Below, piece by piece: positions 1 through 64,000 of a stretch of 64,000 bases of DNA. The position numbers were made by a program, and so were the translations under genes. The stretch comes from Malacoraja senta (lineage: Eukaryota), in NCBI GenBank assembly GCA_038087875.1, contig CM075984.1, positions 18,042,001 to 18,106,000 of the forward strand. Reading direction: 5' to 3'. The notes under the pieces were generated by a model. The model saw only the letters and a program-made list of their open reading frames with translations, was not told where the DNA came from and did not search any database. Within the stretch, counting starts at the first letter, position 1, and each line of letters opens with the position of its first letter.

Positions 1-655
1 TTGTGATTTGCATCAATGAGCTTGGTCCTCAACAGATCATTAGAGATGTATATCCTCAGGAACATGAAGCTGTTGACACTCTCCACTGCTGTCAATGTTG
101 TTAATGAAGTCAGGGGCATGGTCCTTTGCCTTTCTTTTCATGAAGTCAACAATAATGGGCTATCTAATCTAATCTAATCAGCTTTTTGGTTTTGCTAACA
201 TGAAAAACAAGACTTTGTACTGGCATCACTCAATCAGATGATTGATCTCCCTCGTGTACTTTGTCTTATTGTAACCCGTTATTTGTCCAACGGTGGTAAC
301 ATCAGTGAATTTTAAAATGGCATTGGAGCTGCCTGCCTACATAGTCATGGGCATAGAGGGCGTAGAGCAGGGGACTGAGGACGCAGCCTTGAGGTGCCTT
401 TGTGCAGGTGGTCATAGAGAAGGAAATGTCGTGGCCAATCTGTACTGATTGAGGTATGTTGATGAGGAATTCAAGGATGATATTGAAATGAGAGGAACAG
501 GAACCCAGTTCTCTAAGATTAACAATGTTTGCAAAGGATGATGTTGATTGCTGAGCTGTAGATGATAAACAGCTTGAAGTGTATTGTCCAAGTTGTCCAG
601 AGCAGAATGGGAAGCCAATGTATTCACATCCGTTGTTGATCTGTTGTGGTGGTAG
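1..655 (-). mobile_element. Decayed Rex1/Babar-like LINE fragment (RT region)
   Basis: Reverse complement of ~360-398 encodes APQGCVLSPLLY; also an 'IIVDF' motif near 145; broken by stops and frameshifts. Confidence 0.7.
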
Positions 656-659
656 ACCA

Positions 660-1390
660 ATTGCTATTAACTACATACTTTCCCCTTACATTTGACCTCC
701 CAAAGTGCAGTGCCTCACACTTGCTTGGATTAAACTCCATCTGCCATTTCTCTGCCCATTCCTGTAGCTGATTTATATATTGCTGTATACTTTGACAGCC
801 TTCCTCACTGTCCACAAATCAACCAATTTTGGTGTAATCTGCAAACCCACCAACCAATCCATCTTCACCTATGTCCAAAGATAGACACAAAATGCTGGAG
901 CAACTTAGCAGAACAGGCAGCATCTCTGGATAGAAGGAATAGGAGACATTTCAGGTCGAGACTCATCTTCAGAAGGGTTATGTCCGCCTTGTTTATATAT
1001 ATGATAAATAACAAACATCCCAACACAGATCGACAGATCACAGATCTCCAGCCAGAATAACATCCTTCCACCACAACCCTCGGTCATCTATATGATAGTT
1101 CTGAATCCAGATGACCAAATCACGATGGATCCCATGCATCTGAATCTTCTGAATCAGCCTGCCATCAAGGAAATTATCAAATGCCTTAATAAAGTCCATG
1201 TAGACAACATCAACCGCCCTACCTTCATCCATCATGTTTGCTGCATCCTCAAAAGAGTCAAACAACTTTGTACGACAAGACCTGCTGTGTACAAAGCCAC
1301 ACCGACTGTCCTCCTAGCCCATTCTTTTCCAAATGTGAGTAAGTCCTATCTCAAAAAAAACTCTCCAATAACTTCCTTACCTGTGAGCAG
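660..1390 (-). mobile_element. CR1 LINE RT fragment, interrupted at ~878-980 by a Penelope remnant
   Basis: ORF pieces WAEKWQMEFNPSKCEALHFG (624..815) and VDVVYMDFIKAFD (1038..1265) are typical CR1 RT motifs. Confidence 0.85.
878..980 (-). mobile_element. Penelope pLTR remnant
   Basis: gatagacacaaaatgctggag...cagcatctctgg...tttcaggtcgagactcatcttcaga; resembles the 3' end of the intact PLE. Confidence 0.75.
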
Positions 1391-1614
1391 AATTGGAAGG
1401 AACTTCAAAACTGATGGATGGTTGTCATAATTGTAGGGATGGGCAAGGTTGTGGAGAGATAAAGGAGTGGGTAATGAGAATGTTTCAGGCAGTTTTCAGG
1501 CTAGGAAGTAAAGTAGACTGATGAGTATCAAGGGAATTGGGAAATGGATGATTGGAACCAAGTGCTCATGCAAGAATTCATCTGGTTTATCAATACAAAA
1601 GAAAGTGGAGAGTT

Positions 1615-1795
1615 CATAAGTTCAGGGAGCAGAATTAGGCCATTTGGCCCATCAAGCTTACTCTGCCATTCAATCATGGCTGATCTCAATCCCATTCTCC
1701 GGTCTTCTCCCCGTAACCTCTGACACCCTTACTAATCAAGAATCAGTCAATATCTGCCTTAAAAATATCCAATGACTTGGCCTCCATAGCCAGTT
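1615..1795 (-). mobile_element. CR1 3' end fragment
   Basis: gagcagaattaggccatttggccc...attcaatcatggctgatc is the reverse complement of the CR1 3' UTR seen at 38740-38810. Confidence 0.75.
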
Positions 1796-2325
1796 GTGAT
1801 GCCTTGATGATTGTTTACAAGAGTCAGAAGCTTCTTCTACAAGGTACCATTTTTCTTCTTGAGATGCATAACTGAATGTCTGTCCTAATTACGTTTTTAA
1901 AATATTTATTTATTTTCATTTGTCCTATGGACAAAGGAGTTGCTTGTAAAGACAATCAAGAGTCAAGAAAGCCAAGGTTTTTAATTGTCACAGAAACAGA
2001 AGAATGAAATTCTTACTTGCACCAGCATAACAGGTCTGCAAACACAGTACTCAATAGATAACATAGTAGAAAAACGGAAAAACTTTAATAAACTAAAAAA
2101 TATATATTATTAGTGTAAAGCAAAATAAAAGCTCAAAGTCCCTAATGGAACCAAGACAGTTTGTAGTTTGATGTTCAGTTGGTTGAACACCCTGGCCAAG
2201 CTTTCATTTCACTCCTGCCTTCAGGTAGAATGCATAGGAATCTGAAAATCATGACCTCGGAACACCTTCATCCCATGCTTATGACCTCGGAACACCTTCA
2301 TCACAAGACTAGTTCGATGTGTAGT

Positions 2326-2580
2326 TGGTAACCTCTGACACCTGTGCTAATCAAGAATCTATCTATCTCTGCCTTAAATATATTCACTGGCTTTGCCTCC
2401 ACAGCCTTCTATGGCAACGAATTCCACAGATTCGCCACCCTCTGACCAAAGAAATTCCTTCTCATCTCCTTCCTGAAAGAACGTCCTTTAATTCTAAGAC
2501 TCTGACCTCTGGTCCTAGACTCTCCCACTAGTGGAAACATCCTCTCCAAATCCACGCTATGTAAGCCTTTCACTATTCAG
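2326..2580 (-). mobile_element. CR1 C-terminal fragment
   Basis: gaattccacagattcgccaccctctg is the reverse complement of the CR1 'QRVVNLWNS' coding region. Confidence 0.75.
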
Positions 2581-2599
2581 TTTGCTACAAATCTTCTAA

Positions 2600-3000
2600 A
2601 AGTTCAAGGGAGTATTTATCGACATACTGTATATTCTCAATCTTCTAGGGAAGTAGAGGTGTTGACAGGCTTCCTTCAGTGATATGCATGCCCAGGAACT
2701 TCATGTAGTTGACTCTCTTCACTACTAATCTGTCAAAGAAGACAGGTTTGTGGATCCTTGGCCTTCCTCTCTAAAGTCAACAACGAGCTCCATGGTCTTA
2801 CTGATGTTGAGAGCAAGGCTATTGTTCTGGCACTATTCAATCATTTATCATTGCCCATAATTTGTCCAACAACAGTGGAATTTAAAGATGGAGCTGGAAC
2901 TGTATTCGGCTACACAGTCGTGGCTATAGAGTGAGTAGAGCAGGGGGCTGAGCACACAGCTTTGAGGTGCCACTGTGCTGATGATTATTGAGGAGGTGTC
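2600..3000 (-). mobile_element. Rex1/Babar-like LINE fragment
   Basis: ORF 2848..3156 contains APQSCVLSPLLYSLYSHDC...IFKF. Confidence 0.7.
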
Positions 3001-3013
3001 CTGCAATAGTACA

Positions 3014-3316
3014 GGCAGCACAATGGCGTAGTGGTAGAGCTGCTGCCTTACACCACCAGAGACCCGGGTTCTATCCTGACTACATGTGCTATCTGTAAGG
3101 AGTTTGCCTGTAAATGCATGGGCTTTCTCCGGGTGCTCCTGTTTCCCACATTCCAAAGACGTGCATGTTTGTAGGTTGACTGGCTTCAGTAAAATTACAA
3201 ATTCCCCTTAGTGTGCAGGATAATGTTAGTGTACGGAGTGATCACTGGTCAACATAGACTTGGTGGTTCGAAGGGCCTGTTTCGGCATTATATCTCTAAA
3301 GTCTAAAGTCTAAAGT
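3014..3316 (+). mobile_element. tRNA-derived V-SINE (HE1-like)
   Basis: A-box tggcgtagtggt, B-box-like gggttctatcc, core ccgggtgctcctgtttcccac, CR1-like tail cgaagggcctgttt, (ctaaagt)n end. Confidence 0.85.
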
Positions 3317-3767
3317 ATAGGCAAATGACAGCAATTCAGCTGAGGTTCTATACAGGCACCTCACCTTTTACGCGTGCTTGATTTACAATTTTTTCTACCG
3401 AAGATTCATTTCTGTGCTCCTATTTTTGGAATAATGTGCTCAAATTTATGCCTGGCACCGTATAGCAGCGTACCTGTAGTTGTGTGTGGTGCCAGCCATT
3501 TCTTTGATTTACATACTTTTTGATTTGTGCCCTGCTTTTCAAGGGCATAAAACGCAAAGTGTCTGCACTTGGAGTTGCAATTAAACTTGATGACATAAGC
3601 AAGACATTATCTTGCATGCTTATTAATTTACAAAAAGCATCATTAAACTTTACATAATGTGTCATTGGATTGCGATCTGTTCCCATGTGGTGCTATTTGT
3701 GAATGCCATATTTGTTTTTGCAGCAAGGTTAGGGTTCAGGCTACTGAGTGATGCAATGTCATTTTAA

Positions 3768-4085
3768 TTTAGTTTAGTTTAGTTTAGTTTACAGATACAG
3801 CGTGGAAACAGGCCTACAGCCCACTAAGTCCGTGCCGACCAGTGATCCCTGCACACTAGCACTGTCCTAAACACTAGGGATAATTTACAATCTTTACCGA
3901 AGCCAATTAACCTACAAATCTGTATGTCTTTGTAATGTGGGAGGAAACTGCAGCACCCGGAGAAAACCCACGTGGTCACAGGGAGAGCGTAGAAACTACA
4001 TGCAGATAGCACCCGTAGTCAGGATCGAACACGGGTCTCTGGCGGTGTAAGGCAGCAAGTCTACCACTGCACCATCGTGCAGCCC
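3768..4085 (-). mobile_element. V-SINE (HE1-like)
   Basis: Reverse complement of the same head/core/tail; (tttag)n tail. Confidence 0.85.
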
Positions 4086-4619
4086 ATTGTAATGAATAAA
4101 CCTAAGGTAAAGTATCCAGATTACCTCAGCTGCTCAACTTGACTGCTTATGTGTGGCCTGACTGTCGTTAAAGAAACACGTCAAACAGGGCACCAGTTGG
4201 AGAACGGTGGACTGTAAATGATTAGTTTCATTTCATGCCACATGACATCATCGGCTCATGAATTATTTATAGCAGTTCAGTTGTAATGAGCTTTGTGTCT
4301 TATTTAGGAGTTCCATCATTGCTTAACATAGAGGATGTTCAAGCAAATTACCATCACTTGCAATTAGAATATATTTGCTAATATAATTAGAAGCCAAATG
4401 TACTCCTTACTGAATAATCTAGAACTGAACAATGTACTCTGTAAAACCTTATGCGTTTCACCATTTCATGTCATGGGTTACATATGACAGATTCAGTTTT
4501 AAGTTTTATAAAGATATTGTAATACACTAATGAAATATTATGACAATTGAGCTTTCAACTTAAAGTGAAAGTCAGACAGATGAAGAGGAATACCTTTAAT
4601 GACAGAAATCCACATAGAA

Positions 4620-4745
4620 GGTCAGATAGAGACACCAGAGACTGCCGATGTTGGAAGCTTGAGTGAAAAGCAAACTGCTGGAGGAACTCAATGGGTCAGG
4701 CGGTATCTTTGGAGGGAAATGGACAGATAATGTTTTGGATTGGGA
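4620..4745 (-). mobile_element. Old Penelope pLTR remnant
   Basis: gactgccgatgttgga...ctgctggaggaactcaatgggtcaggcggtatct. Confidence 0.6.
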
Positions 4746-5032
4746 TTAGACTGATGGAGGGGAGATAACTGGGAGAGTGAGGCGAAAGGACAGTGGGGCA
4801 GAAAAGTAAGGTGGAGGAGAGAAGGCTGGATATCAGAACAAACGCTGGAAGTGATAAGTGGAGAAGACAAAAGGGTGTGGATTGTGGGAAGATGGGGAGA
4901 AGACAAGAACCAGACAGATGGACAGTGAAAGATGGTAGACCCAGAGTAGGACGGGGTGGGGAATAATTGGATGGAATGGAGGGGAGGTGAAAAGAACTAG
5001 GTGACTGAGGTGGCAGAGTTGAAAGTAAGGTA

Positions 5033-8000
5033 TATTTTACTTCGGAGTCACGAGTGACTACGTGAAGAAGGCCGTCCAGGCGCATGCGCGTCATTACGCC
5101 TATTGCATTGCGCAAAGTCGGACTGGCAGGCGCGCTGCTCCTGCCAGCGGTAAGTTTAAACCTCAAGGTAAGTTTTAAACTTATTCCCAGGTTATGTTTT
5201 CTTTTGCAGGATTCTCTGCTTACAGAGTTTTCCTGCTGAATTTCGGGGCGAAGTCCGGACGGGCCGCGGGGGAACCTTTATGGACCGCGGGGAACCCCAG
5301 TCACGGACCACAGGGAATCCCGGTCATGACCTCGGGGAATCCCGGAAACGGACCGCGCGGAACCCGCTACGGAGACCGCAGAAGTGCGGGTAGGCGGGCG
5401 GCAGTCAAATTTGCCTTCCGAGTCGCTGGCGGTGGAGCCAGCGGCTTCTGACTGGTGCCGGTAGCACCTAGGCAACCCCACTTGGAGGGTAGCCACGAAA
5501 TTATCTCCCTCTCTGAGGAGGGGAGCGTAGGGAAGAGGCCCGTTGACTCAAACGAGTTGGGCCAGGAGGATTCCTGATGGAGAGGATCCCCTCCTTCATG
5601 GGTAACGTCTTTGAACGTTCAAACCCACATGGAGCACCTGATGGAGAGGTGCTCCACAATGATATACTCCAAAGGAGGGAGTTATCACCGCGGGTCTCCT
5701 CGGGGCCCACGGCAACGGCACCTGTTACAAGGCTGCACAATGTCTCCCTCTCTGAGGAGGGGAGCATTTGGGGTCAGTTCCTGTCTGACAGAGCAAAAAT
5801 CCTGATATAGGTCCGTAGGAGGGGCCATGTCAGTGCAGGTATCCTCAGGGGCCTGCGGCAGCACCTGATTTCAGGGCTGCCTACGAATGTGACGCTCAAT
5901 CATGATATAGGTCCGTTGGAGGGGCCATATCAGCGCAGGTATCCTCAGGGGCCTGCGGCAGCACCTGTTTTCAGGGCTGCCTACGAATCTCCCACTCTAT
6001 GGAGGGGAGTGCGAGGAAATACTCGCCAGCGAAGGGGTTACTGCCAGATAAATTGGTTCCAGCCATTGGCAGAATGCCCGGAAGGGGCCAGAGTTCCCCT
6101 CACGCTACAAGTGCCGGCAGTGAACAGCGCTATCAGAGGTGACATTGGAGGATATGAAACCAGCTGCCGAATCTTCTCTTCAGGTAAGACTTATCCAACA
6201 GGTATACCTGGATGAGGAAGCAAAAGCTGTCGGCCTAATCAACGTACCGACGACGAACAAAGCTTCATCGTATCGGCGACGACACACCCCACGTCTCGTC
6301 GGCAGTAAGCAGTTCACTGAAACTGGTCACAGCTTGAAAGCTGGGCAGAGGCCTTTTTATGGCATGCATCGATTTCAAAGTTGAATACTATTCAGGTCCC
6401 ATTCACAGGGATCCCAGGAGACATTTGGAATTTATCTGGATGGGGCAATGATAACAGTTAATGCATTGCAAATGGGCTAACTTCAGCTCCCAGGTCATCT
6501 ACCAAATTACTAAACTGGTGCTGGGACTGCTCAGAGCTCAAAAATCACTTGTTATGGCTTAACTGGATGATATTCTAAACGCTGTGTTTTGCTAAATCAA
6601 CTGTTTCAGCCGCAACTATATTTGAGAATTTGAGGTTTCCTCCAGTTAAATTTAAGTTGATACCAACTACAGTTATTGATTATTCAGTTTTACCTTTAAC
6701 TATTAATTCTCTGTAACTCTGCCCTGGGGCAAGAGATTGGAATCAATAGAAGCCTGTAACAACCTTGTTATCAAGCAGTCTTCTATTCATCAAGTGTAAT
6801 TGGCAATATAGCAGCTGTGTTTCAGCTGTGCAATTGGGTCTTTGCTTGATCTGAACTTTCAACGTGCAAAGTAGTAACTTCTCAAGTGCCATATAGGTCA
6901 TTGTTAACGGATCTATGCTTTTACCAGCTGAAGCCACAAAAGTCACAATGGTGGACGAACAATATTCAGCATTGCTCCAGTAGTTTTAATCAATAAACCT
7001 TCAGTTATTGGTATCAAATACCTATAGACACTAGGTGCATACTATGGGTTATAGGGTTATTGTGCGGATATGCATACTCAGTTCAAGGTTGATACACTGT
7101 GGTGGTGGCATATGTTGGTCACATGGGTGCAATCATTTTTCAATGGGGCCCTTGACAATAAATTAAGTGATAGTCCCGTTAACTGTGCCCAACATGCTTT
7201 CTCATCATATTTGCTGCAGCGAGCGGGACCCGCTCTGTCGGGTCTCACCCTCTGATATCCAGTTTATTAAGGATATCTTTACACAAGCTTTCACAGACCC
7301 AAGTACACGGAAGTATGGGATATTGATCCATGTGTGTTAACATTACTTCACCAGGGGGCTCCAGCTATATCCCTATTGTTGGCTCGGCTCTCATAAGGTA
7401 GTTATCCCCTTGGCGCTGTTCTCAGCGCAACGGGTCCAGTCATTACTTAAATTGCAACTGGACAGGATGGTTATACCTGCTATAATATAATATTTCATGT
7501 TTACAATTTAGTTAAGCAGGGCAGCCCAGGGGTGTCAGGTCTCAAACTAGTTCTCATGTCATACCATACTAGTTCTCATGTCATACCCCATGCACCTTCG
7601 GTTATGTGTGGTCACACACTTACAACATTACGTCAAGGTCACCTAGAGCCTTAGAGGCTCTCTTACTACCTATGTAGTTAGTTACTAAAACCTCTTAAGA
7701 AGGTATCAGTTCAGATCAGTTCAGTGGTTAAAACGGGGTTCCGGCTTATAAAGGAGTAGATACTAATTTTCTAATCTCACTCCACCTGGGCTGCTACTAC
7801 ATCAGCATCAAGGGTTATGTTCGGTCCTCTGGACCACATCCTGCCGACTTCAGGATGGTCTAGCAAACGAGTTTTCCAAACATTTTATTTTAACCCATTG
7901 CCAGACCAGGGGTATTTGCCAACTCTATTTTAGGTTCTATTTTATAGTTTTTCCCCCGGATGAGAGGGGTTACTATTATTATTATTTGTTTATTTATCAG

Positions 8001-8469
8001 CATCAGCATGTTTTAAATCTATGTCATGTCTGTATGCATTATTAATGTTTTCCCTTATCTGTGGTAAACTGATGCAGTCGTGCTTGTGTGGACTCGTTTT
8101 TCTTCGGCATGAAATCACAGAGCTTCAAAGTCTTCACGTAGTCACTCATGTGACTCCGAAGTAAAATAATAAGATTAAACGAGAACTTACCAGTTTGAAG
8201 TTTGATCTTTATTTTATGAGGAGTTACCATGAGCGATTACGTGCCCTCCGCTCCCAACCCTCGTATCATAAAGATCATCTGGTAGTTCTAGTCATCTCTA
8301 ATCTTACTATGTTAGTTCAACTACTGTTATCAGTGATTTCACACCGCTGCTTTGAAGATTGACGCGCATGCGCCTGGATGGCACTCTTCACGTAATCACT
8401 CATCGTAACTCCTCATAAAATAAAGATCAAACTTGAAACTGTTAAGTTCTCGTTTAATCTTACTATTTT
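5033..8469 (+). mobile_element. DIRS1-type tyrosine-recombinase retrotransposon, decayed and internally deleted
   Basis: Left ITR (5052-5093) is inverse to right ITR (8360-8401). ICR 8131-8243 is complementary to both termini. RT relics FMACIDFK..YYS.PIH (~6357), GLTSAPR (~6474), LDDIL (~6563). YR relics HSTWAATTS (~7778) and DHILPTSGWSSKRVFQTFY (~7832). Confidence 0.9.
8131..8243. repeat. DIRS internal complementary region (ICR)
   Basis: 8131-8168 is the reverse complement of 5033-5069; 8169-8243 is the reverse complement of ~8389-8463, with a few mismatches. Confidence 0.9.
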
Positions 8470-8554
8470 GCATGTTCTCCAGGCAAATCTTTCCAAACAT
8501 GACTACATCAAGTAATGCAAGACAGAAAATAAACACAGTGCAGAGTTTAATAAT

Positions 8555-8702
8555 AAAGAACTGCAGATGCTGGTTTATACTGAAGATAGACTAAAAATGC
8601 GAATGAGTGAGGAAGATTTTTTACCCGAAATGTCATCGATTTATTTCTCCAGAGATGCTGTCTGTCCCGCTGAGTTACTCCATCTTTTTGTGTCTATCTT
8701 CG
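8555..8702. mobile_element. Fold-back Penelope pLTR remnant
   Basis: aagaactgcagatgctgg (inverted tail) followed by cccgaaatgtca...agagatgctg...gctgagttactcc. Confidence 0.75.
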
Positions 8703-8999
8703 GAGTGTTCACTTGCTGGCGCGTGCTTGGTAGTCTGAAGGGTCTGTTTCTGTGCTGTATCTCTAAAGTCTAAAGACACTATGATATTGCTTCACTCAAT
8801 AATGTAAAGTTACCCGATAGATTATGCTGGTAATTTATAGTGTAAAAGTTCACCAGTAGCTTCCACACCCAAGAATATTATTTGGGACATTTATATTTAG
8901 AAATGTCCATGGGATGTACAGCTTGAACATATTAACAAGAACACCAACCTTCTCTTGCTTTTAAGTAAAGGAAAAATAGGCAGAAAGAAGTGAGTCATA

Positions 9000-9355
9000 G
9001 TCTTGGGATGTTTCAAAACATCTTAGAATGATCCTGGTACTTTTTAAAATAAAGTATCTGAGCTGTGTTACAGGAAATATGACAAGTTGCTGGTAAATTG
9101 TTCAATACCAAGCTAACTAATAAACTAACGAAGAAGGGTCTTGACCCGAAATGTCACCCAATCCTTCTCTCCAGAAATGCTGCCTGTCCTGCTGAGTTAC
9201 TCCAACTTTTTGTGGCTATCTTTAATGAACAAATAATCCATTTTAGAAATCTCTGTTTAACAATAAATATTGCTCATGGTGCAGAGGTTAAAAATCAACT
9301 TTCTTTGGTCAGACCATCTTTTCAAAACTGCTCAAAATGAATAGGATATTCTATG
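9000..9355 (-). mobile_element. Highly decayed Deu-SINE relic, interrupted by a Penelope remnant at ~9128-9222
   Basis: Loose match to the reverse complement of the Deu-SINE 3' region (gtacttttt...aggaaa...aataatccatttt...ataaatattg). Confidence 0.4.
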
Positions 9356-9533
9356 CAGTGTGTTGACTCCGATTAATATTGCTTATAATCACAAGCAGCC
9401 AGGGCATAGACAAGCCGAAAGCTCCTTCACATCTAAAGGCTCAGGCTCAGAGCAGATGAATTCCTCCCTTGTATTCTCTTTTGAAGGAGGCATTTATGTA
9501 CTACCTCTGGCCTGCTATCTCTCAATAGTGGAG

Positions 9534-9828
9534 TCGCACGGTGACGCAGCAGTAGAGTTGCTGCCTTACAGCGCCAGGGACCTGGGTTCGATCCTGACAC
9601 AGGATGCTGTCTGTACGGAGTTTATACGTTCTCCCTGTGACAGTGTGGATTTTCTCCGGATGCTCCGGTTTCCTCCCACAGTCCAAAGATGTTCAGGTTT
9701 GTATGTTAATTGGCTTTGGTAAAGATTGTAAATTGTCCCTAGTATGTAGGTAGTGTTAGTCTACAAAGATCGCTGGTAGGTGTATACCCTATGGGCCGAA
9801 GGGCCTGTTTCCACGCTACATCTCTAAA
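9534..9828 (+). mobile_element. V-SINE (HE1-like)
   Basis: ggtgacgcagcagtagag, B-box gggttcgatcc, core tgctccggtttcctcccaca, tail ggccgaagggcctgtttcc. Confidence 0.9.
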
Positions 9829-10091
9829 TAGTGAACATCATCAGGTGTATGACTTGAACTAGTGAAATATTGACTACCTATTCTGAATCTTTGCATCTTA
9901 GACAACATTCTCTGGAATATCATTATTCATTGCCCGTCTACTTGAGTGAGGGGCGGTTTACTGAACTGGCCCTTTCACTCCACCTCCTTCATGGAGCAGA
10001 GATAAATACATTTGGTTAATTTGACTGTTAAACTGCAAGGTAATATAGGAGCTGCAGCTGTCCAATTTATCAAAGTTATCAACAACTACTT

Positions 10092-10392
10092 TTATTTAGT
10101 TTAGTTTAGAGATACAGCGTGGAAATGGGCCTTGCAGCCCACCGAGTCCGCACCGACCAACAATCACCCGTACACTAGTTCTATACTACACACTAGGGAC
10201 AATTTACAAAAACAAATTAACCTACAAACCTGCACATCTTTCGAGTGTGGGAGAAAACCAGAATACCCAAAGCAAACCCAAGCAGTCACAGGGAGAACAT
10301 ACAAACACCATGCAGACAGCACCTATAGTCAGGATCGAACCCAGGTCTCTGGTGCTGTCAGGCAGCAACTCTACTGATGTACCACTGTGTCG
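10092..10392 (-). mobile_element. V-SINE (HE1-like)
   Basis: Reverse-complement copy; ggatcgaaccc is the inverted B box. Confidence 0.85.
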
Positions 10393-11304
10393 CTAGTCTC
10401 CAGGTCCTTCCCAATAAATAATAGCCACTGTGGAAGAAACAGAGTTAGCAGATAAAATTGTTCCAGATTCATTACTACATTTTGGACCTGAATTACAATA
10501 AGACACCTCTTTCCAATGGGTCTATTGGTGCTTGAGTTTGCTGCACACTTAAAATGGCGACTGTTAGGAATGGGCCAATTGGTGTGGGGGACTGGAGAGA
10601 TGATGGTGTGTGGTGGTCAATGGAGAATTTTACAATATGTTTGTGGAAGAAGTCATGGCTTAAAAAGAATAGCAACTATCGTATGAGAGAGGGAGTCATA
10701 GAATACACTGCCAGTGGCAAACTGAAGTGCATAGAAAAATACATTTTAGAGTAATCTGACAACAAGATGAGTTGGTGAAGTTGTACTTAGGGAATCAATG
10801 GGGTGCCCCTGCCAATGTGACAATCACAATATGGGAGAATAAGTTTTTTGAGGATGATAAATATCAGGGTGTCTCTGAATGAAATGCATCATCTATAGTG
10901 TGACAACAGACTTATCAGGGAATACCTACTGAGACAAACACTTATCTCGTGTGTTAAGAAAATAAGATATTCTCTCAAACAGATCACCAAGTTTCTTACT
11001 GGTAAGATTTCCTTTGCTAATACTGTAACATTGCACCGGGAAACACAGACACAGCAAGTTGAGATTAAACAGGTAAATGCGGCAACAGATGACAACTGTC
11101 AGAAGATGTGACAAGTCAAACAGCCCTTAATTCTACACCTATTTTCCTTCCCAGAAGTGCACATATTAGTCAGTTCGAAATCAGATGGCAGGTTCACCAA
11201 AAACAAATCCAAGCTTTTTTTTCTAAACTAACATTGCTGACGTCAATTGTGTGACTAATTATTTTATTCCAATGTCTGCTGTGCGTCTGAACCAGTCAGG
11301 GTAT

Positions 11305-11482
11305 CTTTCATTCATTTGTTCTATATCTCTTTATATCACCATTTATATCTCTCATTTCCTTTTCGCCTGACTCTCAGTCTGAAGAAGGGTCTCGACCTGA
11401 AATGTCACCTATTCCTTTTCTCCAGAGACACAGTTTGACCCGCTGAGTCGCTGAGTTACTCCAGCTTTTTGTGTCTATCTTG
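11305..11482 (+). mobile_element. Penelope 3' pLTR remnant with hammerhead-like core
   Basis: ctgaagaagggtctcgacctgaaatgtcacc followed by gctgagttactccagc. Confidence 0.8.
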
Positions 11483-11699
11483 GGTGTCAGAGAGCATGAA
11501 GCCACGGATGAAAATAATATTAAATTCATCACGGATGGCACATATCTCCATTTTACAAAGATTGCTTCTTGAAAGTTAAATAATATATAAAGTTGAACAA
11601 TTCATTTAAACCTTTCTTCCTTGTTTAAACATTAACTCATTAACACATTACACCAAATATCATCAGCCATTCAATCTTGATGAAAGGTTGATTTATCAA

Positions 11700-11828
11700 G
11701 AAACAAAGAACTGCAGATGCTGGTTAATACACAAAAGGACACAAGGTACTGAGTAACTCAGCAGGTCAGGCAGCATCTCTGGAGAACATGAAAGAAGGGT
11801 GTCAACCCAAAATGTCACTTATCCAGGT
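11700..11828. mobile_element. Fold-back Penelope remnant
   Basis: aagaactgcagatgctgg...gtaactcagcaggtcaggcagcatctctgg...gaagggtgtcaacccaaaatgtcac. Confidence 0.75.
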
Positions 11829-11861
11829 TTATTTATCTGTTTGATTCCCTCCTTATGTTGA

Positions 11862-11995
11862 TTTAGATTTTAGACTTTAAACAGGCCCTTCAGCCCAACA
11901 AGCCCGCGCTGACCAGCCGATCATGCCATACACTAGCACTATCCTACACACTAGGGACAATTTATAATTTCCAGAAGCCAATTAACCTACAGACC
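11862..11995 (-). mobile_element. V-SINE 3' fragment
   Basis: aacaggcccttcagccc...ctagggacaattt...gccaattaacctaca. Confidence 0.75.
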
Positions 11996-12359
11996 TACTC
12001 GTCTGTGGAGTGTTGCGCTGTATTTATCAGTGGCCCTTGAAGATATTTCCAAAGATTCAAGAGGCAGTGGGAAATGGTTCTTACAGGAGAACAAAACGTG
12101 AATAACATAACAAGGTATGAAACTTTCAGTTTACTTTGTTCCATTTTATTTGCATGAATCTTCATCATAATACAATTCATTCTCTATATCGACATGCACT
12201 GTACATTCAAACACATTGATGTGCTTTGTCATGATATTTTTACATTAAATTAAATTCTAAGATAATTTTCCCAGGCTCAACTATTCTTATATTACAATGC
12301 TGCGAATATTCTGCACACTTGAGTTTGATTTGATAGTGTTTATGTATAGTATTATCTTG

Positions 12360-12648
12360 AGACTTTAGACTTTAGAGATGCAGCATGGAAACAGACTCTT
12401 CAGCTCACTGAGTCCACGCTGACCAGTGATCACCCCATACACTAATACTATCCTACAGACTAGGGTCAATTTACAATTTTTTACTGAAGCCAATTAACCT
12501 ACAAACCTGTACATCTTTGGCATGCGAGAGGAAGCTGGAGCACCCGGAGAAAACCCATGTGGTCACAGTAAGAATGTACAAACACCACAGTCAGGATCGA
12601 ACCCAGGTCTCTGGCACTGTAAGGCAGCAACTCTACTGATGCGCCACT
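12360..12648 (-). mobile_element. V-SINE (HE1-like)
   Basis: Reverse-complement head/core/tail. Confidence 0.85.
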
Positions 12649-13104
12649 TTACTGCTCCAACTCTGATTTGCTTGGATAGCACGCAAAATAGTGCTTTTCA
12701 CTGTATCTCGATACACGTGACAATAATAAACATAACCTAACCTAATGACAGGTTTAGGAGTCTCAGACATAGTTGCAAAAGGAATATACATGTCAATTTT
12801 AAATTTAAATAAGTGACCAATATTAATATACTTTAAATCATTGGCAATATAAAAGATGCAGATGTGACTTTACTGACAGTTCTGAATGAGGTGGTCAGTC
12901 CCTATAAGGAAGATTTTGCTCTCCTCAATGATCGGAATATGGACCAAAGGTATTGCTCCGATTTCCTACTGGAATCTATTCAAAGGAAGTTGAGAATATC
13001 TTTCTTAAACAAAGCACAGATAAAGCCTATCATGACAAAGCCTCCACAGTCAACCCCTGAAGACAATAATAAGAAAATACGAATCACAATCCTTCAAAAT
13101 TATG

Positions 13105-13401
13105 TTTAGTTTTGAGATATAGCATGGAAACAGGCGCTTCGGCCCACCAAGTCCATGCCAACCAGTGATCATCCCATACATCAGTTCTATCTGACACACC
13201 ATGGACAATTTACAGAAGTCAATTGATTTACAAACCTGGATGCCTTTGGAACATGGGAAGATACCGCAGTACCTGGAGAAAACCTACAAGGTCACAGGGA
13301 GAACTTTCAAACCCCATACAGACAACACCTATGGTTATGATTGAACCCGTGTCTCTGGTGCTGTAAGGCAGCAACTCTATCACTGTCCCACTGTGCCGCC
13401 C
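13105..13401 (-). mobile_element. V-SINE (HE1-like)
   Basis: Reverse-complement head/core/tail. Confidence 0.85.
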
Positions 13402-15696
13402 CATGGCTTGGCAAAGAGTGAAAACCCTTCGAGAGAAAACATCTTCTGCTTTGGAAACAATTATAATTTTTTGCCTAATACTTGTCACTTACTCACCATT
13501 ATGGTACAATCTTGCCTATCTTCCTGAGAAACTCCTCGAGAAGGCCTATCTGGAATTATGATTTGAAGAACCAAAGAGATGATTACTAATGCCCAATGGT
13601 ACTGATCTGTTGTGATGTTGCAAATTGTGAATGCATGGATTTTCAGATATAATACAGTCTAGTGTGCAGCTGAGGTGCCTCAATTGTAATTGCATACTAT
13701 TCCCAGCAGGTTTGGAATAATTATAAATATTGTGTACTGGATTAATTATGAGATGCAATCAATTATTTGTTGCAAAACTTGACATTTTAATTGTTCTCCT
13801 CCCTTATCTAAAAGGTTCCCATTCCTATTTTGTTTAGACCATTTACCAATGTAAAAACAGTAGACAGCAGCTGTTTGCAGGTCAGTGGTGCTAATTATAC
13901 ACAAAATGGTGAAGTGGCACAAAATTCATTAAGGATATTGATGGTAGACTAACTGGAGGGGTAACCATTTTATATGTGTTTGTGTGCCTGCATTGAAACA
14001 GTGGCTATATGAGGCTAATATAGCACAAAGGGAGCGAATTGGGGAGAGTGAAGAGTTGGACATCTGGCCATTAACAGTTGTGTAACATCTGATTGAATTT
14101 GATCTCATAGGATGTGAATAGAGTGAGACCCACTTAAAGAGAAGGGGCGCTGTGTACGGTACCTCAGTTGGCAGCATCTGCTTCAGTCATTTTTCACACT
14201 AATTTATGTAACATGAAAAAAATGTGCTAAATTAAATCTTTCAAATGTGTACAAAATATGTTAAGCGATGACGTTTTTGTTCATTTGCTGTGATAATAGC
14301 TTGAATGGGCTTGAAGTGTTATTTTCAAAAATGTTTCATAAGCAGAGATCCTCAGTGCGTGCATTAGGTTGTGCAAATAATGCGATTTGAAAATTTACCA
14401 TTGGATGGCAGTAGAATGCTACAGGCAGTTGACCACTTTGGCGTTTCAATCGTGCCTGTGTTGTGCAAAGTTTTGTGATATTTTGGCTGAGCATGAGGTT
14501 TTGCATTCAAATCCGCATTTTCGAAAGATGGAAAGGAAGAATAAAAGTAACCATATTCCCATTGTTGCATCAATATAAGTACCCTTTTAAATGACCAAAG
14601 TCAGGATTGAAGGAAGCACTTGTTTGACAATATTAACGTAATGAGTGTGGAGCAGTCATTAAAAATTTGCAAATGGCATCTGACAAGTGGACACTTCAAT
14701 CTTTTGTTTGAGTAAAACAAGAAATGATGAGAAACTTAATCATAAACATTAAATTGTGCTTTTGAATAGGAATAAGAATTTATCTTTTGATTATCGTTTG
14801 AGACGATAAGAAATAATTGTATAAATTTTTTGAAATAATATGAAATTGCTTGCATTCATAATGTTCAATCATATAGTTCTTTAATTAACTATTTTTTAAA
14901 TATTGAAATTAACCCGTGTTCCAGTTCTGAAGGCAGGGAGCAGAGAGGTGGCCATTTTGTTTGATTTATATTACAACAGGCTCTTTTCAAGGGACGGTTA
15001 CAGTTTCTAACTGTGACATGACCGTGTTATCAACAGGTAGGAATATAAGATTGTCAGCAACGATTAATCAAGAGAGATCCACTATGGGGTGATTGTGATT
15101 CTACAGTCACCCAAGGAGAGATCCCCTCATTTTATGTTTAGAGGTTTACCATCATATAAAGCTTCAAAGATTCCATTACAACTTGGGTTTCCTTTTACAT
15201 AGATAGTTGGCTGGTGCCCTTTTCTTTTTAGTTCTTGGCAATAATCGTAGAATATTGAAATTATTACTTTCTTGTAAAAGCAACTTAATTTACGAAAACA
15301 AGTTCATTAACATTAGTACATAATATGTTTTATTTTGCGGACAGGTTGAACGATTATACAAGCAGTGCTTGTATGAGCAGAGCCAAATGACAGTCTTGAC
15401 ATTTCTGGTTACCTTCACAACAGTTGGAGGAAGATGAAGATAAAGGTTATTGTTGTTGTTTCTGTTGGATTGCATTATGGAAAAATGGTCACAATGAAAT
15501 AAACGGAAGAGGATATCTTTGGACATTAACAGTGTTTGTCAGCTTTCTGAGAACCCACCTAATTTCAACTCTCTTGTTACTGAATTCTTTGGATTCAGGC
15601 AAACCCAGGAAAAAGGTTCACTATTATGGAGGTCAATGACAATGTTGCATAACATGGGGCTTCCCTGTGCTAATAAATTGTGGTGAATAACAAAAT

Positions 15697-16013
15697 GTCA
15701 ACACAGTGACATAGCTGGTAGAGGTGCTGCCTCACAGCGTCGGAGACCCGGGTTCGATCCCGACCTCAGGTGCTTTCTGTGTGGAGCTTTCATGTTCTCC
15801 CTCTGACTGCAAGGGGTTCCTCGGGATGCTCGGTTCTCTCCCAAATCCCAAAGAAGTGTAGGTTTGTAGTTTAGCCTCTATAAATGACCCATAGTACGCT
15901 GGGAATGCTTGAATAAATGGGATAACATTAAGTTAATGTGAACGGGTGGTGAATGTTTGGCGTGAACACAATGGGTCGAAGCACCTGTTTACATGCTGGA
16001 TCTCTAAACTAAA
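15697..16013 (+). mobile_element. V-SINE, second subfamily
   Basis: B-box gggttcgatccc and V core, with a different 3' segment (gggataacat...gtgaacgggtg) shared with copies at 40580 and 57862. Confidence 0.8.
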
Positions 16014-16249
16014 CCTTGTGCTTACTTTCTCATATTTCCCCTTAAGAAATGGAAGGAGGCTATTCGTCCCATCGAGTCTTCGTCAGCTCTCAAAGCGATC
16101 CCAGGAATCCCATTCCCTCCTAACCTATTCTCTCTCGCATGTCCATTAACTCCCACTGTGTGGTCAATAGTCCTAACAAATGTCACGTCCTCGGGATGAG
16201 GGAGAAGACCAGATCAAACTAGACCTCACCAGAGGGGGTACACACAAGC

Positions 16250-16621
16250 TCCATCTTGTTTGTATTTGCATCTTCCCCAAGCATTTGCATTACCTCAAAA
16301 CATTTTGCAGCCGATGCCTCAAATATCCCCCTTGCATTCCCTCTCTCTCCATCCCTCCCCCATGCTAGTCCTCTTGCTAATTCCACCCTTTGTATTCCTT
16401 TGTTATCACCTCGTCCCCAGCCAACATTGGACCATTGTGGGCTCCACCTTTCCTGAGACTTTGAGGTAGACTCTGCTTTGTTCTGTACCTTCCCATACCT
16501 CTAGTTTCCCTCTCCCTGACTCAGTCTGTTAAAGGATCTCGACACGAAACATCACCTATTCCTTTTCTCCAGAGATGCTGCCTGACACCCTGAGTTACTC
16601 CAGCATTAAGTGTCTATCTTC
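16250..16621 (+). mobile_element. Penelope 3' UTR/pLTR remnant
   Basis: Pyrimidine-rich UTR then tcagtctg...gatctcgacacgaaacatcacc...agatgctgcctgac...gagttactccagca. Confidence 0.7.
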
Positions 16622-18060
16622 TGTAACACACTATTATCTAGAGCAATTATTTCCAATGTCCAAACCAGTGAAGAAAACCAACAGAAATAGAACTAGTCAG
16701 TTTACTTTTACCCCTCAGAAAAGCTGAAACAATTTTTGTTTTAAATTGTGTCTGTCTCAAGCACATTTGTAAAAAAAATAGTAATAGCAAAGGCTAACTG
16801 AATGACTATAACAATGACATTATTGTCTGAAGTAGGTAGTTTAAAGACAGACCCTCTTCCCCAACAAAATGTACAAGAAAGTGCATATCTACACCAATAG
16901 AAAAAAACATGCTCCATCGGTTATAATTCGATTATGCCCTGTATGATCAAAAAACACGAACATCCATTTTTCCCCCCTTGTCTTCAGTCGTTAATGAAAT
17001 AAGGAGGAAAGTGGGTAGTTTAAACGCCCGGAGAATCAAGAACACAATTATCTCGGCGCTGTATGCAAGAAAAAATTCGGAGTTACCGTAATTCAGTTTC
17101 CAGTAACAAGAAATCAACTGAAAGACACATCAGAGTTAAAATGGCATAGTGTAGGGTGTGGGTTTGTATTATTGGACTGCAGACTCTGCATCAATTACAC
17201 CATAAATACATACATATGAAAGGAAGCAGCAGGTAACTCGGTTATTGGAGATCACACATAAAGAAGGAAATATGCTCAGAACATTAAACTAAATTATATT
17301 ACCCACCATTATCCCTTCACAGTGGTTCCTGTGATTGAGCGCTGAGCTTCCATCTTAGAGATGTGCTCATTCGAATCACTGACTCAGCTAACATCTTGTA
17401 TTTAGCTGTACTAGTGACTTCCAGGCTGAATTACTAATCGAAGACACGACGGAAAGCGAGCCATCTTGAGCGAGTACTTGGAAGACTTTGCCTCGAGTTT
17501 AGCTTCCTCAGTAAAGGAGCTACAATGGGATATTAAGTGGCACACACGCTGAGTTCACAACTTTGGTTAACTGTCTAAACTTTCTAACTTCTCTGCTCTC
17601 ATTCGCGCCAAACCATTGTTTCCCTAATCACCAGGCTCTCATTAGGCGTAATTAGGATTCAGATTTCCAGCACCCGCTGTTTTTGCCTCCGTCTGGTGAA
17701 AGTGGGAAATATGTTTTGAGGAATGTATCCCGTTTCGATGTTGTAATTTCTGTCGCCACTGCTCGGTAGCATACAGACTTGAGGCGATCTTGCAAATCCT
17801 GCGGTGCAATCTCCCTCTTCTTAAATTCACCTTCAGTTGCAAAGGTACAATTGACTCGATCTGTTTCTCCTGAACAATTAAATGGAGATAGTTGATTTTT
17901 AAGCGCCGCGAACTCAATCACCCACCAACTTTCAAAGAACTTGCCTTTAGCTCTGTTTGCTGCGTTCAGCAGGTGGCTCGCTTAATAGTGGAAATGTTCA
18001 GGACAGACCGTTGTTCCATAATCATGATCTGACTCTTGGTCAGAACCATTGGGTTTGTGG

Positions 18061-18242
18061 NNNNNNNNNNNNNNNNNNNNNNNNNNNNNNNNNNNNNNNN
18101 NNNNNNNNNNNNNNNNNNNNNNNNNNNNNNNNNNNNNNNNNNNNNNNNNNNNNNNNNNNNNNNNNNNNNNNNNNNNNNNNNNNNNNNNNNNNNNNNNNNN
18201 NNNNNNNNNNNNNNNNNNNNNNNNNNNNNNNNNNNNNNNNNN
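18061..18242. other. Assembly gap (others at 22110-22263, 55390-55570, 55687-55917)
   Basis: Runs of N. Confidence 0.99.
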
Positions 18243-18274
18243 AAAACGTGGTGACACTTGTGTACTTCTTAAGT

Positions 18275-18405
18275 GATAGGAACAGAATGAGGCAATTCGG
18301 CCCATGAAATCTACACCGCCATTCAATCATGGCTGATCTATCTTTTGCTCTCAACCCCATTCTCCAGCCATCTCCCCATAACCCCTGATACCCGTACTAA
18401 TCAAA
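18275..18405 (-). mobile_element. CR1 3' fragment
   Basis: ggcaattcggccc...ccgccattcaatcatggctgatc. Confidence 0.7.
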
Positions 18406-19274
18406 CTGTTATACTGTCTGGGTTGTATGCAAAGCAAAGCTTTTCACTGTACCTAGGTACATGTGATAATAAAGTATCATTCATTCATTCATTCAATAAA
18501 GTATCATTCATACATTCATTTATATATATGAATGTATGAATGATACTTTATTGAATGTCACAAACGACAGCATGAAACTTTTTAAAAACAATTAATTGAA
18601 TAAAAAGGGCACTAATTGCTGGAGTAACTCAGCAGGTCAGGCAGCATCCCTGAAGAACATGGATAAGTGATGTTTCAGATCGAGACCTTTCTAATTGAAT
18701 CAAATATTTGGAGCTTGCTGTAATAGAAAGTCAATTATTTACATCTCTGATAAAAACAGGTTTAGATAAAAGATAACTTTTTTTTAAAATAAAGACCTTT
18801 CCTGCCTGGATTTTTAATTTTAGTTCCAAATGGTTTCCAATCAATGTTTACAATGTCATTGGATACAAATTGCCCTTAAACATAAGGAAACTCATACATA
18901 TTTGCAGGAAAGCCTGATGAGATGAAAGGACAAGAACCCAGCATGCTACATTTTAGGTTGAAGCAGTCAAAGCCAGATTCTGATCTGCCAGGCCATACAC
19001 AGTTTGTTCTAATTCTTAAATTGAGCTTTTTGAGGTCACAACAAGCAATGTTGTATATCCCCCCCAAAAGGAGGAATGAAAAATTGCAAGTTGTTGCAAA
19101 GAATGTAAGTGGCTGTACTTCTTCTACTTGCGTATGGCATGCACAGCCTAAAATTGTAGGTCAACTTGTTCTATTTGATCTATTTGTTTGTGCACGTAGG
19201 GTTGATTGCATTAGTCGAAACAGGGTGGACCACGTGAAGGTTGCAATCTCACACCCCAGTGGCTGTACACATTA

Positions 19275-19600
19275 GACTTTAGAAGGATGAGAGGGGACCT
19301 TATTGCAACATAACAAATGGTTAAAGGCCTGGATAGAGTGAATGTAGAAAGGATGTTACCACTAGTGCGAGAATCTTGTTCTAGAGGCCATACTTCAGAA
19401 TAAAACGACATACCTATGGAAAGGAGATGAGCATGAATTTCTTTAGTCAGAGGGTGGTAAATCTGTAGAATTCATTCAGGCAGAAGAATGGGGTTGAGAG
19501 GGAAAGATAGATCAGCCATGAATGAATGGCAGAGTAAACTTGATGGGCCAAATGGATTAATTCTACTCCTACAACTCATGAACCTATGAACATGAACTTT
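19275..19600 (+). mobile_element. CR1 3' end
   Basis: gaggggaccttattg...cagagggtggtaaatctg...gatcagccatga...(atgaac)n tail. Confidence 0.75.
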
Positions 19601-20619
19601 TGCAGTCTCTTGATCATTTGGGTGTCACCTGGGAGAAATATAAACCTTGGTTTCTGATATTCTTATGAATCCAATACAAGACTCATAAAATGCTGGAAAC
19701 ACAAAGCAGGTTCGGCAGAATCTGTGAGAGGAGAAACAAAGTTAATGTTTCAAGTTGAAGACCCTTCAACTGCACTGGATTAAGGGGGAAACAAATGAGT
19801 TTTAAGTTGCAGAGAGGAATGGATAGCACAAAGGCAGTATCTCCGTTTGGGTGGGTTAGGGTTTTACTGGTGATAAGCTGTTGATGGCCATTCCACCTGA
19901 CAAGGCTGCTGTTCGGTTTTGTGATTAAGAAGGCAACGAATAAAAACGATGCCACGAGTCACAACACATCTGAAACAATGACTTCCAAAGCAACTTGCCT
20001 CATAAACTGAAAGATGTTTCAGTTTAGGGGCAGCACAGTGGCACAGCAGTAGAGCTTAGCTTCCTCAGTAAAGAGTGCTACAATGGGATATTAAGTGGCA
20101 CACATGCTGAGTTCACAACTTTGGTTAACTCCTAATTTTATATACTTCTATCAGGTCTCCCCTCAACTTTTGGCGTGATAGAGAAAACATTCCAAGTTTG
20201 TTCAATTTTCCTTGTAGCTAATGCCCTTTAATCCAGGGAGCATTCTGGTAAACCTCTTCTGTGCTCTTTTCCTCCTGTCTATGTGTCGCATACTTTCTAT
20301 ACTCCTAGTACTTCTGGTACAATAAGGAAAAAAACACATTTGTCATACCAATTAATTGTGATCTGAAAGATACTATTTCAAAGAGATTTGTTAACAAATA
20401 GTAATTACAGAAAGATAGATAAACACATGACGGAAAATTAAACAGCCTGCTCGTGGGAAAAGAGGGAGCGTGTCAATAAGTGTGCAGTTCTACCAAACAG
20501 TTGTTACAGATAGAAGCCCAACGTGTCCTTTCTTGTTGTAGAATTCAACATCAAACTTTAATGAAGAGGGGGCTGGAAATGTTTTGATCATAAATGTGAA
20601 TAGGACTGGTGGTTGATTT

Positions 20620-20958
20620 CTAAAACAACAACAGAAAATGTTGGAAAACCTCATCAGATCAGTCAGCAGTGATAAAGGGTCACAGACACAAAAGGTCGAC
20701 CGTTTCTCTTTACACAAATGTTGCCTGATGTGTTGATGGTTTTCCAGCATATTCTGTTTTTGTTTCAGATTTCTGGCATTTGCAATTTATTTTTTACATT
20801 TTTCAGCATATTCAGTTTCATTAAAGGACATCTTCCTTTCCATCCACAAAGAGGGCAACAAAATATAAAGAAGTGTTTCGACCCGAAATGCCACCTAATC
20901 CTTTTCTCCAGGGATGCTGCATGACCTGCTGATTTACTCCACCATTTTGTGTCTATCT
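20620..20958. mobile_element. Two adjacent Penelope remnants, one fold-back
   Basis: gaagtgtttcgacccgaaatgccacc...gatgctgcatgacctgctga, plus an older inverted pair at 20620-20785. Confidence 0.65.
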
Positions 20959-21762
20959 GCAATATAATCATTGCTTGATTTGCAGGAACTAATAAAGTGA
21001 ATGACTCCTGTGATAATCCAAGTGGAATGGCCAACTAATACCAGCCATCATTTTCAACACTATTACAGCAACATCATTCTTTTCTTTCTCTATTAAGACC
21101 CTGTACATTGGAAATGAAAACTCAATCCCACAGTTTAACTGTTCTTGATGATCATAATTTGTTTAATATGGCAAGTCTGAACTTCTTCAATTTATTCCTC
21201 TGCATTTAAAACATGGAACATGGATCAGTAAATCACAGGAACAGGCCCTTCATCTCACATGTCCGTGCCGAACTCCTCTGCCCGCACTTGATCCATTTTC
21301 TCCATTCCCTGCATGTCCATGTGCCTATCTAAAAGCCTTTGCATTTCTAAAGAGCCGATGTATGGAAGTACATACTGAATTTGTTCCTTGCACTGGAACA
21401 TTTCCTCAGAAAGTCAACAGTATTTTCGTTCCAACTTTTCACAGGTATCATATGGTTTGACGAGATGACACCAGTGAGTCTCATTCCCCAAGAAGGAAAA
21501 CATGGGAGTTGCTTTGGTCCAACATATTGTACAAACTATTTTCAAGGTGTGGGAGACATTGGACAGGGAATTCCTTCTTTTTCACTCTCTTCAGCATTCC
21601 ACCACTTTTCACACCTTTCTAATATTTTCTGAGCAAAGGAACATCTGCTTTTAGTGCTGGTTGGAAGAGCAATGAGATACGAGAGCGGATCAATTCCAGC
21701 TGCCTTGCTAGTGTGCTGATGAAAACCATAGCCCATTGTAAAAAAAGTAGGAAATACCTTTT

Positions 21763-22038
21763 TATTAGTTTTAGAGATACAGTGTGGAAACAGGCCCTTC
21801 AGCCCATTGAGTCCGCGCCGACCAACGATCACAAATACACTAGTTCTATGTTATCCCAGTTTCACGCCCTAGGGTGATTTAAAGAAACCAATTAACCTAC
21901 AAACCAGCACATGTTTGGAATGTGCGAGGAAACTGGAGCACCCGGAGAAAACCCACACTGTCACCAGGAAAACATGTAAACTCCACAGCACCCGAAGTCA
22001 GGATTGAACCGGTTCTCTGGCGATGTAAGACAGCAACT
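21763..22038 (-). mobile_element. V-SINE (HE1-like)
   Basis: Reverse-complement head/core/tail. Confidence 0.85.
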
Positions 22039-23049
22039 GTGTGCAACTATGCCAAAAATACTTTTATTTTCATAGAGGATAGATAAATGCATGGGTATAC
22101 ATGTATGTANNNNNNNNNNNNNNNNNNNNNNNNNNNNNNNNNNNNNNNNNNNNNNNNNNNNNNNNNNNNNNNNNNNNNNNNNNNNNNNNNNNNNNNNNNN
22201 NNNNNNNNNNNNNNNNNNNNNNNNNNNNNNNNNNNNNNNNNNNNNNNNNNNNNNNNNNNNNNNNTTGTGAGATTATGTATCTTCAAGACATATGGTATTT
22301 CACATGCCATGCAATTTGGAAGAGATGATTGTTACTATGTTGGCAAACAATTTATATGCAACACAATTTCATGAATCACAATGAGATGAATGAACATATC
22401 TTGTATTGGAAAGTGCTATGTATTAACAAGTGGGGCTTCAACCCAAATCTCATCACGATACAAACTGACCTGGGTTTTAGTAAAAGAAGCATTGAAGCAA
22501 AATAATTCTCTTCCAGGTGAAGGTATTATTGAGAGTTTTTCTTGGGTCTACATCCAAGCATGCTGAACCCTGTGGCACGGCGCAAGTCCGGAAATCACTC
22601 GGCTTTGAAGTGCATGCCTGAAAATGAACCAACCCATCCTCATGAATCGGAATTCGTTGAAGATAATCTTTTGATTTATTTTACAGAAGTATACTTCAAT
22701 ATGCCCGAGATTCCCACATTTTTGCTCTTCTGCAGTTCAATTGCCTGAGTACAATAGGACCCAGGAAAATCCCCCATTATTTATCATTCAAAACATTCAT
22801 TTCGGAGTATTTAATCTTATAAAATGGGCTCCAATGTGCATTTAAAGACACAGTGCTGGAGTAACTCAATGTGTCGGTCAGTATCTCTGGACAACGTGAA
22901 TAGACAAAGTTTTGGGTTGGCACCCTTCCTCAGACTTGTATACATTTAATGGATTTAAAGGATACTTCAGTGAAATAAATATCAATTATGGTATTTCAAT
23001 TGCATCCATGAATACGCATGAGAATATATTACATATGAATATGCATAAT

Positions 23050-23385
23050 TTGCACTAAATGTTATTCCTTTGCCTTAAATGTTATTCAATTGCACTAAAC
23101 ATTATTCCCTTTATCATATATCTGTACACTGTGGACGGCTTGATTGTAATCATGTATGTATTACAATGTACAGATACATGGTAAAAGGAATAATGTTTAG
23201 TGCAAGATAAAGTCCAGCAAAGTCCGAGTAAAGATAGTTCGAGGGTCTCCAATGAGGTTGATAGCTGCTCAGGACCGCTCTTTAGTTGATGATTGGTTGA
23301 TTCAGTTTCCTAATAACAGCCGGAAGAAACTGTACCTGGCTCTGGAGGTGTGTGTTTTCACACTTCTGTACCTCTTGTCTGATGG
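23050..23385. mobile_element. Rex1/Babar-like 3' UTR fragments in inverted arrangement
   Basis: Matches 40060-40380 in both orientations; ttgcactaaacattattcc...ggaataatgtttagtgcaa fold-back. Confidence 0.65.
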
Positions 23386-23954
23386 GAGATTCAGCCACAT
23401 GTACCAAGTAATAACCATCTCCACCAAGAGAGAATCTAGTCATCTTAATTTTCAGGCCTCCTTGGTGGATCACCATGACTATAAACTCAACTGGGCCAAC
23501 CACATACTTACAAGGGCAGGTCAGAGACCCAGCATCCTGGAGTGAGTGACACACTTCCTGCCACACCAAAGCCTTTCCACTGCCTACAAGGTGCAAATCA
23601 GGAATACTCTCCCTTTGACTGGCTAAGTGCTGTTCCAATGCTCAAGAAGCTCAAATGCATCCAAAGCAGTGCAGCCCATTTAAATGGGATCCCTTTCACC
23701 ATCCAAACACTATGTCACCATTGCAAAGTGGTTGCTGTGTGTACTATCCCCAAAATGCCCTGTGCTACTTACTTGGCTACTCTGAGAACATCTCCCTAAT
23801 CAATTCTCTCTGCTATCAAGGAGGCAGACCCAAGGGAACATCATTTTTACATTTTCTCCACTTCCCTCTCACCCACACGCCACGGCTTAGAAATACATTG
23901 CTACGCTTTCATTGTGAATCAGTCTAAATTGAAATCCCTGTTGAACAGTAATAA

Positions 23955-24120
23955 CACAGAACTACAGGTATTGGTTGACCAAAGATAGACACAAAATGCT
24001 GGAGTAACTCAGCAGGTCAGGCAGCATCTCTGGAGAAAATGCATAAGTGATGTTTTGAGTGGGGACCCTTAACCTAGACATGCTGCCTGACGTGTTGAGT
24101 TACTCCAGCATATTGTGTCA
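23955..24120. mobile_element. Fold-back Penelope remnant
   Basis: aaatgctggagtaactcagcaggtcaggcagcat...atgctgcctgacgtgttgagttactccagcat. Confidence 0.8.
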
Positions 24121-24149
24121 ATCGTCTCTATTGAATGGCATTGCTTGGC

Positions 24150-25112
24150 TACTCTGTTGTGTGCTGAGTCCCATCTTGTATACAATATACACTTATGACT
24201 GCACACCAACACACAGTACAAACAGGATCATCAAGTTTGCGGACGACACGACTGTAGTGGGACTGATACACAACAACGACGAGTCTGCCTACAGAGATGG
24301 TCCAAAAACTGACTGTCTGGTGTACCAAAAACAACCTGGTATTCAACTCATCAAAGACAAAAGAACTGGTCGTTGACTTCAGGAGGAAGAGGAGAGAGGA
24401 ACCTGCTCCTCTATACATCAAAGGAGACATAGTGGAAAGAGTCACTGGCTTTAAATTCCTGGGAATAAACATCTCCCAGGACCTCAAATGGCAAATGAAC
24501 ACCGTCACTCTCGTGAAGAAGTCACAGCAGCGGCTGTATTTCCTGAGGTCTCTGCGGAGAGCAAACGTCTCACAGCCGCTGCTGCTGTCCTTCTACCGAT
24601 GCGCCGTGGAAAGTATCCTCTCCTATGGCATCCTGGTGTGGTTTGCTAGCTGCACTGTGGCTGAGAGGAGGGCGCTGCAGAGAGTTATAAAAACTGCACA
24701 GAGCATCACAAACGCTCAACTGCCCTCCTTGGATGATATATATTGCGCCGGGCCATAAACATCAAGCAGGACACATCCCACTCTGCCAACCACCTTTTCA
24801 CTCAGCTACCCTCTGGGAGGCGATTCGGGTCTCTGAAGGTTCGCACCGGTAGACTAAAAAATAGTTTCTACCCATGTGCGATAAAAGAACTTAATTCCAA
24901 CAGAGAACACTGGGGAAGCAAAATGTAATTCCAAGAAATGCAACATTCTTTTAAAATTCTTTTTAAATACTTATTTATTATTTTTACTAATAAGTGTACA
25001 TATGTGTCAATGGTTGTCGTGTTTGTATTTTTTAACCGGAGGAGATGCAATGGAATTTCGTTGCACAGTATTGTGCAATGACAATAAACGTATTCATTCA
25101 TTCATTCATTCA
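24150..25112 (+). mobile_element. 5'-truncated Rex1/Babar-like LINE with 3' UTR and (ATTC)n tail
   Basis: CVLSPILY..YTYDC, IIKFADDTTVVG, KTKELVVDFR, KKSQQRLYFLR, LPSGRR across frameshifted ORFs; aataaa then (attc)n. Confidence 0.9.
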
Positions 25113-25534
25113 TTGTGGAGGACCTTCATCAGAAGGACTGTAGTAATTACATCTTTCCAAGGACAGTTAATAATGGGTGAGAAAAAAGCTGTGATAATGC
25201 CCTGATACTGACAAATTTGTGTGGTTCCATTGTTAAAAGTAATAATGTAACAGGATTGTACAACTGCAGTTGACCTGCATGGCGATGTTTCAGTAGTAAT
25301 TTGTTAAGGCTGATTAAGACAAAAGGGTGAGCCTTCTCAACATATGGTCAGTCTTAACTTTGGTCGCAGCACCAATCATCTTTGTGATAACAACGTCACT
25401 TTGTTTTATTGATAGCACTTTTCCTTTTGTGGCGCAAACCTTTTGCAGCCATTTGGCTCCCAATCCCTGCAAGGCCCTGTCACCACAATGGTTCCACCAG
25501 AACAAGTCAGCTACCATAACTGCATTTAAAAGAT

Positions 25535-25654
25535 GTTAAAGAAGGAACTTCAGACCCAAATAGAAGAAGGGTTTCGGCCCGAAAAGTTACCTATTTCCTT
25601 CGCTCCATAGATGCTGCTGCACCCGCTGAGTTTCTCCAGCATTTTTGTGTACCT
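25535..25654 (+). mobile_element. 120-bp mini-insertion of the young Penelope family with 14-bp TSD
   Basis: Near-identical to 52427-52518; TSD tgcatttaaaagat at 25521-25534 and 25655-25668. Confidence 0.9.
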
Positions 25655-25914
25655 TGCATTTAAAAGATATTTGGACAGGTACATGGATAGCAAAGTTTTT
25701 CGAGGAACATGGGCCAAATGCAGGACTAGTGCAGATGGGGTAACTTGGTCGGCATGGGACGTTTGGACCAAAGAGCCTGTTTTGCTGCTGGATGACTACA
25801 ACTCCATGAGCCCTGCGTGATAATAAACTTTAGGCAGTACCAACAGAGGCCCTGCCTTCATGCCTCATTGTTATGGGACAGCTTGCGCATCAACATCACT
25901 CTACACTCTTCCCA

Positions 25915-26409
25915 CAAATCGAGGAGCTGGCGGCCTTTGCTGGAGATTGACTACGGAGCTCCAACCGTGGGAGCCTGCAGGACTTACCATCGTGGAGCTT
26001 GCGATTCCTGTCAGGGATTGACTTTGGAGCGGCAAACGCGGGAGCCTGCAGACTTTAACATCATGGAACTCGTGATCCCTGGTTAGAGAGTGACTTTGGG
26101 ACCTCCAAGCCGCAGGAGCATTGACCGCCTCGACGCGGGAGCTTCAATCATCCCGACGCGGGGGCTTCGATCTCCCCGACTGCAGATAGTTCGATTGCCC
26201 GGACTGCGGGAGAGTAAATGAGGAAGTTGGACTTTATTGCCTTCCATCACAATGAGAAATGTGGGGAATCCACTGTGGTGGATGTTTATGTTAACTTTTA
26301 TGTAGTTGTGTGTCCTGTTGTCTTTTTTTTAGTATAGCTGTATGGTAATTGGCATATCACTGTACCTTAATTGGTACATGTGACAATAAACTGACCTTTG
26401 AACCTTTGA
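25915..26409 (+). mobile_element. Unclassified LINE 3' UTR or SINE-like repeat with GC-rich internal short repeats
   Basis: Repeated gacgcggg(a/g)gcttc motifs; ends tacatgtgacaataaa plus (acctttga)2, like the Rex-type 3' ends elsewhere in the window. Confidence 0.5.
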
Positions 26410-26499
26410 TATTCAGAGACATAGATGAAATAAGAATTCAAACTAAAAATGGAAAATTAAAAATAATTAATAATAAATGCTCCCTAAATTCAATTAACT

Positions 26500-26970
26500 C
26501 CATTGTGCGGAGGAGGTTTACCAGAATGCTGCCTGGTTTAGGGGATATAAGGTTGGACAAACTTGGATTGTTTTCTCTAGAACGCCAGAGTATGTTGGGA
26601 GACCTAATATTTATATATAAAATTATGAGAGGGATAGATAGAGTAGACAGTCAGAACCTTTTTTCCAGGCTGGATATACCAGAGACTGGAGAGCATAGCT
26701 TTAAGGTGAGAGGGGCAAAATTTACATGAGATGTGCAGGGCATGTTTTTTACTCACAGAGAGGAAGGTGCCACCAGGGGTGGTGGTGGATGCAGATACAA
26801 TTGTGAGACTTAAGAGGCTTATAGTTACAGAAATAGATATCCAGGGAATTGAGAGGTATGGATCATGTAAAAGCAGATTAAATTAATTTATCTTGGCATT
26901 AAGTTCAGAACTGACGTCGTGGGCTGAAGAGCCTGTTGCTGTGCTATATGTTTCTATGTTCCATGTTCTA
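26500..26970 (+). mobile_element. CR1 3' end
   Basis: RRFTRMLPGL..RLDKLGLFSLE..GDLI.IYKIMRG; (ctatgtt)n-like tail. Confidence 0.85.
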
Positions 26971-26990
26971 ATCTATATAAATTAATAATA

Positions 26991-28222
26991 ATAATGTGAG
27001 CAGCTTCGAGGGGAAGCTGATCACAGCTGCAGTATGTGTAGACTTGTCTGCAGCATATGATACTGTAAACCACCGTACCATGAAAGCCAAACTGCAACAA
27101 ACACTACAGGACTCTCATCTTGTCCAGTTCATCATGACAATGATGGAGAACCACCGCTTCTTTGTATGCATGAATGGTCAGAACATCCGTTGGAGACGCT
27201 AAAAGAATGGTCTACCACAGGGCAGTGTCCTTGCCCCAACATTGTTCAATATATACACCAATGACCAACCCATCACCCTGAAAACTACGTCATTTCTGTA
27301 TGCTGATGACTTATGCATCGCAACGCAATCCTCAGACTTCAGCCAGATTGAGACCGTACTAGAGGCTGCTCTGCAGAATATGACAACATACTACCAACAG
27401 AACTCCCTGTGCCCAAACCCAACAAAAACGCAAAGCCACCTCCGGAACCGGGATGCGAAACATCAACTGCAGGTGCAATGGATTGATGTCCTGTTGGAAC
27501 ACTGCAAAGGCCCAAAGTACCTAGGTGTGGTCCTCGATCGCACGCTATCATATCGCCAACATGTTGAGAAATCAAGGCAAAGGTCAACACCTGGAACAAT
27601 GTCATCGAAAAATTGGCAAACAGCTCATTTGGAAGTGACCCAACAACAATCCGCACTGCTGCCCTGGCGCTCTGTTTCCCAGTGGCAGAATATGCAAGCC
27701 CCGTCTGGAGCCGCTCTAAACATGCACGCAAGGTGGACTCTGCATTGAACACTGCCTGCAGAAAAACCACAGGATGCCTGAAGCCGAAAAAGGTTGAACA
27801 TCTGTACGAGCTGGCAGGCATCGACGAACCATCTCGAAGACGTGATCGGACAGCTGCGGACACAGACCCCCGCCATCCTTTACACGATCACCAACATGCC
27901 AAGAAAAGCCTGAAGAGTCGGAACAGCTTCATGGAACTAGAGCCAACCATACCAGGCACCAAAACCAAACAACAGATGACACCACCACTACCTGGAAAGC
28001 CCTAAACCGCCTCCGCACTGGACGTTGTGGACTCAACCTGAAGAAGTGGGGCCTCTCGAACTCTCACAAGTGCAACTGTGGAGAGGTACAGACAATGTCC
28101 CACCTACTGACTTGCGGCGGAGAGACATGCACTGGGGACGATCTCCGCAGAGGCACAGATGTGGCACTGGTTGTGGCAAAGTGATGGCAGAATGTCGTCT
28201 GACGCACGAGCGAACAATGTAC
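26991..28222 (+). mobile_element. 5'-truncated Vingi/Ingi-like (I-group) LINE with 14-bp TSD
   Basis: VDLSAAYDTVNH, GLPQGSVLAPTLFNIYTNDQP, FLYADDL, KYLGVVLDRTL, RTAALALCFPVAEYASPVW, C-terminal C.C....Q...HL Zn-knuckle-like; TSD ataaattaataata at 26977-26990 and 28223-28236. Confidence 0.75.
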
Positions 28223-28304
28223 ATAAATTAATAATATTAATTAAATTAAAATGCACAAATTACCCTTTCCTTCCACAGATGATGTGGACCCACTATGTTA
28301 TCAT

Positions 28305-30428
28305 CTCGGTAGTCATGAAGACACTCGAAAGGCTTGTGCTGGCCAAGCTGAAAAATATCACAAACTCCCTGCTGGACCGTCTGAAGTTTGCATATCCGGC
28401 CAATAGATCTGTGAATGATGCAGTCAACCTGGGCCTGCACTTCATCCTCCAGCACCTAGACCACCAGGGGACCTATGCGAGGATTTTGTTTGTTGATTTT
28501 AGCTCTGCATTCAACACCATTGTGCCAGAGCTACTACACTCCAAACTTTCCGAGTTGACTGTGCCTGAACCCCTCTGTCAGTGGATCACCAACTTCCTGA
28601 CAGACAGGAAGCAGCACGTGAGGCTGGGAAAGCACATCTCGGACTCGCAAACTCTCAGCATAGGAGCACCGCAAGGCTGCGCACTCTCTCCTCTCCTCTA
28701 CTCTCTCTACACCAACGACTGCACCTCCACAGACACCTCTGTCAAGCTTCTCAAGTTTGCGGACGACACAACCCTGAATGAACTGATCCAGGATGGGGAG
28801 GAATCTGCCTAGACAGGAAGTGTCACAGCTGGTGTCCTGGTGCCATAGCAACAACCTAGAGCTCAATGTTCTTAAGACAGGTGAATTGATTGTAGACTTT
28901 AGGAGAGCACCCTCTCCCCTCACCCTACTCACCATCAACAACACCACAGTCACATCTGTGGAGTCTTTTAAGTTCCTGGGAACCATCATCTCCAAGGACC
29001 TTAAGTGGGGGGCTACCATCAACTCCACAATCAAAAAGGGACAACAGAGGATGTACTTCCTGCGGCAGCTGAGGAAGCACAATCTGCCACAGGCAATGAT
29101 GGTCCAATTCCACATGGCCATCGTAGAGTCTATTCTCACCTTCTCCATCATGGTCTGGTTTGGCTCAGCCACCAAGCACGACACCTGGAGGCTGCAGCGA
29201 ATCGTCCGATCAGCAGAGAAGGTTATTGGCTGGAACCTTCCCCCCATTGATGAACTGTACACTGCAAGGGCCAGGAAGCGAGTGGGCAAGATCATCTCTG
29301 ACCCCTCTCACCCTGGCCTCAAACTCTTTGAATCACTTCCCTCTGGAAGGCGACTCCGGATTGTCAAAACTGCCACAGCCAGACATAAAAAACAGTTTTT
29401 ATCCAAGAGTATTATCTGATCCACTAGACTATTATCTGAATGGTGGCCGATTAGGAAAAGGGGAGATGCAACGAGACCTGGGTGTCATGGTACACCAGTC
29501 ATTGAAAGTGGGCATGCAGCTGCAGCAGGCAGTGAAGAAAGCGAATGGTATGTTAGCATTCATAACAAAAGGATTTGAGTATAGGAGCAGGGAGGTTCTA
29601 CTGCAGTTGTACAGGATCTTGGTGAGGCCACACCTGGAGTATTGCGTAATCACCAAATCTGAGGAAAGACATTCTTGCCATAGAGGGAGTACAGCCAAGG
29701 TTCACCAGACTGATTCCTGGGATGGCAGGACTTTCATATGAAGAAAGACTGGATAGACTCGGCTTGTACTTGCTAGAATTTAGAAGATTGAGGGGGGTCT
29801 TATAGAAACTTACAAAATTCTTAAGGGGTTGGACAGGCTAGATGCAAGAAGATTGTTCCCGATGTTGGGGAATTCCAGAACAAGAGGTCACAGTTTAAGG
29901 ATAAGGGGGAAGTCTTTTAGGACCGAGATGAGAATTGTTTTTTTCACACAGAGAGTGGTGAATCTGTGGAATTCTCTGCCACAGAAAGTAGTTGAGGCCA
30001 GTTCATTGGCTATATTTAAGAGGGTTAGATGTGGCCTTTGTGGCTAGAGGGATCAGGGGGTATGGAGAGAAGGCAGGTACGGGATACTGAGTTGGATGAT
30101 CAGCCATGATCATATTGAATGGCGGTGCAGGCACAAAGGGCCGAATGGCCTACTCCTGCACCTATTTTCTATGTTTCTAGTAGTTGCTCTACTCAACAGC
30201 CAAAAATCTGTAGCCTCCCTTTGATCTGGTTTTTTGTTGGTTCACATGCTTGATCAATGGTGTTTTATCACTAATGTCTTATTATTATAAATATTTAGTG
30301 TTTTCTGAGTCATTCGTAACATGTCACTGTATGTCATGTTGTTACTTGTGGGCGGAGCACCAAGGCAAATTCCTTGTATGTGAATACTTGGCCAATAAAC
30401 TTACTTACTTACTATCTTACTTACTTAT
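28305..30428 (+). mobile_element. Rex1/Babar-like LINE (RT to 3' end) split by a CR1 insertion
   Basis: ILFVDFSSAFNTI, GAPQGCALSPLLYSLYTNDC, LLKFADDTT, LPSGRR; coding FYPRV|VALLN rejoins across 29412/30179; (ACTT)n tail. Confidence 0.9.
29413..30178 (+). mobile_element. Young CR1 3' fragment nested in the Rex/Babar copy
   Basis: RDLGVMVH.SLK, LYRILVRPHLEYC, QRVVNLWNSLP; ends ttctatgtttct; highly similar to 38195-38827. Confidence 0.9.
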
Positions 30429-30516
30429 TCCAACACTTTGGATTTTACTCTAGATTCCAGCATCTGCAGGTCCTTATGTCTTAACTTGTGTTGTGGTCTG
30501 GCCTTTCAAAGTTGTA

Positions 30517-31306
30517 GCCCCTGTCCCACTTAGGAAACCTGAACGGAAACCACTGGTGACCTTGCCCGCGACCCAAGGTTTTCTTGAGGTCGCCGGAGGT
30601 TTTGGTCACTCGCCTGGAAAGCCTCGAGCTGGATCGACCGAAGCGTGAGCTGCATCTACCGACCACGCACACACACAAACACATCGCGAAGGTGGGGGCC
30701 ATGGAGAGCGGAGGAGCACTGTCTGCGTGATGAAGAGGAAGGTAAATGGCTGCTACAGAGCACGGTAAGTCCTTTAGAGAGCGCGGAGATGGGGGAGAAG
30801 GGGAGAGAAGGAGAGAGAAGCGGAGAGAGAAGCGGAGAGAGAAGGGGAGAGAGAAGGGGAGAGAGAAGGGGAGAGAGAAGGGGAGAGAGAAGGGGAAGAG
30901 AAGGGGGAGAGAAGGGGGAGAGAAGGGGGGGAGAAGGAGTGGAGACAGTTTTAAGAAGTTTAATAAAGTTTAACGGGCATTTTAGCTACCGATGGGTCTT
31001 CTACGTCGTGAAACTCCAATGAGCCAATCAAAATGGCCTGTCGGCGAAGGAGATGGCCTTCGACTGCCTGTAAGTAAATAGCGACCCCACTCCACTGGCT
31101 TCGACCAAACGGCAACCTATTTTTAGTCAAGGCCGGTTTTTATCATGTTGAAACAATCGAAACAACCCAGAAGAAGCCTTGACCACGCGGAAACCACTTT
31201 CGACCATTAGGGAGAGTGACCAAAACTTCCGGCGACCTCATGGAAACCTTGGGTCACGGGCAAGGTCACCAGAGGTTTTCGTTCAGGTTTCCTAAGTAGG
31301 ACAGGG
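30517..31306. mobile_element. Non-autonomous TIR DNA transposon (MITE, possibly Harbinger-like)
   Basis: About 90-bp imperfect TIRs: ccctgtcccacttaggaaacctgaacg...ggtcactc (30519-30611) vs gagtgacc...cgttcaggtttcctaagtaggacaggg (31214-31306); internal (ggagagagaagg)n; no clear TSD. Confidence 0.85.
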
Positions 31307-31920
31307 TTTTTTTTTTGTTCGACAGTTACTCAAAAAACTAATTTCTCCAATTTATATTTTCCAAGTGCCAACTGTTATAAATAGCTTTCAGCATTTCCCA
31401 GCACATCTTGCAGTTATATATTGAATCATTTGCATAAAATGTGATTATTTTTGCAATTAAATCTACACTTTAATGATTTATTATGAGGTTTCAACTTGTG
31501 CATGAATCACTGTGTGCACAACTTTAATCTCAAGTGAGAATCTTGAGGTAGACTTGGTACCTTTCATCCATAGATCTTTTTGGTTCTTTAGCTAGGAATG
31601 TTTGATGATCTCCTTAACCATCATTCTAGCACCTCATACCTTCCCACCACCATTCCGCTGACTCAATCCTCCTGTCCACTGACCTTCTATCCCATTATTG
31701 CCTCAACCCTATTTCTGTTCCCCTATCGTCAATCAAGGGACTAGTCTTCTCACTTCTTGAAACTAAACAACCCTCCTGGGCTCTTCCTGATACTATCTCA
31801 CACAGGATCCAGACCAAAACCTACTTGACTTTCATTACCAGAGAGAGCCTTGGCATAGACATAGCATTTTGGCCAATTGAATCAGCTCTACCAATCAGGC
31901 ATCCATTTACACTGATCCCA

Positions 31921-32237
31921 TTTAGTTTTAGTTTTAGAGATACAGCATTGAAACAGGCCCTTCGGCCCTCCGAGTCCACACTAACCAGCGATCTCAGCAC
32001 ATTAACACAATCCTACACACACTAGCGACAATTTACACATACCAAGCCAATTTACCTACATACTTGTACGTCTTTGAAGTGTGGGAGGAAACCGAAGATC
32101 TCGGAGAAAACTCACGCAGGTCACAGGGAGAACGTACAAACTCATACAGAAAGTACCCATAGTCAGGATCGAACCTGGGTCTCCGGTGGTGCAAGCGCTA
32201 TAAGGCAGCAACTCTACTGATGCGCCACCGTGCCGCC
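31921..32237 (-). mobile_element. V-SINE (HE1-like)
   Basis: Reverse-complement head/core/tail. Confidence 0.85.
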
Positions 32238-32515
32238 ACAAAGATTTAATTCTTCACACCGTCTCGTGAACTGCCAAAGCTTCTATTACTCACCTGCACT
32301 TTGCTAATTAAATGACCATTCCTTGTTTTTTTTTTAATATGTAGGAAACCAAAGTACTTGGAATAATTCCACACAGTCACGCAGAAAAATGTGGAAACTC
32401 CACTCAGACAGCATCACCGAAGTTGAACATGTGTTACTAGAGCTGCAAGGCAGCAGTTCTACTGCCTGCACCACTCTGGTGCCATTAAAGGGAAGGATCA
32501 TGAAAGACCAGTCAT

Positions 32516-32642
32516 TGTGGAAGGGTTCTGACCTGAAATATCACCTGTTCCTTTTCACTAGAGTTGCTGCCTGACCCGCTGAGTTGCTCCAGCACTTTGT
32601 GTATGTCTTTGGCATGAACCAGCATCTTGAGCTCCTTCCTAC
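32516..32642 (+). mobile_element. Penelope pLTR remnant
   Basis: gaagggttctgacctgaaatatcacc...gctgcctgacccgctgagttgctccagca. Confidence 0.7.
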
Positions 32643-33251
32643 ATTGTGGAAGGCGTGTTGATATAGCACACTAAGTGTCCATTTCATTTGCTGCTGAACT
32701 TTTCATGAGGGGATTGTTGAGGTAAGTGTTTACTGGTCCATTTCACACACACCTGTAAACTCACCTTAATTTGCTCCAGTTGATTTCACAGCCAATGTCC
32801 TGAAGTTGTCCTTCTATGTCACATATTGTTACTGAGTCTCTAAAGGCATCTTTCTCCTTGCTAATTGGGCACATACCCTCAAACAAATCAATAAACATTG
32901 CCATCCAGTGAACACTTAGCAAACATAAGTTAGAGTGATTCATATGGCTGTCAAGTTAGCACAACACTCCTTATTAGATCAATGATGTGCCATGGTCCAG
33001 CTCTTTCTAGCTGCCAACATCCCAACAGGTCACAGAGCACTTCATAAATTATGGATAGTATCAAAATCAGGATTTTCTGCCGAAGTGCTTGAACTTGGCC
33101 AAATAAAAGGAGGCAGTCAGGTATTTTAACCTTGACCTGTCAGTCAGCATGATCATTCCCATCTGATCATCAGATGCATTTCCCTGTGTGATAGCATAAA
33201 CCTCAATCCCACCGTAGTCCATAATCAATCTCTTTCAACTCATTGATGAAA

Positions 33252-33692
33252 GGGCAGCATGGTGGCGCAGCAGTAGAGTTGCTGCCTTGCAGCGCCAGAG
33301 ATGCGGGTTCGATCCTCTCTATGGGTTAAATGATTCAATTATACTTTATTGCCACATGTACCTAAGGTGAGTGAAATGCTTTGTTTTGCATACAACCCAG
33401 TAAAATCATATAGCAGACCTCACCCACGCAGTACACAAGTGTTGCCATGTTTTGGCGCTGACAAAGATACAAAAGTGCTGTGTGAACGGAGGTTATACGT
33501 TCTCCTCGTGGGCACATGGGTTTTCCCTGGGTGCTCCGGTTTCCGTCCACACATCAAAGATGTGCAGGTTTGTAGGTTAATTGGCATCAGTAAACATTTA
33601 AATTGTCCCTAGTGTGCAGGGATCGCTGTTCGCTGTGGACTCGGTGGGCTGAAAGACCTGTTTACACGCTGTCTCTCTAAACTAAACTAAAC
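33252..33692 (+). mobile_element. V-SINE interrupted at ~33326-33475 by an inverted LINE 3' tail
   Basis: Head with B-box gggttcgatcc; core resumes ~33476; insert contains tttattgccacatgtacc (inverted Rex-type 3' end). Confidence 0.8.
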
Positions 33693-36600
33693 ATTCGTTC
33701 TTAGATATACTTAATAACTCCGCAAACATGATTTTCTGGCAGAGAGATTTTTCAGGATTTACAACCATCTGACAGAAGAAATTCCTCTTCACCTCAGCCT
33801 TAAATTAGCATTCCATTATTCTGAGATCATGGTGCTAGTTAAATCCACCAGGGATTAAATAAGGTCAGCTCTCAATCTTCTACGCTCACACTTCCCAATG
33901 CTTTCCTATAGAACAAAACCTTCATCATAGAAATCAACCGAGTGAAATTTCACAGCACTCCCTCCAAGGGATGTGCATCTACACTTAAACAAAGAAACCA
34001 AAACAGTACTCAGTACTCAAGATGTGGCCTCACCAAAGCCATGTAAAGTACAGCAAGACTTCACTATTTCTGTACTCCACCCCTCTTGCAAAAAGGCTAA
34101 TATTGCCCTCCTTTTCCTGGTTACCTGTTGTACCAACCTGCTGCATTTTCTGTGTTAGAAACTGGGAAAATAGCCTAGAATATTTAATATCTCATATAGC
34201 CATGAATACCACCAAGAATACACAACAATTTACAGACCCAACTACTGGTAGCATAATGTATTAGTTTTGCGAATAGATGAAGATAAAAATAATATGAATA
34301 TGATACACAAGACAGTATCCATTTTACCAATTAAACTTTTTCATTCTTAGCGCAATAAGAATGACTGTACAAAACACTTCATGCATTGAATAGAAATGTG
34401 ATACTGGATTTTTGTATTGCATTTTACATGATTTCAGTTAGATTGGATATTGATTTTAGAATTGTCTTTTATAATTTGGGATAAGTTTATTATATCTGTA
34501 GCAAATAAACCATCAAGAATAGATTGCTTCAGACCTGGAGTAAAAATTTACTTTCTAACTAAAGTTGATTGCTTGATCTGAAAATCTAGCTTTAGAGGTT
34601 AACAAATTCAACTACAATTGCTGAAAAAAATATCAAAAACATATGTTCTGTTGTTTGTGGAGTTAAGGCATGAGTTAAAATATAATCTTGATAACTACAT
34701 TTAATTCTACCTTCCATTCACAGCATTATTTTAAATCTGACTCTGGATGCTTCGAGGTTTCGAGGGTTAGAAAGGACTGATGCAGTGAGGATAGAGCATG
34801 GGATGGAACCTGTTCGTGTTCATATTCTCCCTTCACACCACTACGTGGGCAGTTCCCATTCTCTTAGCTCTGGGCAACAGTTGTCACTTTCAAGAGCTGG
34901 CCAGGCAGATTCCAAATAGCTCTTGAAATACAATCTTTGATAAACACACCACCATACATATGATCACAAAATTATGACCCAAACACCAATCTACTTCCAA
35001 GATATTTGTTGCACATTGAGAGGCACAGGGGAACACCATTAAAATAAAGTGAAATGTCGGGTCAGGCAGCATCTCTGGAGGACATGGACAGGTGATTTTT
35101 GGGTCGGGACCCTTCTTCAGTATCCTGCTTTTCAAACTTCCAGTAGTCAAACCGTTGGCACCCTCGGCCACAGTGTTACAAAGCGGAGCTTTGGATTCCT
35201 ATGGGTACAGCTGGTGGAAGTCTCTGTACTCAGGCATCTGGCATGGGCTACATTTGGAATGAAGTCAAAGCAAGAGCAAATAGACAGATGAAAATCCAAC
35301 TTCATTGCAAATTTAAGCAATATAACCTCAGGACAGCAATTTTTGGAAAGCGAACTCTGTGGAATGGAAATATATGCCAAGCAGCTTTGCAACATTTACG
35401 TCTAACAGTGTTTCTTTCATCTACCAATCTGGCAATCTGGCCATTAATCTTGCTGCATGCCTTTAAACAGACACAAAATAAAGTGTCCCTCTTTGAAATA
35501 CCCAGGGAACTGATACCAGCTTCATCTTTAAGTCAAAGAACAGTTGATAGCCGTTGTATGAAAAACAACTCTACTGCGTTGGAAACAGTGAGTTTGCCTG
35601 TTTGCATACTGCATACATCTTGAAATAACTTTCCAGTGCAAGGTGATACAATCAAACCAAATACTCCAATGGACGCAGAAATTCATCAGAAAAGATAGTT
35701 TACAATACGTTGTTATTTACTACGTTTTAGTTGATATCCTTTGTATGAAAAACAACTCGACCCCGTTGGAAACATTGAATTAACTAGGTTTCAGTAAACA
35801 GCATTCATCTCCATGCATCTGGAAATAACTTTTAGGTGCTTGTAAGAATTAAGGGTAAGATTCACTAGGGTTAGGTTTAGGCTTTTATTAATTTGTATCT
35901 GACATGTTCCGTATATTATTTAATCTGATTATCAGACTCCATTTACATATGAAAAAACCAAAGCTTGTTAAATCTGGTTAATACTATTTTTTAAAAACAT
36001 TTTACATACTATGGCATTTGGCAGCTTTATCTGAAATCCAACAGCCTACATTGTGACTGGAAAGATATCTCAATTGATATAAACCTTTCCAATATCCATT
36101 GATGTTGGATATGAGCTCCAATTTCAGGCACATGGTTACTGGTTTATCATGGTCACAAATATTGAAATTCAGTGATAACCCTTGTTCGTGTACTATCCAG
36201 ACAAAGGAGATGTGTGGAGCAAGTAGTTTACGCAGATTGTGAAAGGTGCTTGGAATGCGTTGCCAGGGGTGGTGGTGTCTTTGTAATAGAGTCACTTATA
36301 TATGAATCACATCTGAGTTCTTCATAGCTTCCAAGCCCTGATATCAGCCTTGATATCCCAAAGGGAGTTTCACACTACAAAGATCTGGAAGTGCTGCTTT
36401 GTACCACAGATATCAGTGTGGGTCTCAACAGGTAGCTGGGGAAATCGACGTTCAGCCCTTTTGGGTTCAGGAACAACCGCTAAAGAGGCATGAGGGGCAC
36501 CTTAAGGTTTACAAGTCTACCTAAAAGTGGAAATGTGTAAATGCTCCTATCTGCGATTTGGGACTGGTTATAGGCTTCATCTCTGATGTTACGGGAAGTT

Positions 36601-37084
36601 CTGGGTAATGTTCATTGTTCTCAACAGACTTGAGAAATGTATTTGGAATACATATTTGGAAATGTATTTAAAAATATGGTCAAAGGCTCTTGGATAAGCA
36701 CTGACTTATACTGTGGAATTTGATAGTCGCCATGTGATTGGGTTCATGGAAGTGCCATCTGTGAAATGCATCTGGCGCAGGCAATATACATGTAATGGAG
36801 GTTATAATGTCAGATTCATATCCTGAAGGTTTGCTGCATTACTTCAGGGGCTGAGGGAGAATTTTTAAAGTGAGTTTTATATCGTTAAAAGTTTCACATG
36901 CCCTCCCCGTGGAGGGATGCATAAGTGGGATAGAATTCATAGCCAGGCAAGTAATGTTAAGTTCTGTTGAGGAATCAAACTGAGGTATCAAATGACCTCT
37001 TCAATTTCCATGTTTTCAGCAAATCAGCAGTTAGCTAAATGTATTTTAATGAAGATAAAGGAGCGTTGACCTATATCGGTCAGT

Positions 37085-37227
37085 GTACAATTGCTGTTTG
37101 TGGGAACTTGCTGAGTGCAAATCAGTTATGTTATAAAAGTAATTACACTTCAAAAAGTAAATAATTGGTTATAAAGCACTTGGTATCTCTGAAATATGGG
37201 AGCTATATAAATGCAAGTATTTTCTTG
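37085..37227 (+). mobile_element. Deu-SINE (SacSINE1/AmnSINE1-related) 3' relic
   Basis: ttgctgtttgtgggaacttgctgagtgcaaat...tacacttcaaaaagta...attggttataaagcactt...gctatataaatgcaagt matches the Deu-SINE 3' consensus as I recall it. Confidence 0.75.
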
Positions 37228-38194
37228 CTCCACTGTAGAATGCAAATAACTTGTAAATGCTAAGCAAAAAATGTGTAGATCAAGCATGGAATGAATTGTC
37301 TTTGACAAAACAATGCAAGTGACGGGCTGTTTCTTTAGCTGAGAATTAAAGGAGTCCCCCTCAGTTCTGCGAAGTTACTGCAGCTTCATTAGTTTGGCAT
37401 TCACAGAAAGGGCAATTTCTTTCACTTCAGCACCTCACATGTTGTCTTCAATATCTTGAGTGAAAGAAAGAAGATGATAAATTACTCACCAAGAACATAA
37501 TCCCTACAAATGTATTGCTTACAATCTGCAGCACTAGTCCCATAAACTTAATAACAATACTCCTTTGCACATAAACACATTAAAGATAAATGCAATCTAA
37601 GAGGGGCTGCTGTGCCAGTAATACACAGCGCCATTAACCATAATCAGGGCTTCAGTTTATAGCACGTACCATCTGTGTATGACAGGCAGACAATTCTGTA
37701 TTTATTAAATACTTTCTCAACAGTGCCACTTACTCTGAGTTTTTTAAATACGTATATCAAAACCACATGTTTGAGATTCAAAACATGGCAGAAGGCCAAC
37801 TTCTCAGTTGCCTTCTCTTTGGTTAGATCTAACTATTGTGTACCAGATACAGCAAACTATACATAATGCTAAAGCGTCATCTGTTCATTTTAGGAGGACA
37901 TTTTGCCGAGACACTAATTCATACTCCAAATTCTCTGTGTTTTATTGAAGTGGAACAAGTGCTAGATTCAGCGCCAGACAAGAACCATTGGCAATTAACA
38001 AACTTGATAGTCCTCATACTACACCATCTAATGAATCCTTTAGCATGTTTGTGTGACCTACTTTCCAACACTATTTTAATGGAGGTCAAACCTATTTAAC
38101 AAGTTAGCACCAAACATTATGGGCTCACAATTCACAATGTAATTGCAGAGGTAGTTGATGAGTGAGGAAATGTGGCAACATGGGCAGAGAGCAG

Positions 38195-38827
38195 TCATAG
38201 CAAAAGGGTTTGAGTATAGGAGCAGGGAGGTTCTACTGCAGTTGTACAGGGTCTTGGTGAGACCACACCTGGAGTATTGTGTACAGTTTTGGTCTCCAAA
38301 TCTGAGGAAAGACATTCTTGCCATAGAGGGAGTACAGAGAAGGTTCACCAGACTGATTCCTGGGATGGCAGGACTTTCATATCAAGAAAGACTGGATAGA
38401 CTTGGCTTGTACTCGCTAGAATTTAGAAGATTGACGGGGGATCTTATAGAAACTTACAAAATTCTTAAGGGGTTGGACAGGCTAGATGCAGGAAGATTGT
38501 TCCCGATGTTGGGGAAGTCCAGGACAAGGGGTCACAGTTTAAGGATTAAGGGGAAATCCTTTAGGACCGAGATGAGAAAAACATTTTTCACACAGAGAGT
38601 GGTGAATCTCTGGAACTCTCTGCCACAGAAGGTAGTCGAGGCCAGTTCATTGGCTATATTTAAGAGGGAGTTAGATGTGGCCCTTGTGGCTAAAGGGATC
38701 AGGGGGTATGGAGAGAAGGCAGGTACAGGATACTGAGTTGGATGATCAGCCATGATCATATTGAATGGCGGTGCAGGCTCGAAGGGCTGAATGGCCTACT
38801 CCTGCACCTATTTTCTATGTTTCTATG
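38195..38827 (+). mobile_element. Young CR1 3' fragment with open ORF2 C-terminus
   Basis: ORF 38155..38736: LYRVLVRPHLEYCVQFWSP...QRVVNLWNSLP; (ttctatg)n tail. Confidence 0.92.
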
Positions 38828-38974
38828 ATAAATGCTTGCCACTTTACATTGCTAAGATGTGTCACAAGTGTCTGAGCCACACCAGATGAGGGATCTTGTA
38901 GTAATATCGGAGTTCTAGTCTTTGGAGAGGCTGCATCTGCCACCCCATTGTTCTTCTCCATAAAAACATGAGAT

Positions 38975-39182
38975 ACTGTAGATGCAGTTTTACAAAACAA
39001 GACATTAAGTGTTGGAGTAATTCAACGGATCAGTCAGCATCTCTGGAGAACATGGGTAGGTGACTCTTCGGGTAGGGACCCTTCTTCTGACTCTGAAGAG
39101 AGGTCCCAGCATGAAACGTCATCTATCCATGTTCTCCAGAGATGTTGCATGATCTGCTGAGTTAATCCAGCACTTTGTACCT
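38975..39182. mobile_element. Fold-back Penelope remnant (head-to-head hammerhead-like cores)
   Basis: ...gacccttcttctgac|tctgaagagaggtccc...gaaacgtc...; arms are mutually complementary. Confidence 0.8.
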
Positions 39183-39283
39183 TATCTTCCATGAGTTTGG
39201 CATATTCTGGTGATAAGTTGTCATCCCTGCTAATGACCTGAAAATACAAATGGATTCAGGAAATGTCAGACCGAGCATGCTAC

Positions 39284-39575
39284 TTTAGTTTAGCTTAGAG
39301 ATATAGTATGGAATCGGGGCCTTTAGCACACCAGGTCCATGCTGGCCATCGGTCATCCGTTCACACTAGTTCTTTGTTATCTCACTTTTTAGCCATTCCT
39401 TACACACTAGGGACAATTTTACAATTAACCTACAAACCGCGTGTGTTTGCGATGTTGGAGGAAACTGGAGCACCTGGAGGAAACCCACGCGGTCACAGGA
39501 AGAACGTGCAATCTCCACAGACAGCAACCGAGACCAGGATTGAACTCGAGTCTGGCGCTGGGAGACAGCAGCTCC
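39284..39575 (-). mobile_element. V-SINE (HE1-like)
   Basis: Reverse-complement core ggaaactggagcacctggaggaaaccc. Confidence 0.8.
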
Positions 39576-40054
39576 TACTTATGCTCTGATCTGATCTAGT
39601 CCTAAGTCTTCCGGTGGGAATGTAACATTTAACATTTTTAATAATTCAAGTGTATCTATTTTGTTTACTATACTATGCAGCATATCGTCCAACTTTAATG
39701 CTTTAAGCAAAAGTAAAGAGAAATTGGTGCTGTGAGAGTGTTAACTAAATACTGTCACTCTGTATGGTGAATAATGGTTAGGATTTTATGTAAATAATCA
39801 AAACCTGTAAGCACAATGCAACAGATGCCACAAAATGTCTAACTTTAACATGACAACTTTAGTGTGAAGGAGAGTAATTTTACACTCTCACATATGCTAA
39901 TGCAAACCATAAACAACATTAGAGGTATTTACCCTTGCTGGAGGGTTTCCTTGAGCTTCCTAAAGCCATGAAGAGCAAACAACAAGAGTGCTACACTGCA
40001 GAAAGAGGCCACTCAGCCCCACGTACATGTGTTGGCTCTTGGATGTCTTGGCTC

Positions 40055-40380
40055 CCCCCTGAGGCAAGAGGTACAGAAGTATGAAAACACACATCTCCAG
40101 ATTTCAGGGACAGTTTCTTCCCTGCTGTCATCAGGTAACTGAACCATCCTATCACCAATTAGGGAGCAGTCCTACGCTACCTTCTACCTGACTGGAGACC
40201 CTCGGACTATATTTTACTGGATTTTATCTTGCACTATATGTCATTCCATTTGTCCTCTATTTGTACACTGAGAACAGCTCAGTTGTAATCATGTTTAGTC
40301 TTTCCGCTGACTGTATAACACGCAACAAAAAGTTTTTCATTGTACCTCGGTACACCTGACAATAAACAAAACTAAACTAG
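40055..40380 (+). mobile_element. Rex1/Babar-like 3' end
   Basis: GKRYRS..T...RF.DSFFP-like coding relic; tacacctgacaataaa plus (aaact)n. Confidence 0.7.
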
Positions 40381-40579
40381 ATAGAACTATTCAATGAAAC
40401 TCCACCAGCCTTCCGCCAAGTACTCTATACATTTATTGCATTAAGTGGTCGATCAGATAGTTCCTCTCCATCAGACAGTAGCGTTCACAATTTGCTCTTT
40501 ATTAGTATGTATCCTCTCGCTGCCTGCTTCGTTTACCAATCACCTTATTTCTGTGTCCTCCAGTCAGCAATCTATTTAT

Positions 40580-40875
40580 GCAGCTGGTGGAGTTACTGCT
40601 TCACAGCGTCAAATACATGGTTTCAATCGGGTGCTGTGAGTGTGGAGTTTACACATTCTTCTTGTGACCGTGTGGGTTTCCTCCAGGTGCTATGGTTTCT
40701 CGCCCACATCCCAAAGACATGCAAATTTGTAGGTTAATTGGCCTCTGTAAAATTCTCCCTAATGTGCACAGAGTGGATGAGAAAGTGGGATAACATAGAA
40801 TTAGTGTGAACTGGTGATTGTAGGTCAGCGTGGACTTGGTGGATCTGTTTTAACGCTGTATCTCTAAAATAAACG
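40580..40875 (+). mobile_element. V-SINE, second subfamily
   Basis: Core gtgggtttcctccaggtgct; gggataacatagaa segment. Confidence 0.75.
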
Positions 40876-41646
40876 AATCAAAACAGTTTCTCATTCATTT
40901 CAAAATTTAGTCAGTAATGGCTGAAATAAGTTATCTTTTCCAACCTATTTCAGCTTTCAGTGAGAATATTACAAATTTGTGATGTATCCCAACTTTACCA
41001 ACCAAAACATTTGGTCAGGTACATGGACAGGAGAGGTTTTGAAGGTTAGGGGCCAAACACGGGCAGATGGGAATAATGTAGATTGTGCACCTTGGTCAGC
41101 ATGGGCAAGTTGGGCCGAAGGGCCTGCTTATGTGCTGTATGACTTTATGACGCTACTTACTCCCTTATGCAGGTTAAGAGGTTAAAAGAAAAAAACCCAC
41201 TATCAGACATAAAGTTAGCATTTGAAATATTGGCCGAATTGTACTGCTAAAATATGGCATTTCTACCTCGAATCTGCCTTTTAACCATGTGGAACTTGAG
41301 TCCTCTCCTATAAGTGAGTGCAAAGATTCTAAATAGCTACGTCGCTGATTGCTGCTTCATCTTGTCCACAGTCCTCTGGTGCCCAGAGGTTGCAGCACAA
41401 ATGCCCCACTGTTTACCAGTCGTTATGTTGGGAAATTTGCTTGCTGAACCTGTTCCAGCTTAACCCTGGCAGGATCAACAGGTGGGTGATCGGTGGGTAA
41501 GAATGGCTAGCAGCTCAGCAGAAAATTTGGGCCACAGTGGATGGAGCATTTGCTAAGTCCACCTTCACTCTTATTCATAAACCAGAGCGTGTTCCATTGA
41601 TTCAAATGGTGACTTTTCTACTTTGAGGACAATTATCCTTTTAATT

Positions 41647-41736
41647 GAAGAAGGGTCTTGACCCGAAACGTCACCTACTCCTTTGCTCCATAGATGCTGC
41701 CTCACCCACTGAGTTTCTCCAGCATTTTTGTCTACC
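41647..41736 (+). mobile_element. Penelope 3'-end mini-insertion with 12-bp TSD
   Basis: gaagaagggtcttgacccgaaacgtcacc...ttgtctacc; TSD atccttttaatt at 41635-41646 and 41737-41748. Confidence 0.85.
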
Positions 41737-42394
41737 ATCCTTTTAATTACATCCTTTATATTTAATCTTCCATTTCCCAGTATCCCATCTATGCACAAGG
41801 ATTAAAATGCATGAACAGGTACCTGGATAGAGGGGTAAGGGCCAAACACAGGCAAATGGTTCTAGCATGGATATGGCATCTTGGACGGCATGGATAAGTT
41901 GGGCCGAGAGTATGATGTACTTGCAGCAATTAGTTTCCTATTTTATCTCAAACTGGCTCAACTCATCCCTTTCCTTATTTATGTGGCATGTAAAAAGGTT
42001 TTTAGCGTGTCCTTATGCTGGCTACTCCCCCACCTTTCTCTATTTCTACTATAGCTTTGTTGCCAATGCTTTTGCGTTTTCAGATAGGAGATTAAACCAT
42101 GAAAATGAGCATGAAAATCCAAGCTTACATTCCAGTAAAATAGTGAAGGGAATGTTAGAGATCCTGCCTTTCATATAGGGAGTTAACATAGTCCCTAGTT
42201 GCTCTCCCAAACAGTCATACAAAACGCCATGGCAGAATGTATCAGTGAGCTCTGCCGATTCTTGACACAAAATTCAAAAAAGACCAGGGTGTTCAAACTC
42301 AAACCATAGGCATCTTGCTGAATAGATAATAGTTACGCCATTTGGTAGAGTATTGTCTCATGCAGAGCAGGGAGGGTTTGAGTTCAAGAAAGTC

Positions 42395-42750
42395 AAAAAT
42401 CTGCAGACAGTAGAAAACTGAAATACAAACAGAAAATGCTAGAGGAACTCAGCAGGACCAGCAGCATCTATGGAAGGAGACACAGTTCATGTTTCAGGTT
42501 GAAGACCTTTCTTCAATTCTGATGAAAGATCTTTGACCTGATACATTAACCCTGTCTCTCCACTGATTCTGTTTGACTTGCTGACTGTTTTCAATAGCCG
42601 CAAGGAACTGCAGATGCTGCTTTACAAAGAAAAGATGCAAAGTGCTGGGGTAACTCAGTGGGTCAGGTAGCATCTCTGGAGAACATGGATAGGTGAAGGA
42701 TAGGTTGGTCTGAAGAAGGGTCCCGACCCAAACCATCACCAATCCATGTT
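42395..42750. mobile_element. Two adjacent fold-back Penelope remnants
   Basis: ctgatgaaagatctttgacctg (42520) and ctgaagaagggtcccgaccc (42710) cores with inverted tails. Confidence 0.75.
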
Positions 42751-43732
42751 GTCTACTTCTATGCTTTCTATACTTTTTAATATAAAGTTATACACTTTCT
42801 ATACTTCTATCATTCTGCTATGCGCAGATGGATGTTCCTGCTTATAAGATTTAGTATGGTAAGAGTGGAATAGGAAGACATTCAGGATATATGGTCTGTA
42901 TTTCCTTTTTTCTAACCCTGTTGAAATCTCTTTGAGTCTGGATTATTGATAGCTTATTACCCATTCCGTGCTTTAACGGTCACACGTATCTTATTAAATG
43001 TGGTTTTAAAACATGTACACGTTACGATATTCTCACCACAATCCTCGGCGTGGAACTAGATTCATGCTGTTCCATATATATTCCCAAAGTAATCCTGTCA
43101 GGAACTTATTAACACCTGTTTTTTCTTTCACCATGTATTTTGCGCAGTATGTTCAGGGAGCTGTATAAATTAGAAATGAAACTTTAATATCAATCTGTGG
43201 CTTTTCTATAAGATTTAAGTAGAGTAGACACAGGATGTAATGGGAAAGTTCACCTTATGTACAAGAGAGGGTCACAGGATCTATGAATGCAGTTGAACTT
43301 TTGAGTATTACTTTGGAGGAGATGGTGTAGCTTTCCTTTGCCTCTGTTAAGCCTGTACACAATGTGTAGCACTAAGCTGCTTTCTTCAGAAGCTCATTCA
43401 GATTCTTGAAAATAAAAAGGCTTTTAGATATTTTGCTTGCGGGCTCTACATCAGAGAATAGATGTTCATGTAAATGTTCAAACCAAGCAGCATAAACTAG
43501 CTGCATTAATGAAGCACATTTCAAAGAGCAAGGATGCACTGCTTTAGGTAATATCTGTCACACAATCCAACTGCAACCCACCCGACAATCCTCACCTCTT
43601 TACAACTCTATTAGTGCACTCGAAAGAGTGGAACCCTCCTTTTTTCTCATTTTCAGAATGCTTATTTCTGCTTCCTTCCTGCCAAAGATTTTCCAATCTT
43701 ATTGCAAGGAGTTCTGGATGCTGCCTGGGGTA

Positions 43733-44000
43733 AGTTTGTTTCATTTAGTTTAGAGATTCAGGTCCTTCGGCCCACCAGGTCTATGCCGACCAGTGATCCC
43801 TGTACTATCCTACACACTAGAGACAATTTACAATTTTTCCCGAAGCCAATTAACCTACAAACATGTACATCTTTGGAGTGTGGAAGGAAACCGGATATCC
43901 CGGAGAAAACCCACATGGTCAAGGGGAGAACATACAAACTCCGTATAGAGAGCACCCAGAGAGTCAGGATCGAACCTTACTGCTGCACCACCATGCCACC
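43733..44000 (-). mobile_element. V-SINE (HE1-like)
   Basis: Reverse-complement head/core/tail. Confidence 0.8.
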
Positions 44001-44039
44001 ATTATTAAGTCTAAGGAGAGTTTGGACAAACTTGAATTA

Positions 44040-44605
44040 TCTATCTATCTCTATACTTATATAACTCTGATCTTGGATGAATGTGTGTGTGTGTGTTTAT
44101 TTGTTTGTGTATAATCACATCTTCGCGAAAAAAACAACGCAGTAATGGTAAAATGTTTACATATATTGGTAGAGATTTTTCCCTTGGAGTCTGAATTCAC
44201 CTTATCTGAAAATGTCATGCTTTATTTCTCGAGATTAATGAAATTGTTCAAAAATCCAACAAAACTTTGAAATAAATACGACTGACTTTCGCTGATGACG
44301 TCACAATGGATCTGCGTGCCTGCCGTCTTGCTCGCGCTGCGTGTGATGTCACCCCCCAACCCCTCCTCCCCCCTTATTCAAAAGACGTGCAAGTCGGGCT
44401 CTGGATTGAAGCCGTCGAACTCGCAGTCCTTTGTTTGATGCCCGCTGCCCGGCCGCCCGCCTGCCCCCCTCCTCCTCTCCCTCCTCCTCCACCCCCACTC
44501 CTACTCTCCCCCCCTCCTCCTCTCCCCCCCACTCTTTTCCCCCCCTCCTCTCCCCTGCCCCGGCCTCTCTCCTCTCTTTCCCCCTCTCTCCCCCACTTGG
44601 TCTAG
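44040..44605 (+). mobile_element. Non-autonomous Helitron, unit 1
   Basis: A|TC 5' end (tctatctatctctatac), (GT)n near the 5' end, ends cccacttggtCTAG. Confidence 0.75.
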
Positions 44606-46231
44606 TATTAAACTAAAACTCTTCACTTTGTTCTTCACATTCTAAATGGTGTGTATGCAGGGTTGTGTTGGCTTTCTTTTAATCTCTTTAACTTGTATCT
44701 TCTTCAAACGCTTGGCCACAGCTTTCCCATTTTCACACATGCTACTCACATTTTCTCCACCGACCAGATACACATCTTCCCGTCACATTTCAACATATAT
44801 TTAACAAGTTACTAACCTTTTAAAAACAGCTTCAAAATGTAAACGTTTTCATAGTTCTAATTTTGAAGGAAAAAATGCCGACTGACATCACAATCAACTC
44901 GCAAGGCACGACAGAACACTCCATGCGGGAGGGGCACTCAAGCGCTCCAAACACAAAAAAATAATTTCACTCGCAAGTTGGGTCCTCGGGTTGACGCCCG
45001 CCCGCTGCCTGGTGAGGAGGCTGCTGCCGTGGGCCGAATCCAGCGACTGGGCCTGGGCTGGACCAGAGCCTGGAGCTGGAGTGAGGGCTGAGCTCGGGGC
45101 TTGGGATGGGGCCGCGACTGGGGCCGAAAAAGAAGCCGCTGGTGGAACCAAGAACGAGCCAGGGTTAGGGACGAGCCCGGAGATTAAGTTGGGGCCTGGG
45201 CTGGAGACCATGCGGCGGCCGAGCTGACGGCTGCAGTCTACAGCCAGGGCCGGGCTAAATATGAGAAGCAGTTCGAGTCCCAGGCCCTGGCGCTGCTCTA
45301 CGAGCTGGGTAGGTGCTGCGGCAGGGAATGGGAGTGAAGAGAGGATGAGGGAAATTAGGAGAATGGGGGAAATGAGGAGTGAGATGCGATGGGGTCTCTA
45401 CCCCCCTCCCTCTCTGCCCTTCCCCCACCCTCACTACCCCTCCCTCTCCCTCTATACCCACTCCTCCTCCCTCTATACCCACTCCTCCCTCTCTTCCCCC
45501 TCCTCCTCCCCCTCCCTCTCTACCCCCTCCCTCTACCTCTCTATCCCTCCCCTCTACATCTTCCCCCTCTATCCCCTCCCTCTCTATGCCCTCCCTTCCC
45601 TCTCTACCCCTCCCCTCCCCCTTTCTCTACCCCTCCCCCTCTACCCCTCCCCCCCCTTTCTCTACCCCTCCCCCTCTTCCCCCTCCCTCTCTGCCCTACC
45701 TCCCTCTCTGCCCCCTCCATCTATGCCCCCTCCCTCTCTGCCCCCTCCCTCTCTACTCCCCCTCCCTCTCTACCACCACTCTCTACCCCCCATCCCTCTC
45801 TAAGGAGTGATGAGTATTGGGACCTATGGGTGAGTGGTGGAGTATAGCATTTGGGGATCAGCCCTCCCCTGTTATGCCGCGTGCCCCCCCACCACTCAAT
45901 CTCTACCCCCTCCCTCTCCACGCCCTCCCCACTTCCTCTACCCTCCCTCTATACCCTCACTCCCTCCCAATCTACCCCTGCCCATCCCTCTCTACCCCCT
46001 CCCTCTCCCTCTCTAGCCACGCCTGCGCAGTTGGGGGCTATACGTGAGTGGATAGGGCGGGGGATGGAGGAATAGGAGCGAATGAGTAATATTAATATAA
46101 TATCAATGGGGGAGGTTAGTGTGTGTGTTTGTGGGGGGTGGGTACTGTGAGTGTGTGTGACGGCGCAGGCTCCCCCCCTCCTGCAACCACGCGTTGAGGG
46201 GACGGGACTCAACGGGTCCCACTTGGTCCAG
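44606..46231 (+). mobile_element. Non-autonomous Helitron, unit 2 (head-to-tail with unit 1)
   Basis: 3' hairpin gggactc-aac-gggtccc then acttggtCCAG|T; removing 44040-46231 rejoins the CR1 sequence cttgaatta|ttttatctt. Confidence 0.8.
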
Positions 46232-46478
46232 TTTTATCTTAAAACTCAGAAGGTTGAAAATGTATATAAAATTATGAGGCATAGATACAGTAGACAGTCA
46301 GAATCTTTTTCCCAGGATGGAAATGTCAATGACTAGAGGTCATAGCTTTTAGATGAGAGGAGCAAAGTTTAAAGGAGATGTGAGGGGAACATTTTTTACA
46401 AAGGTGAGTGGTGAGTGTTGGGAACATGTTGCTGGAGGAAGATACAATGATGGCCTGTAAGAGGCTTTTAGATAACTA
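46232..46478 (+). mobile_element. Middle piece of a CR1 3' fragment (other pieces ~44005-44039 and 55918-56040)
   Basis: Collinear with the CR1 at 26550-26970 and 56785-57222. Confidence 0.8.
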
Positions 46479-47437
46479 CTAGACCAAGTGCAGACCCGTT
46501 GGGTCTGTTCCCCCAAGGTGTGGTTGTGGGGGAGGGGGTGTGGGCTTGGGGGGGCGGCATGCGGCGCCACACACACTATCTACCCCCCCGCACAAACGCT
46601 AACTACTCCCCTTGATATTATATTAATATTATTACTTCGCTCCTTTTACCCCATAACTGCCCTATCCACTGACACATAGCCCCCAACTCGCAGGCGTGTC
46701 TAGAGAGACAGGGGAGGGGGGTAGAGAGTGAGGGCAGAGCGAGAATTGGAAGAGACAGAGGGAGAGGGGGGGTGGAGGGGAGGAGGAGGGTGGGGGAGGG
46801 GGAAGGAGAGGAGCAAGAGATGGGAGGAGAGAGAGAGGGGGAAAGGGGGGCTGAGAGGGGGGGAAGGGAAGGGGGAGAGGGGGTGGGAAGGGAGAGGGAG
46901 AGGTGGGGGAAGGGAGGGTGGAGGTGGATGGAAGGGGGAGGGAAGGGGGTGGAAGGAAGGGGGAAGGGGGTAGGGGAGGGATGGAGGGGAGGGTGTGCAG
47001 GTGGGAAGGCGGTTTAGGGGAGGGTGGGGGGGGGCAGGGGGTTGGGTGAGAGGAAGGGGGAGAGAGAGAGGGCGGGGGGAGAGAGAAAGGGAGGGGAGGA
47101 AGAGAGAGAGGTGAAAGAGAGAGAAGGGAGAGAGGGGAGAGAGGGAGAGGGCGGAGGGTGAGAGGGGGTAGGGAGAGAGAGGAGAGGGGGAAAGAGAGGG
47201 GGGGAGAGAGAGAGAGAGGAGGGGTGGGTCGACAACCCGAGCGAGGCATGGAGCGATCTGAGGACGGTGAAAAGCAGCGGTGGGACCAGCCGATCGTGGC
47301 TTCCGCCCACGTGACAGAGCTGGGCCGGGAAAGAGGGGGTGGGGGGGGGGGGCAGACGATCATCATAACTGCCAAGGTACACAAAAATGCTGGAGAAACT
47401 CAGCGGGTGCAGCAGCATCTATGGAGCGAAGGAAATA

Positions 47438-47472
47438 GGTAACGTTTCGGGCCGAAACCCTTCTTCAGACTG
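47438..47472 (-). ncRNA. Minimal hammerhead ribozyme motif, downstream pLTR
   Basis: CUGAAGA-A-GGGU(UUCG)GCCC-GAAAC-GUU on the minus strand. Confidence 0.75.
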
Positions 47473-47584
47473 ATAGGGGGTGGGGAGAAGAAAGGAAAAA
47501 AGGAAAAGGAGGAGGAGGAGCCCGAGGGTTGGGGGAGGGGAGGAGACAACCAGATGGCTGATGAAGGGGAGGGGACAGCCAGGG

Positions 47585-50500
47585 CTAGCAGAATTGGGAG
47601 AATTCAACGTTCAGGCCACCAGGGTGTAGACTGCCCAAGCGGAATATGAGGTGCATTTCCTCCAATTTACGGTGTTGCTCGCTGTGGCCATGGAGGAGAC
47701 CCAGGACAGAGAGGTCAGATACGGAATGGGAGGGGGAGTTGAAGTGCTGAGCCACCGGGAGTTCAGGTTGGTTATTGCGGACCGACCGGAGGTGTTCGGC
47801 GAAACGATCGCCAAGCCTCCGCTTGGTCTCACCGATGTAGATCAGCTGGCATCTAGAGCAGCGAATGCAATAGATGAGGTTGGAGGAGATGCAGGTGAAC
47901 CTCTGTCGCACCTGGAACGACTGCTTGGGTCCTGGAATGGAGTGGAGGGGGGAAGTGAAGGGACAAGTGTTGCATCTCTTGCGGTTGCAAGGGAAAGTAC
48001 CAGGGGAGGGGGTGGTATGGGAGGGAAGGGAAGAATTGACAAGGGAGTTACGGAGGGAGCGGTCTTTGCGGAAGGCAGACATAGGGGGAGATGGGAAGAT
48101 GTGGCGAGTGGTGGGGTCACGTTGGAGGTGGCGAAACTGACGGAGGATCACTTGTTGTATGTGACGGCTGGTGGGGTGAAAGGTGAGGACTAGGGGGACT
48201 CTGCCTTTGTTGTGAGTGGGGGGATGGGGAGAGAGAGCAGTGTTGCGGGGTATGGCAGAGACCCTGGTGCGAGCCTCATCTATGGTGGAGGAGGGGAACC
48301 CCCGTTCCCTGAAGAATGAGGACATTTCAGATGCCCTGGTGTGGAACGCCTCATCCTGGGAGCAGATGCGGCGTAGACGGAGGAATTGGGAGTGGGGGAT
48401 GGAGTCCTTACAGGAAGCAGGGTGGGAAGAAGTGTAGTCCAGATAGCCATGGGAGTCGGTAGGTTTGTAGTGGATGTCGGTAAGGAGTCTATCACCTGCG
48501 ATGGAGATAGTGAGGTCAAGGAATGGTAGGGAAGTGTCGGAAATGGTCCAGGTGTATTTAAGTGCCGGATGGAAGTTGGTGGTGAAGCGGATGAAGTCAG
48601 TCAGTTGTGTGTGGGTGCAGGATGTGGCACCAAAACAATCATCGATGTAGCGGAGGTAGAGGTCGGGGATGGGGCCCTGGTACGCATTGAACAGGGATTG
48701 TTCTACGTACCCGACAAAGAGGCAGGCGTAGCTGGGGCCCATGCGTGTGCCCATAGCTACGCCTTGTATTTGGAGGAAATGGGAGGAGTCGAATGAAAAG
48801 TTATTAAGTGTAAGTACCAGCTCCGCTAGGCGGAGGAGGGTGTCAGTGGCCGGGTATAGATTGCTTCTCCGGTCGAGGAAAAAACGGAGGGCTTTGAGAC
48901 CATCCTGGTGGGGGATGGAGGTGTACAGTGACTGGACGTCCATGGTGAAGATGAGGGGGTGAGGGCCTAGAGAGTGGAATGCGCGGAGATGACGGAGAGT
49001 GTCTGAGGTGTCTTGAACATAGGTGGGGAGGGATTTAACCAAGGGGGATAGTATGGAGTCGAGGTAGGTGGAGATGAGTTCGGTGGGGCAAGAACAGGCA
49101 GAGACAATGGGTCTACCGGGACAGTCAGGTTTGTGGATTTTGGGGAGAAGGTAAAAGCGGGCTGTGCGGGGCTGGGGAACGATGAGGTTGGAGGCTCGTT
49201 CGGGCAGGGCGTGGGAGTGGATGAAGTTGGTGATGGTGCTGGAGATGGTGGCCTGGTGCTCGTCAGTGGGGTCATGGTCCAGGGGTAAGTAGGAAGAGGT
49301 GTCCGAGAGTTGGCGCGTGGCCTCAGCTTTGTAGAGGTCGACGCGCCAGACTACCACGGCACCTCCCTTGTCGGCGGGTTTGATAACCCAATCTAGGTTG
49401 TTGCGGAGTGAGTCGATGGCAGTGCGTTCAAGGGGGGAGAGATTGGAGTGAGACAGGGGAGTGGAGAAGTTGAGGCGGTGGATGTCACGGCGGCAGTTTT
49501 TAATAAAGAGTTCTAAAGCCGGAAGGCTGCGAGGGGGGTTCCATGAGGATGGGGTGCGTTGGAGACGGGAAAAGGGGTCATCAGTGGGGAGCGAGGACTG
49601 CTTCCCATGGAAGTGAGCTGTGAGGCGGAGGCGACGGTAGAAGCGTTCCAAGTCATGGAGGGCACGGAACTCATTGAGATGGGGACGGAGGGGGACAAAG
49701 GTAAGACCTCTGCTGAGGACAGACCGTTCGATGTCGGAGAGGGGGAGGTCGGGGGGGATGGTGAACACCCGGCAGGGATGGGGGTTGGGGCCGGAGGAAG
49801 GCAGGTGGGTGTAATGGGGACGAGGCGATGTGTGGTGGGGGGGTGGTGGGTGGTCAGGGGGTGGGGGGGTGAGAGGGCAGTGGTGTGGGTGTGGAAGAGA
49901 AGTGGTCCCATAGTTGGAGAGGGATGGGGAAGAATCAGTGGAACTGCCACTGAGATAACCAGGGCTAGGCAGACTAGCGCTAGGACCCAGTGGAGTCAAA
50001 CCCCGGAGAGTGGGAGTGAACAGCGTGGAGGCTTCAGGCCCAGTACAGAGTCCAGTTTGCAGGTAAGGCGACGGCTGCGGGCTGCTGGAGGGAGGTGCGG
50101 TGGCGAGGGTCAGCGGACCCGACGGTCGGGGTCCGTGGGCAGTGTAGTCGGGGTCGGTGGGGCTGGAGGGCGTTGCAGTGGCGAGGGTCGGCGGACCCGA
50201 TGGTCGGGGTCCGTGGGCAGTGTAGTCGGGGTCGGTGGGGCTGGAGGGCGTTGCAGTGGCGAGGGTCGGCGGACCCGATGGTCGGGGTCCGTGGGCAGTG
50301 TAGTCGGGGTCGGTGGGGCTGGAGGGCGGTGCAGTGGCGAGGGTCGGCGGACCCGATGGTCGGGGTCCGTGGGCAGTGTAGTCGGGGTCGGTGGGGCTGG
50401 AGGTCGTTGCAGTGGCGAGGGTCGGCGGACCCGATGGTCGGGGTAGGTGGGCAGTAGAGTCGGGGTCCACGGGCGATGCGTGGGAGGTCCCGGTAAGCGG

Positions 50501-51457
50501 ATGGTCGGTGGGGCGGCGCGGTTCGACCAGTCCGGTGAGGCGACGGGGTGAATAGGGTGCGGTGCGGCGGCCAAGTTCGTGGATCCCTGGTCCGGCGGCC
50601 GTGTAGAGTGGGCCCGGTCCGGCGGCGATGCTGGATGGGCCCGGTCCGGCGGCGATGCTGGGAGGTCCCGGGGGGCGGCGAGGTTCGGAGGAATCGGCGA
50701 GGGGAAGGAAGTCCGAGTTACCGTAGAAGCGGCGAGCCTGGGCGTCATCGGTAGGCAGGTGAAGGTCGGCGGCAGCATCGACGTGGAGGTCGGTGAAGGC
50801 GACCTCCTGGTGAGTACTGGAGGCGCTCCCCGTGGACAAGATGGCGTCCTGGTGAGTACTGGAGTCGCTCCCCGTGGACAAGATGGCGTCGCGGGACCGG
50901 GGCAGGCGATGCGGGCCGGAGTTGGGGCCCGGAGCCAGCGGGCGGTCGAGTTGCGGAGAGTCGGCGGCGGGAGCGGCCTGGAGGCGGGCTAATTTAAGGT
51001 CCTTGGTGGAGTTGAGGTGGGCCAGGAATCTTTTATTGAAGAGGTGGATCTTCCGGCGGATAAAGTACAGTTGTGGTCCGTTGCAGGTCTGGGTGAGTGA
51101 GGCCCGAAGTTCCGGGAGAGTCAATGCGAGGTCCTGCTGATACCGGCGCATCGCAGTCAGTGTGGATCTCAGTGCCCGGGTGGAGAATTGTTGGGTATGC
51201 CGGTAGATAGCCAGTCGGTACCGATAGTCCGGCTGAGGTCCGAACTGGGAAGTAGGGAACTGGAGCTGGAAGCCATGAGGTATGAGATGGAGGCGCAGGC
51301 ATGCCCCGAGGAAGCAGATGTGGCTGTGGTATCGAGTTTGGGTAAGGATGTGGTCGTAGAGTTGGAGGGCAGGGGGGATCACAGAGATGGGGCAGTTAGC
51401 GAGTTGGGTGTGGAACAGTCTCCGGAGAGAGGAGGAGAACTTCTTCAAAGTAGGCAT
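47585..51457 (-). CDS. PLE polyprotein: N-terminal domain, Pro-rich repeats, reverse transcriptase, Cys linker, GIY-YIG endonuclease (1290 aa)
   Basis: IKPADKGGAVVV, PKIHKP..PGRPIVS, MDVQSLYTSIP, GVAMGTRMGPSYA, YLRYIDD, CNRKRCNTC, LIYCIRC..CQLIYIGETKRRLGDRFAEH; no internal stops. Confidence 0.96.
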   Translation of the reverse strand: MPTLKKFSSSLRRLFHTQLANCPISVIPPALQLYDHILTQTRYHSHICFLGACLRLHLIPHGFQLQFPTSQFGPQPDYRYRLAIYRHTQQFSTRALRSTLTAMRRYQQDLALTLPELRASLTQTCNGPQLYFIRRKIHLFNKRFLAHLNSTKDLKLARLQAAPAADSPQLDRPLAPGPNSGPHRLPRSRDAILSTGSDSSTHQDAILSTGSASSTHQEVAFTDLHVDAAADLHLPTDDAQARRFYGNSDFLPLADSSEPRRPPGPPSIAAGPGPSSIAAGPGPLYTAAGPGIHELGRRTAPYSPRRLTGLVEPRRPTDHPLTGTSHASPVDPDSTAHLPRPSGPPTLATATTSSPTDPDYTAHGPRPSGPPTLATAPPSSPTDPDYTAHGPRPSGPPTLATATPSSPTDPDYTAHGPRPSGPPTLATATPSSPTDPDYTAHGPRPSGPLTLATAPPSSSPQPSPYLQTGLCTGPEASTLFTPTLRGLTPLGPSASLPSPGYLSGSSTDSSPSLSNYGTTSLPHPHHCPLTPPPPDHPPPPHHTSPRPHYTHLPSSGPNPHPCRVFTIPPDLPLSDIERSVLSRGLTFVPLRPHLNEFRALHDLERFYRRLRLTAHFHGKQSSLPTDDPFSRLQRTPSSWNPPRSLPALELFIKNCRRDIHRLNFSTPLSHSNLSPLERTAIDSLRNNLDWVIKPADKGGAVVVWRVDLYKAEATRQLSDTSSYLPLDHDPTDEHQATISSTITNFIHSHALPERASNLIVPQPRTARFYLLPKIHKPDCPGRPIVSACSCPTELISTYLDSILSPLVKSLPTYVQDTSDTLRHLRAFHSLGPHPLIFTMDVQSLYTSIPHQDGLKALRFFLDRRSNLYPATDTLLRLAELVLTLNNFSFDSSHFLQIQGVAMGTRMGPSYACLFVGYVEQSLFNAYQGPIPDLYLRYIDDCFGATSCTHTQLTDFIRFTTNFHPALKYTWTISDTSLPFLDLTISIAGDRLLTDIHYKPTDSHGYLDYTSSHPASCKDSIPHSQFLRLRRICSQDEAFHTRASEMSSFFRERGFPSSTIDEARTRVSAIPRNTALSPHPPTHNKGRVPLVLTFHPTSRHIQQVILRQFRHLQRDPTTRHIFPSPPMSAFRKDRSLRNSLVNSSLPSHTTPSPGTFPCNRKRCNTCPFTSPLHSIPGPKQSFQVRQRFTCISSNLIYCIRCSRCQLIYIGETKRRLGDRFAEHLRSVRNNQPELPVAQHFNSPSHSVSDLSVLGLLHGHSEQHRKLEEMHLIFRLGSLHPGGLNVEFSQFC
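50085..50467 (-). repeat. In-frame 78-bp tandem repeat (~4.7 copies; 26-aa unit PDYTAHGPRPSGPPTLATATPSSPTD)
   Basis: Units start at 50175, 50253, 50331, 50409. Confidence 0.95.
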
Positions 51458-51589
51458 ACCTTGACGAGATTTCGCAGTGGAGTAGACAAAGTGTTAAAGA
51501 AGGAACTGCAGATGCTGGAAAATCGAAGGTACACAAAAATGCTGGAGAAACTCAGCGGGTGCAGCAGCATCTATGGAGCGAAGGAAATA

Positions 51590-51624
51590 GGTAACGTTTC
51601 GGGCCGAAACCCTTCTTCAGACTG
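51590..51624 (-). ncRNA. Minimal hammerhead ribozyme motif, upstream pLTR
   Basis: Identical to 47438-47472; about 130 nt upstream of the ATG. Confidence 0.75.
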
Positions 51625-52420
51625 ATAGGGGGTGGGGAGAAGAAAGGAAAAAAGGAAAAGGAGGAGGAGGAGCCCGAGGGTTGGGGGAGGGGAGGAGACA
51701 ACCAGATGGCTGATGAAGGGGAGGGGACAGCCAGGGCTAGCAGAATTGGGAGAATTCAACGTTCAGGCCACCAGGGTGTAGACTGCCCAAGCGGAATATG
51801 AGGTGCATTTCCTCCAATTTACGGTGTTGCTCGCTGTGGCCATGGAGGAGACCCAGGACAGAGAGGTCAGATACGGAATGGGAGGGGGGAGTTGAAGTGC
51901 TGAGCCACCGGGAGTTCAGGTTGGTTATTGCGGACCGACCGGAGGTGTTCGGCGAAACGATCGCCAAGCCTCCGCTTGGTCTCACCGATGTAGATCAGCT
52001 GGCATCTAGAGCAGCGAATGCAATACATTCGCTGCTCTAGATGCCAGCTGATCTACATCGGTGAGACCAAGCGGAGGCTTGGCAATCGTTTCGCCGAACA
52101 CCTCCGGTCGGTCCGCAATAACCAACCTGAACTCCCGGTGGCTCAGCACTTCAACTCCCCCTCCCATTCCGTATCTGACCTCTCTGTCCTGGGTCTCCTC
52201 CATGGCCACAGCGAGCAACACCGTAAATTGGAGGAAATGCACCTCATATTCCGCTTGGGCAGTCTACACCCTGGTGGCCTGAACGTTGAATTCTCCCAAT
52301 TCTGCTAGCCCTGGCTGTCCCCTCCCCTTCATCAGCCATCTGGTTGTCTCCTCCCCTCCCCCAACCCTCGGGCTCCTCCTCCTCCTTTTCCTTTTTTCCT
52401 TTCTTCTCCCCACCCCCTAT

Positions 52421-52455
52421 CAGTCTGAAGAAGGGTTTCGGCCCGAAACGTTACC
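52421..52455 (+). ncRNA. Minimal hammerhead ribozyme motif, inverted pLTR
   Basis: cagtCTGAAGAagggtttcggcccGAAACgttacc. Confidence 0.75.
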
Positions 52456-53122
52456 TATTTCCTTCGCTCCATAGATGCTGCTGCACCCGCTGAGTTTCTC
52501 CAGCATTTTTGTGTACCTTCGATTTTCCAGCATCTGCAGTTCCTTCTTTAACACAACATCATAACTGCCAGATGACAACAGCCGTTTAAAGCCGCTAAGG
52601 CAAGACGCGTTCGCCCAGGAGCGAGCGTTGACAGCAAAGAAGCACCGGCTTCTGGCTCTCTGGAAACCCACAGCTGGGATGGGCGGGGCTTCACGAGCTG
52701 CGCCGGCAGTGAGGAAAAGGTTCAGCGCAAGAGGCGCCGCTGATCCGAGATCTGCAGAAGAAAGATCCTATAGCGGAACGGAGCTGTAGAATATTTGTTC
52801 TGCAGAACTTTCTTGCCTTTAATCCACAGCGGGGGGAGGGGGGCAGGAGCCATGTGGGCCTTGATTGGTGGGCATGTGGGCATTGTGACGTGGAAGCTAG
52901 CAAGCGGCGCTTATATTTTAAAAAGTGAGTTTTGTGAACAACTTTATTCAAAATCTGGGGAAATAATTGACCGAATTTAGAGACGAGTGCATTTATGAAA
53001 TCGTAAGTTAAATCCCTACCGAAATGGAAAAAACTCTGCGTTTTTGCGTCTGGTTTTCGAGGAGATACGTTTCAAATGCAAAATGCCATACACCCACACA
53101 CACACAGAGTTTTAAAAGTATA

Positions 53123-55686
53123 CTAGACCAAGTGCAGACCCGTTGGGTCTGTTCCCGCAACGCGCGGTTGCAAGTGGGGACTGCCTGACGTCATCGCGCA
53201 ACACCACGTGCTAGGCGTACGCCGTCAAGACGCTGCGTACGAAGTCAAGATGCTGCGTACGCCCGTGGAGACGCTGCGTACGCCCTCAATGCGCCTGCGG
53301 GCCGACAGGCCGTTGACGCGCGGGATTTTCGGACGGTGCAAGCGTGCAGGCCGGCAGCGAGGACGGCGAAAAGCAGCGGGGGACAGCGTGACAGAGCTGC
53401 GCCCGGGGGGGGGGAGAGAGTGGAGGGTGGAAGAGCCGTTATGGTCGCGCGGCACGCGATGAGAAGGTGGCCAGCAGGAGGCGACAAAATGAGTGAGTGG
53501 GGGGGAAGGATTTTATTAAAAATGTGTACAGAAAAATGACGAAATTTAATGAGGAGTGGATATGCGAATGTAAAAGTAAAACGTTTTTGCGTGTGGTTTT
53601 GGCGGACCAACGAATCAAAGGCAAAATCAAAATGATATACACCCACACAGGAGAGAGGGGTGAGGAGAGAGGGGGGAGAGAGTGGGGAGGAGAGCAGGGA
53701 GGGTAAAGGGGAAGACAGGTGTAGGGGGAAGGGGTGTGGTAGAGGGGGAGAGAGGGTGGGTGAGGGAGGTAGAGAAGAGAGGGGAAGAGGGGAGAGGGAG
53801 ATTAGGGGGGAGAGAGAGAGTAGAGAGGGAGGGGGTGAGTGAGGGGAGGGGGAGAGAAGAGGGGGACAGTTGGAGGGGGAGAGAAAAGGAGGGGGGAGGT
53901 GGAGGGGAGAGAGAAGAGGAGGGGGAGAGGTGGAGAGGGGAGGGTGGAGAGGGGAGGGTGGAGAGGGGGAGGAGAATAAGAGGTGGAGGGGGTAGAAGGG
54001 AGGGGGGAAGAGTGGGGGAGGGAGAGGAGAGAGGGTGATAGAGGTGGGGGGGGAGAGGGGGATGTGGAGAGAGATTGGGGAGAGGAGAAGGAGGGAGTGG
54101 AGGGGGAGAGAGAGGATGGGGAGAGAGAAGGGTGGGAGAAAGGCATGGGGGTGGAAGGGAGGGACGGATGGGGAGAAAGAGATTAGAGGGGAGATAGAGA
54201 GATTAGAGGGGAGAGAGGGGGAGGTAGGGGGGAGAGAGAGGAGGGGGTGAGTGAGGGGGTGAGAGGAGAGGTGAGGGGGAGAAGAGGAGGGGGAGAGTTG
54301 GAGGGTGGAGAGAAGAGGAGAGGGAGAGGTGGAGGGGTGAGGTGGGGGAGAGAAGAGGAGGGGGAGTGGTGATGGGGAGAGTGGAGAGGGGGGAGGATAC
54401 GATGTGGAGGGGGTAGAGGGGAGGGGGATAAAAGGTAGGGGTGGAGGGTGAGAGAGGAGGGAGGAGAGAGTGGTAGAGGTGGGGGGGAGGGGGGGGAGGT
54501 GGAGAGAGATTGGATGGGGAGAGAGGAGAGGGAGAGAGAAGAGGGAGAGAGAGAGGTGAGAGAGAGAAGGGGGGAGCGAGAAGGGGGGAGAGAGAAGGGG
54601 AGAGGGAATGGCACAGGGAGGGAGGGAGGAGAAGAGAGAGAATAGAGGGGGGAGACAGTACAGGGGAAAGGGGGGGAGGAGGAGAGGAGGGGGTGAGTGA
54701 GGGTGGGAGAGAAGAGGAGGTTGGGGGGAGAGAAGAGGAGGGGGAGAGAGATGAGGAGGGGGGAGAGGTGGAGGGGATAGAGGAGAGGGGGTAGGGTAGG
54801 ACGGATAGAGGTGGAGGGGGGAGGGGGAGTGGAGGGCGGTAGAGAGGGAGGGGGTTAGATAGGGAGGGGGGAGGTGGAGGGGGGGAGAACAGGCGGGGAT
54901 GGAGGAGAGAAGAGGGGGGAAGGATGGGCAGGGGTAGAGGGGGAGGGGGAGTGGAGGGGGGTAGATAGGGAGGGGGTAGGACAAATTGCTCTATTTGATT
55001 GTGCACGCCAGGTTGATTGCATTCGTGGGTCCATTGTGCTTGTACATCTGTGAGATGGCTCTGTGAGTCATGCAGCTGTTTGATTTTAGTGGGCTCACGT
55101 GAAGATTCCAACCTCCTAGCCCTGACCCATTGTGATGTCATATCATAGGTAAATGAGATCCATTGTGATTGGACATCTGTGATGGCACTGTGAGTCATGC
55201 AGCAGCTCGCTGGCCAGCAGGATTCCAAAAAATCAGTGGTGGGGTGAAGGATGGATTTTATTTAAAAATGTGTACATAAAAATGTCTAAATCTAATGAGG
55301 AATGTGTTAGGGTATGTAAAAGTGTAATGTCTAGCGAAATGGAAAAAATCTCGGAGTTTCTGCGTGTGGTTTTGGCGGACCAAGGAATCNNNNNNNNNNN
55401 NNNNNNNNNNNNNNNNNNNNNNNNNNNNNNNNNNNNNNNNNNNNNNNNNNNNNNNNNNNNNNNNNNNNNNNNNNNNNNNNNNNNNNNNNNNNNNNNNNNN
55501 NNNNNNNNNNNNNNNNNNNNNNNNNNNNNNNNNNNNNNNNNNNNNNNNNNNNNNNNNNNNNNNNNNNNNNACATAAAAATGTCTAAATCTAATAAGGAGT
55601 GTGTTAGGGTATGTAGAAATGTAATGTCTAGCGAAATGGAAAAAATCTCGGAGTTTTCGCGTGTGGTTTTGGCGGACCAAGGAATC
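53123..55686 (-). mobile_element. Non-autonomous Helitron, unit 4 (minus); 5' end lost in the N gaps
   Basis: ctagaccaagtgcagacccgttgggtctgttccc is identical to 46479-46512; ~20-bp gacgctgcgtacg repeats; long purine tract; module 53510-53615 recurs at 55255-55389 and 55571-55686. Confidence 0.7.
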
Positions 55687-56784
55687 NNNNNNNNNNNNNN
55701 NNNNNNNNNNNNNNNNNNNNNNNNNNNNNNNNNNNNNNNNNNNNNNNNNNNNNNNNNNNNNNNNNNNNNNNNNNNNNNNNNNNNNNNNNNNNNNNNNNNN
55801 NNNNNNNNNNNNNNNNNNNNNNNNNNNNNNNNNNNNNNNNNNNNNNNNNNNNNNNNNNNNNNNNNNNNNNNNNNNNNNNNNNNNNNNNNNNNNNNNNNNN
55901 NNNNNNNNNNNNNNNNNAGAGAGCTATGGATAACATACAGAGAGAGGAGATTAGTTTATCTTGGCATCATGTTCGGCATAGACATTGTGGGCTGAAGGGC
56001 CTGTTCCCATGTTACAATTTTGCTATGTTCTCTGTTCTATGACTTCTTGCAGATCCGTCAAAAGTGTCCAATTGCTACCCTGGTGACCAGAAGCCACCCA
56101 TGATACTTTTCCCTCTCTTGCAGGATGTAAATAAACGTTATCATGGATAACAGAATTGGCATGGTTTAAACACATATGTACAAGGAATTAGCAGCTAAAT
56201 TCCTAGCTTCTCATTAATGTACAGTGCTTCAATACTTTATTTGGCTCCAGTGGCAACTAACAGCAATATTTCTGCAGCCAACATTTCTATCTTATTGAAG
56301 TATTCTTATTGATGTGCAGAATCATAAAAAGTTACGACACAGAAGGAAGCCATCCAGCTCATCTTCAAAATGAGACGATTTGGATTCCCAGCTCCCAATC
56401 CATTGTCTGTACCTCTGTAGTTAATACTATATATATATTCCAGGTATTTTTGAATGTGATGAGAATGTTTCCACTTCCAGTAATTTGGGCAGCAAGTTCC
56501 AACCTCACACCAAGTCTTGTCCGAAGATTTTATCTTCTCATGTCCTCTTTAACCCTTTGACCTATTACATCAAATATTTGACCCTTCTTTTTGACTGCTG
56601 AGGGAAATAACTCTTCATCGTCATTGAGTTCCTCCCATAAGTTTATAGACACCGTTTAAATCACTCCTCTGCTGTTGCTGTTTTTAAAGAGAACTTCTCC
56701 AGCTCAGCCAGTCATTTGTCTAAACTATACTCTTTCTCCCTGGCAACGTCCTCGTAAACCACCACTGAATTATTTGTGTTGAAT

Positions 56785-57222
56785 TAGAGGTTGGACAGAC
56801 CTGGATTCTTTTCACTGGATCTTCAGAGGCTGGGGGAAAAACTGATAGAAGTTTATAAAACTATGAGAGGCATACGTAGATAGTGTGGACTGACAGAACC
56901 TTTTTCCCAGGATGGAAATGTCAAAGACCAGAGGATATAGCTTTAAGGTGAGAGGAGTAAAGTTTAAAGGAGTGTGTGGGGCAAACTTATTACAGAGAAA
57001 GTGGTAAGTGCCTGGAACGCGCTGCAAGGGGTAGTGGTGGAGGCAGGCAATAGGGGCATTTAAGAGGCTTTTGGATTAGCACATGGATATGTAGGGAATG
57101 GAGGGATATAGATCTCATGCAGGCAAAGAGATTGACTTAACTAGGCATTGCATTTGGTGCAAAACATTGTAGGCCAAAGGGCCAGTTCCTGTAATTAACT
57201 TTTCACTGTTCTATGTTCTATG
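56785..57222 (+). mobile_element. CR1 3' end
   Basis: ggttggacagacctggatt...aggccaaagggcc...(ttctatg)n. Confidence 0.8.
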
Positions 57223-57450
57223 CTGTCAATATGTTCCTCCCATGAGGATAACAGACCCACACAGAGTACTCTAACTTTGGCATGGAAATTGTTTTATGCA
57301 GTTGATGCTAAAAGTGGAATGAATTAAGAATGAGTTTTCCATTAAATCCCCCCCAGTTCTTTTGAAAAATGATCTCTGTCTTAATAGTTGGAATGGCATT
57401 GTTACTTATATGCTTTTGCTAATATATTAACAAAATTACTCTAAGACCCG

Positions 57451-57751
57451 TGGGTGGCACGGTGGCGCAGAAGTAGAGTTACAGCACCAGAGACCTTTGT
57501 TCGATCCTGACGATGGGTGCTGTCTATACGGAGTTTGTACGTTTTCCTTGTGACCTGTGTGGGTTTACTCCGGTTTCCTCCTACACTCCAAAGACGTACA
57601 GGTTTGTAGGTTAGTTGGCTTGGTAATATTGTAAATTGTCCCTAGTGTGTATAGGATAGTGTTAGTGTGTGAGAATTGCTGGTCGACACGGACTCGGTGG
57701 GCCAAAGGGCTTGTTTCCACGTATATCAAAACTAAACTAAACTAAACTAAA
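57451..57751 (+). mobile_element. V-SINE (HE1-like)
   Basis: ggtggcgcag head, gttcgatcc B box, (aaact)n tail. Confidence 0.85.
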
Positions 57752-57861
57752 TCATTAAAGAAACTTTGGCAAATATTCTCACGCCTAATGTCCATGATTG
57801 AATTTTGAGTAAAAAAAGTAACAACTTTTTTCAGATCCATTTTCCATCTAGTAAATGAACT

Positions 57862-58170
57862 GATGCAGCTGGTAGATCAGCTGCCTCATGGCGTCGGAGA
57901 CTCGGTTTTTATCCCGGCCTCGGGTGCTGTCTATAAGGAGTTTGCACTTTCTCCAGTGTGGGTTTCCTCTGGGTGCTCCGGTTTCTCCCACATCCTAAAG
58001 ATATGCGGGTTTGTAGGTTAATTGTCTACTGTAAATTGTCCCGAGTGTGTAGGGAGTGGATGAGCTAGTGGGATAACACTAGTTTGTGAGATAAATAGTG
58101 CAAACGGGTGATTGATGGTTGGTGTGGACCTTGTGGGCTGAATGACCTGTTTCCATGCTGTATCTCTAAA
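57862..58170 (+). mobile_element. V-SINE, second subfamily
   Basis: gggtgctccggtttctccca core. Confidence 0.8.
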
Positions 58171-58481
58171 AACCTTCTTTATTTAAGTTTCCACTTCCAC
58201 TGCAAGCACCCATGAAGTGGTGCTATTGATGTTATTGATCATGTACCATTATCTGGCTGCAGTGACTATCTCCACTGCAGGTATCAGACCTGGATTACAT
58301 ATTTTTCCTTGAACACCCTGCTTACTGTTATGGCAAAAGCATGATACTGTTTTAATAGTTCATTGGGGCCTTGAGCCTAAGGTAATAGTGATATTAATAG
58401 CTCCAGGCCAACTACTCAAACAATTTCACACGATGATCTTTAATGGAGCAACACGGTTTCTGCTCACACCAATAATATACC

Positions 58482-58781
58482 TTTTAGACTTTAGACTTTA
58501 CCTTAGAGATACAGCATGAAACAGGCCCTTCATCCCACTGTGTCCACGCTGACCAGCAACCATCGCGTACACTAGCACTATTTTGCACACGAGGGATAAT
58601 TCACAATTTTACCGAAGGCAATTAAACTAAAAACTTGCACGTCTTTGGAGAGTGGGAGGAACCCGGAGTACCCGGATAAAGCCCACGTGGTCACAGAGAG
58701 AACGTACAGACAGCAACCATAGTCAAAATCAAACCCGGGTCTTTGGCGTTGTAAGGTAGCAACTTTACCGCTGCGCCACTG
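58482..58781 (-). mobile_element. V-SINE (HE1-like)
   Basis: Reverse-complement head/core/tail. Confidence 0.85.
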
Positions 58782-58814
58782 TCGAAATAAATTTACAATG
58801 ATAGTATAAAGATG

Positions 58815-58998
58815 TAGAAACAAAGAACTGTAGATGCTGATTGGTACACTAAAGGACACGAAGTGCTGGAGTAACTCAGCAGGTCAGGCAGCATCTCTGG
58901 AGAACATGGGTAGGTAACGTTTCGGGTCAAGATCCTTCCCGAAACGACACCTGAGATGCTGCCTAACCTGCTGAATTACTCCAGCACTTATTGTGTCC
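58815..58998. mobile_element. Fold-back Penelope remnant
   Basis: gtgctggagtaactcagcaggtcaggcagcatctc...gagatgctgcctaacctgctgaattactccagcac. Confidence 0.85.
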
Positions 58999-60294
58999 AA
59001 TTACATTTAATGTTGGGTTTTTTAATTACAGTGTCAGCTTGATGCTAAACACGAGGGACTTGTGCTTCTGCTGTTGTGCTGGGTATTCTTTCAGAGTTTG
59101 TTTTCACTAACTGGCCAAAATGGCACTAAAGTTTGTAAGATTACAAGGACACATTATGCATAGTGCAAATGGAGTTCAGTAATTCTTTAAATAAAAATAA
59201 AAATAAAAATATTGGTAGAGGTCAGCCCCACTTAAAAAAAACTGTCTGTCCCACTAGTCATGTTCATCATAATTGTTTGCACCTGTTTCGTTAGCTTGCA
59301 AGGTTCTAACATGTATGGTTGAAAATGGTCTAATATTTTTTACTTTACTAAAGAACTGACTACGTTGCACCAAAATAACTAGTAAATGGTTCTGTCATTG
59401 TCAGCTATTTATAATCAAGTTACTCACAGGTGGTGGACTAGATACTGTGATTAATATTCTTATCCTTTAGTGATTAACCCATTTTCAGTTACATTAATAA
59501 AACTGTAGCATGCTACTGTATCCCACGAAAGTATGCTAAGGACTTTTTTATAACTGAATTGTGAAATACTGCCCAATTGCATTAGTTCACGGCTGGCTTC
59601 ATGTTCAGTGATTTGTGCATGAGTTTGAGTGGGAACTTGAGGAGTGAGCAGGTCTTGAAATGAGAGTGATTTTGATTGTAATTTGCTATGCACAAAATCA
59701 ACAGTCACCAAAGTGGAACCTTTTAGCCCTAACTTTAAATCATGCAAAATGTCCAAGAATGAACCTTAAGTGGGTATACATGATTTGTATGTCATGTATA
59801 TCAGTAACAGGAAGAGAGAGGGAAGAGCTGAGAAAACGCATCAAAAAGATACATCTTTTAGTCGTTAGAAATACGATACAATATAATTTTAATTATCTCA
59901 GGAGGAAAATTGGTCTGCTAACAGTCATAAAACACACCACACAACACACACAACAAGATACATGAAGTCCAAGAAATGCTCCCTGATAGTAAGTAGTATC
60001 GGTCATATGAAGGACACTCCAGAACCCTGGCTGACCTTGCACCAGTTTCTCCCCTCCTCTTCCTCCTCCACTTACATTCCTTCCTCCAGCTTCAACATTC
60101 ACAAGTTTTCTGTCCCCGAGCTTCACAATTCGCAATTCTTTATCCTTTTGGCTCACACCTGTATTTTTATCTCTGGCCTTCGTCCAACAATCTGCCTATG
60201 AAAAAAAAAACCCTCTCTGTGTTCACTATTGCCGGCCATACTTTGTCCAGCTCCTCCTCTCTTCCAGCTTTCTTCCTCAACCCCGAGCATGCTA

Positions 60295-60550
60295 ACGATG
60301 ATGTGCGGGGTGAGTTTTTTTACATGAAGGAGCGGTGGGTGCCTGGAAACATGCTACCAGGGGTGGTAGTGGAGGCAGATGCCATAGTGGCATTTAAGAG
60401 GCTTTCCGGTAGGCACAAGGATATGCAAGGAATGGAGGAATGTGGATCATGTGCAGGCAGAGGAGATTTGTGTATCTTGGCATCATTTTCGGCACAGACA
60501 TTGTGGGCCAAAGGGTCTGTTCCTGTGCTGTACTGTGCTGTATGTTCTAC
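60295..60550 (+). mobile_element. CR1 3' end
   Basis: ggtgcctggaa...ggcatttaagaggc...gtgggccaaagggtctgttcc. Confidence 0.75.
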
Positions 60551-60994
60551 TTTCCCCAGTTCTTTGTGTTGATCATCCCTTCAAAAGTTGATCTCCTCAT
60601 TTATGGAAGCCAAAAGGAAAGTTGTCACAATATTTTGCAAAGAACAGACCTGATTTATTCAGGGCTAACCAATATTCTTGTTGGGAGTTTGTCCAACAAT
60701 ACAATGGCTTTGCATCTGTGGTGGAGTTATATTTATGTTCTTATTATGACAGAGAAGGATATCATTTTGTGATCGGGTCCTGTCAGGGTAATCCCACCAC
60801 TCCCATTTCATCTCTTTTGATTTGCCTATAGCTCCACAATATTACATTTCTGTCATCCTCCTTGAATTGTTTTTCCACTTGCCTATAAGAGGCAATATAA
60901 ACCACCAAGTGCCTTCTCAGTGCATCTTTAGTATATGAGAGGAAACCAAAACACCAGGGGAAACCCATGAGTTCACAAGAAGAATGTGCCAAGC

Positions 60995-61290
60995 TTACCA
61001 TTTTAACTCCCATTCCCATAAAAACCTTTCTGTCCTGGGCCTCCTCCATTACCAATACACTGGAGGAACAACACCTCATATTCCGCTCGGGTAGTTTACA
61101 ATCCAACAGTAGGAACATTTAATTTTCCAATTTTAGGTATCCTCTAACAACCCCACCCCTTCATCCCCGTCCACTTTCTCTCCCCCCCCCTCCCTCCCTT
61201 GTGCTCCACCTACACTCGAATCTATTTCTCCTTTCCCCTCCCCCGCTCCTACACCTTCTCCTGGAGGGAATGGATAGGCAATGTTTTGGG
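60995..61290 (+). mobile_element. Decayed Penelope GIY-YIG C-terminus and 3' UTR
   Basis: HFNS..LSVLGLLH..LEEQHLIFR.GSLQ relic, homologous to the end of the 1290-aa ORF. Confidence 0.75.
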
Positions 61291-61834
61291 TTTGGAATGA
61301 AATTCTCGTTGTTCAATGCTTCTTGAAAACTGTGGAATTAGTTTAAACACAGCTGAGTGATTTTCTTTAAAATAGTAATTGGAAGAAGATTTGCTCTTGT
61401 ACTTATTATATTGGCAAAGAAATGATCAGTGGGAATCTTCCGTTTTATATTTGCCTTGCTGTTTGTCAACTCTAATCATGGTCTGTGAATGGATATTGGA
61501 AGGTTTGCTAAAACAGCCTGTGTAACTTTTAATTTTCTTTCCCCCCATGTGGGCAGTAACTGACATCCAATTAGGACTTCATGAAACCAACACAGCTAGG
61601 ATCTGTAAATCACAATGATGCAAAATCTAAAATTGGCACTGAATTAAAATTCTGCTGTACTGTGCCAACAATATTAAAGCAGGAAGAAATAAATATAACA
61701 GACAGTGTGTGGACAGTTTTTGAAATAACTGGCATATAGGTCAGAGATAATGTGTTAAATACTTCAATGCAATTTGAAATATATCATAGATTGAGATTGC
61801 ATGGAGAACTTGTCATGCATTTCTTTGGGATTGA

Positions 61835-62048
61835 AAACACAAGAAACTGCAGATGCTGGAATCTTGAGCCAAACACAAAGTGCTGTAGGAATTCAACAGG
61901 TCAGGCAGCATTTGTGAAGGGAAAGGACAAAGATGTTTCAGGTTGGGATCCTTCTTCGGACTGATTGGACCTGATCTAAAACATCATCTGTCCATTCCCT
62001 CCGCAGATGCTGCCTGACCCGCTGAGTTCCTTCAGCTCTTTGTGTTTT
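61835..62048. mobile_element. Fold-back Penelope remnant
   Basis: aactgcagatgctgg...ggtcaggcagcat...gatgctgcctgacccgctgagttcc. Confidence 0.8.
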
Positions 62049-62714
62049 ACTCTTTGAGATTAAAGGTGACTTGCTTCCATTCTGTTTTTGTGAGTTCTCA
62101 GCTGACCCTTGAGGCCAGTGTGGGAATCTCAGCCTCTCCCACAGATGGGGTGGAGGTGTCTGTTGGGATGGGTGGAGGGGTGGTTTGTCATTGCCTCATC
62201 CTTCTGCAACATATGCTGGGTTGGCTATGTGGCCCTGCTGAATGAGCTGGAGGATTTTGGCTCCATCATGAAAGCTCAATTTTGAGTGATTGTAGGCCAG
62301 TGATTTTTCTACTTTCAGTGGTGGTCACGTTTCATCAAGGAGACTTTGAGAATATCTTGCCAAAAATGGCCTCGGCAAAATGAATGCATGCAAATTGTGC
62401 CACAAAGGGTAAATAGCAGATGTAAGCAGCAGTTCCTGATCAGACGCGTTGAACAGAAATGGACTCTTTGGAAACGAACGTCTAGGGGGTAGTCTGATGG
62501 AGTCTCCAAGATGATGAAAGGGGCTGAAAAGGGTGACATATTTGCACTCATGGGTGAATATCAAAGCTAAACATCATAAATGCAAACGAGCCACCAACAG
62601 ATCAATTAGGGAATTCTGGAGTAACTTCTTTACCAAGAGAGTGGTCCGAAGGTACACCTCATAGGTCCACAGCATTTTAAGGAAAAGGTGGCAGAAGATG
62701 TTGCAGCTTGAAAG

Positions 62715-63010
62715 AGTGTACCAGCAGACTCAGGAACAGCTTCTTCCCCTCTGTTATCAGGCGTCTGAATGGTCCTTCCATGAGCAAGGTTATTGTCTGA
62801 TTCACCTCTACCCTATTGAGGACATTGCACTTTGTCCATGGAACTAATGCATTACAATGCTGAGAACTATATTCTGCATTCTATATCTTCCCCTTTGTAC
62901 ATGAGTTTGATTTGATTGAGTTTATGTATGGTATGGCCAATCTGTTCGGATAGCATGCAGGATTTTCTCACTGCACCTTTAATCACATGTGCAATAATAA
63001 ACCTATTCCT
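62715..63010 (+). mobile_element. Rex1/Babar-like 3' end
   Basis: RLRNSFFPSVIR.LN relic; cacatgtgcaataataaa. Confidence 0.7.
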
Positions 63011-63122
63011 AATGCATGAGAAGGAATAGAATAAAGAAATACGTAGACTAGTAAAGCAACGGAGGATGGAAGGCGACCCAGTTGGAATATGTACTTCCCA
63101 TAGCTCAGATCGATGTTTTATA

Positions 63123-64000
63123 TCTATATTACTAAAAATAAGATCTTGACCGCTTTTGACTCACTGCGATTTGATTTCCGAGAGAACGCTGCCACTTACG
63201 GCCATCATATTTGACCACCTCGCTCAGAGTCCTCCTCCGCTGAGTTGGACCAGAGAATTTATCCCATCGATGAAACATAAAAGATTTATTAATGTTTTTA
63301 AAAATGTTGACCTTCTCTCTGCTGCCCCTGCTGGTGGGAGGGGGGAGAGACTATAACACCCGGAAGTGTTGTGCCTCAGCCAGTTTCTGCAAGATGGGGG
63401 AAGTGAGAGGGTCATGTCTCTCAGTCTGAGCTGTGAATAACAGTGAACACATGTCTACTAATCTGTGAGTGTGGTTTTACTGACCTTCAGTGCCCTTAAT
63501 GTGGTTTGGAAATGAAAATATGGTTGGTTTGAAGTAAAGAGCACATCAAATGGTGGTTTGGGTGCTTTGGGTTGAAGTAAAAGGCACTGCAAATGGTGGT
63601 TTGGGTGCTTTGGGTTGAAGTAATAGGCACTGCAAATGGTGGTTTGGGTGGTTTGGGTTGAAGTAAAAGGCACTGCAAATGGTGGCTTGGGTGCTTTGGG
63701 TTCAAGTAAAAGGCACTGCAAATGGTGGTTTGGGTGCTTTGGGTTGAAGTAAAAGGCACTGCAAATGGTGGTTTGGGTGCTTTGGGTTGAAGTAAAAGGC
63801 ACTGCAAATTGTGGTTTGGGTGCTTTGGGTTGAAGTAAAAGGCACTGCAAATGGTGGTTTGGGTGGTTTGGGTTGAAGTAAAAGGCACTGCAAATGGTGG
63901 CTTGGGTGCTTTGGGTTGAAGTAAAAGGCACTGCAAATGGTGGCTTGGGTGCTTTGGGTTGAAGTAAAAGGCACTGCAAATGGTGGCATGTGTGCTTTGG
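63123..64000 (+). mobile_element. Probable Helitron 5' portion
   Basis: A|TCtatattactaaaa 5' end resembles those of units 1-3; the 3' end is outside the window. Confidence 0.5.
63552..64000. repeat. 43-bp minisatellite, ~10 copies, runs off the window end
   Basis: Unit ggtggtttgggtgctttgggttgaagtaaaaggcactgcaaat; starts at 63552, 63595 and onward. Confidence 0.95.

What the first reader, a model, noticed from the sequence alone, without database searches (positions are those of the whole stretch)
47361..52570. Intact, very recent Neptune-type Penelope element: a candidate active RT + GIY-YIG + ribozyme system
Seen: an uninterrupted 1290-aa ORF with YIDD RT, CxxxxCxxC linker and GIY-YIG; a perfect 14-bp TSD; and three pLTR copies differing only by about one G-run indel (~51885) and one substitution (~52084). 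Known: partial-tandem pLTRs supply the promoter for PLEs, and the Cys linker typifies the Neptune group. Inference: this is a transposition-competent master copy for the young family seen at 25535.
Basis: partly seen in the sequence, partly recalled or inferred. Interest (0 to 1): 0.75.

Follow-up and report, generated by a model that had tools for sequence, protein, structure and literature searches.

The report
Intact young Neptune-type Penelope retrotransposon
This is a complete, recently inserted copy of a Penelope-like jumping gene (reverse transcriptase plus GIY-YIG nuclease plus a minimal hammerhead ribozyme motif) with the complex insertion layout described for this class; it is a clean example of a known kind, and nothing shows that it is the family's master copy.

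Summary
On the minus strand there is an uninterrupted 1290-aa ORF (47585-51457). The insertion is flanked by a perfect 14-bp target-site duplication. It holds three copies of the ~500-nt 3' end, which differ by one 1-nt indel and one substitution.

It forms a head-to-head palindrome with the direct pseudo-LTR and carries a 35-nt 'tail'. This is the published Penelope-like element (PLE) insertion layout.

The ORF keeps 114 of 115 residues that are at least 93% conserved in 120 relatives (DKG, YIDD, CX4CX2C linker, CCHH, GIY-YIG). A minimal hammerhead motif sits in each repeat copy (0 expected by chance). The same motif recurs, with compensatory helix II pairs, in relatives whose proteins are about 50% identical. 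Rfam does not detect it, and self-cleavage was not tested.

One unusual feature is an in-frame, proline-rich insert of ~390 aa built of tandem repeats, between the N-terminal helical domain and the RT. Relatives lack it.

Public runs show a very abundant, 5'-truncated family that diversified under purifying selection (18 synonymous against 7 non-synonymous variant sites).

'Neptune-type' is supported by motifs only; no phylogeny with named references was possible. 'Master copy' and current activity are not shown. The scan has already noted many fragments of this family elsewhere in this genome; the notes I retrieved list no other intact copy.

The parts
47361..47374 (.). Target-site duplication, left copy (CATCATAACTGCCA). 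Base 47374 could equally be the last base of the element.
   Evidence: family D17, 100%
47374..47872 (-). Copy A: the 3'-terminal ~499 nt of the element (last 288 nt of the ORF plus the 210-nt 3'UTR). It ends ...GTGTACCTT with no tail.
47441..47468 (-). Minimal hammerhead motif in copy A: CUGAAGA, bulged A, helix II GGGU/UUCG/GCCC, GAAA, CG, UU. Predicted cut between 47441 and 47440.
   Evidence: 0 hits in 100 shuffles; same layout in relatives; no Rfam hammerhead match at E<=1
47585..51457 (-). Single ORF, 1290 aa, intact.
   Evidence: 114/115 conserved columns kept
47609..47893 (-). GIY-YIG endonuclease with CCHH motif (aa 1189-1283: Y1196, C1200, C1203, Y1207, G1209, R1218, H1222, H1238, E1267, N1283).
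   Evidence: Pfam GIY-YIG E=7e-4, below gathering
47963..47989 (-). CX4CX2C Zn-finger-like linker (C1157, C1162, C1165).
48008..49768 (-). RT region with PLE N-terminal motifs (aa 564-1150: DKGG 696-699, D840, G899/G903, YIDD 937-940).
   Evidence: Pfam RVT_1 E=3e-6, below gathering
49778..50950 (-). In-frame insert of ~390 aa (aa ~170-560), rich in Pro/Ser/Thr and built partly of tandem repeats. It is absent from all 120 relatives.
   Evidence: no homolog occupancy; 0 stops in frame 1, open in 13/2000 shuffles; no splice sites
50084..50467 (-). 78-nt (26-aa) tandem repeat, 4.9 copies, inside the insert. Further arrays have periods 27 (50589-50671) and 42 (50805-50890).
50963..51457 (-). Conserved N-terminal all-helical domain (aa 1-165; helices 4-21, 27-55, 78-124, 127-161).
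   Evidence: homologs; pLDDT 90.7; no PDB fold match
51458..51525 (-). 5'UTR of the full-length unit. Its first 35 nt (51491-51525) are the 'tail' sequence.
51526..52025 (-). Copy B: direct pseudo-LTR (partial tandem copy of the 3' end), with one extra base near 51885.
51593..51620 (-). Minimal hammerhead motif in copy B.
52026..52554 (+). Copy C: inverted, 5'-truncated copy (494 nt of the 3' end plus the 35-nt tail at 52520-52554), with one substitution at 52084. With B it forms a palindrome with 530-nt arms and a 5-nt spacer.
   Evidence: (I1-I3)
52425..52452 (+). Minimal hammerhead motif in copy C.
52555..52556 (.). Two filler bases (AA) between the tail and the TSD.
52557..52570 (.). Target-site duplication, right copy.

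Best explanation
A single, recent retrotransposition event placed a full-length canonical (C-terminal endonuclease) Penelope-like element of the linker-bearing, Neptune type here, on the minus strand.

Shown:
- One intact ORF encodes, in order: an N-terminal helical domain; a lineage-specific proline-rich repeat insert of ~390 aa; the PLE reverse transcriptase; a CX4CX2C linker; and a GIY-YIG/CCHH endonuclease.
- Each of the three copies of the 3' end carries a minimal hammerhead motif.

Inferred, from the layout and from in-vitro work on the Anolis Poseidon element PAc (PMC11167929):
- The endonuclease cut both target strands 14 bp apart.
- Both 3'-OH ends primed reverse transcription on element RNA, at two adjacent internal start sites.
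- The lower-coordinate end started at site 1 (no tail). It ran through the whole unit and ~500 nt further into the upstream repeat of a longer-than-unit RNA, which produced the pseudo-LTR.
- The other end started 35 nt further downstream in the RNA (the tail) and copied 529 nt.
- The two cDNAs met head-to-head at nearly the same template position (5 nt apart), giving the palindrome.

The hammerhead probably processes the RNA, possibly helped by the protein. This insertion was made from RNA that had not been cut at either hammerhead. The copy is structurally capable of encoding an active protein. Whether it is transcribed or still mobile is not known.
For: - ORF, TSD and repeats.
- 540 homologs with E down to 1e-241, all of the PLE-type architecture RVT_1 / HTH_animal / DUF8422, some also with GIY-YIG.
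- 114 of 115 strongly conserved residues are kept, including all catalytic and Zn-finger-like motifs.
- The min-HHR descriptor hits only the three repeat copies, with 0 hits in 100 shuffles.
- The same motif lies on the sense strand of the untranslated spacer in 4 of 6 relatives' loci, against 0.125 expected. Helix II pair 3 is G-C, C-G or A-U. The bulged base and the G10.1-C11.1 pair are kept. These are the features listed by Cervera and De la Pena 2014.
- The inverted 5'-truncated copy and the 30-40-bp tail are published PLE traits (PMC8557442).
- For PAc it was shown in vitro that both strands are nicked and extended, that there are two adjacent internal RT start sites, and that the tail is the stretch between them (PMC11167929).
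- Contigs of other family copies end either without a tail (52520) or at about the tail's end (52553-52555) (table 7).
- The mini-insertion at 25522-25668 also has an inverted tail piece at its upstream end.
- Family variant sites in the ORF are 18 synonymous against 7 non-synonymous, with 28% synonymous expected; p=6e-6.
- Depth rises about 50-fold from the 5' to the 3' end, the usual 5'-truncation profile.
Against: - No Rfam hammerhead family matches at E<=1.
- The motif region folds no better than shuffled sequence (z=0.42), and helix I is only 2+2 bp. Self-cleavage is not shown.
- RVT_1 and GIY-YIG are below Pfam gathering scores.
- No phylogeny with named Neptune references could be made.
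- The two-strand priming model is carried over from a Poseidon element and was not tested for this family. Snap-back synthesis at the end of the first cDNA would also give the B/C palindrome.
- The RNA-labelled runs give no locus-specific or strand-specific evidence of transcription.
- The insert might impair the protein.
Confidence: 0.85

Rival explanations
1. One reading: this very copy is the transposition-competent master that produced the young family, including the mini-copy at 25535.
For: - Intact ORF with all conserved residues.
- Repeats differ at only 2 positions in ~1500 nt.
- The mini-copy is 97-99% identical to its 3' end.
Against: - Contig depth shows very many near-identical paralogues.
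- At five or more ORF sites, 90% or more of the family depth carries another letter (47-48.9 kb, 49337, 49480, 50588).
- The mini-copy has GAAAA where this copy has GAAAC.
- It is unknown whether the 500-nt pseudo-LTR carries a promoter. A transcript starting at its 5' end would have a 568-nt leader with four upstream ATGs.
Confidence: 0.07
2. Young but inert copy: intact by recency only. It is never transcribed from this site, being embedded in a repeat array, possibly without a promoter or silenced. The head-to-head palindrome would form a ~530-bp hairpin only in a transcript that reads through both arms.
For: - No locus-specific transcript evidence.
- The perfect 530-nt inverted repeat would form a long hairpin in any read-through RNA.
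- The insertion lies inside GA/CT-rich repeats.
Against: - Nothing in the sequence disables it.
- The insert-bearing 5' part is present in several copies in two organism labels (X1 bins and X3 contigs). Copies of this design have therefore propagated.
Confidence: 0.3
3. The ~1.15-kb proline-rich stretch is not translated as part of the protein. It would be a retained intron or a minisatellite that is open by chance, so the real product would resemble the ~900-aa relatives.
For: - Relatives join the N-terminal domain to the RT by about 20 aa.
- The stretch is 69% G+C, and sense frame 2 has only 2 stops.
- PLEs are known to retain introns (PMC8557442).
- RNA-labelled run X17 has no depth over most of it.
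Against: - Frame 1 has 0 stops in 383 codons; only 13 of 2000 shuffles stay open.
- All three tandem arrays have periods divisible by 3: 78, 27 and 42.
- No usable GT donor exists near the start of the insert, and there is no in-frame GT-AG pair.
- In run X1, depth over the insert equals that of the adjoining N-terminal domain region. DNA copies therefore keep it.
Confidence: 0.1
4. The inverted copy is an assembly artefact (a fold-back chimera), and the real insertion is only pseudo-LTR plus unit.
For: Complex PLE insertions are known to upset assemblies (PMC8557442).
Against: - The second TSD copy lies outside the inverted copy, after its tail and 2 filler bases. An artefact would not recreate it.
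- The inverted copy has its own private substitution.
- The same design is seen in the mini-insertion at 25522-25668.
Confidence: 0.03

Closest known systems
Neptune clade of EN+ Penelope-like elements (first described in fish; Arkhipova 2006; Craig et al. 2021, PMC8557442)
   Same: - Single ORF with RT followed by a C-terminal GIY-YIG/CCHH endonuclease.
- CX2-5CxxC linker and DKG motif.
- Pseudo-LTR, inverted truncated copy and tail.
- Hammerhead motif in the repeat.
- Vertebrate host.
   Different: - The nearest protein among 1.84 billion representatives is only 50% identical.
- A ~390-aa repeat-built insert lies between the N-terminal domain and the RT.
- Membership rests on motifs, plus elimination: vertebrates are reported to carry only Neptune and Poseidon (preprint 10.64898/2026.07.22.740005). 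It does not rest on a tree with named references.
Poseidon_Ac (PAc) of Anolis carolinensis, the only PLE reconstituted in vitro (Frangieh et al. 2024, PMC11167929)
   Same: - Two alternative element ends 35 nt apart, matching two adjacent internal RT start sites with the tail between them.
- An element copy primed at each end of the target, matching nicking and extension of both strands.
- A long N-terminal helical domain (predicted to dimerise in PAc).
- A hammerhead that was not used for this insertion.
   Different: - PAc belongs to the linker-less Penelope/Poseidon clade.
- Its hammerhead overlaps the start codon and its RT start sites lie inside the ORF. Here the hammerhead is 117 nt past the stop codon and the start sites lie at the 3'UTR/5'UTR junction.
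- Nothing was tested biochemically here.
Minimal hammerheads of metazoan PLEs (Cervera and De la Pena 2014, PMC4209133) and non-LTR retrozymes
   Same: - CUGANGA and GAAA boxes.
- An extra base between positions 9 and 10.1.
- G10.1-C11.1 pair.
- Palindromic 15.2/16.2 with no closed helix III, which implies action as a dimer.
- Massive dispersal as short 3'-end fragments.
   Different: - The cleavage triplet is GUU in this young family, against GUC in older fragments and in relatives.
- Helix I is very weak.
- The motif is below detection by all Rfam hammerhead models.
Penelope of Drosophila virilis
   Same: - Direct or inverted terminal repeats.
- RT plus GIY-YIG.
- Variable TSD.
   Different: Penelope lacks the Cys linker. 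Its pseudo-LTR contains an intron, and its hammerhead variant has a closed helix III.

Membership tests
Canonical C-terminal EN+ Penelope-like element | PLE-type RT with upstream DKG motif and catalytic YxDD | tested here: met
   D696 K697 G698 G699, D840 and I938 D939 D940 all fall in columns at least 93% conserved in 120 homologs. There are 540 homologs at E<=1e-3.
Canonical C-terminal EN+ Penelope-like element | C-terminal GIY-YIG nuclease with CCHH motif, two Cys between GIY and YIG, and the R, H, E, N residues | tested here: met
   Y1196, C1200, C1203, Y1207, G1209, R1218, H1222, H1238, E1267 and N1283. Pfam GIY-YIG is below its cut-off.
Canonical C-terminal EN+ Penelope-like element | Partial-tandem pseudo-LTR, optional inverted 5'-truncated copy, 30-40-bp tail at one end, TSD | tested here: met
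   Direct 500-nt copy B, inverted 494-nt copy C with a 35-nt tail, and a 14-bp TSD. Definition taken from PMC8557442.
Canonical C-terminal EN+ Penelope-like element | Hammerhead ribozyme motif in the pseudo-LTR | tested here: met
   The min-HHR descriptor hits once in each of A, B and C, with 0 hits in shuffles. The motif is conserved with compensatory pairs in relatives. Cleavage itself was not tested.
Rfam hammerhead families (Hammerhead_1, HH9, HH10, II, 3) | Score at or above the gathering threshold of a curated covariance model | tested here: not met
   No hammerhead match at E<=1 in 46500-53500. This is expected for motifs without a closed helix III.
Neptune clade | CX2-5CxxC Zn-finger-like linker between RT and EN | tested here: met
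   C1157-x4-C1162-x2-C1165. 75 of 98 near-full-length nearest representatives carry both the linker and CCHH.
Neptune clade | RT groups with named Neptune references rather than Nematis in a phylogeny | not testable with these tools
   No named PLE references (Repbase) are reachable, and the libraries carry no clade names. The paper's supplements are not held. Indirect argument: vertebrates are reported to carry only Neptune and Poseidon.
Penelope/Poseidon clade | No CX2-5CxxC linker upstream of GIY-YIG | tested here: not met
   The linker is present, so the element is not filed here.
Naiad/Chlamys (N-terminal EN) clades | GIY-YIG at the N-terminus, CxC motif, DKA instead of DKG | tested here: not met
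   The EN is C-terminal and the motif is DKG.
Currently active (autonomous) element | Transcription from its own pseudo-LTR, and insertion polymorphism or daughter copies | tested here: inconclusive
   Only contigs of a multicopy family could be laid. RNA-labelled runs hold RT-EN and repeat pieces at least 95% alike, but nothing that is locus-specific. No empty-site joint was listed.

The most novel reading that the evidence does not exclude
The ~390-aa proline-rich insert made of tandem repeats is a functional, fast-evolving module. It might act as a spacer or a host-factor or condensate interface placed just after the dimerising N-terminal helices. On this reading it was acquired by the lineage that became the autonomous driver of this genome's enormous population of hammerhead-bearing Penelope tails.
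Probability: 0.2. Interest if true: 0.55.

Novelty: new member of a known kind. Interest (0 to 1): 0.35.

Why it matters
- Full-length, uncorrupted PLE copies are rare because the class is extremely 5'-truncated. According to earlier notes of this scan (not tested here), this genome holds about half a million hammerhead-bearing PLE tail fragments. An intact autonomous copy gives those fragments a candidate parent design.
- The insertion is a natural record of the mechanism reconstituted in vitro for a Poseidon element: both strands primed, two adjacent internal start sites, and a tail. Here it is seen in the other major vertebrate clade.
- The copy could serve for biochemical study of Neptune-type RT/EN and of protein-assisted minimal hammerheads.
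- None of this changes what is known about the class.

Tried and rejected
- **Rfam scan:** no hammerhead match. The only matches, microRNA families at 51976-52070, are the B/C palindrome scoring as a hairpin. I rejected them.
- **Thermodynamic folding of the 3' end:** no better than shuffles. The hammerhead is not the minimum-energy fold.
- **Sequence search of solved structures:** nothing.
- **Foldseek of the N-terminal domain model against the PDB:** only generic helical bundles, best E=0.7.
- **Pfam on the insert and on the N-terminal domain:** nothing.
- **Intron hypothesis for the insert:** no donor or acceptor pair.
- **Paralogous empty site in the window:** none.
- **DNA of the closest ENA relatives:** not available. 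JGI and Logan relatives were used instead.
- **Supplementary alignments of Craig et al.:** not held.
- **Dating from A/B divergence:** rejected as a clean clock. In PLEs the two repeats are copied from different parts of the template RNA and need not be identical at insertion. I give only a rough bound of no more than a few million years.

Full report
**Observation.**
- The minus strand carries an uninterrupted ORF of 1290 aa at 47585-51457.
- The 14-mer CATCATAACTGCCA occurs at 47361-47374 and at 52557-52570, exactly at the outer limits of the repeated sequence.
- The last ~500 nt of the element occur three times.
  - Copy A (47374-47872) is the true 3' end: the last 288 nt of the ORF plus a 210-nt 3'UTR.
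  - Copy B (51526-52025) is a direct repeat upstream of the ORF.
  - Copy C (52026-52519) is the third copy.
- A and B differ only by one extra base in a G run near 51885. C differs from both only by one substitution at 52084.
  - B and C abut head-to-head with a 5-nt spacer.
  - C continues for 35 nt (52520-52554) that equal the first 35 nt of the 5'UTR (51491-51525).
  - Two filler bases precede the right TSD.

**What the ORF encodes.**
- A word-indexed search found 540 relatives, down to E=1e-241 and at most 54% identical. All have the RVT_1 / DUF8422 / HTH_animal architecture typical of PLE proteins, some also with GIY-YIG.
- An exhaustive HMMER search of 1.84 billion representatives found 3959 at E<=1e-30. 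None was closer than 50% identity; one 416-aa fragment reached 62%. The family itself is therefore not represented in public protein predictions.
- In an alignment with 120 relatives, the query keeps the majority residue at 114 of the 115 columns that are at least 93% conserved. The exception is a conservative Y1054F.
- Residues kept include DKGG 696-699, D840, YIDD 937-940, the linker C1157-x4-C1162-x2-C1165, Y1196, C1200, C1203, Y1207, G1209, R1218, H1222, H1238, E1267 and N1283.
- Pfam's RVT_1 and GIY-YIG models match but stay below their gathering scores. No solved structure matches by sequence.

**N-terminal domain and insert.**
- Relatives of about 900 aa have an N-terminal domain matching query residues 1 to about 165. 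A linker of about 20 aa then leads directly to the motif VVTIPDDLPLS, which in the query (VFTIPPDLPLS) lies at about residue 564.
- The domain is predicted with pLDDT 90.7 as four long helices. It has no specific PDB fold match.
- In the Anolis Poseidon element, an equivalent long helix is predicted to mediate head-to-tail dimerisation (PMC11167929).
- Between this domain and the RT, the query has about 390 aa that no relative has.
  - They are 21% Pro, 13% Ser and 12% Thr.
  - They contain tandem arrays of period 78 (4.9 copies), 27 and 42 nt, all multiples of three.
  - The coding frame has no stop in 383 codons, which happens in 13 of 2000 shuffles. The other sense frames have 2 and 8 stops.
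  - Differences between the 26-aa units are all non-synonymous.
  - There is no plausible splice donor and no in-frame GT-AG pair.
- I read this as a translated, disordered linker that expanded by repeat slippage and is constrained only to stay in frame.
- In run X1, contig depth over the insert equals that over the adjoining N-terminal domain region. In organism C it is 10-100 times lower than in the flanks, and in an RNA-labelled run of organism H it is absent over most of the insert. Contigs of organism B cover it at 99-100% identity.
- The insert is therefore a stable feature of this sub-lineage and not a private accident of this copy.

**Hammerhead.**
- Rfam finds no hammerhead family at E<=1. 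Its only matches are microRNA models scoring the B/C palindrome, which I discard.
- I wrote a descriptor after Cervera and De la Pena 2014 (PMC4209133). It requires CUGANGA, an optional bulge, a helix II of at least 4 bp closed by G10.1-C11.1, GAAA, complementary 15.2/16.2, and then U and H.
- It hits exactly three times in the 64-kb window, once in each of A, B and C. It hit zero times in 100 dinucleotide shuffles.
- The motif reads CUGAAGA-A-GGGU(UUCG)GCCC-GAAA-CG-UU. It has the extra base after position 9, the G10.1-C11.1 pair and the palindromic CG that the paper lists as non-imposed hallmarks.
- I fetched DNA for six relatives whose proteins are 47-51% identical to the query. Four carry the same layout on the sense strand of the untranslated spacer, against 0.125 hits expected.
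  - Helix II pair 3 is G-C, C-G or A-U.
  - Pair 4 is U-G, U-A or C-G.
- This conservation supports a selected RNA motif. Activity is not shown.
  - The region folds no better than shuffles (z=0.42).
  - Helix I is 2+2 bp.
  - This class of motif is reported to work only as a dimer or with protein help.
- The ends of this insertion (47375 and 52025) are not at the predicted cleavage sites. The template RNA was therefore not cut at either hammerhead. This agrees with the in-vitro finding that cleavage is dispensable for insertion.

**How the insertion was made (inference).**
- Craig et al. 2021 describe the layout as standard for PLEs: a full-length unit preceded by a partial tandem copy, often with an inverted 5'-truncated copy at the 5' side and a 30-40-bp tail at one end (PMC8557442).
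- Frangieh et al. 2024 showed the following for the Poseidon element PAc.
  - The protein nicks and extends both target strands.
  - Reverse transcription starts at two adjacent internal sites of the RNA that are not homologous to the target.
  - The tail is the stretch between those sites.
- This insertion fits that scheme.
  - An element 3' end abuts the TSD at both sides.
  - One end has no tail (site 1, ...GTGTACCTT). The other has 35 more nt (site 2, ...CTTTAACAC).
- Contigs of other family copies end at the no-tail position (52520) or at about the tail's end (52553-52555) and then run into unrelated flanks (table 7).
- The mini-insertion at 25522-25668 has a 14-bp TSD. It carries 20 nt of inverted tail at its upstream side, then 8 nt of filler, and then the last ~95 nt of the element.
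- The two arms B and C stop within 5 nt of the same template position. This suggests run-off at a common RNA 5' end about 500 nt upstream of site 1, inside the EN-coding sequence. Snap-back synthesis is an alternative for the large insertion, but it does not explain the mini-insertion.

**Age and family.**
- Two differences in ~1500 nt of repeat, a perfect TSD and an intact 3.9-kb ORF indicate a young insertion.
- Because A and B are copied from different parts of a longer-than-unit RNA, their divergence is not a strict clock. I give only a bound of no more than a few million years.
- Laying contigs of four public runs (coded organisms A, B, C and H) shows an enormous, heterogeneous family. 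About 100,000 contigs were laid for each of two runs. Depth rises about 50-fold from the 5' to the 3' end, the signature of 5' truncation.
- Of the 25 variant sites reported inside the ORF, 18 are synonymous against 28% expected (p=6e-6). The family therefore diversified while its ORF was under selection, as expected for lineages that kept transposing.
- At five ORF sites, 90% or more of the depth carries a different letter from this copy. Four of those five are synonymous. This copy therefore belongs to a minor sub-lineage and is not the family's centre.

**Clade.**
- The Cys linker excludes Penelope/Poseidon. The C-terminal EN and the DKG motif exclude Naiad/Chlamys. The CCHH motif excludes Hydra (definitions from PMC8557442).
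- The linker is shared by Neptune and Nematis. I could not obtain named references for a tree.
- A 2026 preprint reports only Neptune and Poseidon in vertebrates, including a chondrichthyan. Earlier notes of this scan call the host a cartilaginous fish, a ray or skate. I did not test that.
- Among 98 near-full-length nearest representatives, 75 carry both the linker and CCHH. 'Neptune-type' is thus likely but not proven.

**Activity.**
- Nothing in the sequence disables the copy.
- Not shown: a promoter in the 500-nt pseudo-LTR, a locus-specific transcript, or polymorphism.
- A transcript starting at the 5' end of B would have a 568-nt leader with four upstream ATGs. Cutting at the hammerhead would leave 135 nt with one.
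- B and C are divergent, so the palindrome would form a hairpin RNA only in read-through transcripts.

**Verdict.** This is a well-preserved new member of a known kind. It has one unusual feature (the insert) and gives a useful natural illustration of the two-strand, two-site initiation model. The scan has already recorded many fragments of this family elsewhere in this genome. Among the notes I retrieved, no other intact full-length copy was listed.

Noticed in passing
window 25522-25668: Mini-insertion of the same young family. It has a 14-bp TSD (TGCATTTAAAAGAT). After the upstream TSD come 20 nt of inverted 'tail', 8 nt of filler, and then the last ~95 nt of the element, starting inside the CUGANGA box. 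Its hammerhead box reads GAAAA instead of GAAAC.
   Followed up: partly
window 878-973, 11371-11483, 41646-41739, 42433-42515, 58818-58938: Older fragments (73-88% identical) of the last ~100 nt of the element. Only 11379-11406 meets the relaxed hammerhead descriptor; the others have an incomplete or mutated core. The copies at 42433 and 58818 carry a direct tail. Those that keep the cleavage triplet mostly read GUC, where the young family has GUU.
   Followed up: partly
window 45500-47360 and 53660-54990: The element sits inside long CT-rich and GA-rich low-complexity arrays, with repeated landmarks 6.1-6.6 kb apart across the insertion. Other notes of the scan call these Helitron units. I did not examine them.
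   Followed up: no
window 51976-52070: Rfam microRNA models (MIR845_1, mir-999, mir-5365) score up to 51 bits here. This is only because the B/C junction is a perfect hairpin; all scores are below gathering.
   Followed up: yes
L001 2895-3386; L002-L005 ends: Contigs of relatives are tandem or wrapped. L001 holds two head-to-tail 930-aa ORFs separated by (TG)n and (GA)n microsatellites and lacks a canonical hammerhead core. In L002-L005 the first 30-87 nt equal the last, which indicates tandem or circular assembly paths.
   Followed up: partly
runs X1-X22 laid on or ranked against window 47161-52770: Runs labelled as eight different organisms hold pieces of this stretch as near-exact sampled 31-letter words. 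In the four runs laid, the pieces are at least 95% identical. Contigs of organism B are 99.4-100% identical, including over the insert. Names are coded, so recent common descent, a slow clock and transfer between species cannot be told apart.
   Followed up: no
window 51445-51570 (minus strand): An upstream ATG at 51570 opens a 41-codon reading frame that overlaps the main start codon out of frame. It would remain in the leader even after the predicted hammerhead cut.
   Followed up: no
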